Virus record (IMG/VR): IMGVR_UViG_3300002307_000002
Coordinates: 1-64,000 of that record
Source: a virus
Length of the DNA: 64,000 nt
Strand: one strand, 5' to 3'
In this document: piece after piece, positions 1-64,000 of the stretch
Layout of the letters: every line of letters begins with the position of its first letter
How positions within the stretch are numbered: the stretch's first letter is position 1
Notes under the pieces: generated by a model
Database searches by the model: none
The model's input: the letters and a program-made list of their open reading frames with translations, nothing else
What the model was told of the DNA's origin: nothing
Program-made: the position numbers and the translations under genes

Positions 1-3000
1 ATGTACATAATCAGGGAGTGTTCTGTATGTTGTACCATCATCAGCAGTCACCATGATAGCCAATCCATCAGCAGGTGAAGGGCTGTCAATCTGGATACGT
101 GGTAATGAAAACTCAACCCCAGGCTTATCACCGGGTTTCAATGGTGTGCCGGTTTCACTTAAGTCTTTCGTAAGCTGGCGAGTAAGGGAAGGGTTGTGCT
201 GGTATAGCTGCTCTTTCAATGGCAAACTTTCAGCAATGTTCCTAAGCCTGTCAGCAGACTGCCTCAATCCCTCAGCAATATGGCTACCTTCAATAGCAGC
301 CCATGGAATGAATTTTACAAAATTCCTGGCATTCTGTAAACCTCCGGTAACGTAATTGTAACGTATCAAGTCTTCAAACAATTCGCGTTTCTTAGCATCT
401 TCACTCTTCAAGCCAGATAACCAGGAACGCTCATTCTCTTCCTGCTCATTTCCATTCATCACTTTAGCTGCAGAGTATTCAATCCTGTCTGGCAGCGCTC
501 CATCAGGGTCAATCAGTGTACTCAACCGTGCGAGCAGGTGGTCATTCTTTCCCCATGTGTTCTTAGCTTCCTGTACACGGATGGCTAAACTCTTAGACGT
601 TTTTTCATTTGAATTCTCTGGCACATGCTCAAAATCAACTTCAAAATAGCCTTTACCAAGTAAGGATGGTTTGCTTCCTATATAACTTACATCCCAGGCT
701 TGTGATTTACTCCAATCAAATGGAGATAATTTTCTTTCTTCGTTTGATTCTTGGTGTACTTTAATAATTTTAATCAAAGTTTTACCATGCCAGCCATTAT
801 CATCTTTAGCCCATATATAGGGATTTCCTAATGGATTGCCCTCAGCGTCAATCCCACCTATTTTAGCTTCTATCTTCTTTCGTTCAGTTAAAGTTCTACT
901 TGTAGATGTGCGTTTGCCTTCTTTTATAGCATCAATTAAATTAGAAGCTTTTACATCACTTCTCATTTTAGCGTTACGTGGCATCCAAGGTAAAGGAGTT
1001 CTACCTGTTCTTTCAGGGTCAAAGCCGTTCATTTCGATATACTTATTATCAGGTATACTATTATAGATACCTGATGCAGAATCTTGTGAAAATAACAATC
1101 TCTTCCTTTCATCCTGAGCATTTTCATACAGGCCCAAGTTGCTGTCAGAGTAGATGAAGCTTTTCAATCCCCTAAACACATCAGCCTTCTGTTTAGGACT
1201 CATGTCCACTCCTTTGCGACCAAGCTGTTCTTGTATGTAGTTGTACAGAGGTGCTACCCTGTGGTACGGGAGTATATCATGGAATACGCCAGTGGCCGTG
1301 CCTATGGTGCGCTTATAAGTTGTACCTACCTCTGTGTTCTGAAATAAAGAACTGGTATTACCCAACACAATTTCAGATGGGTTGGTTTCCAGTTTTGCAG
1401 TTTTCTCAACCACATTCCAGGCATCCAGCATGTTAGCGCCAGCACCACGGGTGTTCTGGCTCATCACACTCTGAAGGGTGATAATCTGTGAACCTATTTC
1501 ATCAAACTTCCTGAATAGTTCTAAAGCTGCAAGTTGACGGGCGTAGAATTCAGCAGATGGTTTAGCTTTCCTGCCCATGTCTATAGTCTCATACAAGCTG
1601 TCAGGGCTGAACACATGCTTGTCAATGATTTCCTGCATTGCAGTTGGGATGACTGCGTCTGCACGTATGCCTAAAGACTCCCTAAGCAGCTTTTCATACT
1701 TTTCAGAAAGTCCTTTGAATGTACTTTCCTTAACATTAGCTATGAAATTCTTGCTCAGGGTATCATTGTTCAAGCTCATTTCAGCAGCAAATTCCCTGAT
1801 TACTGGCTGCATTAGCAACCTGGCATTAAAGCTGAACGGTAAAGCTTGGCCGGGGGTGAAGTCTTCTTTACCTGGTATACCAGTATCAGCACTTTGTAAC
1901 CGGCTGATAGCATTTGAAGCGGCCCATGTGTCGGGTGTCAGGTTTATCTTGTCAACCACCCTGTTCTTAGCATGGTCAACAGCTTCTGATTGCTGTATCT
2001 GAATGCTATCCGCCTTAGAGCGCTTTTCCTTAACTCCAGTTTTAGGATGCACATATTCACTTTCACCATAGCCGGATAGATGAGTGAGGTGTATTTCTTT
2101 CCCATTATCCCCAGCCACAACTATCGAAGCATCTATAAATCCTTCAGCAGTCTTAGTTACCAGTGGAATGTTCTTGTTCTGAACCTCAGCGTTGTGTGTT
2201 AATGCCAGTGAAGTCTGGCCCACAAGTACCTTGGCGCCTTTCATGGACTGAAAGTCTTTCATCTGGTAGTCAGGTGCAAAGTAATCTACATACCCACCAT
2301 CCTTGTCTGCTAGTAAGTCTGCCTCAGCTTTAGCATCATCAATATCCAGAGGCTTCATCATACTTTCATACATCTCTGGGTGTGTCAACACACTCCAGTG
2401 AACGTCGAAGTAATCATTCATCAGCTTATTGCCAGTAGTACGATTGTAAGTGTACACTTTGTCCACGTCAAAGTCAGAACCCATCTGTTTGGTGATGGCC
2501 ATTGGCACCATCATGGTATCAGTTGCACTTTCAGGCAAAAAGCCTGCAATCTCAGCTACAAGCATGGAAGAGTGACCCTGGTTAGGAATACGGGCCAGTA
2601 TCATCTGCATCATTTTCTTCTGATCATCTGTCAGCTCAAGCTTACCATCTTTGATGAAATCCTTGATGTCCTGTCCCATGATACGCTTGAAATGAGCTGA
2701 GGAAACAAGTATCTGAGCAGGTATGGTTTCATTGTTGTCACCTTTACGGGCAGTCTGTAACTCACCTGTAACTAGTTCACCAGTCCATATAATACCGCTT
2801 CTTTCACCAGTGTCACCTTCAATGGATTTAAACCCGGCAGATGATGCCTGCACAAAGCTGTGGCCAGGTACTTTGATTTTCACAATGTCCCGTACCAGGC
2901 TCATCATCTTGGTTTCAAACTTACCTGCACTGGCAGCAAGGAATAACGGCACTGTCAGTTGATTTGTACCTTCTACAAAACTGGATAGCTGAAGCAGGTC

Positions 3001-6000
3001 ATTGTTACCATATCCCGCACCGGTAGCGGCCTCTTGTGCCAGTATGCTATACAGCTTTTTGGGGTCAGTCAGCACTGGATTATGGATGGCATCAAATGTT
3101 GCCCCCACTTTGCCCATGAATTTCTCATGGCTTTGTTCAATCAATTGCTGGCGGATAACTTCTTTCTTCTGCCTCAACTCAGCTCCTGATAGCTTTTCAC
3201 CCTGGAAATCGAAGGTGCTCTTTACAGTGGCAATGTGTTCTACCAGGTTTTTGTTCAGCTGGCTTACAGTGAGTATGTGGTCTTTATCCTCTTCATAAGG
3301 CACTTCTTGCTGAATACGGAAGTTGGTACGGTTTAGCAACTGTTTAGACTGTTCCCAAACCGGTGTCTTAAACACATCCTCATCTATGGTACCATCAGAT
3401 GCAAACAGGGATACTGGTTCTTTTGGAGCACCCGTCTTTTTAGCTGAGGAGTAAGCAAACCTGTCTACGTTCTGCTTTTCCATAGCTTTCCTCAGCTTGT
3501 CAATTTCTTTACCGGCAGTCAGTGGTGGGTACAGGGGATAAGCTGAGGATTTGATATAGTCGTACCTCATCACATCTCCCTCACTCACCATCCCGCTAAC
3601 CACAGGCTTTTGAGGCTGGAACACTACATTCTTCAGGATAGGCTCATTCTCAAATGTATAGTATCCATCCTTAGCATTTGCTATGATATTGAGTGCAGTG
3701 TTTTTTTGAACTTCAGTAATCTTACCATCTTTAAACAGATTGACCATGTATTCCTTCATAGTTACCAGCTCCTGAGCATCTGTACCAGGTACACCCTTTT
3801 CATACCCAGGCATGCCTTTCATTTCTCTGGCAATCGGTTCATAATCCGCACCAGTCACGGCTGTGTAGTGAGGGGCATCACTCCAGTCAGCATCGCTACC
3901 GGGGGCAATGTCTTTAGCCAGCCTTTTGCCATACTCCACCATGGTACTGATAACAGATGCAGATTCTTTACCTGTAACCATCTTACCATCTAATACAGCG
4001 CCTTTAACTGGTTTGAATGTGCCAGCAGGATCACCGTAGAAAGTTTGGGCCAAACCGGTATTGAACAGAAATGAGTTGGCTGTGTAGTGCATAGCTGCCA
4101 TGGTAAGAGCAGTAGTCTTCACTCCTTCACCATCAATCTGGTTGTCAGCACCATCTCTCCAATCCCTGTTGGTAAAGTGTTCTTTGTACTTCTTATCCTT
4201 AGGGTTTAGGTTTACATACTGCAGTAGTGACCTGAAGTAAGACTCATTGCCAGGCAGTGTATCCTCTGTCAGTTTACTGTCCTCCCATGCTGTCAGTGTT
4301 CTCTCTACAGCTTTATTAAGCTGGGCTTTAATAATCTGTTTAACGTATTTCTCAAAGTTGGGGGTGGATATTGGATTGAGCGTTCCATCTTCTCCCCAAA
4401 TGGTAGTATAATGCCCTTCAGTAATCTGCTTGTTCTTCAGCCTTTCCTGTAGGTGTTCTTTGTTCAGGATAGGCAACATGTAAAACAGGTTCTTAGCCAC
4501 ATCGTAGTTTTTCAGATTGTGGGCCTGCTGGTTCTGTATACGTTCATACTCAGCCATGAACACATGCTGATACACTGTATCAATGAATTTTGGGTGTAGA
4601 CTAAAGCTGCCATTTGATACATCTATCACATCACCAAACGGAAGTATAGGAGCATTCAGGAATACAGGAGTCTGGGTTTTGTCTGAGTGTGTCAGGCTCA
4701 CCATGTGTTTGTTTTGAAACAGGCCCAATACGGTAGCCCACTGTTCCCTGTCACTCATATCTGGTCGGGTAACCCCATCACGGCTGCCGTATTCATTCTT
4801 CAAGCCATCCATGTATCCAAGTGTTAACTCCCGGGTTGGGTCAGCTAACAGCCAACTGTGTTTATTGAAGCTTGCTTTGCTGAGTGCTTCTTTAAAAGCT
4901 GGGTCAGTATTGAATTGACGGATGGCGTGTGAGAGTGAAGTGTTCAAGCCATAGCTGTAGATAGTTTTACCATCTGCACTTTTCAGTGTGTTACTATGAA
5001 CTCTGGTCATGTACTTGAGCTGAGTACCAGCCAGGTAACGCATGCTGCTCTTCTCAGTGTACAGCGGGTTGTTGATTTTGAAAGCATCTTCATCAGTAGA
5101 ATTATCCACTGAATTGTCTGTTTCATCTACCTCTGGTGCATCTTTCAAATACCCGGCCATCCTTCCAATCAAGGCTTCAGCAATACTTTTAGGTTTTCCG
5201 GCAGCGTTATAACCTTCACCTATTAAGCCAGACAACCCGAATTTCTTTCCGGTGTCAGTCTTGCTGTTGCCCATGTACTTCTCCTTATTCCTCAGCTCCT
5301 GCATAGCTTCATCAGAAAGATAGATGCCGTTGGCTTCAAGTGTACGTTTGAATAAAGCTGAGGAACGCTGCTCCCATTCAGCTGAACTCCTGTCCAGCGG
5401 AAGGATAGCCTGCAGCTCATCTGCCAGCTCTTTTACCAGTTTGGTGTTCAGTATCTTTTTACCGGCAGCGTTAGTCTCCCACAAATCAGTGAACATCTTC
5501 TGGTTTTCTCTCCAGGTATTGATGATACTGTCAATCTCATTTCCACGGTTACTATCTATAGCACGCATTTTCAGGTAACCATCTTCTCCCCGGGTGGCAA
5601 GTACCATCACCATCTTTCTGTACTGGCCGCTAAAAGCTTTGACAAACTGGTTCTGCATGTGTGCAGGTTGGGCTTCTATCTTTTCAGCCACTCGTCTTAG
5701 GTTAGGGGTGGGGGCCTCTTTCAGTGCCTTGAGATAAGCTGAGAAAGAAGGTTCTATCCCAGTGAGGTGGCTCATGGTTTCTGTATACAGGCTATTAGCA
5801 TCAGCCAGGGTAGGTAGCCCAAGGAAGTTTTTCTCTGTGGTAAGTTCAGCAGGCTTGTTAGGGTAGTAGGTAACCTTCATTTTTAGATGGCCTACTTCCG
5901 GTTCAAAGCCTTCTTCACGTTTTACCCGTTCTTTCAACTCTGGTGTTAGGTCTGCCTCAGTCAATCTCTTCTCAGCTTCCAGCTTTACAATCCCTTTCAG

Positions 6001-7071
6001 GTTGCTCATCATGGAATACTGGTTCTTCTGCTCAAGCGGGGTGAGGGATTTATCTACTTCTTCAGGCAGAACAATACCCATTTTCTGGGCATACCTCGGG
6101 TTGATATAGAAGTCTTTCTTAGCACCAGAAGCAATATCCCGGGCAGTATTATCGTTATTTAAAGATAGCTGAACAAACCTGAGATTGGCTGTGTCAGTGA
6201 ACTGGCTATTTTCGATGTTGGCCATAAACATCTTCATGGCTGTAGAAAGAGTGTCTTTCATATCCAGGGTGAAACTGTCCTGAAACCAGTCTTTCAAACC
6301 TTCACTGTCCTGTAAGTCAATCTCCTTATCACCAGCTTCAGCATTTACATGCTCCAGTGTTGTACTATCTGGACTTTCCAAAGCTGCCCCACCATTCTTG
6401 AATTTGATACCCAGGTTTTCCAGACGTTTCATAGTGAAATGCCAGAAGCCCTTGTCGGTATCAAAGGCATCCAGTATAGCACGGGCAGTAGCTACCCTTT
6501 CCGCGCTATGAGCAGATGGTTGTATGTTGGCAATCTTACCCATGTTAGCACTGTTCCAGCCATCATGGAATTTTTGTATATCATTTTTAATCCTCTCCTT
6601 AACGTAATCCAATGTAGATTTTCCCTCAGCTTTAAGTTTATCCTGTAAAGCCGGGTCACTGATTGCTTTAGGGAAGAGGTTGAACAGCTTGTACTGGATA
6701 CTATCTACCACCTGCTCCTGTTTAACAGCTTCCCAATACCCGCCATCGGGAAGTTTAACAGCGGTTAACTCAAGCTGCTTGTTGAGGGCCTCGGGGTTTA
6801 TATCGAGTGGATTTACTTCAGTTTGAGCAATCTTTCTGAAATCATCAGCAGCGGGTGCAGGGTTAGCGTTTACAATCTCTTCCTGTTTAGGTAAAGCAGC
6901 CTCAACCGCAGCTGCTGTAGGTTCACCATTCTCATCTTTTTCAGCAAAATCGTGTTGATGTGCCCATGTCCAAAGCTGGAGAGCACGTTCTTCCCCGTAC
7001 TTCTGTTCGAGGGAGGCATACAGTAATGAAGGTTTCTCAGTACCAGGTACGGCAACTTTATTGCAATTCAT
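1..7071 (-). CDS. Virion-packaged two-barrel RNA polymerase (phi14:2 gp66-like), 3' end beyond window
   Basis: Not in ORF track because it has no stop in the window. ATG at 7071 (MNCNKVAVPG...). Spot translations in the same frame give LARIPNQGHSS (~2560-2600) and KQMGSDFDVDK (~2458-2490), the crAss RNAP catalytic DFDxD motif. Last of three large cargo genes. Confidence 0.9.
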   Translation of the reverse strand, partial: MNCNKVAVPGTEKPSLLYASLEQKYGEERALQLWTWAHQHDFAEKDENGEPTAAAVEAALPKQEEIVNANPAPAADDFRKIAQTEVNPLDINPEALNKQLELTAVKLPDGGYWEAVKQEQVVDSIQYKLFNLFPKAISDPALQDKLKAEGKSTLDYVKERIKNDIQKFHDGWNSANMGKIANIQPSAHSAERVATARAILDAFDTDKGFWHFTMKRLENLGIKFKNGGAALESPDSTTLEHVNAEAGDKEIDLQDSEGLKDWFQDSFTLDMKDTLSTAMKMFMANIENSQFTDTANLRFVQLSLNNDNTARDIASGAKKDFYINPRYAQKMGIVLPEEVDKSLTPLEQKNQYSMMSNLKGIVKLEAEKRLTEADLTPELKERVKREEGFEPEVGHLKMKVTYYPNKPAELTTEKNFLGLPTLADANSLYTETMSHLTGIEPSFSAYLKALKEAPTPNLRRVAEKIEAQPAHMQNQFVKAFSGQYRKMVMVLATRGEDGYLKMRAIDSNRGNEIDSIINTWRENQKMFTDLWETNAAGKKILNTKLVKELADELQAILPLDRSSAEWEQRSSALFKRTLEANGIYLSDEAMQELRNKEKYMGNSKTDTGKKFGLSGLIGEGYNAAGKPKSIAEALIGRMAGYLKDAPEVDETDNSVDNSTDEDAFKINNPLYTEKSSMRYLAGTQLKYMTRVHSNTLKSADGKTIYSYGLNTSLSHAIRQFNTDPAFKEALSKASFNKHSWLLADPTRELTLGYMDGLKNEYGSRDGVTRPDMSDREQWATVLGLFQNKHMVSLTHSDKTQTPVFLNAPILPFGDVIDVSNGSFSLHPKFIDTVYQHVFMAEYERIQNQQAHNLKNYDVAKNLFYMLPILNKEHLQERLKNKQITEGHYTTIWGEDGTLNPISTPNFEKYVKQIIKAQLNKAVERTLTAWEDSKLTEDTLPGNESYFRSLLQYVNLNPKDKKYKEHFTNRDWRDGADNQIDGEGVKTTALTMAAMHYTANSFLFNTGLAQTFYGDPAGTFKPVKGAVLDGKMVTGKESASVISTMVEYGKRLAKDIAPGSDADWSDAPHYTAVTGADYEPIAREMKGMPGYEKGVPGTDAQELVTMKEYMVNLFKDGKITEVQKNTALNIIANAKDGYYTFENEPILKNVVFQPQKPVVSGMVSEGDVMRYDYIKSSAYPLYPPLTAGKEIDKLRKAMEKQNVDRFAYSSAKKTGAPKEPVSLFASDGTIDEDVFKTPVWEQSKQLLNRTNFRIQQEVPYEEDKDHILTVSQLNKNLVEHIATVKSTFDFQGEKLSGAELRQKKEVIRQQLIEQSHEKFMGKVGATFDAIHNPVLTDPKKLYSILAQEAATGAGYGNNDLLQLSSFVEGTNQLTVPLFLAASAGKFETKMMSLVRDIVKIKVPGHSFVQASSAGFKSIEGDTGERSGIIWTGELVTGELQTARKGDNNETIPAQILVSSAHFKRIMGQDIKDFIKDGKLELTDDQKKMMQMILARIPNQGHSSMLVAEIAGFLPESATDTMMVPMAITKQMGSDFDVDKVYTYNRTTGNKLMNDYFDVHWSVLTHPEMYESMMKPLDIDDAKAEADLLADKDGGYVDYFAPDYQMKDFQSMKGAKVLVGQTSLALTHNAEVQNKNIPLVTKTAEGFIDASIVVAGDNGKEIHLTHLSGYGESEYVHPKTGVKEKRSKADSIQIQQSEAVDHAKNRVVDKINLTPDTWAASNAISRLQSADTGIPGKEDFTPGQALPFSFNARLLMQPVIREFAAEMSLNNDTLSKNFIANVKESTFKGLSEKYEKLLRESLGIRADAVIPTAMQEIIDKHVFSPDSLYETIDMGRKAKPSAEFYARQLAALELFRKFDEIGSQIITLQSVMSQNTRGAGANMLDAWNVVEKTAKLETNPSEIVLGNTSSLFQNTEVGTTYKRTIGTATGVFHDILPYHRVAPLYNYIQEQLGRKGVDMSPKQKADVFRGLKSFIYSDSNLGLYENAQDERKRLLFSQDSASGIYNSIPDNKYIEMNGFDPERTGRTPLPWMPRNAKMRSDVKASNLIDAIKEGKRTSTSRTLTERKKIEAKIGGIDAEGNPLGNPYIWAKDDNGWHGKTLIKIIKVHQESNEERKLSPFDWSKSQAWDVSYIGSKPSLLGKGYFEVDFEHVPENSNEKTSKSLAIRVQEAKNTWGKNDHLLARLSTLIDPDGALPDRIEYSAAKVMNGNEQEENERSWLSGLKSEDAKKRELFEDLIRYNYVTGGLQNARNFVKFIPWAAIEGSHIAEGLRQSADRLRNIAESLPLKEQLYQHNPSLTRQLTKDLSETGTPLKPGDKPGVEFSLPRIQIDSPSPADGLAIMVTADDGTTYRTLPDYVH

Positions 7072-7094
7072 AGGATAGAAGATTTGGATATGGA

Positions 7095-7607
7095 TTAATT
7101 CATAAGTGTGGTAATATCTGCTGCTGTGCTATAGGAGTCTTCTGACTCATGTCCTTCCTCCCCATAGTTGTAAACTGTTAAAGATTTAGAACGCCCATAT
7201 ACTTCTGATTTAATATTGAATCTTAAAGTAGCAATATCAGACGTTTTTAAAAGTTCAATTTGCTGTTTAGAGATTAAGTATAATACCTGTGATTCTCCAT
7301 CAACTGCATCTGTAGCAATTTTAGTAGTTAGGGTGACTGTTTTACCATTTTGAAGTATAATAAATACTGCACCTCCTATTCGTTCTACTTCTACAAAATC
7401 AACTTTATAAGCCAAAAATAAGTACTGTACCTTATCTCCTTTTGCAACGCTTACAGAAAGACGTTCCCAGCTTTTTTCCTTAGAAGCAAATTGCCATATA
7501 TTTGTAGAAGGGTACTGTTTATCTCCGTGGTATACAAATTGAGAGGTAGCTTTGTAGGATAGTAGACTGTATACAAAAGAAACTAATAGAGCTTTTGTTG
7601 TATTCAT
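7095..7607 (-). CDS. AT-rich protein with N-terminal signal peptide (moron-like)
   Basis: 170-aa ORF, hydrophobic N-terminus ending ATSQ, lower GC than flanks. Confidence 0.7.
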   Translation of the reverse strand: MNTTKALLVSFVYSLLSYKATSQFVYHGDKQYPSTNIWQFASKEKSWERLSVSVAKGDKVQYLFLAYKVDFVEVERIGGAVFIILQNGKTVTLTTKIATDAVDGESQVLYLISKQQIELLKTSDIATLRFNIKSEVYGRSKSLTVYNYGEEGHESEDSYSTAADITTLMN

Positions 7608-7616
7608 AATAGAGGT

Positions 7617-10600
7617 TTAACATTTTCTAAACGGATTATACCCTTCAGGTATTGCGGAAAGTCCAGAATTTTGAAGCTGTGCTAAGACTTCTTCAGGTTT
7701 AAGGTCTGGTTCCCTTTCCTCCGGGGGTACATCCATTCGTAATTGGTTGACAGTATCCAAAGTTATAGGCTCCCCATCAACTTTCAAAATTCCCTTAACT
7801 GGAAGTTTAGAAGCGTTGCTGATTTCATCGTCTCCTAATAGCAGGGCATCTAAGTCAGCTTCAGAATGAAACTCTGGTTCGGGTTGTTTGATTTCCCCGA
7901 CATCAGCAATGTTACTGGTTGGCACCTCAACAGCTTCTGAGGTAAGACTATCTTCACCAGTTAAGCTATCTTTGTCCAGTATCACCTGGCTGTTAGCCCC
8001 ATACACGTAATGCTCTTTAACATCTACGGTCACTTTGTTGGTACCATCCACAGATGTACTGGTGTAATTGCGCATGTAATCATCATAGTTTTTGTAAACT
8101 TTATGTGATACCTTCCCATCTTCTGAGATGCTCACCATGGTGAATGGCTTGTTACCTTGCTCATTGATACCCCGTACAATGTTTGTTCCATCCCCTAATG
8201 CTGGGAAGTTTACAATTCGTTGTCTCTGGGCCAATCCTTTCTCAAACAGTGCAGTAAACTCTGGATTTAGTTTACCATCCGGGCCCAATTTAGCATAAGC
8301 ATGCTCACCGGAGTATGTTACACCTGCATGAATGTCATTGCCGTTTGACGGAATGTTCATCAGGAACTTGGGAACTTTCTTCCCACTTGCATCAGCCGGA
8401 GCGTCAGCATGAGTGTTTAACTTACTGAATGAGGAGCCGTATGTGAAGTACTGCTGCATGAAACTTTCCAGTCCTTTCGGAGCAGAGATGTCTATCCCTG
8501 TCAGCTTTTTGATATTATCAATGATACGCTTACCGGCACCATCCAGGTTTCCGCCTTTCACTTCCAGATGGGCCTCAATAGCTTTACGGAGTGTCTTGAT
8601 GTCTGATGTACGGAGTTTTTCAGTCCTGATAGGAGCTGCATAAAACCTGCCATCAGGCATTGGAAGAAGTACACGTACAGAGCCATTAGCTTCTTTCAAT
8701 TCTTTAGAATTTACAATTTCCATACCAGTGATAGGTACTTTATTCTTGATTTGAAACTCTCCATCTTGAATTACCCCGTATTTCAAGCCTTCCTGTGGAA
8801 TAGCTTCTGAAGTCTTTTTGCTCTTGTACTTCACCTTTCCATCAGTACCTACTTCACTCAGCCACAGTACGTTACCACTTGTTCTGTCCTTCACAGTAGT
8901 TTTCAACCGGGCTTTTTCAGGATTGAGGTTATACATACGGGCCAGTCTCTGTCTGATTTCCAGGTTATTAGCTATCTGCTTTTCACGATTAGGATTACCA
9001 CTCTCATCATACTGGGGAATGTTACGTGCCCCATCTTTCAGCCAGTCCTGTGTGTGCAAGTAACCGAGAGTTTCGCCTGAACGGTCATGTACAATCTTTA
9101 TAGGAATGTTATGATGAGCATTGGTTTGCAGGTCTATCTTACCATCTTTAGTATAGTCTTTAAAAGCTTTGCCTTTCTTATCTACGTAAGCTGTATCAAG
9201 TTCCAGGTGTACTGGGTCACCAACCTTGATAGCTCCAGACACCATCCGGGCTTTGCTCACTTTATCATTCAGTTCTGTAGTACCGTCACTCCATTGAGAG
9301 TTACGTATACCGCGCACACCTTCTGGTGTCCTTATTTCGTGGTATTCTACATCAGCGCTGGCTACGGCCACTCCCGCGTGCATAGATTTGGCAGTGTCTT
9401 CCCAGACTTCTGGCTTCTTTGTTTCCTCAAAAGCTGGAGGATTAGCTATCTCGGGCTGCCCGGTGGATGACTGTGGTGGGTCAATTTTGGTTTTATCCCC
9501 TGGTAGCTGTGTTGTAGTTTCAGGTACATCTACCGGTTTAGCATCAATCTTATCCTCAAGTATCTGTTCAACCAAATACTGACGGAGTGATTGGGCAGTG
9601 TCCAACGCTACATCCTGAGGTACACCTTCCCCAATCAGTCTTTGAGCTGATATAGAAGTAGTCTCTCTGGCAGCTTTAACTCGAGCCAGTTGTAGTTTGA
9701 TGGGACTGTCACCTGTGGTTTGTTCAATTTGCTTACGGGCATTTGATTCCATCCTGTCCACTACATCCTGCGCTGCTTTGGAGAGTTTACCTTTCAGCTC
9801 CTGGAATTTAGCAGTCATGGTTCCTTCAGTGTAATCAGGTTCCTGAATGGGATGCTCTACCTCTGGTTCTTCTGGTGCTTCCTCCGGTTCTATTTGAGCA
9901 TTGTCCTCAACAGGCGCTTGTCCACTTTCTGGTGCTTGTACACGGTTCGTGGACGGTTCAGTTTCCTGAACAGGCTCTGGTCTTTCAACTGGAGCAGTCT
10001 GGGTAACTTTCTGGGCACGGGCATGTTGTTCTTCGGCCTTTCCTACAGCTTCAGTTGCTTTCTCAAGCTGAGTATCAAGCAGTTTAATCCTTCTGTCCAG
10101 GGTGTCCATCCGTCTCTTCTGGCGTACCATTTCAGTCTTCAGCCTAATCTCACCATTCATCCGGGCGAATATGCCTTTCTCCTTCTGAAGTTCTTCCAAC
10201 TTGGTTTTAGCCTCATTGTACTTCTGAGCAGCCTCATTTCTTTCCTTGGTGTACTGAGCAATCTGCTCCTGAAGCCTGGCCACCTCTTTCTGCTTCTGCT
10301 CAACTGTCAGTTTTGTGTATGCCTCATCTTCCATGCGCTTACGGAAGTCTTCAGTATTCTGGGCTTTGATTTTCTCCTGATATTCTTTAACAGCTTTAGC
10401 CTGTTGTTCAGCAAACTGTTTGTACAAAGTGTGGCGGCCTTTCTCAGACATCTGCTCTTTCAGGTTTTCAGCATTTACCTTCACCTGCGCTTTGTAAACT
10501 TCCAGCGCGGCTTTATCCTCCTGCAATAAGCTGTGAGACATGATGCTTTCCTTGTAATCTCGTAAGCTCTTGCCAGGGTTGGCTTCTTTCCATGCCTGAT

Positions 10601-12911
10601 AGTCAGCGCTATTCTCAAGGTTATCATTGCTGGTTTTGAAGTTATCATTGTGTTCCTGAATGTGCTCTTCCAGTTTGCTGGCCAGTTCACGTATTCCATC
10701 AGCTTCGCCAATTCCCTTAGGGGCATACCTGCTGGCAAGGTCTTTCATTATTTCTCCAGCTTTAGCCTTGGCCTGAGGTGTACCCTCATCCAGATGGTCA
10801 GCAGCCTTGAGCAACTGTTCCCTGTCACGCTTCAGAGTATCCGCTGTTCTCTCAGCTTTATAGGCATTGTCCAGCCAGGTTTGTGTAACACTGTTAGGTG
10901 AAGTGTCTCCTAAGCTGGCTAAGTTTTGCAGACTTTCAAGCTCATCAATCCGGGCTTGTTCCCGTTCTATAGTTTTCTGGTGCAGGTGTATATCAGCCTG
11001 GCGGGCAAACAGGTTATCCACTACATCCTTCGTGATAGGCTTAGCCTCGTCATAGAAATGTTTATGGATGGTCTTATACATACTCTGGAAATGGTCAAGA
11101 GTGGCAGCAGCCTCAATAGCTTTCTGCTTGTACTCATGGTCATTCATATCACGTGCATACCCGGCCATCATGGCATCAGTCTTTCCGGCCCGTTCTTTCT
11201 GAGTGTCCTGAAGCTGTTTGAGAGTAGCCTCAAGCTGAGTAGTGTCCTCACCTTTCTGCTTGGCTTCTTCAATCTTGCCAGATAGCTTATCAATCTGAGG
11301 CTGCATAATCTCGCCCAAATCCTTGGTGTTGTCCATGTTGGTTATCTGCCTATACTCTTCTTTCCAGCTATCAGTGGCATGAGTAAGTGTACCATCAGTG
11401 GCCACAGCATCTTTAGCATTGATAGCGAAAAGCTGGTTACGAATTTGGTCAGCCGTCAGCTCATCTTTCGATGCCACAGCTTCAGCCAGTTTCTTGTTCA
11501 GATCATCTACAGTCTTAATATGGTTCACCACAGCATCCCTGGTAGTCTCAAAGTAAGCCCGGGCGCCACGTTCATTGAATGCCTTAGAGCTTACCCTGTA
11601 CTGAGTGTACATAGGTTCACCCTTAGCATTATACTGTATTTTTCCATCTGCATCTTTGATTATATGCGTGTTACCCTCAACGTCATAGGCTGTGTGTTTA
11701 AAGGGCACCCTGTCTACTACCAGCCCCTGAAGAGGGCCATAAGCCGCACCAAAGATGAAATCATACGCTCCTTTACCAGTAGCAGCATCTTCACCATAAT
11801 GGTTGAAGTAGTTCTTAACCATACTGGAAACGTCATCATCCTGCTCTTCTCCACTACCAATACGCTCACCTTGTTTAGCAGCCACTCCCATGTTAACCAT
11901 TTCCAACCCACCCTTCAGGCTTTCACCAAGCATGCTGTTGATGCCGTGACGGGCAGTGAATATCTTAGCTATTTCTGGGTCAGAAGCTTTTAAATCCTGT
12001 ATACGTTGTAACCAGGCGCCACGGCTTTCTCCCTCAAGCCTTCTACCAGCGCCTTCCATGAATTGCTGCATTTCAGGACTGGCTTGCTTGAATAGAGAGG
12101 CCACTGTTCCCAAATTGAGAAGAGTGTTCAAGGCCACGGTCATGTGTACAGTAGCTGCCGCTGCCTCACCAGCTTTATCCTTAGCAGCTTTGTCAGCTTC
12201 TTCCTGAGATAAACCAGCAGCCAGGTTGTTCAGGTACTGCTTATGGTAACTATCCTGGTACACTTGTCGGCCAGACATAGCACCCATCAAGTAAGCGTTG
12301 GCTGCTGCAGTGCTTAACTGTGCTGCTCCTCTTACAGCTTTAGTAGCCGTGGTTCCCAGCTTAGCTGCATCTGCCAGTGCATTAGCCCCACTTAAACTGA
12401 ACTCCCCCATACCATACATTAGCAGGCCCAATGAAGCAGCTCCTTCCACTGTGGATTGCAGCCAGTTAGCATACCATGCAAAGTCCCCGGGGTCGACATC
12501 TTTGTCAGGATGCTCCCGATATATCTCCCCAAATGGGTTGTGTATACCGGGTTTGTCAAAGAAGTCTACTATCTCATTGGAGTAAGTCTTATCTCCAAAC
12601 ATGGTACCCAGGTAACCGATACCCTGCACAATACCAGTAGCTGTGTTAGCTACGGCATTGCCCACGCCTTTTGCCAGCTGTGAGTACCACTTCTGGTCTT
12701 GGGCCCGGAGCAGGTTATTATCAGTGTTGGTCTTGGGTTGGAATTTAAACTCTCCGAAGTCTATACCGGTTTGTCCACCGGGCAATATTCCTGTACCCGT
12801 TCCTCCAGGATTATTGTCTATCTTATCTAAGTCAAAACCTCCCGATGTGGAAGGTTTAGAACTTGAAGTGGATTTATCTGACGTGTCTATCTTGTTTAAA
12901 TCAAAGGGCAT
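7617..12911 (-). CDS. Large virion cargo/ejection protein
   Basis: 1764 aa; Gly/Ala-rich hydrophobic segments, long coiled coil and Pro/Glu linker; adjacent to vRNAP as in crAss-like phages. Confidence 0.75.
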   Translation of the reverse strand: MPFDLNKIDTSDKSTSSSKPSTSGGFDLDKIDNNPGGTGTGILPGGQTGIDFGEFKFQPKTNTDNNLLRAQDQKWYSQLAKGVGNAVANTATGIVQGIGYLGTMFGDKTYSNEIVDFFDKPGIHNPFGEIYREHPDKDVDPGDFAWYANWLQSTVEGAASLGLLMYGMGEFSLSGANALADAAKLGTTATKAVRGAAQLSTAAANAYLMGAMSGRQVYQDSYHKQYLNNLAAGLSQEEADKAAKDKAGEAAAATVHMTVALNTLLNLGTVASLFKQASPEMQQFMEGAGRRLEGESRGAWLQRIQDLKASDPEIAKIFTARHGINSMLGESLKGGLEMVNMGVAAKQGERIGSGEEQDDDVSSMVKNYFNHYGEDAATGKGAYDFIFGAAYGPLQGLVVDRVPFKHTAYDVEGNTHIIKDADGKIQYNAKGEPMYTQYRVSSKAFNERGARAYFETTRDAVVNHIKTVDDLNKKLAEAVASKDELTADQIRNQLFAINAKDAVATDGTLTHATDSWKEEYRQITNMDNTKDLGEIMQPQIDKLSGKIEEAKQKGEDTTQLEATLKQLQDTQKERAGKTDAMMAGYARDMNDHEYKQKAIEAAATLDHFQSMYKTIHKHFYDEAKPITKDVVDNLFARQADIHLHQKTIEREQARIDELESLQNLASLGDTSPNSVTQTWLDNAYKAERTADTLKRDREQLLKAADHLDEGTPQAKAKAGEIMKDLASRYAPKGIGEADGIRELASKLEEHIQEHNDNFKTSNDNLENSADYQAWKEANPGKSLRDYKESIMSHSLLQEDKAALEVYKAQVKVNAENLKEQMSEKGRHTLYKQFAEQQAKAVKEYQEKIKAQNTEDFRKRMEDEAYTKLTVEQKQKEVARLQEQIAQYTKERNEAAQKYNEAKTKLEELQKEKGIFARMNGEIRLKTEMVRQKRRMDTLDRRIKLLDTQLEKATEAVGKAEEQHARAQKVTQTAPVERPEPVQETEPSTNRVQAPESGQAPVEDNAQIEPEEAPEEPEVEHPIQEPDYTEGTMTAKFQELKGKLSKAAQDVVDRMESNARKQIEQTTGDSPIKLQLARVKAARETTSISAQRLIGEGVPQDVALDTAQSLRQYLVEQILEDKIDAKPVDVPETTTQLPGDKTKIDPPQSSTGQPEIANPPAFEETKKPEVWEDTAKSMHAGVAVASADVEYHEIRTPEGVRGIRNSQWSDGTTELNDKVSKARMVSGAIKVGDPVHLELDTAYVDKKGKAFKDYTKDGKIDLQTNAHHNIPIKIVHDRSGETLGYLHTQDWLKDGARNIPQYDESGNPNREKQIANNLEIRQRLARMYNLNPEKARLKTTVKDRTSGNVLWLSEVGTDGKVKYKSKKTSEAIPQEGLKYGVIQDGEFQIKNKVPITGMEIVNSKELKEANGSVRVLLPMPDGRFYAAPIRTEKLRTSDIKTLRKAIEAHLEVKGGNLDGAGKRIIDNIKKLTGIDISAPKGLESFMQQYFTYGSSFSKLNTHADAPADASGKKVPKFLMNIPSNGNDIHAGVTYSGEHAYAKLGPDGKLNPEFTALFEKGLAQRQRIVNFPALGDGTNIVRGINEQGNKPFTMVSISEDGKVSHKVYKNYDDYMRNYTSTSVDGTNKVTVDVKEHYVYGANSQVILDKDSLTGEDSLTSEAVEVPTSNIADVGEIKQPEPEFHSEADLDALLLGDDEISNASKLPVKGILKVDGEPITLDTVNQLRMDVPPEEREPDLKPEEVLAQLQNSGLSAIPEGYNPFRKC

Positions 12912-12913
12912 GG

Positions 12914-15103
12914 CTAATGTTTTTGCAAGGATTCGATAATACTGTTTACAGCCCCATCAAGGCTAGGTGCTACCACATCTTTAGTACGGCCTTCATTTCC
13001 GTAGTAGGTTATAATGTAGTTGGCTTGAGCTGCATTAGAATAGGAGCTCTTGTCAGAAGGTTTCACCTCCCGCACACTTACCTTCAGGTCTTTACCCAAT
13101 GGTACCTCAATACTTTTGCTTGGAGACTTATCAATTCCACTTCCAATACTCTGTGCCAAGTACTGCTGTGCTGGAGTAATCTGTCCTTCTTTAACCAGGT
13201 TTGAAGTGATACCACTGTAAGCTGGCATCTTAACCAGAATATCCTGGCCCACCTGTTCACCCTTAGCATTGGTCTTGGAAGTACCCACTTTAAAGAACAT
13301 CTTGTACTGGCCATCTGCATCAATACCTACACCAGCAAACTTACCCTGCCCGATGACTTTCTGGTAATCATCAGATGATAAATCTGTACCAGCTTTGTCT
13401 CCACTGGCCCACTGCAATCCCTGAGCACCATACTTCAACCCGGCAGCATCAAGGTTTGTGGATAGGTTGTTGAAAGCATTCTCAACTGCTGTGTTGATTT
13501 TCGTATTCTTGAATGTGGTGATGCCGATTGGTACAGAATTGTTCTGTGCATCTTGCTGTAAGTATTTCTCAGCTTCTTTGTAACGTGGATCTTCGGCTAT
13601 GGTTAAGTCATAAGCATCCTTAGCCTGCTGTTTAATACCAGCCTCTACTTCTGGTGGCATACCGTTCGGGTAGCCTTTCATATCAGTTTGCAGTACAAAA
13701 TCATAAGCTTTCTGGGCTTGTTTAACTACTTCACCATCAAATTTACCATCTTTAAATCCAGCACGTTGTAAAGCTTCCTTCTGTTTATCCCTTAGCTGTT
13801 GAGCAGCAACATTAGCCTGCTGCTGGGCATCAATCATCTTTCTGGCCTCACTTGTTTTCTCGTTACCCTGAGCATCAAACCAACGAGTGTTGGGGTCATA
13901 CGGACTACCATTAGCTTTCACACCGTTCTTATTGCTCCATGCCAGATACTGCTTGTATTGTTCTACGTTGGCATTATCATGGGTGTCTATGGCTGAGCTC
14001 AAGTCTCCCAGAGTTTTGTACTGGCTTCCACTGGTTGGCTGTAAGATGGTAGCTTGGATTGGTATACTGCTGTTTTTGTAATCTTCCACTCCATAAGGGT
14101 TGGCCTGTATACCATCACTATGCTCAACATCATGTCTCTTGTACTTAGCGACACCATAATTCTGCATACTTTGCAGCAGGCTACTGCCAATCTTATACTG
14201 ATGAAGGCTGCGTAGAGCTTCGGGCAGGCTATAGCCTCTGTCCATCATTGCCCTAAGCTGGTCTTGAACAGTGATAGGTATGCCTTTCTTACCGGTTCTG
14301 TCATTGAGGTCTTTTCTCAATCCTAACTCTCCAGACGCAATCCCCAAATCCTCAGGATGGATTTTACTGTAATCCTGGTTGTATGTAGCAAGGTCAGCTT
14401 TCTGTCTGGCCCATGCCTGGTATTCACTGTCATTGTTAGCGCCTTGCCTGATGATTTCCTGAATTGTACTGGCAGGCATGTCAATTACCTTGTCATTCTG
14501 CTTGATAATCCATTTATCACCAGCTTGTTCGTGGCTGTATCCTTGAGTAGATGGCAGGGCTTTATCCAGCCATTCATCCACCTTCTTGTCTGTGTTTATA
14601 TCCTTCACGTAAGTCTGACCGTTGTAACGACCACGGTACTTACCAGTAAAGGGGTCTTTCTGTATGCCTTGGTAATACTGTTCTGATTGAGCAATTTTGG
14701 CTGCACCGGTTTCAGGAGTAATCAGTCCGGCATCCACATCTTTGTTAATCTTGTCGTGGTAGTCCTGCTGCTCTTTAAGCACCTGAGCAAACGGGGCATA
14801 GTCAGAAGTAACATTGTTTGCCAGCATTGTGGTTTCCCTCAAGCTGTTCTCTAAGTCTTTCTTACCAGCAATAGCCGCTATCTTATCCTTGTAGTTCTGA
14901 GCCATTTCCTGTAATGCAGGTTGGTCTTTGGCATGGGCCTGCATGTTACCGAAAAATTGGCTCATGAAGTCCATTTTATCTAGAGTTTTGTCATACCTGT
15001 CCTGAAGCTGTTGAGAGACTTGGACGAGTTCAGGTACAACACTACCCTGGTAAGTCTTTATACCATTTGAATTGGCTAATTGATATGAATCATATAATCC
15101 CAT
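12914..15103 (-). CDS. Virion cargo protein
   Basis: 729 aa, helical, syntenic with crAss cargo block. Confidence 0.65.
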   Translation of the reverse strand: MGLYDSYQLANSNGIKTYQGSVVPELVQVSQQLQDRYDKTLDKMDFMSQFFGNMQAHAKDQPALQEMAQNYKDKIAAIAGKKDLENSLRETTMLANNVTSDYAPFAQVLKEQQDYHDKINKDVDAGLITPETGAAKIAQSEQYYQGIQKDPFTGKYRGRYNGQTYVKDINTDKKVDEWLDKALPSTQGYSHEQAGDKWIIKQNDKVIDMPASTIQEIIRQGANNDSEYQAWARQKADLATYNQDYSKIHPEDLGIASGELGLRKDLNDRTGKKGIPITVQDQLRAMMDRGYSLPEALRSLHQYKIGSSLLQSMQNYGVAKYKRHDVEHSDGIQANPYGVEDYKNSSIPIQATILQPTSGSQYKTLGDLSSAIDTHDNANVEQYKQYLAWSNKNGVKANGSPYDPNTRWFDAQGNEKTSEARKMIDAQQQANVAAQQLRDKQKEALQRAGFKDGKFDGEVVKQAQKAYDFVLQTDMKGYPNGMPPEVEAGIKQQAKDAYDLTIAEDPRYKEAEKYLQQDAQNNSVPIGITTFKNTKINTAVENAFNNLSTNLDAAGLKYGAQGLQWASGDKAGTDLSSDDYQKVIGQGKFAGVGIDADGQYKMFFKVGTSKTNAKGEQVGQDILVKMPAYSGITSNLVKEGQITPAQQYLAQSIGSGIDKSPSKSIEVPLGKDLKVSVREVKPSDKSSYSNAAQANYIITYYGNEGRTKDVVAPSLDGAVNSIIESLQKH

Positions 15104-15121
15104 AGTAATTCTGTATAGAGG

Positions 15122-16693
15122 TTAATAAACCGGTTTGCGTTTCAGTTTTCCACCCATGGCCAATCTGTATTTTTCAATCCCAGTCTGGCTGTGCAGAGTG
15201 TTGGTACCACCAGTAAACTTGTTACTCCACTCTGTGCCAGGCACTCTGTACATTCCACGGGTGCTATCAGGTTTACCATCAGCCCCCACATACATGAACT
15301 CTGCATCCTGAGGAGCAGTTTTAAGCATGCCAGCATCAGCTTGCCCCTGAGAATTGCGCGTGCTGTACCTCATAAATCCAGCAAGATGTTTATCCGGACC
15401 GTAAATAGGCTGGCCGGAGAATGCCTGTGCAGGATTGTCTATCAGCTTGGGGGCTGCTACGGATGCAGTAGGAGCCTGCTGTTCAGTGTATACAATATCT
15501 TCAGCCGGAGCTTTGTAGAATGGTTGGTACTTGCCAATCTCTTCATTTGATATGTATTTCTTGGCAGCTAGTTCATTCGGGCTTATACCCGCTTGAAGCT
15601 GCTGTTGAAGGAACTGCTCGTAGTGGCTGTCATTCCCACGACCACCAGTAGCTGGTGCAAGTGAAGCAGGAGGTTGTACTTTGTTGTAATACTTCCTGCC
15701 ATTCTCTTCTCCGGCTGGAGTGTATCCTTCAGGTGGAGCATCTACTTTTCTGGCCCTGCTCTTATCTTTCAAATCTCCACCACCAGCAAACACACGCATA
15801 CGGCCTCCGTAAGCCTGTACGTCTGGTATATTTTCATCTTTAGTTTTCACGCCTTTAATTACACGTTCAGGTACACCAGAATTTTTGAATAATTGGCTAT
15901 ATATTTCCCATCTATCCATGTCTAACTGTCTGGCACTCTTTACATTCTGCTGTCCGATGTATTTATCAGCGGCATTAGCCAGGTTAGCGCTGTCATTACG
16001 CTGTTGAGCAATCTGTGCCTCAATCTGCTGCTCTTTGTACTGGTTATTAATAGCAGCATTTTGAGCTGCAATGCCAGCATTAGCCCTGTCAGTTTCCATT
16101 TTGAGCTGAGCATTCGTGTTGTTCTCATTCTCATTGATGGAATTCTTAGCCCGTATAGTCTGGGCCAGGTTGGCAGCATGTACAGCACCGGCAGAGTTTT
16201 CATCCATGTTCAACTCTGCAGTGCGGTTAGCTCCCCTTGCTTGCCTGTCAGCTTCAGCACTCTCAGCAGAGTAGTTCACCCGTGTACCAGTGATAGAAGA
16301 TAACAAGTCTGGCTTCAAGGGAGCCGGAACTTTTTTGAAGGAGTTGGCTATGTTTGAGATGTATGGTACAATACTATCCAGTGAGCCATTACCTGCGACC
16401 ATTTTAGCCTGCTCAAACACATTAGCCCTTCTTCCAGCTGAAGGAGTGAAGGTGGATGTGAGTTTACCAGGATTCACTGTGGCATCAGCAGAGATGGCAT
16501 CCGGGCCTGTTTTAAATAGGTCGAAGATTGGTTTCCTTCTTGGTCTGCTGTAGTCGTAGTCAGAAGGGCCAATCATTCCCGGAGTTTGGGGGTCATAAGC
16601 TGAAGGAAGTTTACCAGTTGTGTACTGAGATGGCCCGATAGTACCACCATCATCATATTTCTTAAAAACCATTAATCTGTTCTTGCGTACCAT
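15122..16693 (-). CDS. Virion cargo protein with repeated GG motifs
   Basis: 523 aa; Asn/Ala/Gln-rich coiled coil; KKYDDGG, QAYGGR, FAGGG, LAMGGK. Confidence 0.65.
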   Translation of the reverse strand: MVRKNRLMVFKKYDDGGTIGPSQYTTGKLPSAYDPQTPGMIGPSDYDYSRPRRKPIFDLFKTGPDAISADATVNPGKLTSTFTPSAGRRANVFEQAKMVAGNGSLDSIVPYISNIANSFKKVPAPLKPDLLSSITGTRVNYSAESAEADRQARGANRTAELNMDENSAGAVHAANLAQTIRAKNSINENENNTNAQLKMETDRANAGIAAQNAAINNQYKEQQIEAQIAQQRNDSANLANAADKYIGQQNVKSARQLDMDRWEIYSQLFKNSGVPERVIKGVKTKDENIPDVQAYGGRMRVFAGGGDLKDKSRARKVDAPPEGYTPAGEENGRKYYNKVQPPASLAPATGGRGNDSHYEQFLQQQLQAGISPNELAAKKYISNEEIGKYQPFYKAPAEDIVYTEQQAPTASVAAPKLIDNPAQAFSGQPIYGPDKHLAGFMRYSTRNSQGQADAGMLKTAPQDAEFMYVGADGKPDSTRGMYRVPGTEWSNKFTGGTNTLHSQTGIEKYRLAMGGKLKRKPVY

Positions 16694-17514
16694 TATTGTA
16701 GGTTTAGCTGTTGTTTAACGAATTCCTGCTGTTGGCGGAGAGTGTTTATCTGTCCTCTTAACAGTTTGAGGCTGGTGATACGTTCAGGGCTCATAGCCTT
16801 CTGTTCAATCTTGCCAATGGATTTAGCCAAAGCCTTATGAGGTTTAGCAAATCCCAGTCTGTCTGAGAACACGTACCCATTCTCAGCAGACTCATTACCC
16901 TCCACTTCTGCCTCAGCTCCAGGTATCTGTATGCCTCCTTCCTCATGTGATGGGCCGTTGAATTGGCTGGCAGTGGATGATATTGGTTCAGCCTCACCAC
17001 CCTGCACTGTTTGGCTGGCCACGTTATCCTGGTTCATAAACTTAGAAGCAAGACTGCCTCCAGCTGCATAGTAGCTGGCACCCATGTTTCCATGAAGCAG
17101 GTTAGGGTTGGTGGAAAGTTTAGCAGCCAGGTCAGCAGAGTTCTTTCTGGTTTGCTCCAGTCCTTTATCCCTTTCCATCTGTGCTTCCATATCCTTGATG
17201 CCGCCTTGAGAGAGTATGGCACCAATGCCTCCGATAAATCCACCTTTCATACTTCCTTTCAGGTAGCTGCCCAATAGGGACTGCTTACCATAAGCATCAG
17301 GTTTATCTATTGCATCAATCAGTCCACCACCGATGGAATTGGTTAATCCATAGATGGCTTGTCCACCGGGTACCAATCCAGCAGCCGCAGAAGCAGCTGT
17401 ACTGCTCAAAGCCTGCATGGTTTCACCAGCACTGTTTGTTGCCCGGTCTACCTGGTCAGGAGACATTTGTCCACCGGGCCAAAATTTCTTTCTATATCTG
17501 GATGCAAGGGTCAT
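16693..17514 (-). CDS. Virion cargo protein (GPSHxxGG family)
   Basis: Likely start MTLASRY at 17514; Gly-rich hydrophobic segments; GPSHEEGGI...EVEGNE...YVFSDRLG motif typical of crAss cargo proteins. Confidence 0.7.
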   Translation of the reverse strand: MTLASRYRKKFWPGGQMSPDQVDRATNSAGETMQALSSTAASAAAGLVPGGQAIYGLTNSIGGGLIDAIDKPDAYGKQSLLGSYLKGSMKGGFIGGIGAILSQGGIKDMEAQMERDKGLEQTRKNSADLAAKLSTNPNLLHGNMGASYYAAGGSLASKFMNQDNVASQTVQGGEAEPISSTASQFNGPSHEEGGIQIPGAEAEVEGNESAENGYVFSDRLGFAKPHKALAKSIGKIEQKAMSPERITSLKLLRGQINTLRQQQEFVKQQLNLQ

Positions 17515-17515
17515 G

Positions 17516-18274
17516 TTATCGGGGTGATTTATTTGTGTCAAGGTCAGCTCCGTGCAGTACAAAGTCTTTACCACTGCTGTTATCAAACTCAAGTCTTACA
17601 GTGAACCAGTTATCGTGCATCAAATCCTGGTCGTACCATGGCTTTGTAGCATTGATGTTGGTGGAGTCCACAGCAAAGTTCGAGAATATATCTAACAGGA
17701 ATTTGCTTCCCGTAGTCTTAACCATATCCCTGAACGTACTAAAGCTCCATAAGGCTTGCGTCTTTCTTGCACTGTATTCTAGTTGATTGAACACATCAGT
17801 GATAGCAATTCTCCCTGTACACTGTTGGTTATTCCAGATGGTAATGTGTGTGATGGTAGAGAATTCAGTCTCCATTTCACTGCTGAACACTTCACTCAGC
17901 CAGTTAACAGCATTGAGTACAGCCTCACCTTCGTATGGAAAGATGCAATCTACAAAGAAGCTGGAAGCTGTACCACCATAGTACACCCCGGGGGCGCCTT
18001 TGTGGTGTATGTAGATTTTGTTATCCTTGATACTGTATAGCTGATTACGGGTGGCAAAGTAGAAATCTGCTATGTAATCGTGGAAGAATACCCATTCCTT
18101 AGCCTCTAAGCTGTAAGATAGGGTAAGGCTCTTGTCCTTCACAGCTTCAGGAAGTACATCCTTGAGAGCATAGCACACCCCGTTGTACTTCACCAAATAG
18201 ATACAACTGAAATCTTCAGTGTCCGCACTGGTGTTATAATTCACTGCTGCAGGGTTCATACATCCGGTTATCAT
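17516..18274 (-). CDS. C-terminal part of tail muzzle/stabilization protein
   Basis: TLSYSLEAKEWVFFHDY motif typical of the C-terminal part of crAss stabilization proteins; ATGA overlap with upstream gene. Confidence 0.7.
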   Translation of the reverse strand: MITGCMNPAAVNYNTSADTEDFSCIYLVKYNGVCYALKDVLPEAVKDKSLTLSYSLEAKEWVFFHDYIADFYFATRNQLYSIKDNKIYIHHKGAPGVYYGGTASSFFVDCIFPYEGEAVLNAVNWLSEVFSSEMETEFSTITHITIWNNQQCTGRIAITDVFNQLEYSARKTQALWSFSTFRDMVKTTGSKFLLDIFSNFAVDSTNINATKPWYDQDLMHDNWFTVRLEFDNSSGKDFVLHGADLDTNKSPR

Positions 18275-21200
18275 ATACAGATTCCTTTAGAGTTTGCGTA
18301 AGATTGTTTGTTTGTATCCACATCAGACTGAGCATCACCATCAGCTGTAGCCTGGCTGGCGGTTGAAGAGTATGAGCCTGCCGGTACCGTATACTTGATA
18401 ATACTACCAGTGTACATCGGGTCACAGTTGTTTTTCTGGGCAGTGTCACCTTTTTGTGCAGAAAGGTAAAGATGGACGGTGCCAGAACATTGGTCACTGT
18501 TTTCCACTGGCGGATAATATGGTATGGGTACGTCCTGAAATAAAGCTACCGGACTGGATACCTCGTTTGGTACTATCTCAATTGTAGTTGTCCTTTTTAC
18601 ATCTTGGATGGTAACATTGGCCCATTGACAGGTGGTATGAGTGGTAGTTGATGCTTCACTCTCTATCAGCTTGCAGTAGTAACTGTCAGTGCCAGGGTCA
18701 TATACCAGTACATATCCTGGGTGTGCATCACAGTTGTATAGGCCCACATCACTTTTGTCTCCATCGCTGATACTCCCGTAAGGAGGTGCAGCTGAGGAGA
18801 AGATAATGTAGGGTGCCAGATTGGTTGTATTTGTACATGCCTCAAGCTGAGCAGCAGTGGCCTTGTATATCTCACAGCCAACGACACCAATGCTCGTGCC
18901 ATTCGTTCCTGTAATTCCAATTACATTCACCCCGGCAGTAAGTTCTACCTCATACATGTGCATGTATCGGTATAGGTCTGCCGTAGTTGCCACGCTGGCT
19001 CCGTATAGTGTATTGAAGGCACTATTGATATTGGCTAAGTTTTGTGTTACTATGGCTGTACCATTGACATTGATAGTGGCATAGTCGTCCACTCCCACAT
19101 TGATGAAATACCGGCCAGAAGCTGGTACAGTGAACTGCCTACTGAAGCCCAAAGGGGTTGTGTTGTAAGATTGGTCACCTTGTTTCCATACACCCAGCTG
19201 ATTTAACCTGCCACAAGTTCCATCATGCAGTGTTCCACCAGTAGGGTTTCCCCATAGGTTACCGCCATAAGACATTTCTCCACCGGGTTTGAATGACCAC
19301 AATGGTGAGCCAGAGAGTATCAGGCTGGTATTCGGTTTCACAGTAGGGGAGCCGTCAGTATTGTATGTGCCGTAAGGATAGATGATAGTGCCCCATTCTC
19401 CATACTGGCTATAGTCATAGTGAGCCAGCAGTGTACTGCTTCCACCAGAGCTGGTAGCTGAAGCTGTAGTCACACGGGTGCAGGTAGTACCATCATCTGA
19501 TAGTGTCCAGCCTGATGGACAGGTTGGCGTACCTCCTGTACAGCTTGGGCTGGATGGAATAAATGCTATGCTTTCTCTGTCCCATATCACATTCACAGTC
19601 AATGTAAAGGGTACAGGGGCATGGTATCTGTCCGATACAGTGAAGTTTAACACCATGGTTGGATATGATGCCGGGTCTATGATGGTATTTGTAAGCAGTA
19701 TCACTTTACCATCAACTGGCACGTAAGTGAAAGCTCCGGTAATTGTCTGTCCTACAAACACTACCTCCAGAGAGTCATCTTCCATATCCCAGCCTGTGGT
19801 GTCAATAGTATACACGGTTGTACCACTGGCAATGCTATCCAGGATGGTGATGGTATCACTCACTGGTACTGGCGGCCTGTTGATATGCAGCACGTTTACA
19901 GTGACTGTACCGTAACCTACTGCGCTTGAAGAGTCTGTAACAGATACTCCCAGTCTGTAGATTGGATGCACAAGTCCATTGAGCGTTGACACATCTGCCA
20001 GCTTTATCAATCCTGTTGAGTTATTGATAGAAAATACTCCATCTTCATTCCCACTGGTGATTGCATAAGTGAGTGAGCCACCTTCCCTGTCAAAAGCTGC
20101 TACATAGGTGACGTCAGTCAGGGTAGCTTCATCGTCATGTATTGTAACCTCCGTATCATGTACCCTTGGTGGTGTGTTCACCAGTGTCAGATGTACTGTA
20201 ACTGTGAATGTGGCAGTTTGCCCGTTGTCATTCATTGCTACTCCAGACATGATGTATTCATTCTGCACATAGTAGTCCATTGCACCAGATACAAATAGAT
20301 GCCCTGAGGTATCCAGCCTGAAGGGTGTGCCAGTGGTTGCCAGGTAGAAGTTATTCACATTACTGCCCGTCACTGTGCCTATCTGTACCCCAATGGCCGT
20401 GTTCTCATCTATGGTTACAGTGAGGTCATTGGCTGATGGTACTAAATCTGATGGGCAGGAAAAGCCTGTAGCCTCAGGGTCATTCACTCCCAAAAACTTC
20501 ACCAGTCTGCCGTTGTAGTTCACATAACTGTTATCCGGCAGGGTAGGGAGTATGGTTGGATTGTAGTCATACACATTTTGTCCGCTGGCCGCCAGTGCTT
20601 TGTTCTTGATGGTTAGCAGTAGTCTTTTATATGTGGGGTCATAACCAATTGTATAGCCATTTCCCTGAAATACATTTTTATCCTTCAGTCCCAGGTATTT
20701 ACTGAAGAAGGTAATCATACCTTGGGTGATTAGCTGAAGCTGGCCTTTAAACAGGAAGACTTGCCCGAGAGCACTATCCAGGAAAGCATATCCGAATGGT
20801 GTGCGTGTAGTAGCCAGCTCGTGTTGGTTACCTGCATACCCCAGCTTTGAGGACATTCCTTCCTGTGGTTCAAATTGAAAGATGTTACCTGAGCCCAGTG
20901 TTACAGAGAGTATATCTGAAGTGTTCAGTTGTGCCTTGTCTTGAGTAATCAACAAAGCATTCTCACAATGTATCAGCAACCGATCATCCATGCCCTCCAA
21001 CTTGGTAATCCGGCCCATGTTCTTTTGCAGCTCGTAGTAATCCAATGGCAGAAATGTTCTCCAGCTTCTGTTTTTTGTCTGTTTGCTCAGTTTACCTCCA
21101 CGGTGTATGCGGTATGGATGGCTGGTAAGCTGGTCTGCATAGGTGTCAAAGATGGTGGTACTTATCAAATCATCCAGAGCATTGCTGTCTTTGCTGTACC

Positions 21201-23622
21201 CAAACTGATTAGGGTCTTGGCTACGTGTCCATGTGGCATCATAATTGTTAGCATCCCCCGGGGATAAAGCACTTTTGGGGTAGTAGTCACTGTATAGGTT
21301 ACCTGGCGTTTCTGTCCTGCCGTACAGGTTTGATGCACATTCACAAAGAAACCTCCTCACACAATGTGTGCCCAGCTTGAACTGATCTTCTGTCTGTGCC
21401 TGGTCACTCACCCACCAGCCATAGGTGTGGAATGTGTAATCACAAATATATGTATCCCCGCCCCAAAGCACCTCCTGTGAAGTAATGTCATTTGAAGTAC
21501 CGGCCCGCACCAGTGTTTGCCCTGTGAAGGGCACATACAGGTTTGGTAACAGGCTTTTCATGTTGGTCAGGAAAGTGGTTTCCTTGTTAACTCCATGCCG
21601 TCTGTTACGTTCTTTCCATACCTGGTTGGTGTCAATATTTCCACTTGAAATCAGATGAGCTGGGTGGGTAAGTTCTCCAGCGTAGCATGTCTCCCCACCT
21701 TTGTTCTGCCATTTTCCTACCTGTGTATTGTTAGGTACATATTCAGTGTTCTGTACAGCTTTTAGGACTGTTGAGGGTACGGTAGGTGGTGTGCCTTTCT
21801 TCAGGTAGTCAAACAGGAATACAGTAGGCCGTGTCATGGCACCACTGTCGTCTATGAAGTCTTCACTGTTCCTATCTGGTGTGCTGGTTAGCTGGTTCCT
21901 GCTATGTTGCAGCTCCAGACTGAGGTAAGCTGGTGATAGAATAGGCTGGTTCAGGAGTATGTCAAAAGCATGAAACCTGAATATTGATTGGTCTACATCC
22001 AGTTTCTTGTGGCCGGTAGATGAGAAATTGATTTCACTGTTGAAATTACCACCACTGGTAAAATAGTTTACAGGCCCGTATTCAGGGTCTGCATCCGCCC
22101 GGGAGCCGAATAACAGCAAGCTTTGTCCCAGCACTGTGGAATTTGAGGTGTTGCGTTTGGCATACAGTATTTCATATCCGTTAATCTGCCCGGTATAAGC
22201 TGAAGGAATAATGATATTCTCAGCTATGATACCCAGTCTGTCGAGACTACCACGGCCATAGTCTGGTGTGCCTGCATACAGGTTAGCCTTACACCATTTA
22301 ATAGATGGAAATTTATGGTGCCTCACCGGTGCTCCTCTCAAATCTTCTCCACCGTATGGCGCACTGTTGTAATCATCTGTGCTTGGGTATACCTCATCAG
22401 AATTCTGCCAGGTTCCACAATATCCTATGCCTGAGGCTGCATCGAAGGAGTTTATCCTGTCTTCCACTTGAAAGCGCTGGGCTGTTAATCCTTCAGCACT
22501 GGCCAGTGTGGAGGCATCCAAATCTCCTGAAGCTGGTACAGGGCCGGGGATGTGGTAAGCCGGAGTGAATCCTCCAGTAGTCTTCTTGTATCGTATATAG
22601 AAAGCACCCACTTCATCGTGCATGAAGGTTTTCTTGGTGCCACTTTTCATGTCCGGGTTAGCGGGGTCTACCGTAATCAGTTCGCTTTTCCACTTCAGCC
22701 TCACCATATTAGCAAATGGCTGAAGCTTCATATCTGGTGTGCTAACCAACCCACCAATGTATAGGGCATCATTCAACTGGCCCATGGTATCTACCTGATC
22801 ATAGTATGCAGGGGCAATCAGCACTTCTTCAAGTGTGATAGCTTCAGTAAGTTCATTGCCCGTGTATAAGATAGTCGCAGAGCCACTAACAGATGTGGGG
22901 TTGAGAAACTGGCTTACAGTGGTTACTCCGTTGGTTTTGTTAATGATGGCAATCTGCACCTGCTCATAGTCTCCATCTAGGTTAGCCAGCTTGATTTCCA
23001 GCCCTTGGTCAGTGGCCTGCCCAGTTGTACCTGTGATAATCTGAGGGCTGCTAATAGCCAGATAGGCCGTCTCTGTGCCATCTCTTTTGGCATATTTTAC
23101 GGCTGCATAGTAAGCACCGGGGAATAGAAGGCCACCTGATACCACACTGGCTGATATATCCGGGTTGATAGCAGATGGAAACAGCAGCATATCTTTTAGC
23201 TGTGTGATGTTAGGTGCATCAAAGTTCACATAGAAGGGCTTGAGATATTTGTCTGTAAAAGCGCCTACCAACTCACCCTTGTAGTTTCTCTGTACCACAC
23301 CGGTAATCCATCTGTCAGTTGAGAAACCCACTTTAAATTCCTGTGCGTTATCGTTGAATATTGGTATGTAGGTATCATTAACTGTGTCATAGTAACCAAA
23401 AGCTGAGTAAGTATTGTCAGTAGAGAAGATTACCGGAAACTTATCAGTCTCCAACACTCCTATCACTCTGTATGGAATGGAAGCTGATGAAAGAGCAAAG
23501 CCCGGCTCATTGATAGCCGAGCCTTTGAGCCAGTTCTGTATCCCGTTCTTGGCAAACTGGTAAGTCTCCGGGGGTTGCTCCTGTGGCCTTATATCTCTAT
23601 TCAGCTTGAGAAATCTTTTCAT
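18271..23622 (-). CDS. Tail muzzle/stabilization protein (P22 gp10-like) with cadherin, PA14-like and DUF5977-like adhesin domains
   Basis: ~1783 aa; N-terminal LNRDIRP motif, beta-rich body, GYDPTYKRLLLT; then cadherin repeats and C-terminal KNNC...YTVPAGSYSS...QSYAN..G.C. Confidence 0.8.
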   Translation of the reverse strand: MKRFLKLNRDIRPQEQPPETYQFAKNGIQNWLKGSAINEPGFALSSASIPYRVIGVLETDKFPVIFSTDNTYSAFGYYDTVNDTYIPIFNDNAQEFKVGFSTDRWITGVVQRNYKGELVGAFTDKYLKPFYVNFDAPNITQLKDMLLFPSAINPDISASVVSGGLLFPGAYYAAVKYAKRDGTETAYLAISSPQIITGTTGQATDQGLEIKLANLDGDYEQVQIAIINKTNGVTTVSQFLNPTSVSGSATILYTGNELTEAITLEEVLIAPAYYDQVDTMGQLNDALYIGGLVSTPDMKLQPFANMVRLKWKSELITVDPANPDMKSGTKKTFMHDEVGAFYIRYKKTTGGFTPAYHIPGPVPASGDLDASTLASAEGLTAQRFQVEDRINSFDAASGIGYCGTWQNSDEVYPSTDDYNSAPYGGEDLRGAPVRHHKFPSIKWCKANLYAGTPDYGRGSLDRLGIIAENIIIPSAYTGQINGYEILYAKRNTSNSTVLGQSLLLFGSRADADPEYGPVNYFTSGGNFNSEINFSSTGHKKLDVDQSIFRFHAFDILLNQPILSPAYLSLELQHSRNQLTSTPDRNSEDFIDDSGAMTRPTVFLFDYLKKGTPPTVPSTVLKAVQNTEYVPNNTQVGKWQNKGGETCYAGELTHPAHLISSGNIDTNQVWKERNRRHGVNKETTFLTNMKSLLPNLYVPFTGQTLVRAGTSNDITSQEVLWGGDTYICDYTFHTYGWWVSDQAQTEDQFKLGTHCVRRFLCECASNLYGRTETPGNLYSDYYPKSALSPGDANNYDATWTRSQDPNQFGYSKDSNALDDLISTTIFDTYADQLTSHPYRIHRGGKLSKQTKNRSWRTFLPLDYYELQKNMGRITKLEGMDDRLLIHCENALLITQDKAQLNTSDILSVTLGSGNIFQFEPQEGMSSKLGYAGNQHELATTRTPFGYAFLDSALGQVFLFKGQLQLITQGMITFFSKYLGLKDKNVFQGNGYTIGYDPTYKRLLLTIKNKALAASGQNVYDYNPTILPTLPDNSYVNYNGRLVKFLGVNDPEATGFSCPSDLVPSANDLTVTIDENTAIGVQIGTVTGSNVNNFYLATTGTPFRLDTSGHLFVSGAMDYYVQNEYIMSGVAMNDNGQTATFTVTVHLTLVNTPPRVHDTEVTIHDDEATLTDVTYVAAFDREGGSLTYAITSGNEDGVFSINNSTGLIKLADVSTLNGLVHPIYRLGVSVTDSSSAVGYGTVTVNVLHINRPPVPVSDTITILDSIASGTTVYTIDTTGWDMEDDSLEVVFVGQTITGAFTYVPVDGKVILLTNTIIDPASYPTMVLNFTVSDRYHAPVPFTLTVNVIWDRESIAFIPSSPSCTGGTPTCPSGWTLSDDGTTCTRVTTASATSSGGSSTLLAHYDYSQYGEWGTIIYPYGTYNTDGSPTVKPNTSLILSGSPLWSFKPGGEMSYGGNLWGNPTGGTLHDGTCGRLNQLGVWKQGDQSYNTTPLGFSRQFTVPASGRYFINVGVDDYATINVNGTAIVTQNLANINSAFNTLYGASVATTADLYRYMHMYEVELTAGVNVIGITGTNGTSIGVVGCEIYKATAAQLEACTNTTNLAPYIIFSSAAPPYGSISDGDKSDVGLYNCDAHPGYVLVYDPGTDSYYCKLIESEASTTTHTTCQWANVTIQDVKRTTTIEIVPNEVSSPVALFQDVPIPYYPPVENSDQCSGTVHLYLSAQKGDTAQKNNCDPMYTGSIIKYTVPAGSYSSTASQATADGDAQSDVDTNKQSYANSKGICI

Positions 23623-23624
23623 AG

Positions 23625-24428
23625 TTACCAAACTTTAGTGTCCATAAATGGTTCTGCTCTGTCGTTGCGGAAGAAGTTGTCGTAATACCCATCTGAAGGG
23701 ATAAACCTAACAAACGTGTATATCCTGTGTTCCATTTGCTCAGGGCTTGGCAGGCGTATTTCAGCACTTGCCCTTGGAGCATATATGTGTTCCCATTGGT
23801 CAAAGCATTCCTTGTATGTGAATTGCTTATCTTCCCAGCCAGCACCAATCATCATAGCTCTGCAATACCAGTAGAGGGCCTGTTTGTAGTTCTGATTGTC
23901 AGGTATCATTGGGAAACCATCCTCATCTACAGGTACCCGCTTAAAGTATACAGTTACTTTACCTTCCCTGAAGCTGGTGTTGATATACCCCATTTCAGTG
24001 TAGTAGTAATCATGCTCCTGTATGGATTGCTGATTGAGTTGCTTGAGCTGTGTGTAGTACAGTTCTGTTGATGGGTCTTGGGGCAGGGGTTGAATTTTCT
24101 CAATCTCAGTGCTGAACACCGATGGCTGAAGTTTACCAAATGGTATCCGTTTGGCTTTCTCTGGAGGTCTGCCTGATGGATTCTCTCTCAGCCGTCGGCC
24201 ACAATGCTCTACTCCTTCAATCTGTACAAGTCCACAAGGCAGTTTGGCCTTATGAAAATGCACATCCAGCTCTTCCCAATCTCCCACAAGCGTGTTCTCC
24301 GTCTCCATCATCTCCATGGCTTCATATAGCCACTCGTGAATATCAGCTATGTAAGAGCTATCATTCAGCTTTGTGTTGCGGATTACATTCCCGATTACGC
24401 TTCGTAAGCTGCAGTAGGAGTATTGCAT
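23625..24428 (-). CDS. Tail ring/adaptor protein
   Basis: YINTSFREGKVTVYF...PVDEDGFPMIPD motif of crAss ring proteins; synteny. Confidence 0.75.
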   Translation of the reverse strand: MQYSYCSLRSVIGNVIRNTKLNDSSYIADIHEWLYEAMEMMETENTLVGDWEELDVHFHKAKLPCGLVQIEGVEHCGRRLRENPSGRPPEKAKRIPFGKLQPSVFSTEIEKIQPLPQDPSTELYYTQLKQLNQQSIQEHDYYYTEMGYINTSFREGKVTVYFKRVPVDEDGFPMIPDNQNYKQALYWYCRAMMIGAGWEDKQFTYKECFDQWEHIYAPRASAEIRLPSPEQMEHRIYTFVRFIPSDGYYDNFFRNDRAEPFMDTKVW

Positions 24429-25012
24429 GGGTCAGGTTTATGAGGTTTAGCGTTTGTGAATTGATATTTGAACTTTAGTAACGGGTCATTCTTGATGGCC
24501 TCTACCAGTTCAGCTTTAAATCCTTTGCCAGTGGTCATATTCTTTTCAGCTGGCATGAATTTGTAGTTCGTCTCGTTGGTTATCATTCTGAATTTCTGCC
24601 ATTTAATCCGAACGTAGTCATCATCCGTGTAGTACACTTTCTTTAAATGGCCGTCTTCATTCCTGCTATTCAGCTTAAAGGTAGAGCCCCAGTCTATCAT
24701 CTTGTTAGCAAACGTTCTTTCTACACGGATGGCTTTAATGTTACCCAGCCCTGAACCGAGTTTCAGGGTTTCTCCCTGGATGATGGCTGCCTTGGCCCGG
24801 TGATAATATCCTGAAACAATTTCTTTCCATAATGGCCAGCTCATTTTCAACACTGGTTTACCATCTTCCAAAGCGTATATAAAGCACTTCCTTACTTTAA
24901 GGCTTTTGGAATACTTAGCCCACCAGGATGGGTTGTTGTTCAGAAGTTTGTCAGCATAACTGTCATAAACTTCCTTCATGGTAAAAGTCTTAGGCTTCTG
25001 TATAGGTTTCAT
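24395..25012 (-). CDS. IHF/HU-like protein of crAss tail module
   Basis: Basic; AIIQGETLKLGSGLGNIKA resembles the HU/IHF arm; position between ring genes. Confidence 0.6.
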   Translation of the reverse strand: MKPIQKPKTFTMKEVYDSYADKLLNNNPSWWAKYSKSLKVRKCFIYALEDGKPVLKMSWPLWKEIVSGYYHRAKAAIIQGETLKLGSGLGNIKAIRVERTFANKMIDWGSTFKLNSRNEDGHLKKVYYTDDDYVRIKWQKFRMITNETNYKFMPAEKNMTTGKGFKAELVEAIKNDPLLKFKYQFTNAKPHKPDPCNTPTAAYEA

Positions 25013-25017
25013 AGGAA

Positions 25018-25659
25018 CTATTTTACTACTGGTATCTGTGCAGTTTCTTCCTTGTCCGGCCTGTTGTAGTCTACAGAAAGAATGCTCTGTACAATAAGCT
25101 GTAGAATATCACCGCTGATGGGAAACTCCATGTTCCACGTATCACATGGCTGGCCGGTACATGAGCAACTTAGCTCTGTTACAGCAAATGGATCATCAAA
25201 GATTCCATCAATCCTGAGTAGTGGTTGGTCAGCTTTTTCCAATCGGATTACTGATTTTCCATTAATCTGGGTGTACTCATAGGTTGGAAACTGATCAACA
25301 AACTTGCCGGATATAAAGTTTCCCATTCCGGGAGAAACATACCTGAATGGGCTTTTACCATCAGCTCCACCTACATAATCAAACAGGATTGAGCCTGCCC
25401 GTACTGGTAGGGGTATTTCTACTGTGGTAGCTATGGTACTGGAAATAAGTGGTGCAGCAGGAATGTTCAATTCCTGTGACATCTTAACAAATAAGGTTTG
25501 AATGAAGAACTTTCTTTGAAGGGGGTTTTTCTGTAGGCTATTAGCCACCAGACGGCTACGCCAATACTTCACTCTTTCAAAAAGTTGTAACCTGAAAGGG
25601 ACGTCCATTTCCCTGTCAAGGTTCATAGCAATGAGGGTGGTTATTTCGTTGGCTGTCAT
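25018..25659 (-). CDS. Tail ring protein
   Basis: IDGIFDDP...EFPISGD motif; synteny. Confidence 0.7.
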   Translation of the reverse strand: MTANEITTLIAMNLDREMDVPFRLQLFERVKYWRSRLVANSLQKNPLQRKFFIQTLFVKMSQELNIPAAPLISSTIATTVEIPLPVRAGSILFDYVGGADGKSPFRYVSPGMGNFISGKFVDQFPTYEYTQINGKSVIRLEKADQPLLRIDGIFDDPFAVTELSCSCTGQPCDTWNMEFPISGDILQLIVQSILSVDYNRPDKEETAQIPVVK

Positions 25660-25684
25660 AGGTGGATATGTTTACAAGATATGA

Positions 25685-25718
25685 AAAATCCCCAATGTGG
25701 AAACATCAGGGATTGTTT
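25685..25718 (-). terminator. Intrinsic terminator after auxiliary capsid gene
   Basis: AATCCC/GGGATT stem followed by a T-run on the minus strand. Confidence 0.6.
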
Positions 25719-25741
25719 TAATGTACAAAGTCGGAAACTAT

Positions 25742-26734
25742 TTACAAGCCCAGTATACCTTTCACCTCAGCTTCAGCATTAGCCGAGCCGTTAGAAGGTA
25801 TAGCCAGAACAATTGTTCTTTTCTTGAAGTGCTTATCCTTAGGAGTTGGGCTGTACTCACTGGCTTCAAATACAATTACATAAATGCTGTACTGAACACC
25901 ACTTGCCGCAAACACAGAAGGCTGGCCGTAGTCCTCAGGACGGGCACCTTGCATTGGGTATTGAGTGGTAACACCTTTAAAGGTATCACTTTCAAATTCC
26001 AGCCATTTAACCTGGTTGTATGTACCATTGCCATAGAAAGCATTGGCAGTACCACTGCCTGTGTAGGTTGCAGTAGCAGCAAGGTCGGTTAACGCATCAG
26101 AACTGAAACCAATCCTGAATGTGGCACCCGGGATGCCTGCTGTGAGAGTGATAGTTGAAGTGCTTACTGAAGCGCTGGTTAATACAGGGTCAGTATCCTT
26201 GTTGATAATGTTGGTCTTGTCATTCACTAAAGCTGCAAGAGCAGTAGCAACGGCAGGAGCGTCATCACCAGTTTTAGCTACATAGCTGTAAGTCCATGTA
26301 GGGAACTGTTGGTAGCCGGGGGTAGTTTCAGTAATTTTCAGGCTGTAAGTGTGTCCTACAACTGGTGTGCCGGTAAGCACTGCTTTACTGGCCTGAGCCA
26401 CAGCAGCAGCATAAGGGTTACGGGTTGCTTTGCCGATGGTCAGGTTGAACACGCCTGTTTTTTCTACAGCTCCGTCACGCTTTAAAGCGCCGAAGATATT
26501 TACAGTGGCACCTACAGGGGTAACAGCAGCGGGCGAACCACTGGTTGCACCGGAAATCAGTGCCAGGGTATCAGCGTTGAAGAAGGCAAACTCACCTTCA
26601 GCTGCGGAAGAAACGAAGGTGGGGAAGTCCGAAATCGAACTTGCACCAGTGCCTGAGTAATCCACCTGTTTGGCTACGAGAACGTCAGCGTTACGGCCCA
26701 GCGTGGATTGAAAGAATTTGGTACGGTCTAACAT
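25742..26734 (-). CDS. Auxiliary capsid/decoration protein
   Basis: 330 aa, Ala/Thr-rich beta protein; own terminator; position in crAss capsid block. Confidence 0.65.
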   Translation of the reverse strand: MLDRTKFFQSTLGRNADVLVAKQVDYSGTGASSISDFPTFVSSAAEGEFAFFNADTLALISGATSGSPAAVTPVGATVNIFGALKRDGAVEKTGVFNLTIGKATRNPYAAAVAQASKAVLTGTPVVGHTYSLKITETTPGYQQFPTWTYSYVAKTGDDAPAVATALAALVNDKTNIINKDTDPVLTSASVSTSTITLTAGIPGATFRIGFSSDALTDLAATATYTGSGTANAFYGNGTYNQVKWLEFESDTFKGVTTQYPMQGARPEDYGQPSVFAASGVQYSIYVIVFEASEYSPTPKDKHFKKRTIVLAIPSNGSANAEAEVKGILGL

Positions 26735-26760
26735 GGGTATTGGATTTTAGGATGTACGGA

Positions 26761-27810
26761 TTATTGGATAGGTGCTGAACGGAGCATGTTGTCTTTGAGT
26801 TTCACTTCCCAGTTAGTGTCTGCAGTCATTGCTTTAAAGTATTCTACTGTCAAATCACAAAGGGATTGGTGAAATTCTTCAGGCAGCTCACAATCTTCTC
26901 CCAAAGCTAAGCACATCCTTCGGGGTTTGCGTATGTAGTCTATGCGTGCCTTACTTATTATGAAGCTTTCATCCCCATGTACTATCAGTTTATTTCCCCA
27001 AAGTTCAGAAATCGGACTCTGGTAGCTGGTAGTTACAAAAGCTGTGTCAAGCATGGTGCTTACCTGGTCGCCGGGAGTTAACCGGTTAGCTCTCCATATA
27101 TTACTACTGTTTGAGAAATAGCTAAAGTCTATGGTGGATACAGTTCCATTTGTGGTAGTTCCATCTATGGTAATACTTCCAGCATTTTGATTAGGCAGTA
27201 AGAAAGTAGATGGTTTGTAAATGTCCATGTACTTCTCCCAGTATACTTCATACCCAGCTTTTCTCAGTTGCCATAACAGGAAATCACGTATGATGTACTT
27301 TTCCTGCACAGAAGATAACCCAGTGTAAGATGCTACTTGTGAAGCTATTAAAGTGGAAAGTGTTAACGTGTCCCCATTAATAGTGATAGACACTGTAGCG
27401 TAATACGGGCCAGTAGCTGTAGAGTTAGGTAGTGGGATTGCCAGTATGGGTTGTGTTGTTGTACTGGTGATGCCTGTAATTCCATTACACAGTTTGGTTA
27501 CCCTGCTGTCATCGCTTATCAGGTAGGAGTAGTCTCCAGGTAACTCGCATTCATAACTTTGTTCATTACTGTCATATACTGCTATCAGGTCAGCTGTAGT
27601 TAAAAGAGGACGGATAGCGTCTGCATTCAACTGGTCAAGCTGAAAGCCTCCACTACCGTCCTTCTTTGCACGTATCTTGGATTGTATGAACCTTTGCTGA
27701 TTCTTGTTGAGAAGCCAGTCAATCTCTTCTGGCAGCAGCTTCCTTCTGGTTGATGCTGCAATGTTCTGAGAGGCTTGCTTTACTTCAATGTGCAATTCAG
27801 CTATGGTCAT
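26761..27810 (-). CDS. Head-tail ring protein
   Basis: EEIDWLLNKNQ N-terminus and IDYIRKP...CELPEEFHQ C-terminus typical of crAss ring proteins. Confidence 0.75.
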   Translation of the reverse strand: MTIAELHIEVKQASQNIAASTRRKLLPEEIDWLLNKNQQRFIQSKIRAKKDGSGGFQLDQLNADAIRPLLTTADLIAVYDSNEQSYECELPGDYSYLISDDSRVTKLCNGITGITSTTTQPILAIPLPNSTATGPYYATVSITINGDTLTLSTLIASQVASYTGLSSVQEKYIIRDFLLWQLRKAGYEVYWEKYMDIYKPSTFLLPNQNAGSITIDGTTTNGTVSTIDFSYFSNSSNIWRANRLTPGDQVSTMLDTAFVTTSYQSPISELWGNKLIVHGDESFIISKARIDYIRKPRRMCLALGEDCELPEEFHQSLCDLTVEYFKAMTADTNWEVKLKDNMLRSAPIQ

Positions 27811-27826
27811 ACAATTTGATTAAATG

Positions 27827-28756
27827 TTATTTCTTGCTTTTGGCATTGGGGGCTGGTTTGCTAAGCCCTTCCTGCATACGGGATTTGAGAATGATAAGCC
27901 TGTCACTGTTGGCCTTGTCCTTTATCCAGGCTATGGCCTCTTCTGTTTTGTGCCCGAGGGTATCACCTGTTTCAGGGTCAATTATCCTTTCACCAGCTTT
28001 AATCAGTACGCCTGTGTTTAACATGCTCTGAAGCTGGTACAAGGTTTCAAAGTGTGTGCCGTTGTAAGTGGTTACAAATGTTTCAGGACTGGTTTCAGCA
28101 AGCTGTTTAAGCTTACCTTCTTTCAAAGCCTGTGCATTTTTGCCACCAAACAAGCGTGGGTCAGTGTCTAGTAATGTAAGCAACATGTCAATCTTCTCAG
28201 GAGTTTTGATAATCTTGAGGTAAAGTTCAAGTGCTTCATTTTTCGTCTGGTTGGTTTTCACCAGCGCTTCTTCCTGCGCGGCTGGGTCAAATATGTAGAA
28301 CTCTTTCAGCATATCCCCTTCACTTGCAGTTTTGTCCTTGGCCACCAACGGGTGATTCAATGCGTGCCTGTATGCAATGTAATCAGGCAGGTTGATGGGC
28401 AGATTTGTTTTGCTCAGTGGCTGGCTATTGTCAGTCTCTAAGCCGATTTCAAAATCCCGACCTTTCTTAGCTGGTACAATTGTCCGTATGTTACGGAAAT
28501 AGTCTGCGCATTTTTCCCTGAAAGCCCTGTCCTCAGGTTCGCAATCCACCAGGATGGGCATTAGCAATTTCTGCTCATCAAAATTCAGGCCGGAGCCAAT
28601 CACTTTTGAATAGCTGTTATCCCAATATGAGCCGAGACTTTTCTTGGCCATCTCTACGAACTCAGGTGCTGTGCCCATCTGAGCGTTCATAATGAAGCTA
28701 TCCTTACGGTATAGCGTTACAATTCTGCTGTTAGAATGTTTCTTCAATTGTGTCAT
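27827..28756 (-). CDS. Conserved structural protein downstream of MCP (portal-vertex auxiliary-like)
   Basis: 309 aa; PINLPDYIAYR motif; synteny. Confidence 0.65.
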   Translation of the reverse strand: MTQLKKHSNSRIVTLYRKDSFIMNAQMGTAPEFVEMAKKSLGSYWDNSYSKVIGSGLNFDEQKLLMPILVDCEPEDRAFREKCADYFRNIRTIVPAKKGRDFEIGLETDNSQPLSKTNLPINLPDYIAYRHALNHPLVAKDKTASEGDMLKEFYIFDPAAQEEALVKTNQTKNEALELYLKIIKTPEKIDMLLTLLDTDPRLFGGKNAQALKEGKLKQLAETSPETFVTTYNGTHFETLYQLQSMLNTGVLIKAGERIIDPETGDTLGHKTEEAIAWIKDKANSDRLIILKSRMQEGLSKPAPNAKSKK

Positions 28757-28798
28757 ACTGTTGAGTGTTTCGTTTGTTTATGTATAGAAGATAGAGGT

Positions 28799-28830
28799 AA
28801 AAAGGAAGCCCTTAGAAAAGGGCCTCCGTT
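28799..28830 (-). terminator. Intrinsic terminator after MCP
   Basis: GGAGGCCCTT/AAGGGCTTCC stem followed by TTTT on the minus strand. Confidence 0.7.
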
Positions 28831-28874
28831 AAGAAACCTCTATACAGTAGTTTCTTTGATATGTTGGGGTTGGG

Positions 28875-30422
28875 TTACTGGCCTGCGATACATTGGAAGT
28901 CGAAGCACCTGTTAGCCCTTAGTATCTGAATACCCTTAGAACTGAAGCGTGTGTATGCGCTCTTATCCTGGTCGGTAGACAGTAAGGCTGTACGTGACTC
29001 GTTATCAATGTTGAAGCTATTGGTCATTACCTGCAAGCTCTTAGGCATGTTGGTAAGACCCGCAATTACACCATGCTGAAAGGCACGGCCTTTTTGCGCT
29101 ACGTGCTGGATGTTTGGTTGGCCATCGTAGTCATTGTCGTCAATGAATACCATACGGTAGCTTTCCAGCGGCCAGCCTGTTTCCGGGTGAACATAACCAC
29201 CAGCCTGTTGTGTCATAGCCACTTGGCCCATGTCAAATAGCGGGTTATGTTTCACTTTTATGTAATAACCATCCATGTGGTAAAAGGCATCGAAGTAACC
29301 ACCTAATGCCAGGTTGTAACCTGTACCAGATACGAATTTGCTACCCACATCGCTTACGCTGCCAAAGCTCTGGAAGAATGTACCACCAACTTTCTTAATA
29401 GCTTTATCAAATGCCCTCATACCGCCACGGCCTGTATGAAGTGTGATGCTGGCACCAGCTGTATCAGAAAGGCCGAACAGAGCGTCACCAATCTGATTGC
29501 TCAGGTAGTCATACGTGAGGTCAGAATAAGTGCTCTTGTTCTGTATCTGCTCCAGCAAGCCAGAACCAGTAGGTATCACTTTACCAGTAAGCAAATCTTT
29601 CAGTGCAATCTCACCATTGGCAGCACGGTTGTAACGGCTGTACCAGTAGTTGTGTTCGCAAATGCTTAACCACTCCAGTTCATACTGCCACATGGCCCAG
29701 TCCATCCAAACGTCAGTTTCACCTTTGTCGGTTTTAACGTTGATTTTCATAACCTTGTTGGCACTGTTACCAGCCCAACTAAAGCCATGGCGAAGGAAGC
29801 CCATCTGGTTTTTGTATGAACCCGGCATTACCATCTTACCTTCGGTGGTACGAGATTCACTTTCAGCCACAGCTGTGGTGATAGCTGACCATGCAGCGCC
29901 GCTTTGCAATTCAGTCAGCGGACAATAGTCGGTTGGCAGGGCAGCATTGAGGCTTACATTGTATTCATACTCACCGCTGCCATTCAGTTCACCATCAGCA
30001 TGCACGTAAGCCTGAATGCCACGGGCAGATTGTATGATGAAAAAGCGCTTAATCCAATTGTCCTGGAAACGGATTTTAAACTGTGTATTACCGATACCAG
30101 GCTTATCACCAGAGCTGTACGGAGTAGAGCTTACGATGGAAGCTTTGGTGATACGGCCCATTACAGGGTAAGTAAACTGAACGTCATCCAGTTCTACGGC
30201 AGCCCTTTTCATAGCATTGCCTTCATAGCCAATGCCGCCTAAGGTCATCAGTGAAATAGGATAGTTCTTTGTGTAGTCACCCATTATATAGGTGAGCTTC
30301 TTGGTGAGTTCGGAAGGGTGACCCTGACGCTGGTGGTAGAAGTTCGTCTCATCCAGCATTGATTTGCTGTCAAAGATTGCCTCGGTCACCTGGTATTTAA
30401 GGGCCGGCATAGGATTAGCCAT
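28875..30422 (-). CDS. Major capsid protein (crAss type, HK97 fold)
   Basis: 515 aa; GSGLLEQI, LHTGRGGMRAF, HPETGWPLESYRM motifs; position after portal and scaffold. Confidence 0.9.
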   Translation of the reverse strand: MANPMPALKYQVTEAIFDSKSMLDETNFYHQRQGHPSELTKKLTYIMGDYTKNYPISLMTLGGIGYEGNAMKRAAVELDDVQFTYPVMGRITKASIVSSTPYSSGDKPGIGNTQFKIRFQDNWIKRFFIIQSARGIQAYVHADGELNGSGEYEYNVSLNAALPTDYCPLTELQSGAAWSAITTAVAESESRTTEGKMVMPGSYKNQMGFLRHGFSWAGNSANKVMKINVKTDKGETDVWMDWAMWQYELEWLSICEHNYWYSRYNRAANGEIALKDLLTGKVIPTGSGLLEQIQNKSTYSDLTYDYLSNQIGDALFGLSDTAGASITLHTGRGGMRAFDKAIKKVGGTFFQSFGSVSDVGSKFVSGTGYNLALGGYFDAFYHMDGYYIKVKHNPLFDMGQVAMTQQAGGYVHPETGWPLESYRMVFIDDNDYDGQPNIQHVAQKGRAFQHGVIAGLTNMPKSLQVMTNSFNIDNESRTALLSTDQDKSAYTRFSSKGIQILRANRCFDFQCIAGQ

Positions 30423-30463
30423 AGGTATATTGGGTTTTTAGTGTACGGATATTGGATTATATG

Positions 30464-31627
30464 TTACAGTTGCCCGAGTCCGATGAAGTTCTTGGAAGGC
30501 CCCTCACCCCCGGCAGTCTTAGTTTCTGTTCTTGATTTCTGCAATTGCTTGCCCAGCCTTTGTGTGTTCTGTGTTTTAGCTTCACGGGCAATCAGTTCTT
30601 TCAGGTTGCCTTTCTTGTACAGGAAGTATAAACTTTCCATCTGCCTGGCTATGTCTGTATCCACTGGCTGTACGATAACAAACTTGCCATTTTCAACCTG
30701 TATCTTTCCTTTCACAAAATCCAGGAAAGGTTGCTTGTCTGTGTCAGGTATAACAAGATTGATACCCTTACCCTCTACAATCAGGTCATTCAGATTGGAG
30801 CTTAACTTGCTTACTGAACGCTGGTATTCCTGTTCGTTCTGTACCCGGCGCTGTTCAATTGCTGCAAGCTGGTCTTCCTGTTCCTTCTTTACAGCTTTGT
30901 AGGCTGTGTTAGAAACATCAAAGAGCTTGTTGTCTTTAATGGCCTTATCAATTACAAGCTGTATGGTGTCATCATCCAGCCCTTTGGCCCTTAGACTTTC
31001 TCTGTAAACTGCTGTCTGTATGTCAACATTCTCTTTGAATGTGTCATACTCAGGCAAGCTAAATGTTTTGTTAGAAAAGAATTCTTCATCGCTACCACCT
31101 GCTTGTCTGTGGAGCATGTATGCGTAGCCTCTTGGGTCAGTCTTTTTCAGGTAGGCTTCAAAGTCATCAGCTGCCTTGTTTGCTACTGCTTTCTCCCTGT
31201 AGTATACACCTTCAGGACTGAGTGGGTCAACTCCTTCAGGATATTCTACTGTCAATTCCCAGCCATGGCGCTTGTTAACATCCTCCCAGAATGCTGCCGG
31301 GTCAATGTCCCCTTCATCACCAGCTTCTGCCGGTTTGAAGTTGGGGTCTTTAACTACCTTACCAGACTCATCTTTGATGTAGCCTTCCTGTAAGGAGCCA
31401 TCTTCATTTACCCCTTCAGTGGCTGAGGATGAACCTTGAGCTTTGTCGGCTGCTTCCTTGGCTGTCTTTTCAGCGGCGGCTTTCTCTGCTTCAGCTTTTG
31501 CCTGTGCTGCTGCCAGGTCTGTTGGATTAGTAGCGCCATCTCCAGCATTTAAGTCTGCGAGAGTGAATGTTCCACCAGTACCACTTCCGGTACCGGTATC
31601 ATAAAATTTACGTAATAGCTGTTCCAT
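30464..31627 (-). CDS. Putative scaffolding protein
   Basis: Acidic, low-complexity N-terminus and coiled coil between portal and MCP. Confidence 0.7.
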   Translation of the reverse strand: MEQLLRKFYDTGTGSGTGGTFTLADLNAGDGATNPTDLAAAQAKAEAEKAAAEKTAKEAADKAQGSSSATEGVNEDGSLQEGYIKDESGKVVKDPNFKPAEAGDEGDIDPAAFWEDVNKRHGWELTVEYPEGVDPLSPEGVYYREKAVANKAADDFEAYLKKTDPRGYAYMLHRQAGGSDEEFFSNKTFSLPEYDTFKENVDIQTAVYRESLRAKGLDDDTIQLVIDKAIKDNKLFDVSNTAYKAVKKEQEDQLAAIEQRRVQNEQEYQRSVSKLSSNLNDLIVEGKGINLVIPDTDKQPFLDFVKGKIQVENGKFVIVQPVDTDIARQMESLYFLYKKGNLKELIAREAKTQNTQRLGKQLQKSRTETKTAGGEGPSKNFIGLGQL

Positions 31628-31637
31628 ACTGTATAGT

Positions 31638-34103
31638 TTAGTTCTTAGAAGACTTGTATCTTATAGCCTTAACCTTCTGCTTCTCAATGCGTTCTTTGCT
31701 CTTCAGCTTCTCCCTTTCCAGCTGTAGTTTCTGTTGGGCCTGTTGGTGTTGAAGACTGGCTACATGCTCACGGCTACTGATTTCAGCATAAGCCTTACGC
31801 TCCTCAGATGCAACCTTGCTGGCTGCTATCACACGTTTGGATATTTCTGAAGCATCAGGTATGCCATTGTTGTTGGCATCACCAGTAGTCATACCAGCGG
31901 CTTCAAGAGCATATTCACCAACAATCATCTGGTTTTCATCTTTTCTATCCCACTCTGCATTGATTTCCTCTATCTTGAGCTGTGAAGCAATCTTGAGGAA
32001 TTGCTCTTTCATGGCCTCAACCTCTTTCTCGTGTTGCTGCTCAGCTTCCTGATTAGCCTGGGCCTGTTGAGTTTCAATGTTTTCAATCTCCTTCAGCTTG
32101 GCTTTTAATTCAGCCACATTGTTACTGTGCTGTATTTCAAGAACAGTGGAAAGTTTGATGTCAGGACGTTGAAGCATGGTTTGTGCGCCTTGCTTGTACT
32201 CTTGCAATGTTTGTAATTCTGAGGCTGAACCGTTGACAAACAAGCCCAGTTCTGCATTACAGTAGCTGTTGGGGTCAATGTCCAGCAGCTCTTTATCGAA
32301 ATCATCCTGGTTGTAGATAGCCCGGATGCCGTCTGTGTTTATGAATTTGGAAAAGTCAAGTATACCCTGCAGTTCACGTTCTGTGAATTCCTCATACAGC
32401 GTGAATATCATATCTGTAATCACAGAAGACTGATACATCAGGTTTTGCTGTACTCCCAATCCTTCTCCGCTGGGGGCAGTCTGGCCTTTGCGCGGAGCAT
32501 TGATACCCAGTACATCATCCCAGTCTTTCTTAAAGCTGTCACGCAGCATGATGAGTTTTTCAATCTGGTCAAACAAGCTCATGTCTACCGTGGTATACTG
32601 GTTGAAACTTTTGTCTACACCCTGTTGATTTCTATCAATCATGGCATAGCCCAGCGCATCTGCATAATAGAAGAACTTTTCATCATTCCATCCATTCTTC
32701 CTTGGGATAACGTTTTGGTCAAAGATGAATATCTTACCCTTGTTCTTAGCTATAGTTTTCTCCAGTGTGAAGTTGGTTATCATGTACATGATGGCATAGG
32801 GTACACCCATTTCCATCACGGATATGTTATCACTGTGAACATCGCTGTAATGCCTGCCGTTGTATGGCAGCTTACAGGTGGAGTAGTTGTTCATCTCATT
32901 GCGCTGAACAGGCACGGCCCGCATCTTGGCAAAGGTGTTATCTCCTATTCTCCAGCCTTCGAGAGCTTCATTCACCCACTCAGTTTTGGTTATCTTAACA
33001 CCCATGCCTGCCTGTACGTCCTCATCCACTATCATTTCCTGTATCTTGCCCGTTAGTGGGTCTGTGTATTCAGCATGTTTAATCTCCTTACGGCTTTTCC
33101 AGCATACGTGGTACACTGGTATCTTACCGCTGTAGGTGTCGTATTTGGAAAACTCTTCTTGTAAGTAGTTGTACATGGAGAAAGGGGTAACCCAATGGCT
33201 TCTCTTCTCCAGTTCTTCGTGGTCTGCATCTTTCAGTTCATCATAAAAGCGGTCTACCACATCTGAAATGGTCATAAGAATACGCCTTACTGTCCATTCA
33301 CCATCTTCAATGTATTCTATGTTAGGACTTTTGTCAAAGTCAATCTCCAACGGGCTAACACGTTCATATACAAAGTTTCCCAGCTCAATGTTCTTATAGC
33401 TATATACCCTGCCGGTAACCAGCCAGTCTCTGAACATCTTGAGCAACTTAGGGCGTATGTAGTACTCCCTTAATGCCCTCTTCATCCAGCGCTGGCCTTG
33501 TATAGCCAGGTTATCTTTATAGTTGGCTGTTTTCCGTTCCTTTACGCTTTCAGGTATTTCAATTTCATCATCCTGAGGTATCTCTTGTCCATCCTGTAAC
33601 TGCCCAGCTTCTTTCATTTTCTGCTGAGCAATAGCCATGAAGTGTTCTTGCAGGTTACTCTCTACAGCTTTATTCATACTTTCCACATAGCTGTTAAATC
33701 CTTCTTCACCCATGTTCACCACTTGGAATGAAAATGGCCTCTTAGGGTATTCTCCCATTAAGAGGTCAATGTTCGTCCGTATCATGGTAGTCGGGCGTAT
33801 CTTGGCAGGGTAGCGTGTGTGCTGTGGGTCAGCTGCATTAAGAGGGTCAGTGAAATGGCTAAACCACTCAAGAGGGAAGTGGTTGTTGTATATCTGGTAC
33901 AGCATCCTCAAATCTTTACGGGCAGAAGGAGCCGTACCGAAGTTGAAGTTAGATAGATGAATGTAGTAGTCTATGTTCTTCTTGAACCAGTCGTACTTAT
34001 CAGCAATCTTCTCACTCCAGCTTAAACGTTGCAGAGGTCTGCCGGTAGGCACCTCACGTTTGACTGAGTCTGGTTTATCCCTCTCGTTGATTGAATTGGC
34101 CAT
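31638..34103 (-). CDS. Portal protein
   Basis: 821 aa; IDLLMGEYPKRP, KLPYNG, C-terminal coiled coil; follows terminase. Confidence 0.9.
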   Translation of the reverse strand: MANSINERDKPDSVKREVPTGRPLQRLSWSEKIADKYDWFKKNIDYYIHLSNFNFGTAPSARKDLRMLYQIYNNHFPLEWFSHFTDPLNAADPQHTRYPAKIRPTTMIRTNIDLLMGEYPKRPFSFQVVNMGEEGFNSYVESMNKAVESNLQEHFMAIAQQKMKEAGQLQDGQEIPQDDEIEIPESVKERKTANYKDNLAIQGQRWMKRALREYYIRPKLLKMFRDWLVTGRVYSYKNIELGNFVYERVSPLEIDFDKSPNIEYIEDGEWTVRRILMTISDVVDRFYDELKDADHEELEKRSHWVTPFSMYNYLQEEFSKYDTYSGKIPVYHVCWKSRKEIKHAEYTDPLTGKIQEMIVDEDVQAGMGVKITKTEWVNEALEGWRIGDNTFAKMRAVPVQRNEMNNYSTCKLPYNGRHYSDVHSDNISVMEMGVPYAIMYMITNFTLEKTIAKNKGKIFIFDQNVIPRKNGWNDEKFFYYADALGYAMIDRNQQGVDKSFNQYTTVDMSLFDQIEKLIMLRDSFKKDWDDVLGINAPRKGQTAPSGEGLGVQQNLMYQSSVITDMIFTLYEEFTERELQGILDFSKFINTDGIRAIYNQDDFDKELLDIDPNSYCNAELGLFVNGSASELQTLQEYKQGAQTMLQRPDIKLSTVLEIQHSNNVAELKAKLKEIENIETQQAQANQEAEQQHEKEVEAMKEQFLKIASQLKIEEINAEWDRKDENQMIVGEYALEAAGMTTGDANNNGIPDASEISKRVIAASKVASEERKAYAEISSREHVASLQHQQAQQKLQLEREKLKSKERIEKQKVKAIRYKSSKN

Positions 34104-34117
34104 ACTGTTGTAAATTA

Positions 34118-36226
34118 CTACCCCAGCATGCTTGTGCTTCCTGCTCCCTGTGAAGCATAGTTACCCCCAAAGAGTGGTCGGGTGTAAAATCCCTGGTCAT
34201 CTTCTGTAGTTCTTGATTCCTCTTTATAAGCGTTTTCCTTGAGCATGAACATGGCTAGTCTGCCAGCGGATAGTCGGTCAGCATTCTTTTCAGGGTTATA
34301 TTTCTTCATCTCCCGTAACATACCGATGTCATAGCAGCGGTGGATATTCAATATAGGCTTACCATCCTCTGTATACCCCCGCACTTTGGTGTGCCAGTTA
34401 ACCAGATAGGTGATACCTAGCCTGGCTTTTTCTGTACCCATATTCATAAAAATGGCCCGGTTGCGTTGAGAAGCTGTGGAATTGTATTCCTTGTTATTAC
34501 CCATCATCTCTGGCTCTCTCTCCAGCTTGTGTAAGAGTTTGTTCGTTTTGGCATAATCCACTATACCCTGCCCACCACCAGCTATCTCTGATTGGATGGT
34601 ACAGTTATAAAGGTCTGATAGCATGAACAGATTGGCGTAAGCTGTATCAAGATTCTGGGGACGGCCCACATACCAGGCTATCGGCAGTTCCTCATCCACC
34701 GGGCTAAGCTGGTTGAATTGCTTCCACACTTGCACTACAAACAGGGAAGTGAGGTCTTCACTCTCTTCTTTGTAATATGGGTCAACAACTATCTGGTACA
34801 TTCCATCTGGAACGTTACCACGCTGATCACGGAATGGTGCGGCAACTATTGTGATACAGCCTTCAAGGTCGTCTTTCTGGTTGTGAGGGTATTGCTCTAC
34901 TGGCTTAGCTACATCCTTTGGCTGAGGAATGAACATCACACCCAGCTTTTCATCCCTGATGAGATGGCCATACCTTAGCATACCCTGTATAGCCTGTTGG
35001 GTTTCAATCCTTCTTATCTGTGCATCTACTTCAGCTACATTGAAAGAGTTCTTTCTCAGCCTCTTGAACGCCTCAGATGGGAACAGTGGATACTCAGCTT
35101 TATGTCCGTCAAGTACCTGCGGGTCTTTGGCCTTCTTCTTTTGTACCCGTATCTTTTTCTCACTCTCAATGGCCATGACAATATCCACGTTACCATTCTC
35201 ATCCATGAATGTGGACTTGGTACGCCACACCGGTACGAAATATCCACATGTAGTATTCTCAAATCCAGGTTCCCACACATTGGGGAAAGCAAGCATATCA
35301 AAACTTTCCGGGTCATAAAACATATCTTCCAGCCCTTCAATATCCGGGCCTTCTTCACCACCAGTACCCAGCACTGTTATCTGTCCTACGTATATGTCAC
35401 CATCCTTCATAGAACCTTGACACACGTTGTAGGCTTTCTTCAGATTGCGGAGTGAACCACTTTCTTCAAAGGTTATCTTGCGACCACGTTTGCCTCTCGT
35501 CTTATCAGGGTCATCAACTACTACCCCCATGATTTCAGACATGCTACCACGTTCCACCCCGAATGAATCTACGTAGCTGGCCCTCATGTGCATGAGTGTG
35601 TTCTTCTTCTGCCTGTTCTTCTTCCAGTCCGGGCAGTTATCATTCACCCAATCCAGCATTGGTAATACCTTATTCAATATACCATCAGTGGTGAGGTACT
35701 GTTCAATACCAGCATAGTAGTAGTTTTTGCTGCCGTCTATGAACACGTAATTGTATACTCCATCAGCAGCTTCCATATAGCTCCATCCTGCACCACGGGC
35801 TTTGGCACACACCATGTGCCGGGCCCCGGGGGATTGTATTCCCATAAACTCTCCACCGTGCCAGGCTATATGTTTAAATCTGTTCCACTCATAGCCTATC
35901 TCATAGAAACGAGGAAAGCTGAATATCTTTTCAGCCGTAAGCTTGCCTATCTTGCCCTTACCATTCTTAGCTTCATTAAAAGCTTGTATACCAATGTTAT
36001 CCGGCACTTTCCATATAGGGGCAAAGTTCAGGTAGAAGTAATGCCGACCAGTAATCCATGTATCCCCAATCTTGTATCCTTCTTTACAGCGCTTGGCTTC
36101 GATAGCCCAAAACTCTTCCCACTCCCTGCTTCCCACTGGCGCCAAACAATAGCGCCCGCCATTCTTTGAAAAATCACGGGCTGTGTAAGAAAACTGTGCT
36201 GTATTTGTAAGGTTATGCCACCCCAT
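34118..36226 (-). CDS. terL: Terminase large subunit
   Basis: ITGRHYFYLNF, KARGAGWS (Walker A), FEESG (Walker B), GTGG coupling motif, VDPY nuclease, NADR. Confidence 0.92.
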   Translation of the reverse strand: MGWHNLTNTAQFSYTARDFSKNGGRYCLAPVGSREWEEFWAIEAKRCKEGYKIGDTWITGRHYFYLNFAPIWKVPDNIGIQAFNEAKNGKGKIGKLTAEKIFSFPRFYEIGYEWNRFKHIAWHGGEFMGIQSPGARHMVCAKARGAGWSYMEAADGVYNYVFIDGSKNYYYAGIEQYLTTDGILNKVLPMLDWVNDNCPDWKKNRQKKNTLMHMRASYVDSFGVERGSMSEIMGVVVDDPDKTRGKRGRKITFEESGSLRNLKKAYNVCQGSMKDGDIYVGQITVLGTGGEEGPDIEGLEDMFYDPESFDMLAFPNVWEPGFENTTCGYFVPVWRTKSTFMDENGNVDIVMAIESEKKIRVQKKKAKDPQVLDGHKAEYPLFPSEAFKRLRKNSFNVAEVDAQIRRIETQQAIQGMLRYGHLIRDEKLGVMFIPQPKDVAKPVEQYPHNQKDDLEGCITIVAAPFRDQRGNVPDGMYQIVVDPYYKEESEDLTSLFVVQVWKQFNQLSPVDEELPIAWYVGRPQNLDTAYANLFMLSDLYNCTIQSEIAGGGQGIVDYAKTNKLLHKLEREPEMMGNNKEYNSTASQRNRAIFMNMGTEKARLGITYLVNWHTKVRGYTEDGKPILNIHRCYDIGMLREMKKYNPEKNADRLSAGRLAMFMLKENAYKEESRTTEDDQGFYTRPLFGGNYASQGAGSTSMLG

Positions 36227-36614
36227 CCTTACCTCCTTTGAATTTAAAATACTCTTCTATGTAGTATCTTACTGATAGTTTATTCCACCTGTCCATTAGA
36301 AGTTTGTAATCCTGTTCATTGCAGTTTTTCTCAATGTCTTCCAGTAGCTCGTGAAAGAAGTACAGTGGCTCAAATTCATAATTGCTTACGTAGGCTGCTA
36401 CGTATGCAGTCTCATGGTATCCACCATAAGTGTACGGTTCAGATTCTTCACATACGCCTCTTAGCCTATATCTTATTTCTGATTTACAACTGTTCTCTTT
36501 TCCATATCCTATCTCAAGCCCTTCTCCGCTGTCTCCCCACCAGTTGTCAAATCCCAGGTAGCGTACAAGCTTGGCTGTCAAGGGGAGCACTGCAAATTCA
36601 AATGGATAGTTCAT
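36213..36614 (-). CDS. Hypothetical protein
   Basis: 133-aa ORF overlapping both neighbours in operon fashion. Confidence 0.65.
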   Translation of the reverse strand: MNYPFEFAVLPLTAKLVRYLGFDNWWGDSGEGLEIGYGKENSCKSEIRYRLRGVCEESEPYTYGGYHETAYVAAYVSNYEFEPLYFFHELLEDIEKNCNEQDYKLLMDRWNKLSVRYYIEEYFKFKGGKDGVA

Positions 36615-37300
36615 ATATCTTCCTCCTTTTCATCTTCATCATCTATTCCACGTAATAGTTGTCCTATGTCATTGAAACTCACTGAAGCTGCAGCAGGAGC
36701 AGCAGTCTCTTCTTTCCACTCACCCATGCCAGCGGTTTCCTTGCGGCCCAGGGTGGCTGTACCACGGATACTGGTTTCACCTTTCAGCTCTTCCTGTACA
36801 CGTTTGCGGAATTTGTCTACACTGTCATAGGCAGCCCCTATCCGCTGAAGGTTAAGAATGTATTTGGCTGGGTCGTGCAGTATCTCTCCTTTTTTATCTA
36901 CGGCTGAGAAATCTATGGTGTTGAAGTAATCATCCATGGCATCCAGAGATTTCTCAATCGCCTGTAATGTCTTCAAGCTGCGGGATGACTTGAGAAGGAG
37001 TTGATTGTACAAAGCATGCGCTTCCATCACCGGCCCATCAAGGTCAGCTTCTGTGAGCCCAGCGTATCTCATTGCTTCCTGCCGTCTCTCAAAATCTTCC
37101 CACTCACGGATCGGGGAGGTGAAGTCTAAATCGAAATATATGAAAGTGAACTCCCGGCGTGCTTTCAGTTTCTTGTCTCCACGGTAGTCTCCGGCTGAGC
37201 CTTTGTCCCGTTTAATCAGGAAGCTAAATTCTGGTATCAGGTACAGCCATTCCTTGTTCAAGTCTACCTGGTAACCTTCATCGAGTATGAATAATCTCAT
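36611..37300 (-). CDS. Conserved crAss-like protein upstream of TerL (possible small terminase)
   Basis: 229 aa helical; RDK...KARREFTFIYF; position. Confidence 0.55.
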   Translation of the reverse strand: MRLFILDEGYQVDLNKEWLYLIPEFSFLIKRDKGSAGDYRGDKKLKARREFTFIYFDLDFTSPIREWEDFERRQEAMRYAGLTEADLDGPVMEAHALYNQLLLKSSRSLKTLQAIEKSLDAMDDYFNTIDFSAVDKKGEILHDPAKYILNLQRIGAAYDSVDKFRKRVQEELKGETSIRGTATLGRKETAGMGEWKEETAAPAAASVSFNDIGQLLRGIDDEDEKEEDI

Positions 37301-37608
37301 GCTTCACCTCCTTCTGCTGCAAACAGCTGGTTGAGTTCAGTCTGTGTAAGCCCTTTCAATACAGCTTTGTCTACCGGCCCTAAGCTGTGGTAGTAGTCCT
37401 TGAACTGCTGCTCTCCATGCTTTACCATAATCTTTCCGAGGTATGGGATAAATACTCCTTCCATTCCTCCTGAACGTATGGTGGTAGCAATGAACTCTCC
37501 GTAGTGGTGTACTGCATGCTCAACTATCATCAAGGAAACATTCTGCTCCTCAGCTACTTCCTTAGCGATGCGTTTGTTACAGGTTGTATTTGATTGTTTT
37601 GGATTCAT
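37297..37608 (-). CDS. HU/IHF-like DNA-binding protein
   Basis: IAKEVAEE...GVFIPYLGKIMVK resembles the HU fold. Confidence 0.6.
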   Translation of the reverse strand: MNPKQSNTTCNKRIAKEVAEEQNVSLMIVEHAVHHYGEFIATTIRSGGMEGVFIPYLGKIMVKHGEQQFKDYYHSLGPVDKAVLKGLTQTELNQLFAAEGGEA

Positions 37609-38386
37609 AGGAACGGAAGTTGAAGCTGGCCATAGACACTGCCTCCTTCTTCAGATAGGGCACGTCATATTTAACCGGCTTAGGATTTGGATTATCAGGT
37701 GTCGGATGTGGAAAATGGGTGATGCTCATCTTGCCAGGAAGGAACCCCTGGTACCCCAGCATGAGCATGTATATAGAAAGCTGTAAACAGTAATGCCACC
37801 AGTTGCAATCCTGTATGTGAGCAATTGGTGGCTTCATCATTTTACGCCTACCGTCTCTGAACTGGTAGCTTTCAAATGCCAGTTTCTCGTTGGTTTTGTA
37901 ATCTTCAATGAAAGCGTATCTTTTTACCCTTTCGTAAGGATTGGCATGCTCTATCGGGTATTCTGTAAGCAGTATTACCTTGTCACTCCTACCAGCAATC
38001 TTGTACCCGTGGTGCCACAACTTAGCTTCAGTGTACACACCATCAGGCCGGGAAATCCATGGGTCAGTTTCCAGTATCATACCATCATGTACCGGCATCT
38101 GTCTGTTTTCATAGAAGTCTATCTGCCTGGATTTCAGTATCAGCTCTTGCTGATCGTGAATGTTGTTACCCCGTATCTTGGATTTCTCGTTTTTAGTGGC
38201 CCATTTGTCCTTCCAATATGCAGCAGTCATACCATGCTTACGGGCATAGTTTTCTGCTATGGTGTCTGTGTCAAACTCATTTGTGAATTTCTCCACAAGC
38301 TGAGAAGCAGATGTGTATCGTATCCCACCGAGTGAGTACAAGTGGGCTGAGTCGTTGTAGTCTACCGGGGTGTCTTTGGTTAGCAT
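37577..38386 (-). CDS. PD-(D/E)XK exonuclease (Cas4/RecB-like)
   Basis: H.Y...SAS, GNNIH, E..L, IAGRSD, IEDYKTN, Y.LQLSIY motifs. Confidence 0.85.
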   Translation of the reverse strand: MLTKDTPVDYNDSAHLYSLGGIRYTSASQLVEKFTNEFDTDTIAENYARKHGMTAAYWKDKWATKNEKSKIRGNNIHDQQELILKSRQIDFYENRQMPVHDGMILETDPWISRPDGVYTEAKLWHHGYKIAGRSDKVILLTEYPIEHANPYERVKRYAFIEDYKTNEKLAFESYQFRDGRRKMMKPPIAHIQDCNWWHYCLQLSIYMLMLGYQGFLPGKMSITHFPHPTPDNPNPKPVKYDVPYLKKEAVSMASFNFRSYESKTIKYNL

Positions 38387-38388
38387 TG

Positions 38389-38628
38389 TTAGTGCTTTGG
38401 GTGTGTAGTGTCTGTAGCAGCTTTATCCTGCATCTGTACCTGAGAGTATATTACTTGCTGAAGCTGAGTGATAACTGTGTGCTCTGCTTCACTTTTGTCA
38501 AGCGCGTAGCCTAATGCTTGCACTTGAGCAGGGGTGAGTATCAGATGGTATTGAGTTGGTGGATTGCCAACTTTGAATGCAAGAAGGCTCAAGGATAGCA
38601 GAAGGATGGCTCCTTTCAGTAGTTTCAT
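38389..38628 (-). CDS. Small protein with signal peptide
   Basis: MKLLKGAILLLSLSLLAF N-terminus. Confidence 0.6.
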   Translation of the reverse strand: MKLLKGAILLLSLSLLAFKVGNPPTQYHLILTPAQVQALGYALDKSEAEHTVITQLQQVIYSQVQMQDKAATDTTHPKH

Positions 38629-38650
38629 AGTATGGATTTTACGTGGTGGA

Positions 38651-39022
38651 TTATCGGGTTACAGCTTTAACAGCATACATCTGGGCTGTCTCCAGGTTGG
38701 TTTTGGCTATGGCTGCCAATCTGTTAATGCTTCCTACTTGTTTAGCTGAAAGCATGGTTGGCCCTGTTAGTTTAACTTTCACCCATTTGTCAATCTCATC
38801 ATAAGTATCAGCAAATACTTGCTTGATACACTTGACATCTTCCCTCTGGCCCGGGTTGAATGTTACCGACATCTCCTCTTGTCCCTCGGTTATGGTGCGT
38901 GTCTGAGCGTTGTGCAGTTCTTTCCAGGTTTTAAAGCTGTCTTCAATTACTGGCTGTCCAAGTGGTAATGTGGTTAGGTACTTACCAAATTCAAGAAGGT
39001 CTTGTTCTGTGTAGAGTTTCAT
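38651..39022 (-). CDS. Protein with C-terminal Acb2/Tad1-like helical hairpin (candidate nucleotide-signal sponge)
   Basis: TFNPG...V..IK...RLAAIAKTNLETAQMYAVKAVT; likely start MKLYTEQ. Confidence 0.65.
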   Translation of the reverse strand: MKLYTEQDLLEFGKYLTTLPLGQPVIEDSFKTWKELHNAQTRTITEGQEEMSVTFNPGQREDVKCIKQVFADTYDEIDKWVKVKLTGPTMLSAKQVGSINRLAAIAKTNLETAQMYAVKAVTR

Positions 39023-39134
39023 AGTAAAGATGGATTGGATTAAGAAGATTAGCAACGGCCTGTCACCGTGTGAGTGACCTATGAAGCCTAAGATACCCTC
39101 AAGCTGTGAGATGAGTGGAAGGTTTAACGGAGAG

Positions 39135-39476
39135 TTAACAATCTATATTTATATACGTTGAAATTCTCATATTTAAACCTTTAAACTCATCCGTAGTTAT
39201 TAATCTTCCTAAGCATGGGTCATAAATATGGCCAGACATCCAGAGTACCCAATGCCAGTTATTTGTTCTCAGTGTTTTGTTTCTTGATATACACAAGGCT
39301 GTGTGATGTGTAGGTTTTTTTGTCTTCTTTCCAAGTTTTATATGTACTGATAGCTCTTTAGTAGTAGTTCCTTTAACATGCCCTATTAACTTGATAGCAG
39401 ATTCAAGCGATATGTTTAACACAGTAGCAAGACAGCAATGCCCACAAAGACTACTTCCGGTTGGTTGTTGTATCAT
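39135..39476 (-). CDS. C39-like cysteine peptidase domain protein
   Basis: QQPTGSSLCGHCCLATVL...GTT...HWVL...IYDP (Q/C/H/D catalytic pattern); likely start MIQQP. Confidence 0.65.
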   Translation of the reverse strand: MIQQPTGSSLCGHCCLATVLNISLESAIKLIGHVKGTTTKELSVHIKLGKKTKKPTHHTALCISRNKTLRTNNWHWVLWMSGHIYDPCLGRLITTDEFKGLNMRISTYINIDC

Positions 39477-39736
39477 GGAATGTAAAATACATCCGAGTAA
39501 ATGTTTTTGTGTACTGTTTACTATACAGCTTGAGTTCTGGTGATAGTGGTAAGTAAAAAGGAGTGAGATGGATTTATAGGACATGTGTGTTGGTGGGGAG
39601 AGGTACCACCTCCATCGCCACTCCCCCTCGAAATCTTGGCGGGAAAGGTACCGGGGTGCTTGTGCAAGCAAAGCATTCAGGCTGCTGGAAAAAATTCCCG
39701 ACCGTAAAAGAATTCTTAACCACAAACTTAAATACA

Positions 39737-39952
39737 ATGAAAACGTCATCTAAAATCGCACTTGCTCTGTTCTTGCTTCTTGCCCCTATCATATTTGTAT
39801 ATGGGGCATACTTCCTTACATTGGAAGCATTTGATTTTAAAGCAGTGTTTCATCATCATCTGTTTCGTATCACAGTTACCCTGTATTATGCAGGATTGGG
39901 TATATTCCAATTCTCCAGAATGTTGGGAAAAGCCACATCTTCTTGGTATTAG
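39737..39952 (+). CDS. Small two-TM membrane protein
   Basis: MKTSSKIALALFLLLAPIIFVYG...; followed by terminator. Confidence 0.6.
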   Translation: MKTSSKIALALFLLLAPIIFVYGAYFLTLEAFDFKAVFHHHLFRITVTLYYAGLGIFQFSRMLGKATSSWY

Positions 39953-39957
39953 TTATC

Positions 39958-39980
39958 AGCCCCTTAACTGGGGCTTTCTT
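39958..39980 (+). terminator. Intrinsic terminator
   Basis: AGCCCC-TTAACT-GGGGCT followed by TTCTT. Confidence 0.55.
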
Positions 39981-40041
39981 ATGTCTTAATTATCCTTAAC
40001 TATAAAACCTTACGGAGATACAGGGTTAACCGTATTAAGCT

Positions 40042-40719
40042 ATGTCACGCAAAATTGTAATCGGCGACAACGAAATCGAATTGAAAGAAAGTGCTATCAA
40101 GTGGACACTTACCACAACACAGGCAGTGTTTAACAAACGCAGGGAGTATTCTGCTGAGCATGCTGGTTCACGCTTTAAGTTTCTGGTAGGTAAAGCAGGT
40201 GCTCAAGTTGTACAGGCTATGGCTGTAGTGAATGCCAAGGGTGAAACTGTAATGGCTGCCAATGGCTCTGGTGTATTGCTGAAAAAGATTTACAACCTGG
40301 TTGCCAACAGTGCAGAGGCTGTAAGAAGGCTTGAGCCGGTATTGATGGCCGCAGTGGATGCTGAAGAAGGTGGCGACAAAGACCTTGCAGCAGACCTGTA
40401 CAACTATTACCTGAACCGCACTGCCATCAGCTTCAACGTGTTGAGCACATCCAGCCAGTATGAGCAGGATTTGTGCATGAGCGAGATTGAGGCTGAGCTT
40501 CAGGAAGTGAAAACCGAGAATGGCAGTATCCTGACCATTGCTGCTGGTACTATCAAGGTGCTTAAAGCTGAGTATGGTGCTAAGGCTGCTGAGCTTCCAA
40601 GCAATCCATTTGCTCGTATTGCTGCACAGCGTAAGGCTGCTACCGGGAAGGATGGTAGTGGTGAGGGTGTGAGAACACATCAGGTGAACATACCTGAAGG
40701 TGCTGCACTGACCGTGTAA
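40042..40719 (+). CDS. Hypothetical protein
   Basis: 225-aa ORF with strongly biased codon usage. Confidence 0.75.
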   Translation: MSRKIVIGDNEIELKESAIKWTLTTTQAVFNKRREYSAEHAGSRFKFLVGKAGAQVVQAMAVVNAKGETVMAANGSGVLLKKIYNLVANSAEAVRRLEPVLMAAVDAEEGGDKDLAADLYNYYLNRTAISFNVLSTSSQYEQDLCMSEIEAELQEVKTENGSILTIAAGTIKVLKAEYGAKAAELPSNPFARIAAQRKAATGKDGSGEGVRTHQVNIPEGAALTV

Positions 40720-48263: not shown

Positions 48264-48569
48264 ATGAGTAACCTTACCAGAGAGAAAAGAATTGCCGCAT
48301 ACAAACAAGTATTAGCAGACCTCGAGAAAAACAGTGTTGCTGAACTTGATAGAGAAGCCAATGGGATTTTTGTGTGTAACAGACTGGCTGCAATCTGTAG
48401 TATTGGAGGGATAGACGTAGACTTCCCTGAATTTTATGCTCAGAAACCTAAAGTCCTAATACCTGCATACAATAAAGGCGGTGGATGGTGGAATATGTAT
48501 CACAAAGCCCCACGTATTGCAGCACTTCAAAAGGCTATCAAATTGGCTGAAAAAGGAGTGTACCCATGA
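48264..48569 (+). CDS. Hypothetical protein, paralog 1 (CNRL/DFPE/GWW family)
   Basis: Clear similarity to next two ORFs. Confidence 0.75.
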   Translation: MSNLTREKRIAAYKQVLADLEKNSVAELDREANGIFVCNRLAAICSIGGIDVDFPEFYAQKPKVLIPAYNKGGGWWNMYHKAPRIAALQKAIKLAEKGVYP

Positions 48570-48871
48570 GCAAACTAACAAAACGACAAAGATTGGCTGC
48601 TTACAACCGTGTATTACATGAGTTGAAGACATATACTGTAGCACAATTATCTTATAACGGTTCAAGCGGTGTATTTGTATGCAACAGGCTACGTCAAAGT
48701 TTTGGGAAAATTGATACAGAGAGAGATTTTCCAGAATTTTTCAAGCAAAGGCCGGTATGTATCAGTCGAAAAGCAGAGCAATGTGGAGGCTGGTGGGCAG
48801 AAAACAACAAAGCATCTCGTATCAAAGCTCTGCAAAGGGCTATAAAATTATGTGAGGAAGCTGTAAAATGA
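48566..48871 (+). CDS. Hypothetical protein, paralog 2
   Basis: MSKLT..QRLAAY...FVCNRL...DFPEF..Q.P...GGWW...RI.ALQ.AIKL. Confidence 0.75.
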   Translation: MSKLTKRQRLAAYNRVLHELKTYTVAQLSYNGSSGVFVCNRLRQSFGKIDTERDFPEFFKQRPVCISRKAEQCGGWWAENNKASRIKALQRAIKLCEEAVK

Positions 48872-49184
48872 GTAAATTAACAGTTGAGCAGCGGTTAGCT
48901 GTGTATGAGGAAGTACGCTTATTCTATCTTGAGGGCATCAATATTGCCTTTGTCCCTTTTTAGAGGTGTGTACCCATGCACTTGGATTTGGTGGAAATGG
49001 AAGAATACACATCGAAGATTTTCCCGAAGTACTTCAGCAAAAGCCTGAACATGTATCTAAAAGTGAACGATGGTGGCCCCCTTATCCTTTTAATGAATTT
49101 GGGCCAGATTTTATAAAGCCTCGATTAGCTGCTGTAGAGATAGCTATTGAGACATGTAAAAATATCAAAGATGATACCGCATGA
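48868..49184 (+). pseudogene. Paralog 3, frameshifted
   Basis: MSKLTVEQRLAVY.. stops at TAG 48961-48963; the homologous DFPE/RWW/PRLAA half continues in the -1 frame. Confidence 0.65.
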
Positions 49185-49728
49185 ACATGTATACGATTTC
49201 CTGCTTGCAGGAAGGTGTGAGGTGACTTTTCATAACACCTCTACCGGTAACCAGTTTAAAGCTCACATCAACGGTTACCCATCCCGCAAAATATCTAAAT
49301 CCAATTTACCATTCACCGGGTGGACTGTAAGAAACGCCGGTTTCAGAAAGCTCGGATACATACGTGGTGATGTTTTCATTCCAGAGGGAGAGATAACAGA
49401 AGATACACGTCGGTTTAAATGGGTTTGGAACCACATTGTAAACAAAACTATCCCACCTGAGCTTGAGGTGATGCACCACGGCAGATGTTCTTATTGTAAC
49501 AGACCATTGACAGATGCTGAGAGTATCAAAGTTGGTATTGGGCCTGTATGCAGGAGTAAGCTGGCATTTGGAGAAATCCTGTATGCTAAGTCTTCACCAG
49601 CTACTATCGAGGAACCAGTTGAGCCTGCAGAACCCGAAGGAATGTGGGATGGTATTCAAGAATTACCTATCACACCTCATGTTACAGCTGATAGCTATAC
49701 GTGGGATGAGGTGTTTAAAGACTTTTAA
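49171..49728 (+). CDS. DUF6011-like zinc-finger protein
   Basis: HGRCSYCNRPLTDAESIKVGIGPVC. Confidence 0.8.
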   Translation: MIPHEHVYDFLLAGRCEVTFHNTSTGNQFKAHINGYPSRKISKSNLPFTGWTVRNAGFRKLGYIRGDVFIPEGEITEDTRRFKWVWNHIVNKTIPPELEVMHHGRCSYCNRPLTDAESIKVGIGPVCRSKLAFGEILYAKSSPATIEEPVEPAEPEGMWDGIQELPITPHVTADSYTWDEVFKDF

Positions 49729-49730
49729 TT

Positions 49731-49991
49731 ATGAAACCATACATGATATTCTTCCGTGAAGTAGACCAGGAGCACTTCATCTTCAACGGAGAATGGCCGA
49801 TAGCTTTTGGCCCTCAGAGCCTGGCTTTTGGAGCAAAGGATAAGAAGACTCCCCCAGACGTGGCTATCAGGAATACAGAGCCTCACATTCCATTGCTGAA
49901 TGAGGTGCTGCATAATCCCCGTAAGAAGACATTCCTGATTAACAAACAACGTTACCAGGTAATACACCGGGCTAAATTCCTTGCAGAATGA
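49731..49991 (+). CDS. Hypothetical protein
   Basis: 86 aa, tightly packed in operon. Confidence 0.6.
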   Translation: MKPYMIFFREVDQEHFIFNGEWPIAFGPQSLAFGAKDKKTPPDVAIRNTEPHIPLLNEVLHNPRKKTFLINKQRYQVIHRAKFLAE

Positions 49992-50212
49992 GTAAAGCAT
50001 ACGACCAGTTTAACACGCAGGTTAAAGAAGGAGATACAATAATCTGGGCTCCTTACAAGTATTTGTACATCGGTAAAGTTTTGCATATCACAGAAGGTGG
50101 GAATATTAAAGTCCGGATGTACAATAAAGTACTGGGCGAGTTTATCCCTAACGGTGTGTCGCTTATAAGAACCTGGAGGTACATGGTAATACCGATGGAA
50201 TTGCCAAAATAG
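49988..50212 (+). CDS. Small SH3/KOW-like protein
   Basis: DQFNTQVKEGDTI...IGKV..IT. Confidence 0.6.
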   Translation: MSKAYDQFNTQVKEGDTIIWAPYKYLYIGKVLHITEGGNIKVRMYNKVLGEFIPNGVSLIRTWRYMVIPMELPK

Positions 50213-50270
50213 TATCTCAGCTCCATAAGCAGTCAGCTGAGTATGGAGAGTTAACCACAATCTTTGACCC

Positions 50271-50597
50271 ATGGAAGCAATAGCAGTTTATAATGCTGAT
50301 GAAGGTAAGCTGGTAGCTGTGTTTAATTGTATCAATTTTGCAGCTGAATTCATTTGCCAGAAAGGCGGGCATAGCTACAGCCATCACAAATCAACGTATG
50401 TCTACAATTGTTTGAATGGTAGCGCTCGCAGGATACTTCCAAAAACTTCTGGATTACCCTTTAAAGCAGCGGTAAGGTACGCCAACAACCAACAGCTTGA
50501 GGAATTAGGCACTCAACCTTATATTCTCAAAGACCTCTCATTCAAACAGAAAGTAGAACAGATTTACAAATTCACGTTAAACCGTGTATATCATTGA
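50271..50597 (+). CDS. NUMOD1-like DNA-binding domain protein
   Basis: IAVYNADEGKLVAVFNCINFAAEFI resembles NUMOD1. Confidence 0.5.
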   Translation: MEAIAVYNADEGKLVAVFNCINFAAEFICQKGGHSYSHHKSTYVYNCLNGSARRILPKTSGLPFKAAVRYANNQQLEELGTQPYILKDLSFKQKVEQIYKFTLNRVYH

Positions 50598-50794
50598 GTA
50601 TGGAGCATGATGTGCAGGGAGAACCTGCAATGGCACGGTAGTCCTTTCCAGGAGTAAGCTGATAAGTGAGGTTTTAGACGCAGGAACACTTTTTCCCTCA
50701 CAGCTTTTGAAACACTCATACTCAACCTCTTAGCTTTAAGCCGTGACCAGCAACGTAAGTTGAAGTCTGGCGGGTGACGTGAGACTCGTTGCCC
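50594..50794 (+). ncRNA. Structured RNA(s) directly upstream of tmRNA
   Basis: TTGAGTATG/CATACTCAA closing helix; TGCAGG/CCTGCA; GTGAGG/CCTCAC; CAAC-GTAA-GTTG; GGGTGACG-TGAGACT-CGTTGCCC. Confidence 0.55.
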
Positions 50795-50799
50795 AATTC

Positions 50800-51258
50800 G
50801 GGGGTGTACTTGGTATTGACAGCAAGTAATAGACTGGTATCACATGCAAGGCTTGGGAGAGCCAAACAACTCCTAAACAACAACTGACACACGTCAAACT
50901 GAAGGCGCTGCCATCATCCGTATGGCATTTGCTTCTGAGAAAGCTGTAGCAGCTTAATCAGGTGCCTGACCAGCATTCTATAAGGTTGATAGTTTGTACG
51001 TTCTATCGGGCCAAAAATGTACATCAACAGTTTTCAGCTTCTGTCAAAAGCTGATGGTGGAGTCGGCCCGCGGGAAACCAACGGCCCCAATTAGTAATCA
51101 GAGTGTTTACGAGGTAGTAACGTAATTAAATATATTACTGGCACACCGCAAGGAACAAATTATAGCCTCAGATTAACCGTGATGGGTAACATCTAAGCAT
51201 GTAAGAAAGGTATCAGGGTATTCTTGTTTGGACGCCGGTTCGACTCCGGCCACCTCCA
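50800..51258 (+). ncRNA. ssrA: tmRNA
   Basis: GGGGGTG/CACCTCC acceptor with G3-U70, GGTATTGAC 5' motif, GCCGG-TTCGACT-CCGGC T arm; tag frame 50886-50957 DTRQTEGAAIIRMAFASEKAVAA*. Confidence 0.92.
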
Positions 51259-51286
51259 CAATTATCCAACAACTAAAATCAATTTA

Positions 51287-51769
51287 ATGAAATTTACAGT
51301 AGACATTGAAGAGTTTTACCTCGAAGGAGGGGAAGAAACTGAAGTAAGTATAGCTAAAGAGCTGCATAAAGGGATTGTCCGGGATGTTGTATATCAAATC
51401 CGTGAGCAAATCAAAACTCTGGTTAACACTACAATTGAAGCAGAAGCCCGTAACCAAATTATCAACACAATGGTTCCTACTATTCAGCTTACGATGGAGG
51501 AGTTCATCAAAACTGGTATTGTTAGAGGCCGTTATAGTACAGATCCTCCCAGAACGTATGCTCAGTTTCTTGAAGACTCAGTTGTTAACAGTAACCCTTG
51601 GAGAACAATGGAAGCCTACATTAAGAGCTTAGTTCATACCCAGGCTGAAAAGCTTTCCAAAGAGTTCAAAGAGCGCTATGATGTAGCGTTTGCGACAAAG
51701 CTGGTGATGAGGCTTGGAGAACAAGGCATGTTGAAAGATAATGTTGCTGAGCTTCTGCTCAAGCAATAA
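51287..51769 (+). CDS. Hypothetical protein
   Basis: Likely start MKFTVDIEEF. Confidence 0.7.
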   Translation: MKFTVDIEEFYLEGGEETEVSIAKELHKGIVRDVVYQIREQIKTLVNTTIEAEARNQIINTMVPTIQLTMEEFIKTGIVRGRYSTDPPRTYAQFLEDSVVNSNPWRTMEAYIKSLVHTQAEKLSKEFKERYDVAFATKLVMRLGEQGMLKDNVAELLLKQ

Positions 51770-51799
51770 GCGTTTGGTTTTCGCTATTTGCTCATTACC

Positions 51800-51826
51800 G
51801 CCCTGTGTTTCCACATGGGGCTTTTT
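51800..51826 (+). terminator. Intrinsic terminator
   Basis: GCCCTGTG/CATGGGGC stem followed by T-run. Confidence 0.6.
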
Positions 51827-51843
51827 ACTCTAAACTATTAAGT

Positions 51844-52281
51844 ATGAAGGTGATTTATCGTTGTGAGCTATGTTCCAATGATTATTATGTAGCTCAACAA
51901 GCAGAGAAATGTGAAGCTCGAGGAGTTTTTGATTTTAGCAAGTTTACAGTGGGAATGATGTTTGAATATTACCATAGTGGTTTTATAGGAATATTTGCTA
52001 TACCACCAAATACTGGTGAGCCTCATGGTAACAGGCATCTTGGAACTATATCTTACTGGGCATGTAGAACTCCCCAGTACATGGGAGACAGTTTAGGCGA
52101 ATATTTATGCGGAGGAGATTTAGTTTCAAGTGATAGTGAAGCGCTTGCTAAATATATTCAACATCGCACCGTAGATACTAAACTAAATTGTCCAGAATTT
52201 ACCCGTATGGTAGATTATTTACGTAGTCAAGGTATAACACCATCTTACTATGACAAAATTGGAGTTAAGCACATTTTATAA
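51844..52281 (+). CDS. Hypothetical protein with N-terminal CxxC
   Basis: YRCELC...AEKCE. Confidence 0.65.
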   Translation: MKVIYRCELCSNDYYVAQQAEKCEARGVFDFSKFTVGMMFEYYHSGFIGIFAIPPNTGEPHGNRHLGTISYWACRTPQYMGDSLGEYLCGGDLVSSDSEALAKYIQHRTVDTKLNCPEFTRMVDYLRSQGITPSYYDKIGVKHIL

Positions 52282-52441
52282 TTTTCCAGATTTACACACT
52301 GCTCACCGCGTATCTGGGCCGGATTGAAGCTTTGAAAGCAGCTTTGATAGAACGTAACAGAGTGAATTTAAAACCTGATGTTATGCGTGATATTAACTGG
52401 GACTAAACCCTGCAAGCAAACATTATTTTCCGCTATGGTGT

Positions 52442-52473
52442 GCCCGTCTCTTAGGAGTAAGAGGCGGGTTTTT
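52442..52473 (+). terminator. Intrinsic terminator
   Basis: CCCGTCTCTT/AAGAGGCGGG followed by T-run. Confidence 0.7.
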
Positions 52474-52531
52474 AATCTCTTTTTAAGGTAGGGGCATTAG
52501 TTACCTGCCTAACTTAGTACAATCATAATCA

Positions 52532-52933
52532 ATGAGTTCAGTATCGACCCTACTCAACATCTACGGTGAAAGCCAGGTTGAGATAGTTTTTAATGACCCA
52601 AGCATTTTTGAAGCAGCGAAAGTGCATTTACAGAAAACCATAGAGCCAAAAGTTAGGGCTTATATCGAAAGCTTGAACATTCCCGAACGATTGAAGGAAG
52701 TTACAGCACTCGATGTATTGGAAAAAACCGAAGTCAATTTCATGCCTAATGCGCTTAGAGAAGCACTGGCCACTGAGATTGATAGCCTTACTACAGCTTC
52801 TGACGTGCAGAAGACATGGTTATTTACCCATTTCCTGTTTACATTCTATGAAGCTTCTGTGCATGCGGTGCAAAAGATATTTGCAAAGCGGGCCCAGGAG
52901 ATTGCCAATAGCAGCAGGATAATCAAACCTTAG
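52532..52933 (+). CDS. Hypothetical protein
   Basis: 133-aa ORF. Confidence 0.65.
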   Translation: MSSVSTLLNIYGESQVEIVFNDPSIFEAAKVHLQKTIEPKVRAYIESLNIPERLKEVTALDVLEKTEVNFMPNALREALATEIDSLTTASDVQKTWLFTHFLFTFYEASVHAVQKIFAKRAQEIANSSRIIKP

Positions 52934-52936
52934 TGT

Positions 52937-53353
52937 ATGGATTCACTCCGTGAATTACTGGATACTTCCATGATGGAGAAGTGTCCAGCTGAAACTACTA
53001 TGTACAATCTCATAGGAATTTCAAGAGAAGCACAGGAAGCCTGGATTACTGCAGCTTCTGAGTTAATGAAAGAATACCAGGTTGTATTGGATGCTAATGT
53101 TCAGCAGATAAGCTATAAAGCAAATGGGGAATATTTACTTATCACACCTTCTATGTATGAAGACTTAGCTAATTTGGCTGATAAGGAATTTCCCGAGCTG
53201 GGTATAGCACAAAGAACGATACTCTGGTGGGTTTCAATGAATTGCTGGGTAAATTTTGCTAATAACCAGGCAGCTACCTATGCTTACAAACAACTTATAA
53301 AAGACAGGACAAATGGAAACAACGAACAAACCCTTGACACACAAGGAAATTAA
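52937..53353 (+). CDS. Hypothetical protein
   Basis: 138-aa ORF. Confidence 0.65.
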   Translation: MDSLRELLDTSMMEKCPAETTMYNLIGISREAQEAWITAASELMKEYQVVLDANVQQISYKANGEYLLITPSMYEDLANLADKEFPELGIAQRTILWWVSMNCWVNFANNQAATYAYKQLIKDRTNGNNEQTLDTQGN

Positions 53354-53648
53354 AGAGCTGAGCAAAGGTGTGCATGAAACCTCAGGCCCTAACAGGCAGG
53401 AGCGCAGAATGGTAAAGCAGGCTATGCCAGGCAACAACCGTAAAGCAACCAAAGGCCGACAGAAGCAGGTAACTGATATTGTGGCACCTGAAATGAAATT
53501 CGGCGAAAAGATACTGGTGCCAACAGGTTTTGTAAGGCGTGTCATTCACCGTGTTGTGGAAGCCAAGAAGGATAAGGTACGCTCTAAGGTGCTTACCAAA
53601 GTGTATGAGGCCCGTAACCCGGTAACAGATAGCGATACCGCTAATTAA
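53313..53648 (+). CDS. Basic hypothetical protein
   Basis: Lys/Arg-rich, NRQERR motif. Confidence 0.6.
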   Translation: METTNKPLTHKEIKELSKGVHETSGPNRQERRMVKQAMPGNNRKATKGRQKQVTDIVAPEMKFGEKILVPTGFVRRVIHRVVEAKKDKVRSKVLTKVYEARNPVTDSDTAN

Positions 53649-53669
53649 TTAACAGCTTAAACAAATCGA

Positions 53670-53972
53670 ATGTTTGGATTTTTGAAACGAAAGAAAGGAA
53701 TTGCCCCAACAAACAACGGGGATGGATTGGGATTGGAGCATGCTGTTACTACACCTATGGATTTTGACTATGTGATTGATCAGTTCAACCATTTGAGTGA
53801 CAGGGCCAAAGCCACTTTGCTTTACAGACTGGTTGAAGTGATGCCATACAAAGTTGCACATACATTTCACACTTACTTAAAAGGGAGGCTGTATGGTAAC
53901 AGTGATGACAGCAGACCGGAAAAGGTTAATTCTACGGGAAGTAAGAAAGCCTCTGCAGCAAGTAAGTCCTAA
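53670..53972 (+). CDS. Hypothetical protein
   Basis: 100-aa ORF. Confidence 0.55.
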   Translation: MFGFLKRKKGIAPTNNGDGLGLEHAVTTPMDFDYVIDQFNHLSDRAKATLLYRLVEVMPYKVAHTFHTYLKGRLYGNSDDSRPEKVNSTGSKKASAASKS

Positions 53973-54387
53973 TTGGTACAACAGTCTTTACAAATCCTTA
54001 TCCAATGTCAGATATGCAGCATATAGCAGGAAAGCAGTTCCTGATATAGAAACCCTGAAACTACAGTTAGAAGCAGACCCTTATATTCACATATACACAA
54101 TCCTTTCACATTACCCCATATTTTCTCAAGCTGATGAGGAAAACATCAGGTTGGGTAAGCAGTCCCGTGCATTTCTGGAAGACAGCCAGAGGGTACGGAT
54201 AGGGGATGATTGGTATATAGATGAGTTCGGCTTTTATGTGTATCTGGTGTCAAGATTAGGATATGAACAAGACCAGGACAGGCGGTATGACACCCCTGAA
54301 CCTGAATTATTTAACCTTGAACATGTAGAACATGATATATGTGATAGGAAACCCGACAGAATGGATTCCCGAATATCAACCGGGTAA
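53893..54387 (+). CDS. Hypothetical protein
   Basis: 164-aa ORF; start uncertain. Confidence 0.55.
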   Translation: MVTVMTADRKRLILREVRKPLQQVSPNWYNSLYKSLSNVRYAAYSRKAVPDIETLKLQLEADPYIHIYTILSHYPIFSQADEENIRLGKQSRAFLEDSQRVRIGDDWYIDEFGFYVYLVSRLGYEQDQDRRYDTPEPELFNLEHVEHDICDRKPDRMDSRISTG

Positions 54388-56521
54388 GTGGGAAGACTTC
54401 GCAAGCTGGTTGGAAAAGCTACCAGAGGTAGAATTTGACATTGAGACTAATCCATCTGACTGGTGGTGTGACAAACAGGTTATCACTGTACAGTTTGGCT
54501 GGGCCGGGATTGAGTGGGTACTGCAATGGAGTGAGCTTACAGATGAGCAAAAAGCCTTCATCAAATCTAAACTGGAAGACAAGAAACTATGCAAACTCAT
54601 TCACAATGCTCAGTTTGAGTGTGTGGTAATGCTATTCCATGGCATCCGTGTTCAGAATGTGTATGATACTATGCTGGCTGAGATGGTTTTACAGGGCGGG
54701 GAACATGAAGTCGGTTATGGCCTGGACGATGTATGCTTCCGCTATCTGCTAACCATGTTGGATAAAAGTCAACAGACAGCTTTTGGCGATAACATCCTCA
54801 CTTCTGAGAAGGTGATATATGCCGCGCAGGATGTGAAACATCTGGCTAACATACGTACAGCTATTCGCCAGCAGGCTATTCAGCTGAACTATGACACCTT
54901 CGATAAAGTGGTGGAGCTGGAGAATAATTGTGTACCAGCTTTTGCCGAGATGGTGTATCATGGCATGGAAATCGACCAGCCGTGGTGGCGTAGTCTTCAA
55001 GCTGAGGCAGAACCATTGGTAGCAGCAGCTCAGGAGAAACTCAATGAGTGGCTGAAACAAGAGCCGTTTTACAGCAAGGCTATCGAGCTGGGGTATATTT
55101 CCATTAAAGACAGGCTTCTGTTAAACTGGAACAGTCCTAAGCAGAAAGACCAGGTGTTTGCTGACATCTACCCAGAACTGCCGGGCACGTCCAAGGCTGT
55201 ACTCAAACGCTGGCAGAGTGATAAGCTCAAGGCTGGATTACCGGTGCCTTCCTGGCTGCCTTATTACCTCGATGGAGATACTTCAGAAGTAACTAAAGAC
55301 CTGATGGAGCATCACCGGGATTACCTGATAACTAATCATCAGCTTATACCTGCAGAGACTCCGTCCTTGAATTGGGGCAGCACTGACCAGGTATTGCCGC
55401 TTGTTAAGCTTGTTGAGCCTCAGGTTAAGGATTTATCGAAAGAAACTAAGGGCAGGTGTGCGCACCCTATTGTAGCAGACCTTGATGATTATCTTGATAC
55501 CCTCAAGCTGATAGGGACTTATGGTGAGGCGTTTCTTACAGGCAATCCAAAGGCTAAAGATAGCAAGCCTAAGGTAGAGCCAGATGGTAAAGTTCGTACC
55601 TCTTTTACCCAGGTAATGACGACAGGACGGGTTTCGAGTAAAAAGCCGAACATGCAAAACATCCCTGCGAAGGAAACTGTAGGCAATAAATACCGTAACG
55701 CTTTCATACCAGAAAAAGGCTGGGTGTTTGTCTCATCAGATTATGTTAGCCAGGAGCTTATCAATATTGCATACCTCTCTAAAGACCCTGTATGGATTGA
55801 TGCTTTGAGTAAGGGCCAAGACCTGCACAGTGTAGCTGCAGAGCTCGTATACGGTAAGAAATGGCGGGAAGCTGCTGAGCAAGGTTGTGCTTACTATCAG
55901 AAGAACAAGCAAAAATGCTCTTGTAAACGGCACAAGTACCTACGCACTGGGGTAAAATCTATCAATTTCGGTTTGGCCTACGGAATGTCCCATTTCAAGC
56001 TCGCATCTGAGTTACGTATTACAGTGCCAGAAGCTAAAAAATTGATTGAGGACTACTTCAATGCTTTCCCAGGGTTGAAAAGTTTGCTGGATTACTTTGG
56101 TCGGTTTGGTGTCGAGAAAGGATATATACAGACTATTAAACCTCTATATCGCAGGCGCTGGTTCCCAAACCACAAGTTTTACACCCGTTTTATTGACGCT
56201 CACCTTCAAGGAGCACAGTATCATGGTGGCCTTGGAGAAATTGAACGGGCGTCAAAAAACATGCCAATACAAGGCACGGCTGCTGACTCGATGAAGGAAG
56301 CAGTTATACGGGCCTACAATTACATTCACGATAACCAGCTTCAGGATAAGGTACATATGAAAATGCAGGTGCATGACCAACTTGATTGTGAGGTTGTAGA
56401 GGATTTTGCCCAGGAATGGAAAATCATCCAAACCAAACTTCTTGAGGATGCTGCTCTTGTGTTCATACCTACTGGCCTTTTGAAAGCTGAAACAACAATC
56501 ACTCCCCGGTGGAGCAAGTAA
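54332..56521 (+). CDS. polA: DNA polymerase family A with 3'-5' exonuclease
   Basis: FDIET, HNAQFE, YAAQD exo motifs; TGRVSS..PNMQNIP, SDYVSQEL (A), KSINFGLAYG (B), QVHDQL (C). Confidence 0.95.
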   Translation: MIYVIGNPTEWIPEYQPGKWEDFASWLEKLPEVEFDIETNPSDWWCDKQVITVQFGWAGIEWVLQWSELTDEQKAFIKSKLEDKKLCKLIHNAQFECVVMLFHGIRVQNVYDTMLAEMVLQGGEHEVGYGLDDVCFRYLLTMLDKSQQTAFGDNILTSEKVIYAAQDVKHLANIRTAIRQQAIQLNYDTFDKVVELENNCVPAFAEMVYHGMEIDQPWWRSLQAEAEPLVAAAQEKLNEWLKQEPFYSKAIELGYISIKDRLLLNWNSPKQKDQVFADIYPELPGTSKAVLKRWQSDKLKAGLPVPSWLPYYLDGDTSEVTKDLMEHHRDYLITNHQLIPAETPSLNWGSTDQVLPLVKLVEPQVKDLSKETKGRCAHPIVADLDDYLDTLKLIGTYGEAFLTGNPKAKDSKPKVEPDGKVRTSFTQVMTTGRVSSKKPNMQNIPAKETVGNKYRNAFIPEKGWVFVSSDYVSQELINIAYLSKDPVWIDALSKGQDLHSVAAELVYGKKWREAAEQGCAYYQKNKQKCSCKRHKYLRTGVKSINFGLAYGMSHFKLASELRITVPEAKKLIEDYFNAFPGLKSLLDYFGRFGVEKGYIQTIKPLYRRRWFPNHKFYTRFIDAHLQGAQYHGGLGEIERASKNMPIQGTAADSMKEAVIRAYNYIHDNQLQDKVHMKMQVHDQLDCEVVEDFAQEWKIIQTKLLEDAALVFIPTGLLKAETTITPRWSK

Positions 56522-56653
56522 TTATGAAGAACAATTTCAAATCTCTCAATGGCTATGTCACAGCTTTAGTAAAGATGCAAAGTGGTAAAACTCCGCTACA
56601 ACTTCTACTGGAACAAAAGCTGGTGGAGAGACTTAAAAAGCAATCGTCATCCT

Positions 56654-57037
56654 ATGTTGGTAAACCGTAAAACAATTGACCAGGTAGCCCAGACACCATT
56701 AATTGTTCATGTACGGGCAGAGCTGGTGTACTTCTCAGCTTCCACAGCTGCAAAGCTGGATATTACAGGAGGGGATTACATACACTTCAACAATGATGAG
56801 GAACACTGGACATTCTGGGTGAACAATGACCCGGATGGTTTCCTCTGTACCTCTGAGCACAATGGGTCAGTGAGAGTGTTCTCCAGACCGTTGGCTCAGC
56901 TCATACTGAAGTCTGTAAAGAAATCCCCGGTGGCTCAGTTTTATGTGATAGAAACAATGGCCAAGCTGGATGGAAGTAAGGTATTTGAAATCTTAACAAA
57001 CAAAACCGTGAAAGAAACGGGAAAGGAGACAGTATGA
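56654..57037 (+). CDS. Hypothetical protein
   Basis: Likely start MLVNRK. Confidence 0.6.
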   Translation: MLVNRKTIDQVAQTPLIVHVRAELVYFSASTAAKLDITGGDYIHFNNDEEHWTFWVNNDPDGFLCTSEHNGSVRVFSRPLAQLILKSVKKSPVAQFYVIETMAKLDGSKVFEILTNKTVKETGKETV

Positions 57038-57897
57038 TATTTTCAATAAGCGGAAGAGCAGGTGCCGGTAAAGATACAGTAGGCAAGCTCATACAGTGGT
57101 ATTTCTATAAAGAACGTGCTAAACAGATTCCTACTTTATTAAAAAATCAAGAAGTTTTATTGTCTTTGGATAGCTGGTTAAGTTTAGGTATAGCGGAAGT
57201 ACAAACTTCTCAATCAGGCTGGAAGATTGTAAAATGGGCCACAGCACTACGTCAGGTAGCAGCTATTCTGCTTGGTATGCCTGAAGAGTTTCTGTACACG
57301 GATGAGTTCAAACAAATGGTGTTGCCTGACTGTTGGTCAACAACTTCAGGTAAAGATGGTATTCATACACTATCTGTTGGTATGACTGGCCGTGAATTCC
57401 TTCAAAAGCTGGGTACAGATGCAATCAGGAGTGGCCTCCATCCACAGACGTGGGTGAATGCTTTGATGAGCAAGTATAAAACTGTAAGAGGCTGTGGTCA
57501 GCGTTGTGCAAGAAGCGAAGAAAACAATTGCTCAGAGGAATGTATATCAGCTGATTGGTGCTACAATGCTGTTTATCCAAGCTGGATTATTACCGACACC
57601 CGTTTTCCAAATGAGCTTGAAGCTGTTAAACAGGTAGGCGCTGTAAGCATTCGGGTTAATCGGCCAGCGGTGCATTACCAAAATCATGCAGGCATACTAA
57701 CACCTTTACACCCTTCTGAGACAGCTTTAGATGATGCAGAATTCGACTTCACGATAGATAATACTGGCTCGATAGACCAGCTTGCAGAGCAGGTGAAGGC
57801 CATTGTTCAATCCACACTTAAATCTAACGAAAATGCAAACAGCAGAATTAACTCCGAAGACAACGACACCGAGGCTCCAAGCCGTACAGAAGAATGA
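57034..57897 (+). CDS. Deoxynucleoside monophosphate kinase
   Basis: SGRAGAGKDT, REFLQKLGT, IITDTRFPNE, HPSE. Confidence 0.9.
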   Translation: MIFSISGRAGAGKDTVGKLIQWYFYKERAKQIPTLLKNQEVLLSLDSWLSLGIAEVQTSQSGWKIVKWATALRQVAAILLGMPEEFLYTDEFKQMVLPDCWSTTSGKDGIHTLSVGMTGREFLQKLGTDAIRSGLHPQTWVNALMSKYKTVRGCGQRCARSEENNCSEECISADWCYNAVYPSWIITDTRFPNELEAVKQVGAVSIRVNRPAVHYQNHAGILTPLHPSETALDDAEFDFTIDNTGSIDQLAEQVKAIVQSTLKSNENANSRINSEDNDTEAPSRTEE

Positions 57898-58282
57898 CCC
57901 TGAATGCCGCTGCTGTGGCCGGGGACGTGAAATCATCTGCCCTACCTGTGCCCAGCTTATGGAAGATGGGTACGCCTTTCTTATTGAAGTCAAAGAAGGT
58001 GGTACGGCAGAACGTAAAAGCCCCACTGGGTTTGTGATAGCAGTGCATACCGACAATCTGTATGAGAACAAAGATGCAGATTATCCTATGCAGCCACACA
58101 TCATTTATTTCATCCAGGTCAGTGACCTTAAAAACTTTATGCGTGGAAGATATTTTGAATTTAACAAAACCGCCAGTCACATCCCTACCAGATTTATTGG
58201 CCAGCCCTACAGACGTCCAGCTCACGCCCCATCAGCAAGAAAGCCTGAACACGCTGCTTTGCTTCCTCACGGGGAAAGTTAA
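57833..58282 (+). CDS. CxxC zinc-ribbon protein
   Basis: CRCCG....ICPTC. Confidence 0.55.
   Translation: MQTAELTPKTTTPRLQAVQKNDPECRCCGRGREIICPTCAQLMEDGYAFLIEVKEGGTAERKSPTGFVIAVHTDNLYENKDADYPMQPHIIYFIQVSDLKNFMRGRYFEFNKTASHIPTRFIGQPYRRPAHAPSARKPEHAALLPHGES

Positions 58283-64000: not shown

Follow-up and report, generated by a model that had tools for sequence, protein, structure and literature searches.

The locus and its genome

The window analysed here is a stretch of 64,000 nucleotides (positions 1 to 64,000 of IMG/VR record IMGVR_UViG_3300002307_000002), and its source record is a complete virus of 91,265 bp with direct terminal repeats. Its large terminase shares about 30% identity with the terminases of gut crAss-like, Azobacteroides and Flavobacterium phages, and the window DNA occurs in freshwater metagenome runs, one of which may be its source, with none listed among RNA sequencing runs; the source virus is a freshwater crAss-like phage. 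Its virion genes form a block on the minus strand that extends from ~39.7 kb down to base 1, with several giant proteins encoded beyond the head gene. The genes from position 40042 on, including that for DNA polymerase, lie on the plus strand, and the divergent junction falls between about 39.5 and 40.04 kb.

Close to the start of the virion block is the gene for a protein of 123 aa, here P0001 (Table 1). An earlier note on this DNA had drawn attention to an open reading frame with Acb2-like motifs at this position, and both are real. A minus-strand ATG-to-stop frame occupies exactly 38651-39022 in the ORF list and its translation, and every string that the note quoted is present in the product, namely YTEQDLLEFGKYL (residues 4-16), FNP (55-57), IK (66-67) and RLAAIAKTNLETAQMYAVKAVT (101-122). 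The start codon at 39022 is supported by a relative with an 88% identical terminase, whose protein begins with the same ten residues (MKLYTEQDLL), and by the near-invariance across the family of T45, G47 and Q48, all of which precede the sole internal methionine, M51.

The gene had been described as lying upstream of the terminase and capsid genes, and the terminase, portal and major head protein genes do follow it downstream on the same strand. Its placement at the head of a putatively late operon holds as far as proximity to the block start is concerned, but it is the second gene, with a conserved 113-aa ORF upstream. A scan for sigma-70 promoters and terminators around the gene, the models of which do not cover Bacteroidota promoters, gave no excess over shuffled sequences.

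Several neighbours merit a brief description. The 113-aa ORF has two metagenomic homologues (45-50% identity), and tblastx shows it to be conserved in a sister phage. It contains a C-G-H-C-C-L-A motif followed later by H-W-V and Y-D-P motifs and has no Pfam, PHROG or NCBIfam match; the best fold matches of its low-confidence model (pLDDT 60), none of them significant, are to cysteine peptidase domains of the papain-like or C39 type (YopQ, PCAT1, Josephin). The Acb2-like gene is separated from an exonuclease gene by the gene for a 79-aa protein with a signal-peptide-like hydrophobic N-terminus, a homologue of which lies downstream of the Acb2-like gene in contig L005 but upstream in L004; several relatives have none. 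A 103-aa protein of the packaging block, present in most relatives, matches the HU/IHF-type family PF00216 below threshold (17.9 bits against a cut-off of 22.4).

Table 1. Features of the Acb2-like locus and its surroundings (window coordinates)
Feature	Position	Strand	Description	Basis
Acb2-like CDS (P0001)	38651..39022	-	123 aa plus stop	Source record's own gene call gives the same protein
Acb2/Tad1 hairpin domain	38654..38860	-	Residues 55-123: F55 aromatic position, helix 57-86, loop, helix 93-122; bears K67, R101, A104, I105, T108, M115	Pfam PF24729, AF2, hhalign
Conserved pre-hairpin segment	38861..38890	-	Residues 45-54, consensus T-R-G-Q-Q-V-M-S-V-S	35-homologue alignment, AF2
Lineage-specific N-terminal extension	38891..39022	-	Residues 1-44: amphipathic helix ~5-18, poorly conserved linker, second helix 29-40	Alignment, AF2
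Terminase	34118-36226	-	Downstream of the Acb2-like gene	
Portal	31638-34103	-	Downstream of the Acb2-like gene	
Major head protein	28875-30422	-	Downstream of the Acb2-like gene	
113-aa ORF	39135-39476	-	Upstream of the Acb2-like gene	
79-aa protein	38389-38628	-	Signal-peptide-like N-terminus	
103-aa HU/IHF-like protein	37297-37608	-	PF00216, sub-threshold	
DNA polymerase	54332-56521	+		

Assignment to the Acb2/Tad1 hairpin family

Residues 55-123 of P0001 match positions 2-58 of the Pfam profile PF24729 (Acb2/Tad1 hairpin) with 35.4 bits and E = 1.3e-8, the curated cut-off being 27 bits, and a scan of the whole genome recovers the identical stretch (38654-38860). The experimentally characterised Acb2 proteins of T4 (Vs.4), JBD67 and PaMx33, taken from their phage records as positive controls, reach 60-71 bits on the same profile. 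When a family alignment of 35 metagenomic homologue sequences was compared with the three controls by hhalign, a relationship was returned with a probability of 87% (E = 4e-6), in which R-L-A-A-I-A-K-T is paired with R-W-L-A-I-G-K-T with no gap. Sequence comparison thus supports membership of the C-terminal 69 residues in the Acb2/Tad1 hairpin family.

Other searches gave less. A phmmer search of the PDB with P0001 found no Acb2/Tad1 chain, its single row being a capsid protein at E = 0.57 that was judged to be noise. With the family profile, Vs.4 was the sole Acb2-family chain found, matched in the I-A-K-T...M-W-A motif at a non-significant E = 0.59. The streptococcal peptidase entries listed beside it were set aside as chance matches to an Ig-like segment. 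No NCBIfam model matches P0001, and a MazG-like all-alpha pyrophosphatase, considered on account of the acidic first helix, is unsupported by any Pfam match.

Homologues come from metagenomes, where 43 are found at E <= 1e-12 (P0001 itself excluded). Among isolated phages the gene region has no megablast match, and tblastn gives weak matches only (E = 3e-3), in Flavobacterium phages. An exhaustive search with representatives also returned giant proteins of 1,000-7,000 aa, which were rejected as relatives, their similarity being to residues 48-94 only and summed over repeats. Several of these, including P0045, P0050 and P0054, all encoded outside the window, score between E = 1e-10 and 1e-19 against P0001, and P0045, the one that was scanned, has 27 Calx-beta repeats. 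Such repeat-summed matches are a trap for automated annotation of the Acb2 family.

The breadth of conservation bears on whether the gene might be what is left of a sponge that has decayed or lost its function, a reading that we consider barely credible. The reading frame is intact, 20 columns are invariant among the 35 homologues, which come from many samples, and the position of the gene is conserved across diverged phages.

The predicted structure

The AF2 model of P0001 has a mean pLDDT of 83.5 and is composed of helices at residues 6-18, 29-40, 46-51, 57-86 and 93-122, the hairpin (residues 61-120) being modelled at pLDDT 89-97. The topology is that of an Acb2 protomer, in which two long antiparallel helices come after a short N-terminal element. 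The model contains no beta strand, and its first 44 residues form two helices. The earlier label of an Acb2/Tad1-like protein therefore stands in its Acb2-like part; the Tad1-like part does not, as the model is all-helical and has no N-terminal beta domain.

A Foldseek comparison with Acb2/Tad1 had been named as a check, and its outcome is mixed. T4 Vs.4 chains take ranks 1-3 against the PDB with a probability of up to 0.97, and VIA-align gives Z 9.3 to Vs.4 over 77 residues and Z 8.2 and 8.1 to PaMx33 Acb2 (8H2X and 8H2J, 75-77 residues each). However, the Foldseek E-values are about 1.4-1.7, no Tad1 chain appears among the matches listed, and designed and unrelated helical hairpins also reach Z 7-9 against the P0001 model. 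With scores this close from other hairpins, the fold match does not discriminate by itself.

Residues of the ligand pockets

The ligand contacts of Acb2 are known in detail from PaMx33. In that protein Y11 (by stacking) and K26 (through a salt bridge) bind cyclic dinucleotides with further contacts from L14 and P90, R67 and T74 together with the hydrophobic A70 and I71 bind cyclic trinucleotides, and mutation of Y11, K26, R67 or T74 abolishes or reduces the binding of cGAMP or cA3 (PMC10312549). In both hhalign and MAFFT alignments the second helix of P0001 aligns with that of PaMx33 Acb2 without a gap, so that R101 corresponds to R67, A104 to A70, I105 to I71, T108 to T74 and M115 to M81. In the MAFFT alignment of the family with the controls, K67 (equivalent to K26) and M115 occupy invariant columns, R101 and T108 are nearly invariant, and F55 shares the column of Y11. 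F55 also falls on position 2 of the PF24729 profile, which is Y8 or Y11 in the controls. Across the 35 homologues of the subfamily F55 and K67 never vary, and conservation reaches 90% or more at R101, I105 and T108.

The site for dinucleotides departs from that of PaMx33 in having phenylalanine for Tyr11, a spacing to the lysine that is three residues shorter and G58 in place of L14; moreover, P0001 finishes with its last helix and lacks the C-terminal Q-P tail to which P90 belongs. Given the gap-free match of R, A, I and T on the one hand, and the Phe, spacing, Gly and tail changes on the other, the trinucleotide pocket is predicted to be intact and the dinucleotide pocket to be modified. The pocket for cA3 or cAAG would be formed by R101, A104, I105 and T108, whereas that for cyclic dinucleotides is predicted to be present in an altered form, with K67 kept, Phe for Tyr and the Q-P tail gone. 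The kinship with the Acb2/Tad1 hairpin that the earlier note had proposed is thus borne out, by a Pfam score above the cut-off, by profile alignment, by T4 Vs.4 and PaMx33 Acb2 as the best PDB folds and by retention of the ligand residues.

The altered dinucleotide site raises the question of whether P0001 is an Acb2-fold sponge for a different signal, either one derived from ADPR in Thoeris defence (3'cADPR, as for Acb2_43) or a yet undescribed signal of Bacteroidota, with the N-terminal segment shaping the pocket. Type I Thoeris was inhibited by 10 of the 46 Acb2 homologues tested, and Acb2_43 binds 3'cADPR through an N-terminal strand instead of the tyrosine. P0001 has Phe for Tyr, and its M-S-V-T segment is extended in the model. 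The exact retention of the R/A/I/T residues, however, points to at least one canonical CBASS ligand, and we consider a different signal to be rather unlikely.

The pre-hairpin segment and the N-terminal extension

The ten residues that precede the hairpin form a conserved segment. Among the 35 homologues M51 and V53 are invariant and T45, G47, V50, S52 and Q48 nearly so; the AF2 model has a short helix at 46-51, and the M-S-V-T segment before F55 is extended rather than helical. Residues 45-54 are the counterpart of the short helix or strand with which the N-terminus of Acb2 contributes to the dinucleotide pocket.

Upstream of this segment the family diverges. Most homologues are 73-107 aa long and begin a few residues ahead of T-R-G-Q-Q-V-M-S-V-S-F-N-P, and the 44-residue extension of P0001 is common to P0007, P0008 and P0020 only among the 35 aligned homologues; P0032 has an extension of similar length that is unrelated. 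The extension is real and translated, as indicated by the identical first ten residues in the relative with the 88% identical terminase, and it is modelled at pLDDT 74-84. Conservation within it is confined to the first helix (consensus roughly L-x-x-F-G-x-Y-L), and the next 25 residues vary freely. Residues 1-44 match no Pfam or PHROG family, find nothing usable in the protein atlas and no homologue when queried alone, which rules out a known fused domain at the N-terminus. Of the fused N-terminal domain of ~50 aa that had been described previously, there remain 44 real extra residues, common to three close relatives, but no recognisable domain and no family match.

RyR fusions in sister phages

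In sister proteins the place of the extension is taken by a RyR domain (PF02026), as in P0011, P0025, P0031, P0040, P0044, P0046 and the product of L068:4275-4982; in P0001 itself PF02026 finds no match even at E <= 10. P0011 matches 35TM, the structure of RyDEP, a phage RyR-domain anti-Thoeris protein that degrades or sequesters Thoeris signals (PMC13232231). It has His, Trp, His and Asp residues spaced as are the ligand and catalytic residues H75, W78, H100 and D117 of RyDEP, an equivalence drawn from match offsets and the RyR alignment rather than from a residue-level alignment to 35TM. Through this domain-fusion link, the RyR fusions would tie the Acb2-like core to the neutralisation of immune signals. 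The RyDEP and Acb2 literature consulted contains no mention of RyR-Acb2 fusions.

The anti-Thoeris type of RyR domain in sister proteins also implies that this lineage faces ADPR-type signalling, which would favour a sponge for Thoeris signals. An anti-Thoeris fusion could equally mean that two modules act against different systems. One may envisage a fixed Acb2 core as a chassis with a swappable N-terminal slot, which is empty in some proteins, filled by a short helix here and by a RyDEP-type RyR domain with catalytic residues in others. A single polypeptide might then neutralise two kinds of signal, sequestering cyclic oligonucleotides and cleaving or binding cADPR isomers. We offer this as a tentative scheme that is rather unlikely to be correct. 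Were it true, the 44-residue piece would be an undescribed add-on, perhaps a gate to the dinucleotide pocket, an extra ligand site or a means of docking to a host or phage partner, and the RyR-Acb2 fusions would be natural two-module inhibitors of Thoeris (as enzyme or sponge) and CBASS (as sponge).

A conserved slot with a variable occupant

Related IMG/VR contigs were gathered by searches with the family alignment and a terminase alignment. The gene order that they keep comprises the Acb2-like gene, in some cases the small signal-peptide protein, a PD-(D/E)XK-type exonuclease, the HU-like protein, a 229-aa protein, the terminase and the portal. Eleven contigs combine a terminase identity of 52% or more with sufficient upstream DNA, and in 10 of these 11 the slot holds a gene that the family profile matches. 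Each of the five slot genes scanned with Pfam (5/5) passes the PF24729 cut-off, and positional orthologues score 37-53 bits on it; an ORF on the opposite strand (L067:1776-2390) is matched by the family profile but not by the Pfam model. The remaining case, L055, has a 57% identical terminase and is without both the Acb2-like gene and the exonuclease.

Further features of these contigs were recorded in passing. Fusions of an Acb2-like core with an N-terminal RyR domain occupy the orthologous slot at L068:4275-4985 (+), L008:7596-8246 (+) and L010:7533-8243 (+). In L055 the block opens with ORFs of 82 and 155 aa of unknown kind (L055:4600-5700), which are followed by the HU-like gene. The terL ORF, usually about 700 aa, reaches 1,041 aa in L067:5050-8175 (+), which is L015:2180-5305 (-) of the same IMG/VR contig, and 1,122 aa in L070:5051-8419; the flanking identity of about 71% suggests an inserted element, for example an intein or homing endonuclease.

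The regularity of this arrangement invites the view that the protein is a non-immune housekeeping hairpin of a packaging or DNA-handling block, serving as an accessory to the exonuclease, the HU-like protein or the terminase, or as a regulator, and that its likeness to Acb2 reflects ancestry or fold only. The slot is fixed beside the exonuclease, HU-like and terminase genes in the 10 of 11 contigs, and the core is 57-75% identical where the portal is only 40-85% identical, which is unusual for an accessory anti-defence gene. Long hairpins are, moreover, a common arrangement, and one FNP-type homologue was inactive in 7/7 assays.

Set against this, the contigs fall into two sets, with core identities to P0001 of 57-75% and 29-36%, and at a terminase identity of 52-57% the slot carries a 68% allele, alleles of roughly 30% or nothing, an exchange pattern typical of counter-defence slots. 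The alleles of roughly 30% identity are classical FNPS-type Acb2 homologues. The slot is stable, and its occupant is exchanged or unevenly evolving; a counter-defence locus would account for this better than a housekeeping gene inherited strictly vertically, although the strong conservation within the main set still speaks for the latter. The absence of the gene from L055 makes it dispensable for that virion; the conserved positions go beyond heptad positions and are exactly the ligand contacts of Acb2; the RyR/RyDEP fusions point toward immune signalling; and known acb2 genes, such as that of JBD67, are also found among structural genes. A housekeeping role is, in our estimation, distinctly unlikely.

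Proposed function

Collectively these results lead us to propose, with a probability of roughly 65%, that the gene encodes a phage sponge of the Acb2 family, its hexamer, ligands and effect on defence being extrapolated by analogy with characterised members. The basis obtained here is family membership by sequence, the topology of the model protomer, residue conservation and a conserved genomic slot. On this proposal, protomers consisting of a short N-terminal element and a long two-helix hairpin would form an interlocked homo-hexamer of the kind typical for Acb2. This assembly would sequester the cyclic oligonucleotide messengers that CBASS-type immunity of the host makes upon infection, so that the CBASS effector would never be switched on. 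The 44-residue extension may project from the hexamer vertices near the dinucleotide pocket.

Counted against the sponge are the non-significant sequence searches of the PDB, the non-specific fold match, the Phe, spacing and tail changes of the dinucleotide site and the inactivity of Acb2_2, together with the observation that the gene is near-fixed in this clade of phages, with a degree of conservation similar to that of the terminase. Such a pattern fits a housekeeping gene no worse than an accessory anti-defence one. Taken as a whole, P0001 is a further member of the known Acb2 sponge family with a predicted sponge role, a credible but ordinary result that mostly confirms a good annotation.

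Acb2 sponges are the most widespread known answer of phages to CBASS, and most work on them concerns phages that infect Pseudomonas, E. coli and Bacillus. The near-fixation of an Acb2-type gene in an environmental crAss-like clade suggests that cyclic-oligonucleotide signalling is a standing pressure in Bacteroidota-type hosts, and the exactly kept trinucleotide pocket leads to a specific, checkable prediction, namely the binding of cA3 or cAAG.

Comparison with known systems

Tad1 shares the PF24729 hairpin with P0001, and its hairpin region also forms cyclic trinucleotide pockets; it differs in that an N-terminal beta-sheet domain builds its gcADPR pocket, whereas the P0001 model is wholly helical. 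RyDEP (PDB 35TM) resembles the RyR domain in orthologues of P0001, but P0001 itself is without RyR and is linked to RyDEP through the architecture of its relatives alone.

A survey of such proteins by Hadary et al. (2025) included 46 cloned Acb2 homologues. Of the 84 sponge homologues tested there, 65 were active against one or more of the seven signalling systems assayed, and a CBASS system was among the targets of most Acb2 proteins. Of the F-N-P-type homologues, Acb2_8, Acb2_12, Acb2_41 and Acb2_42 blocked cGAMP CBASS, Acb2_12 also acting on type I Thoeris, and Acb2_15 blocked cUA CBASS, whereas Acb2_2 inhibited 0/7 systems (Hadary et al., 2025). None of the tested Acb2 proteins is a close relative of P0001, and its subfamily, which ends in L-E-T-A-Q-M-Y-A-V-K-A-V-T-R, does not appear among the Table S1 entries examined. 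A positional orthologue from contig L061 (IMGVR_UViG_3300022745_000022; BLASTP E = 7e-11 to P0001) is among the Acb2 homologues of Table S1. Compared by eye, the FNPS-type Acb2 proteins of that study share with P0001 the F-N-P followed by V-x-x-I-K and an ending of the form A-x-M-(W/Y/F)-A-V-K-A, and Acb2_15 also shares the loop G-P-(S/T)-M-L-S-A. Acb2_41, which by the same visual comparison carries roughly 25-30 additional residues at its N-terminus, is active, and a head piece of that size is thus compatible with anti-CBASS activity.

T4 Vs.4 (T4 Acb2, PDB 7UQ2) is the best structural match of P0001, but it has Asp where P0001 and PaMx33 Acb2 have the trinucleotide-binding Arg (PMC10312549), so that the P0001 pocket looks more PaMx33-like. 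The Acb2 proteins of PaMx33 and JBD67 (PDB 8H2J/8H2X) share with P0001 the PF24729 family, the short N-terminal element with two long antiparallel helices, and the gap-free pattern R-x-x-A-I-x-K-T-x-(L/I)-x-T-x-x-M-x-x-x-(K/R)-A in the second helix. The trinucleotide-pocket residues R67, A70, I71 and T74 and the dinucleotide-pocket residue K26 are identical. Identity over the second helix is about 24%, and P0001 differs in the change of Tyr11 to Phe, the spacing to Lys that is three residues shorter, the loss of the Q-P-(D/E) tail (P90) and the additional 44-residue extension. The host systems differ likewise, P0001 belonging to a freshwater Bacteroidota-type phage system, PaMx33 and JBD67 being phages of Pseudomonas. 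In JBD67, acb2 lies between the genes for the major head protein and the head-tail adaptor, and the P0001 gene is similarly placed among virion and packaging genes; as known acb2 genes sit in varied positions, including this one between head genes, the location of the P0001 gene is unremarkable for a member of the family.
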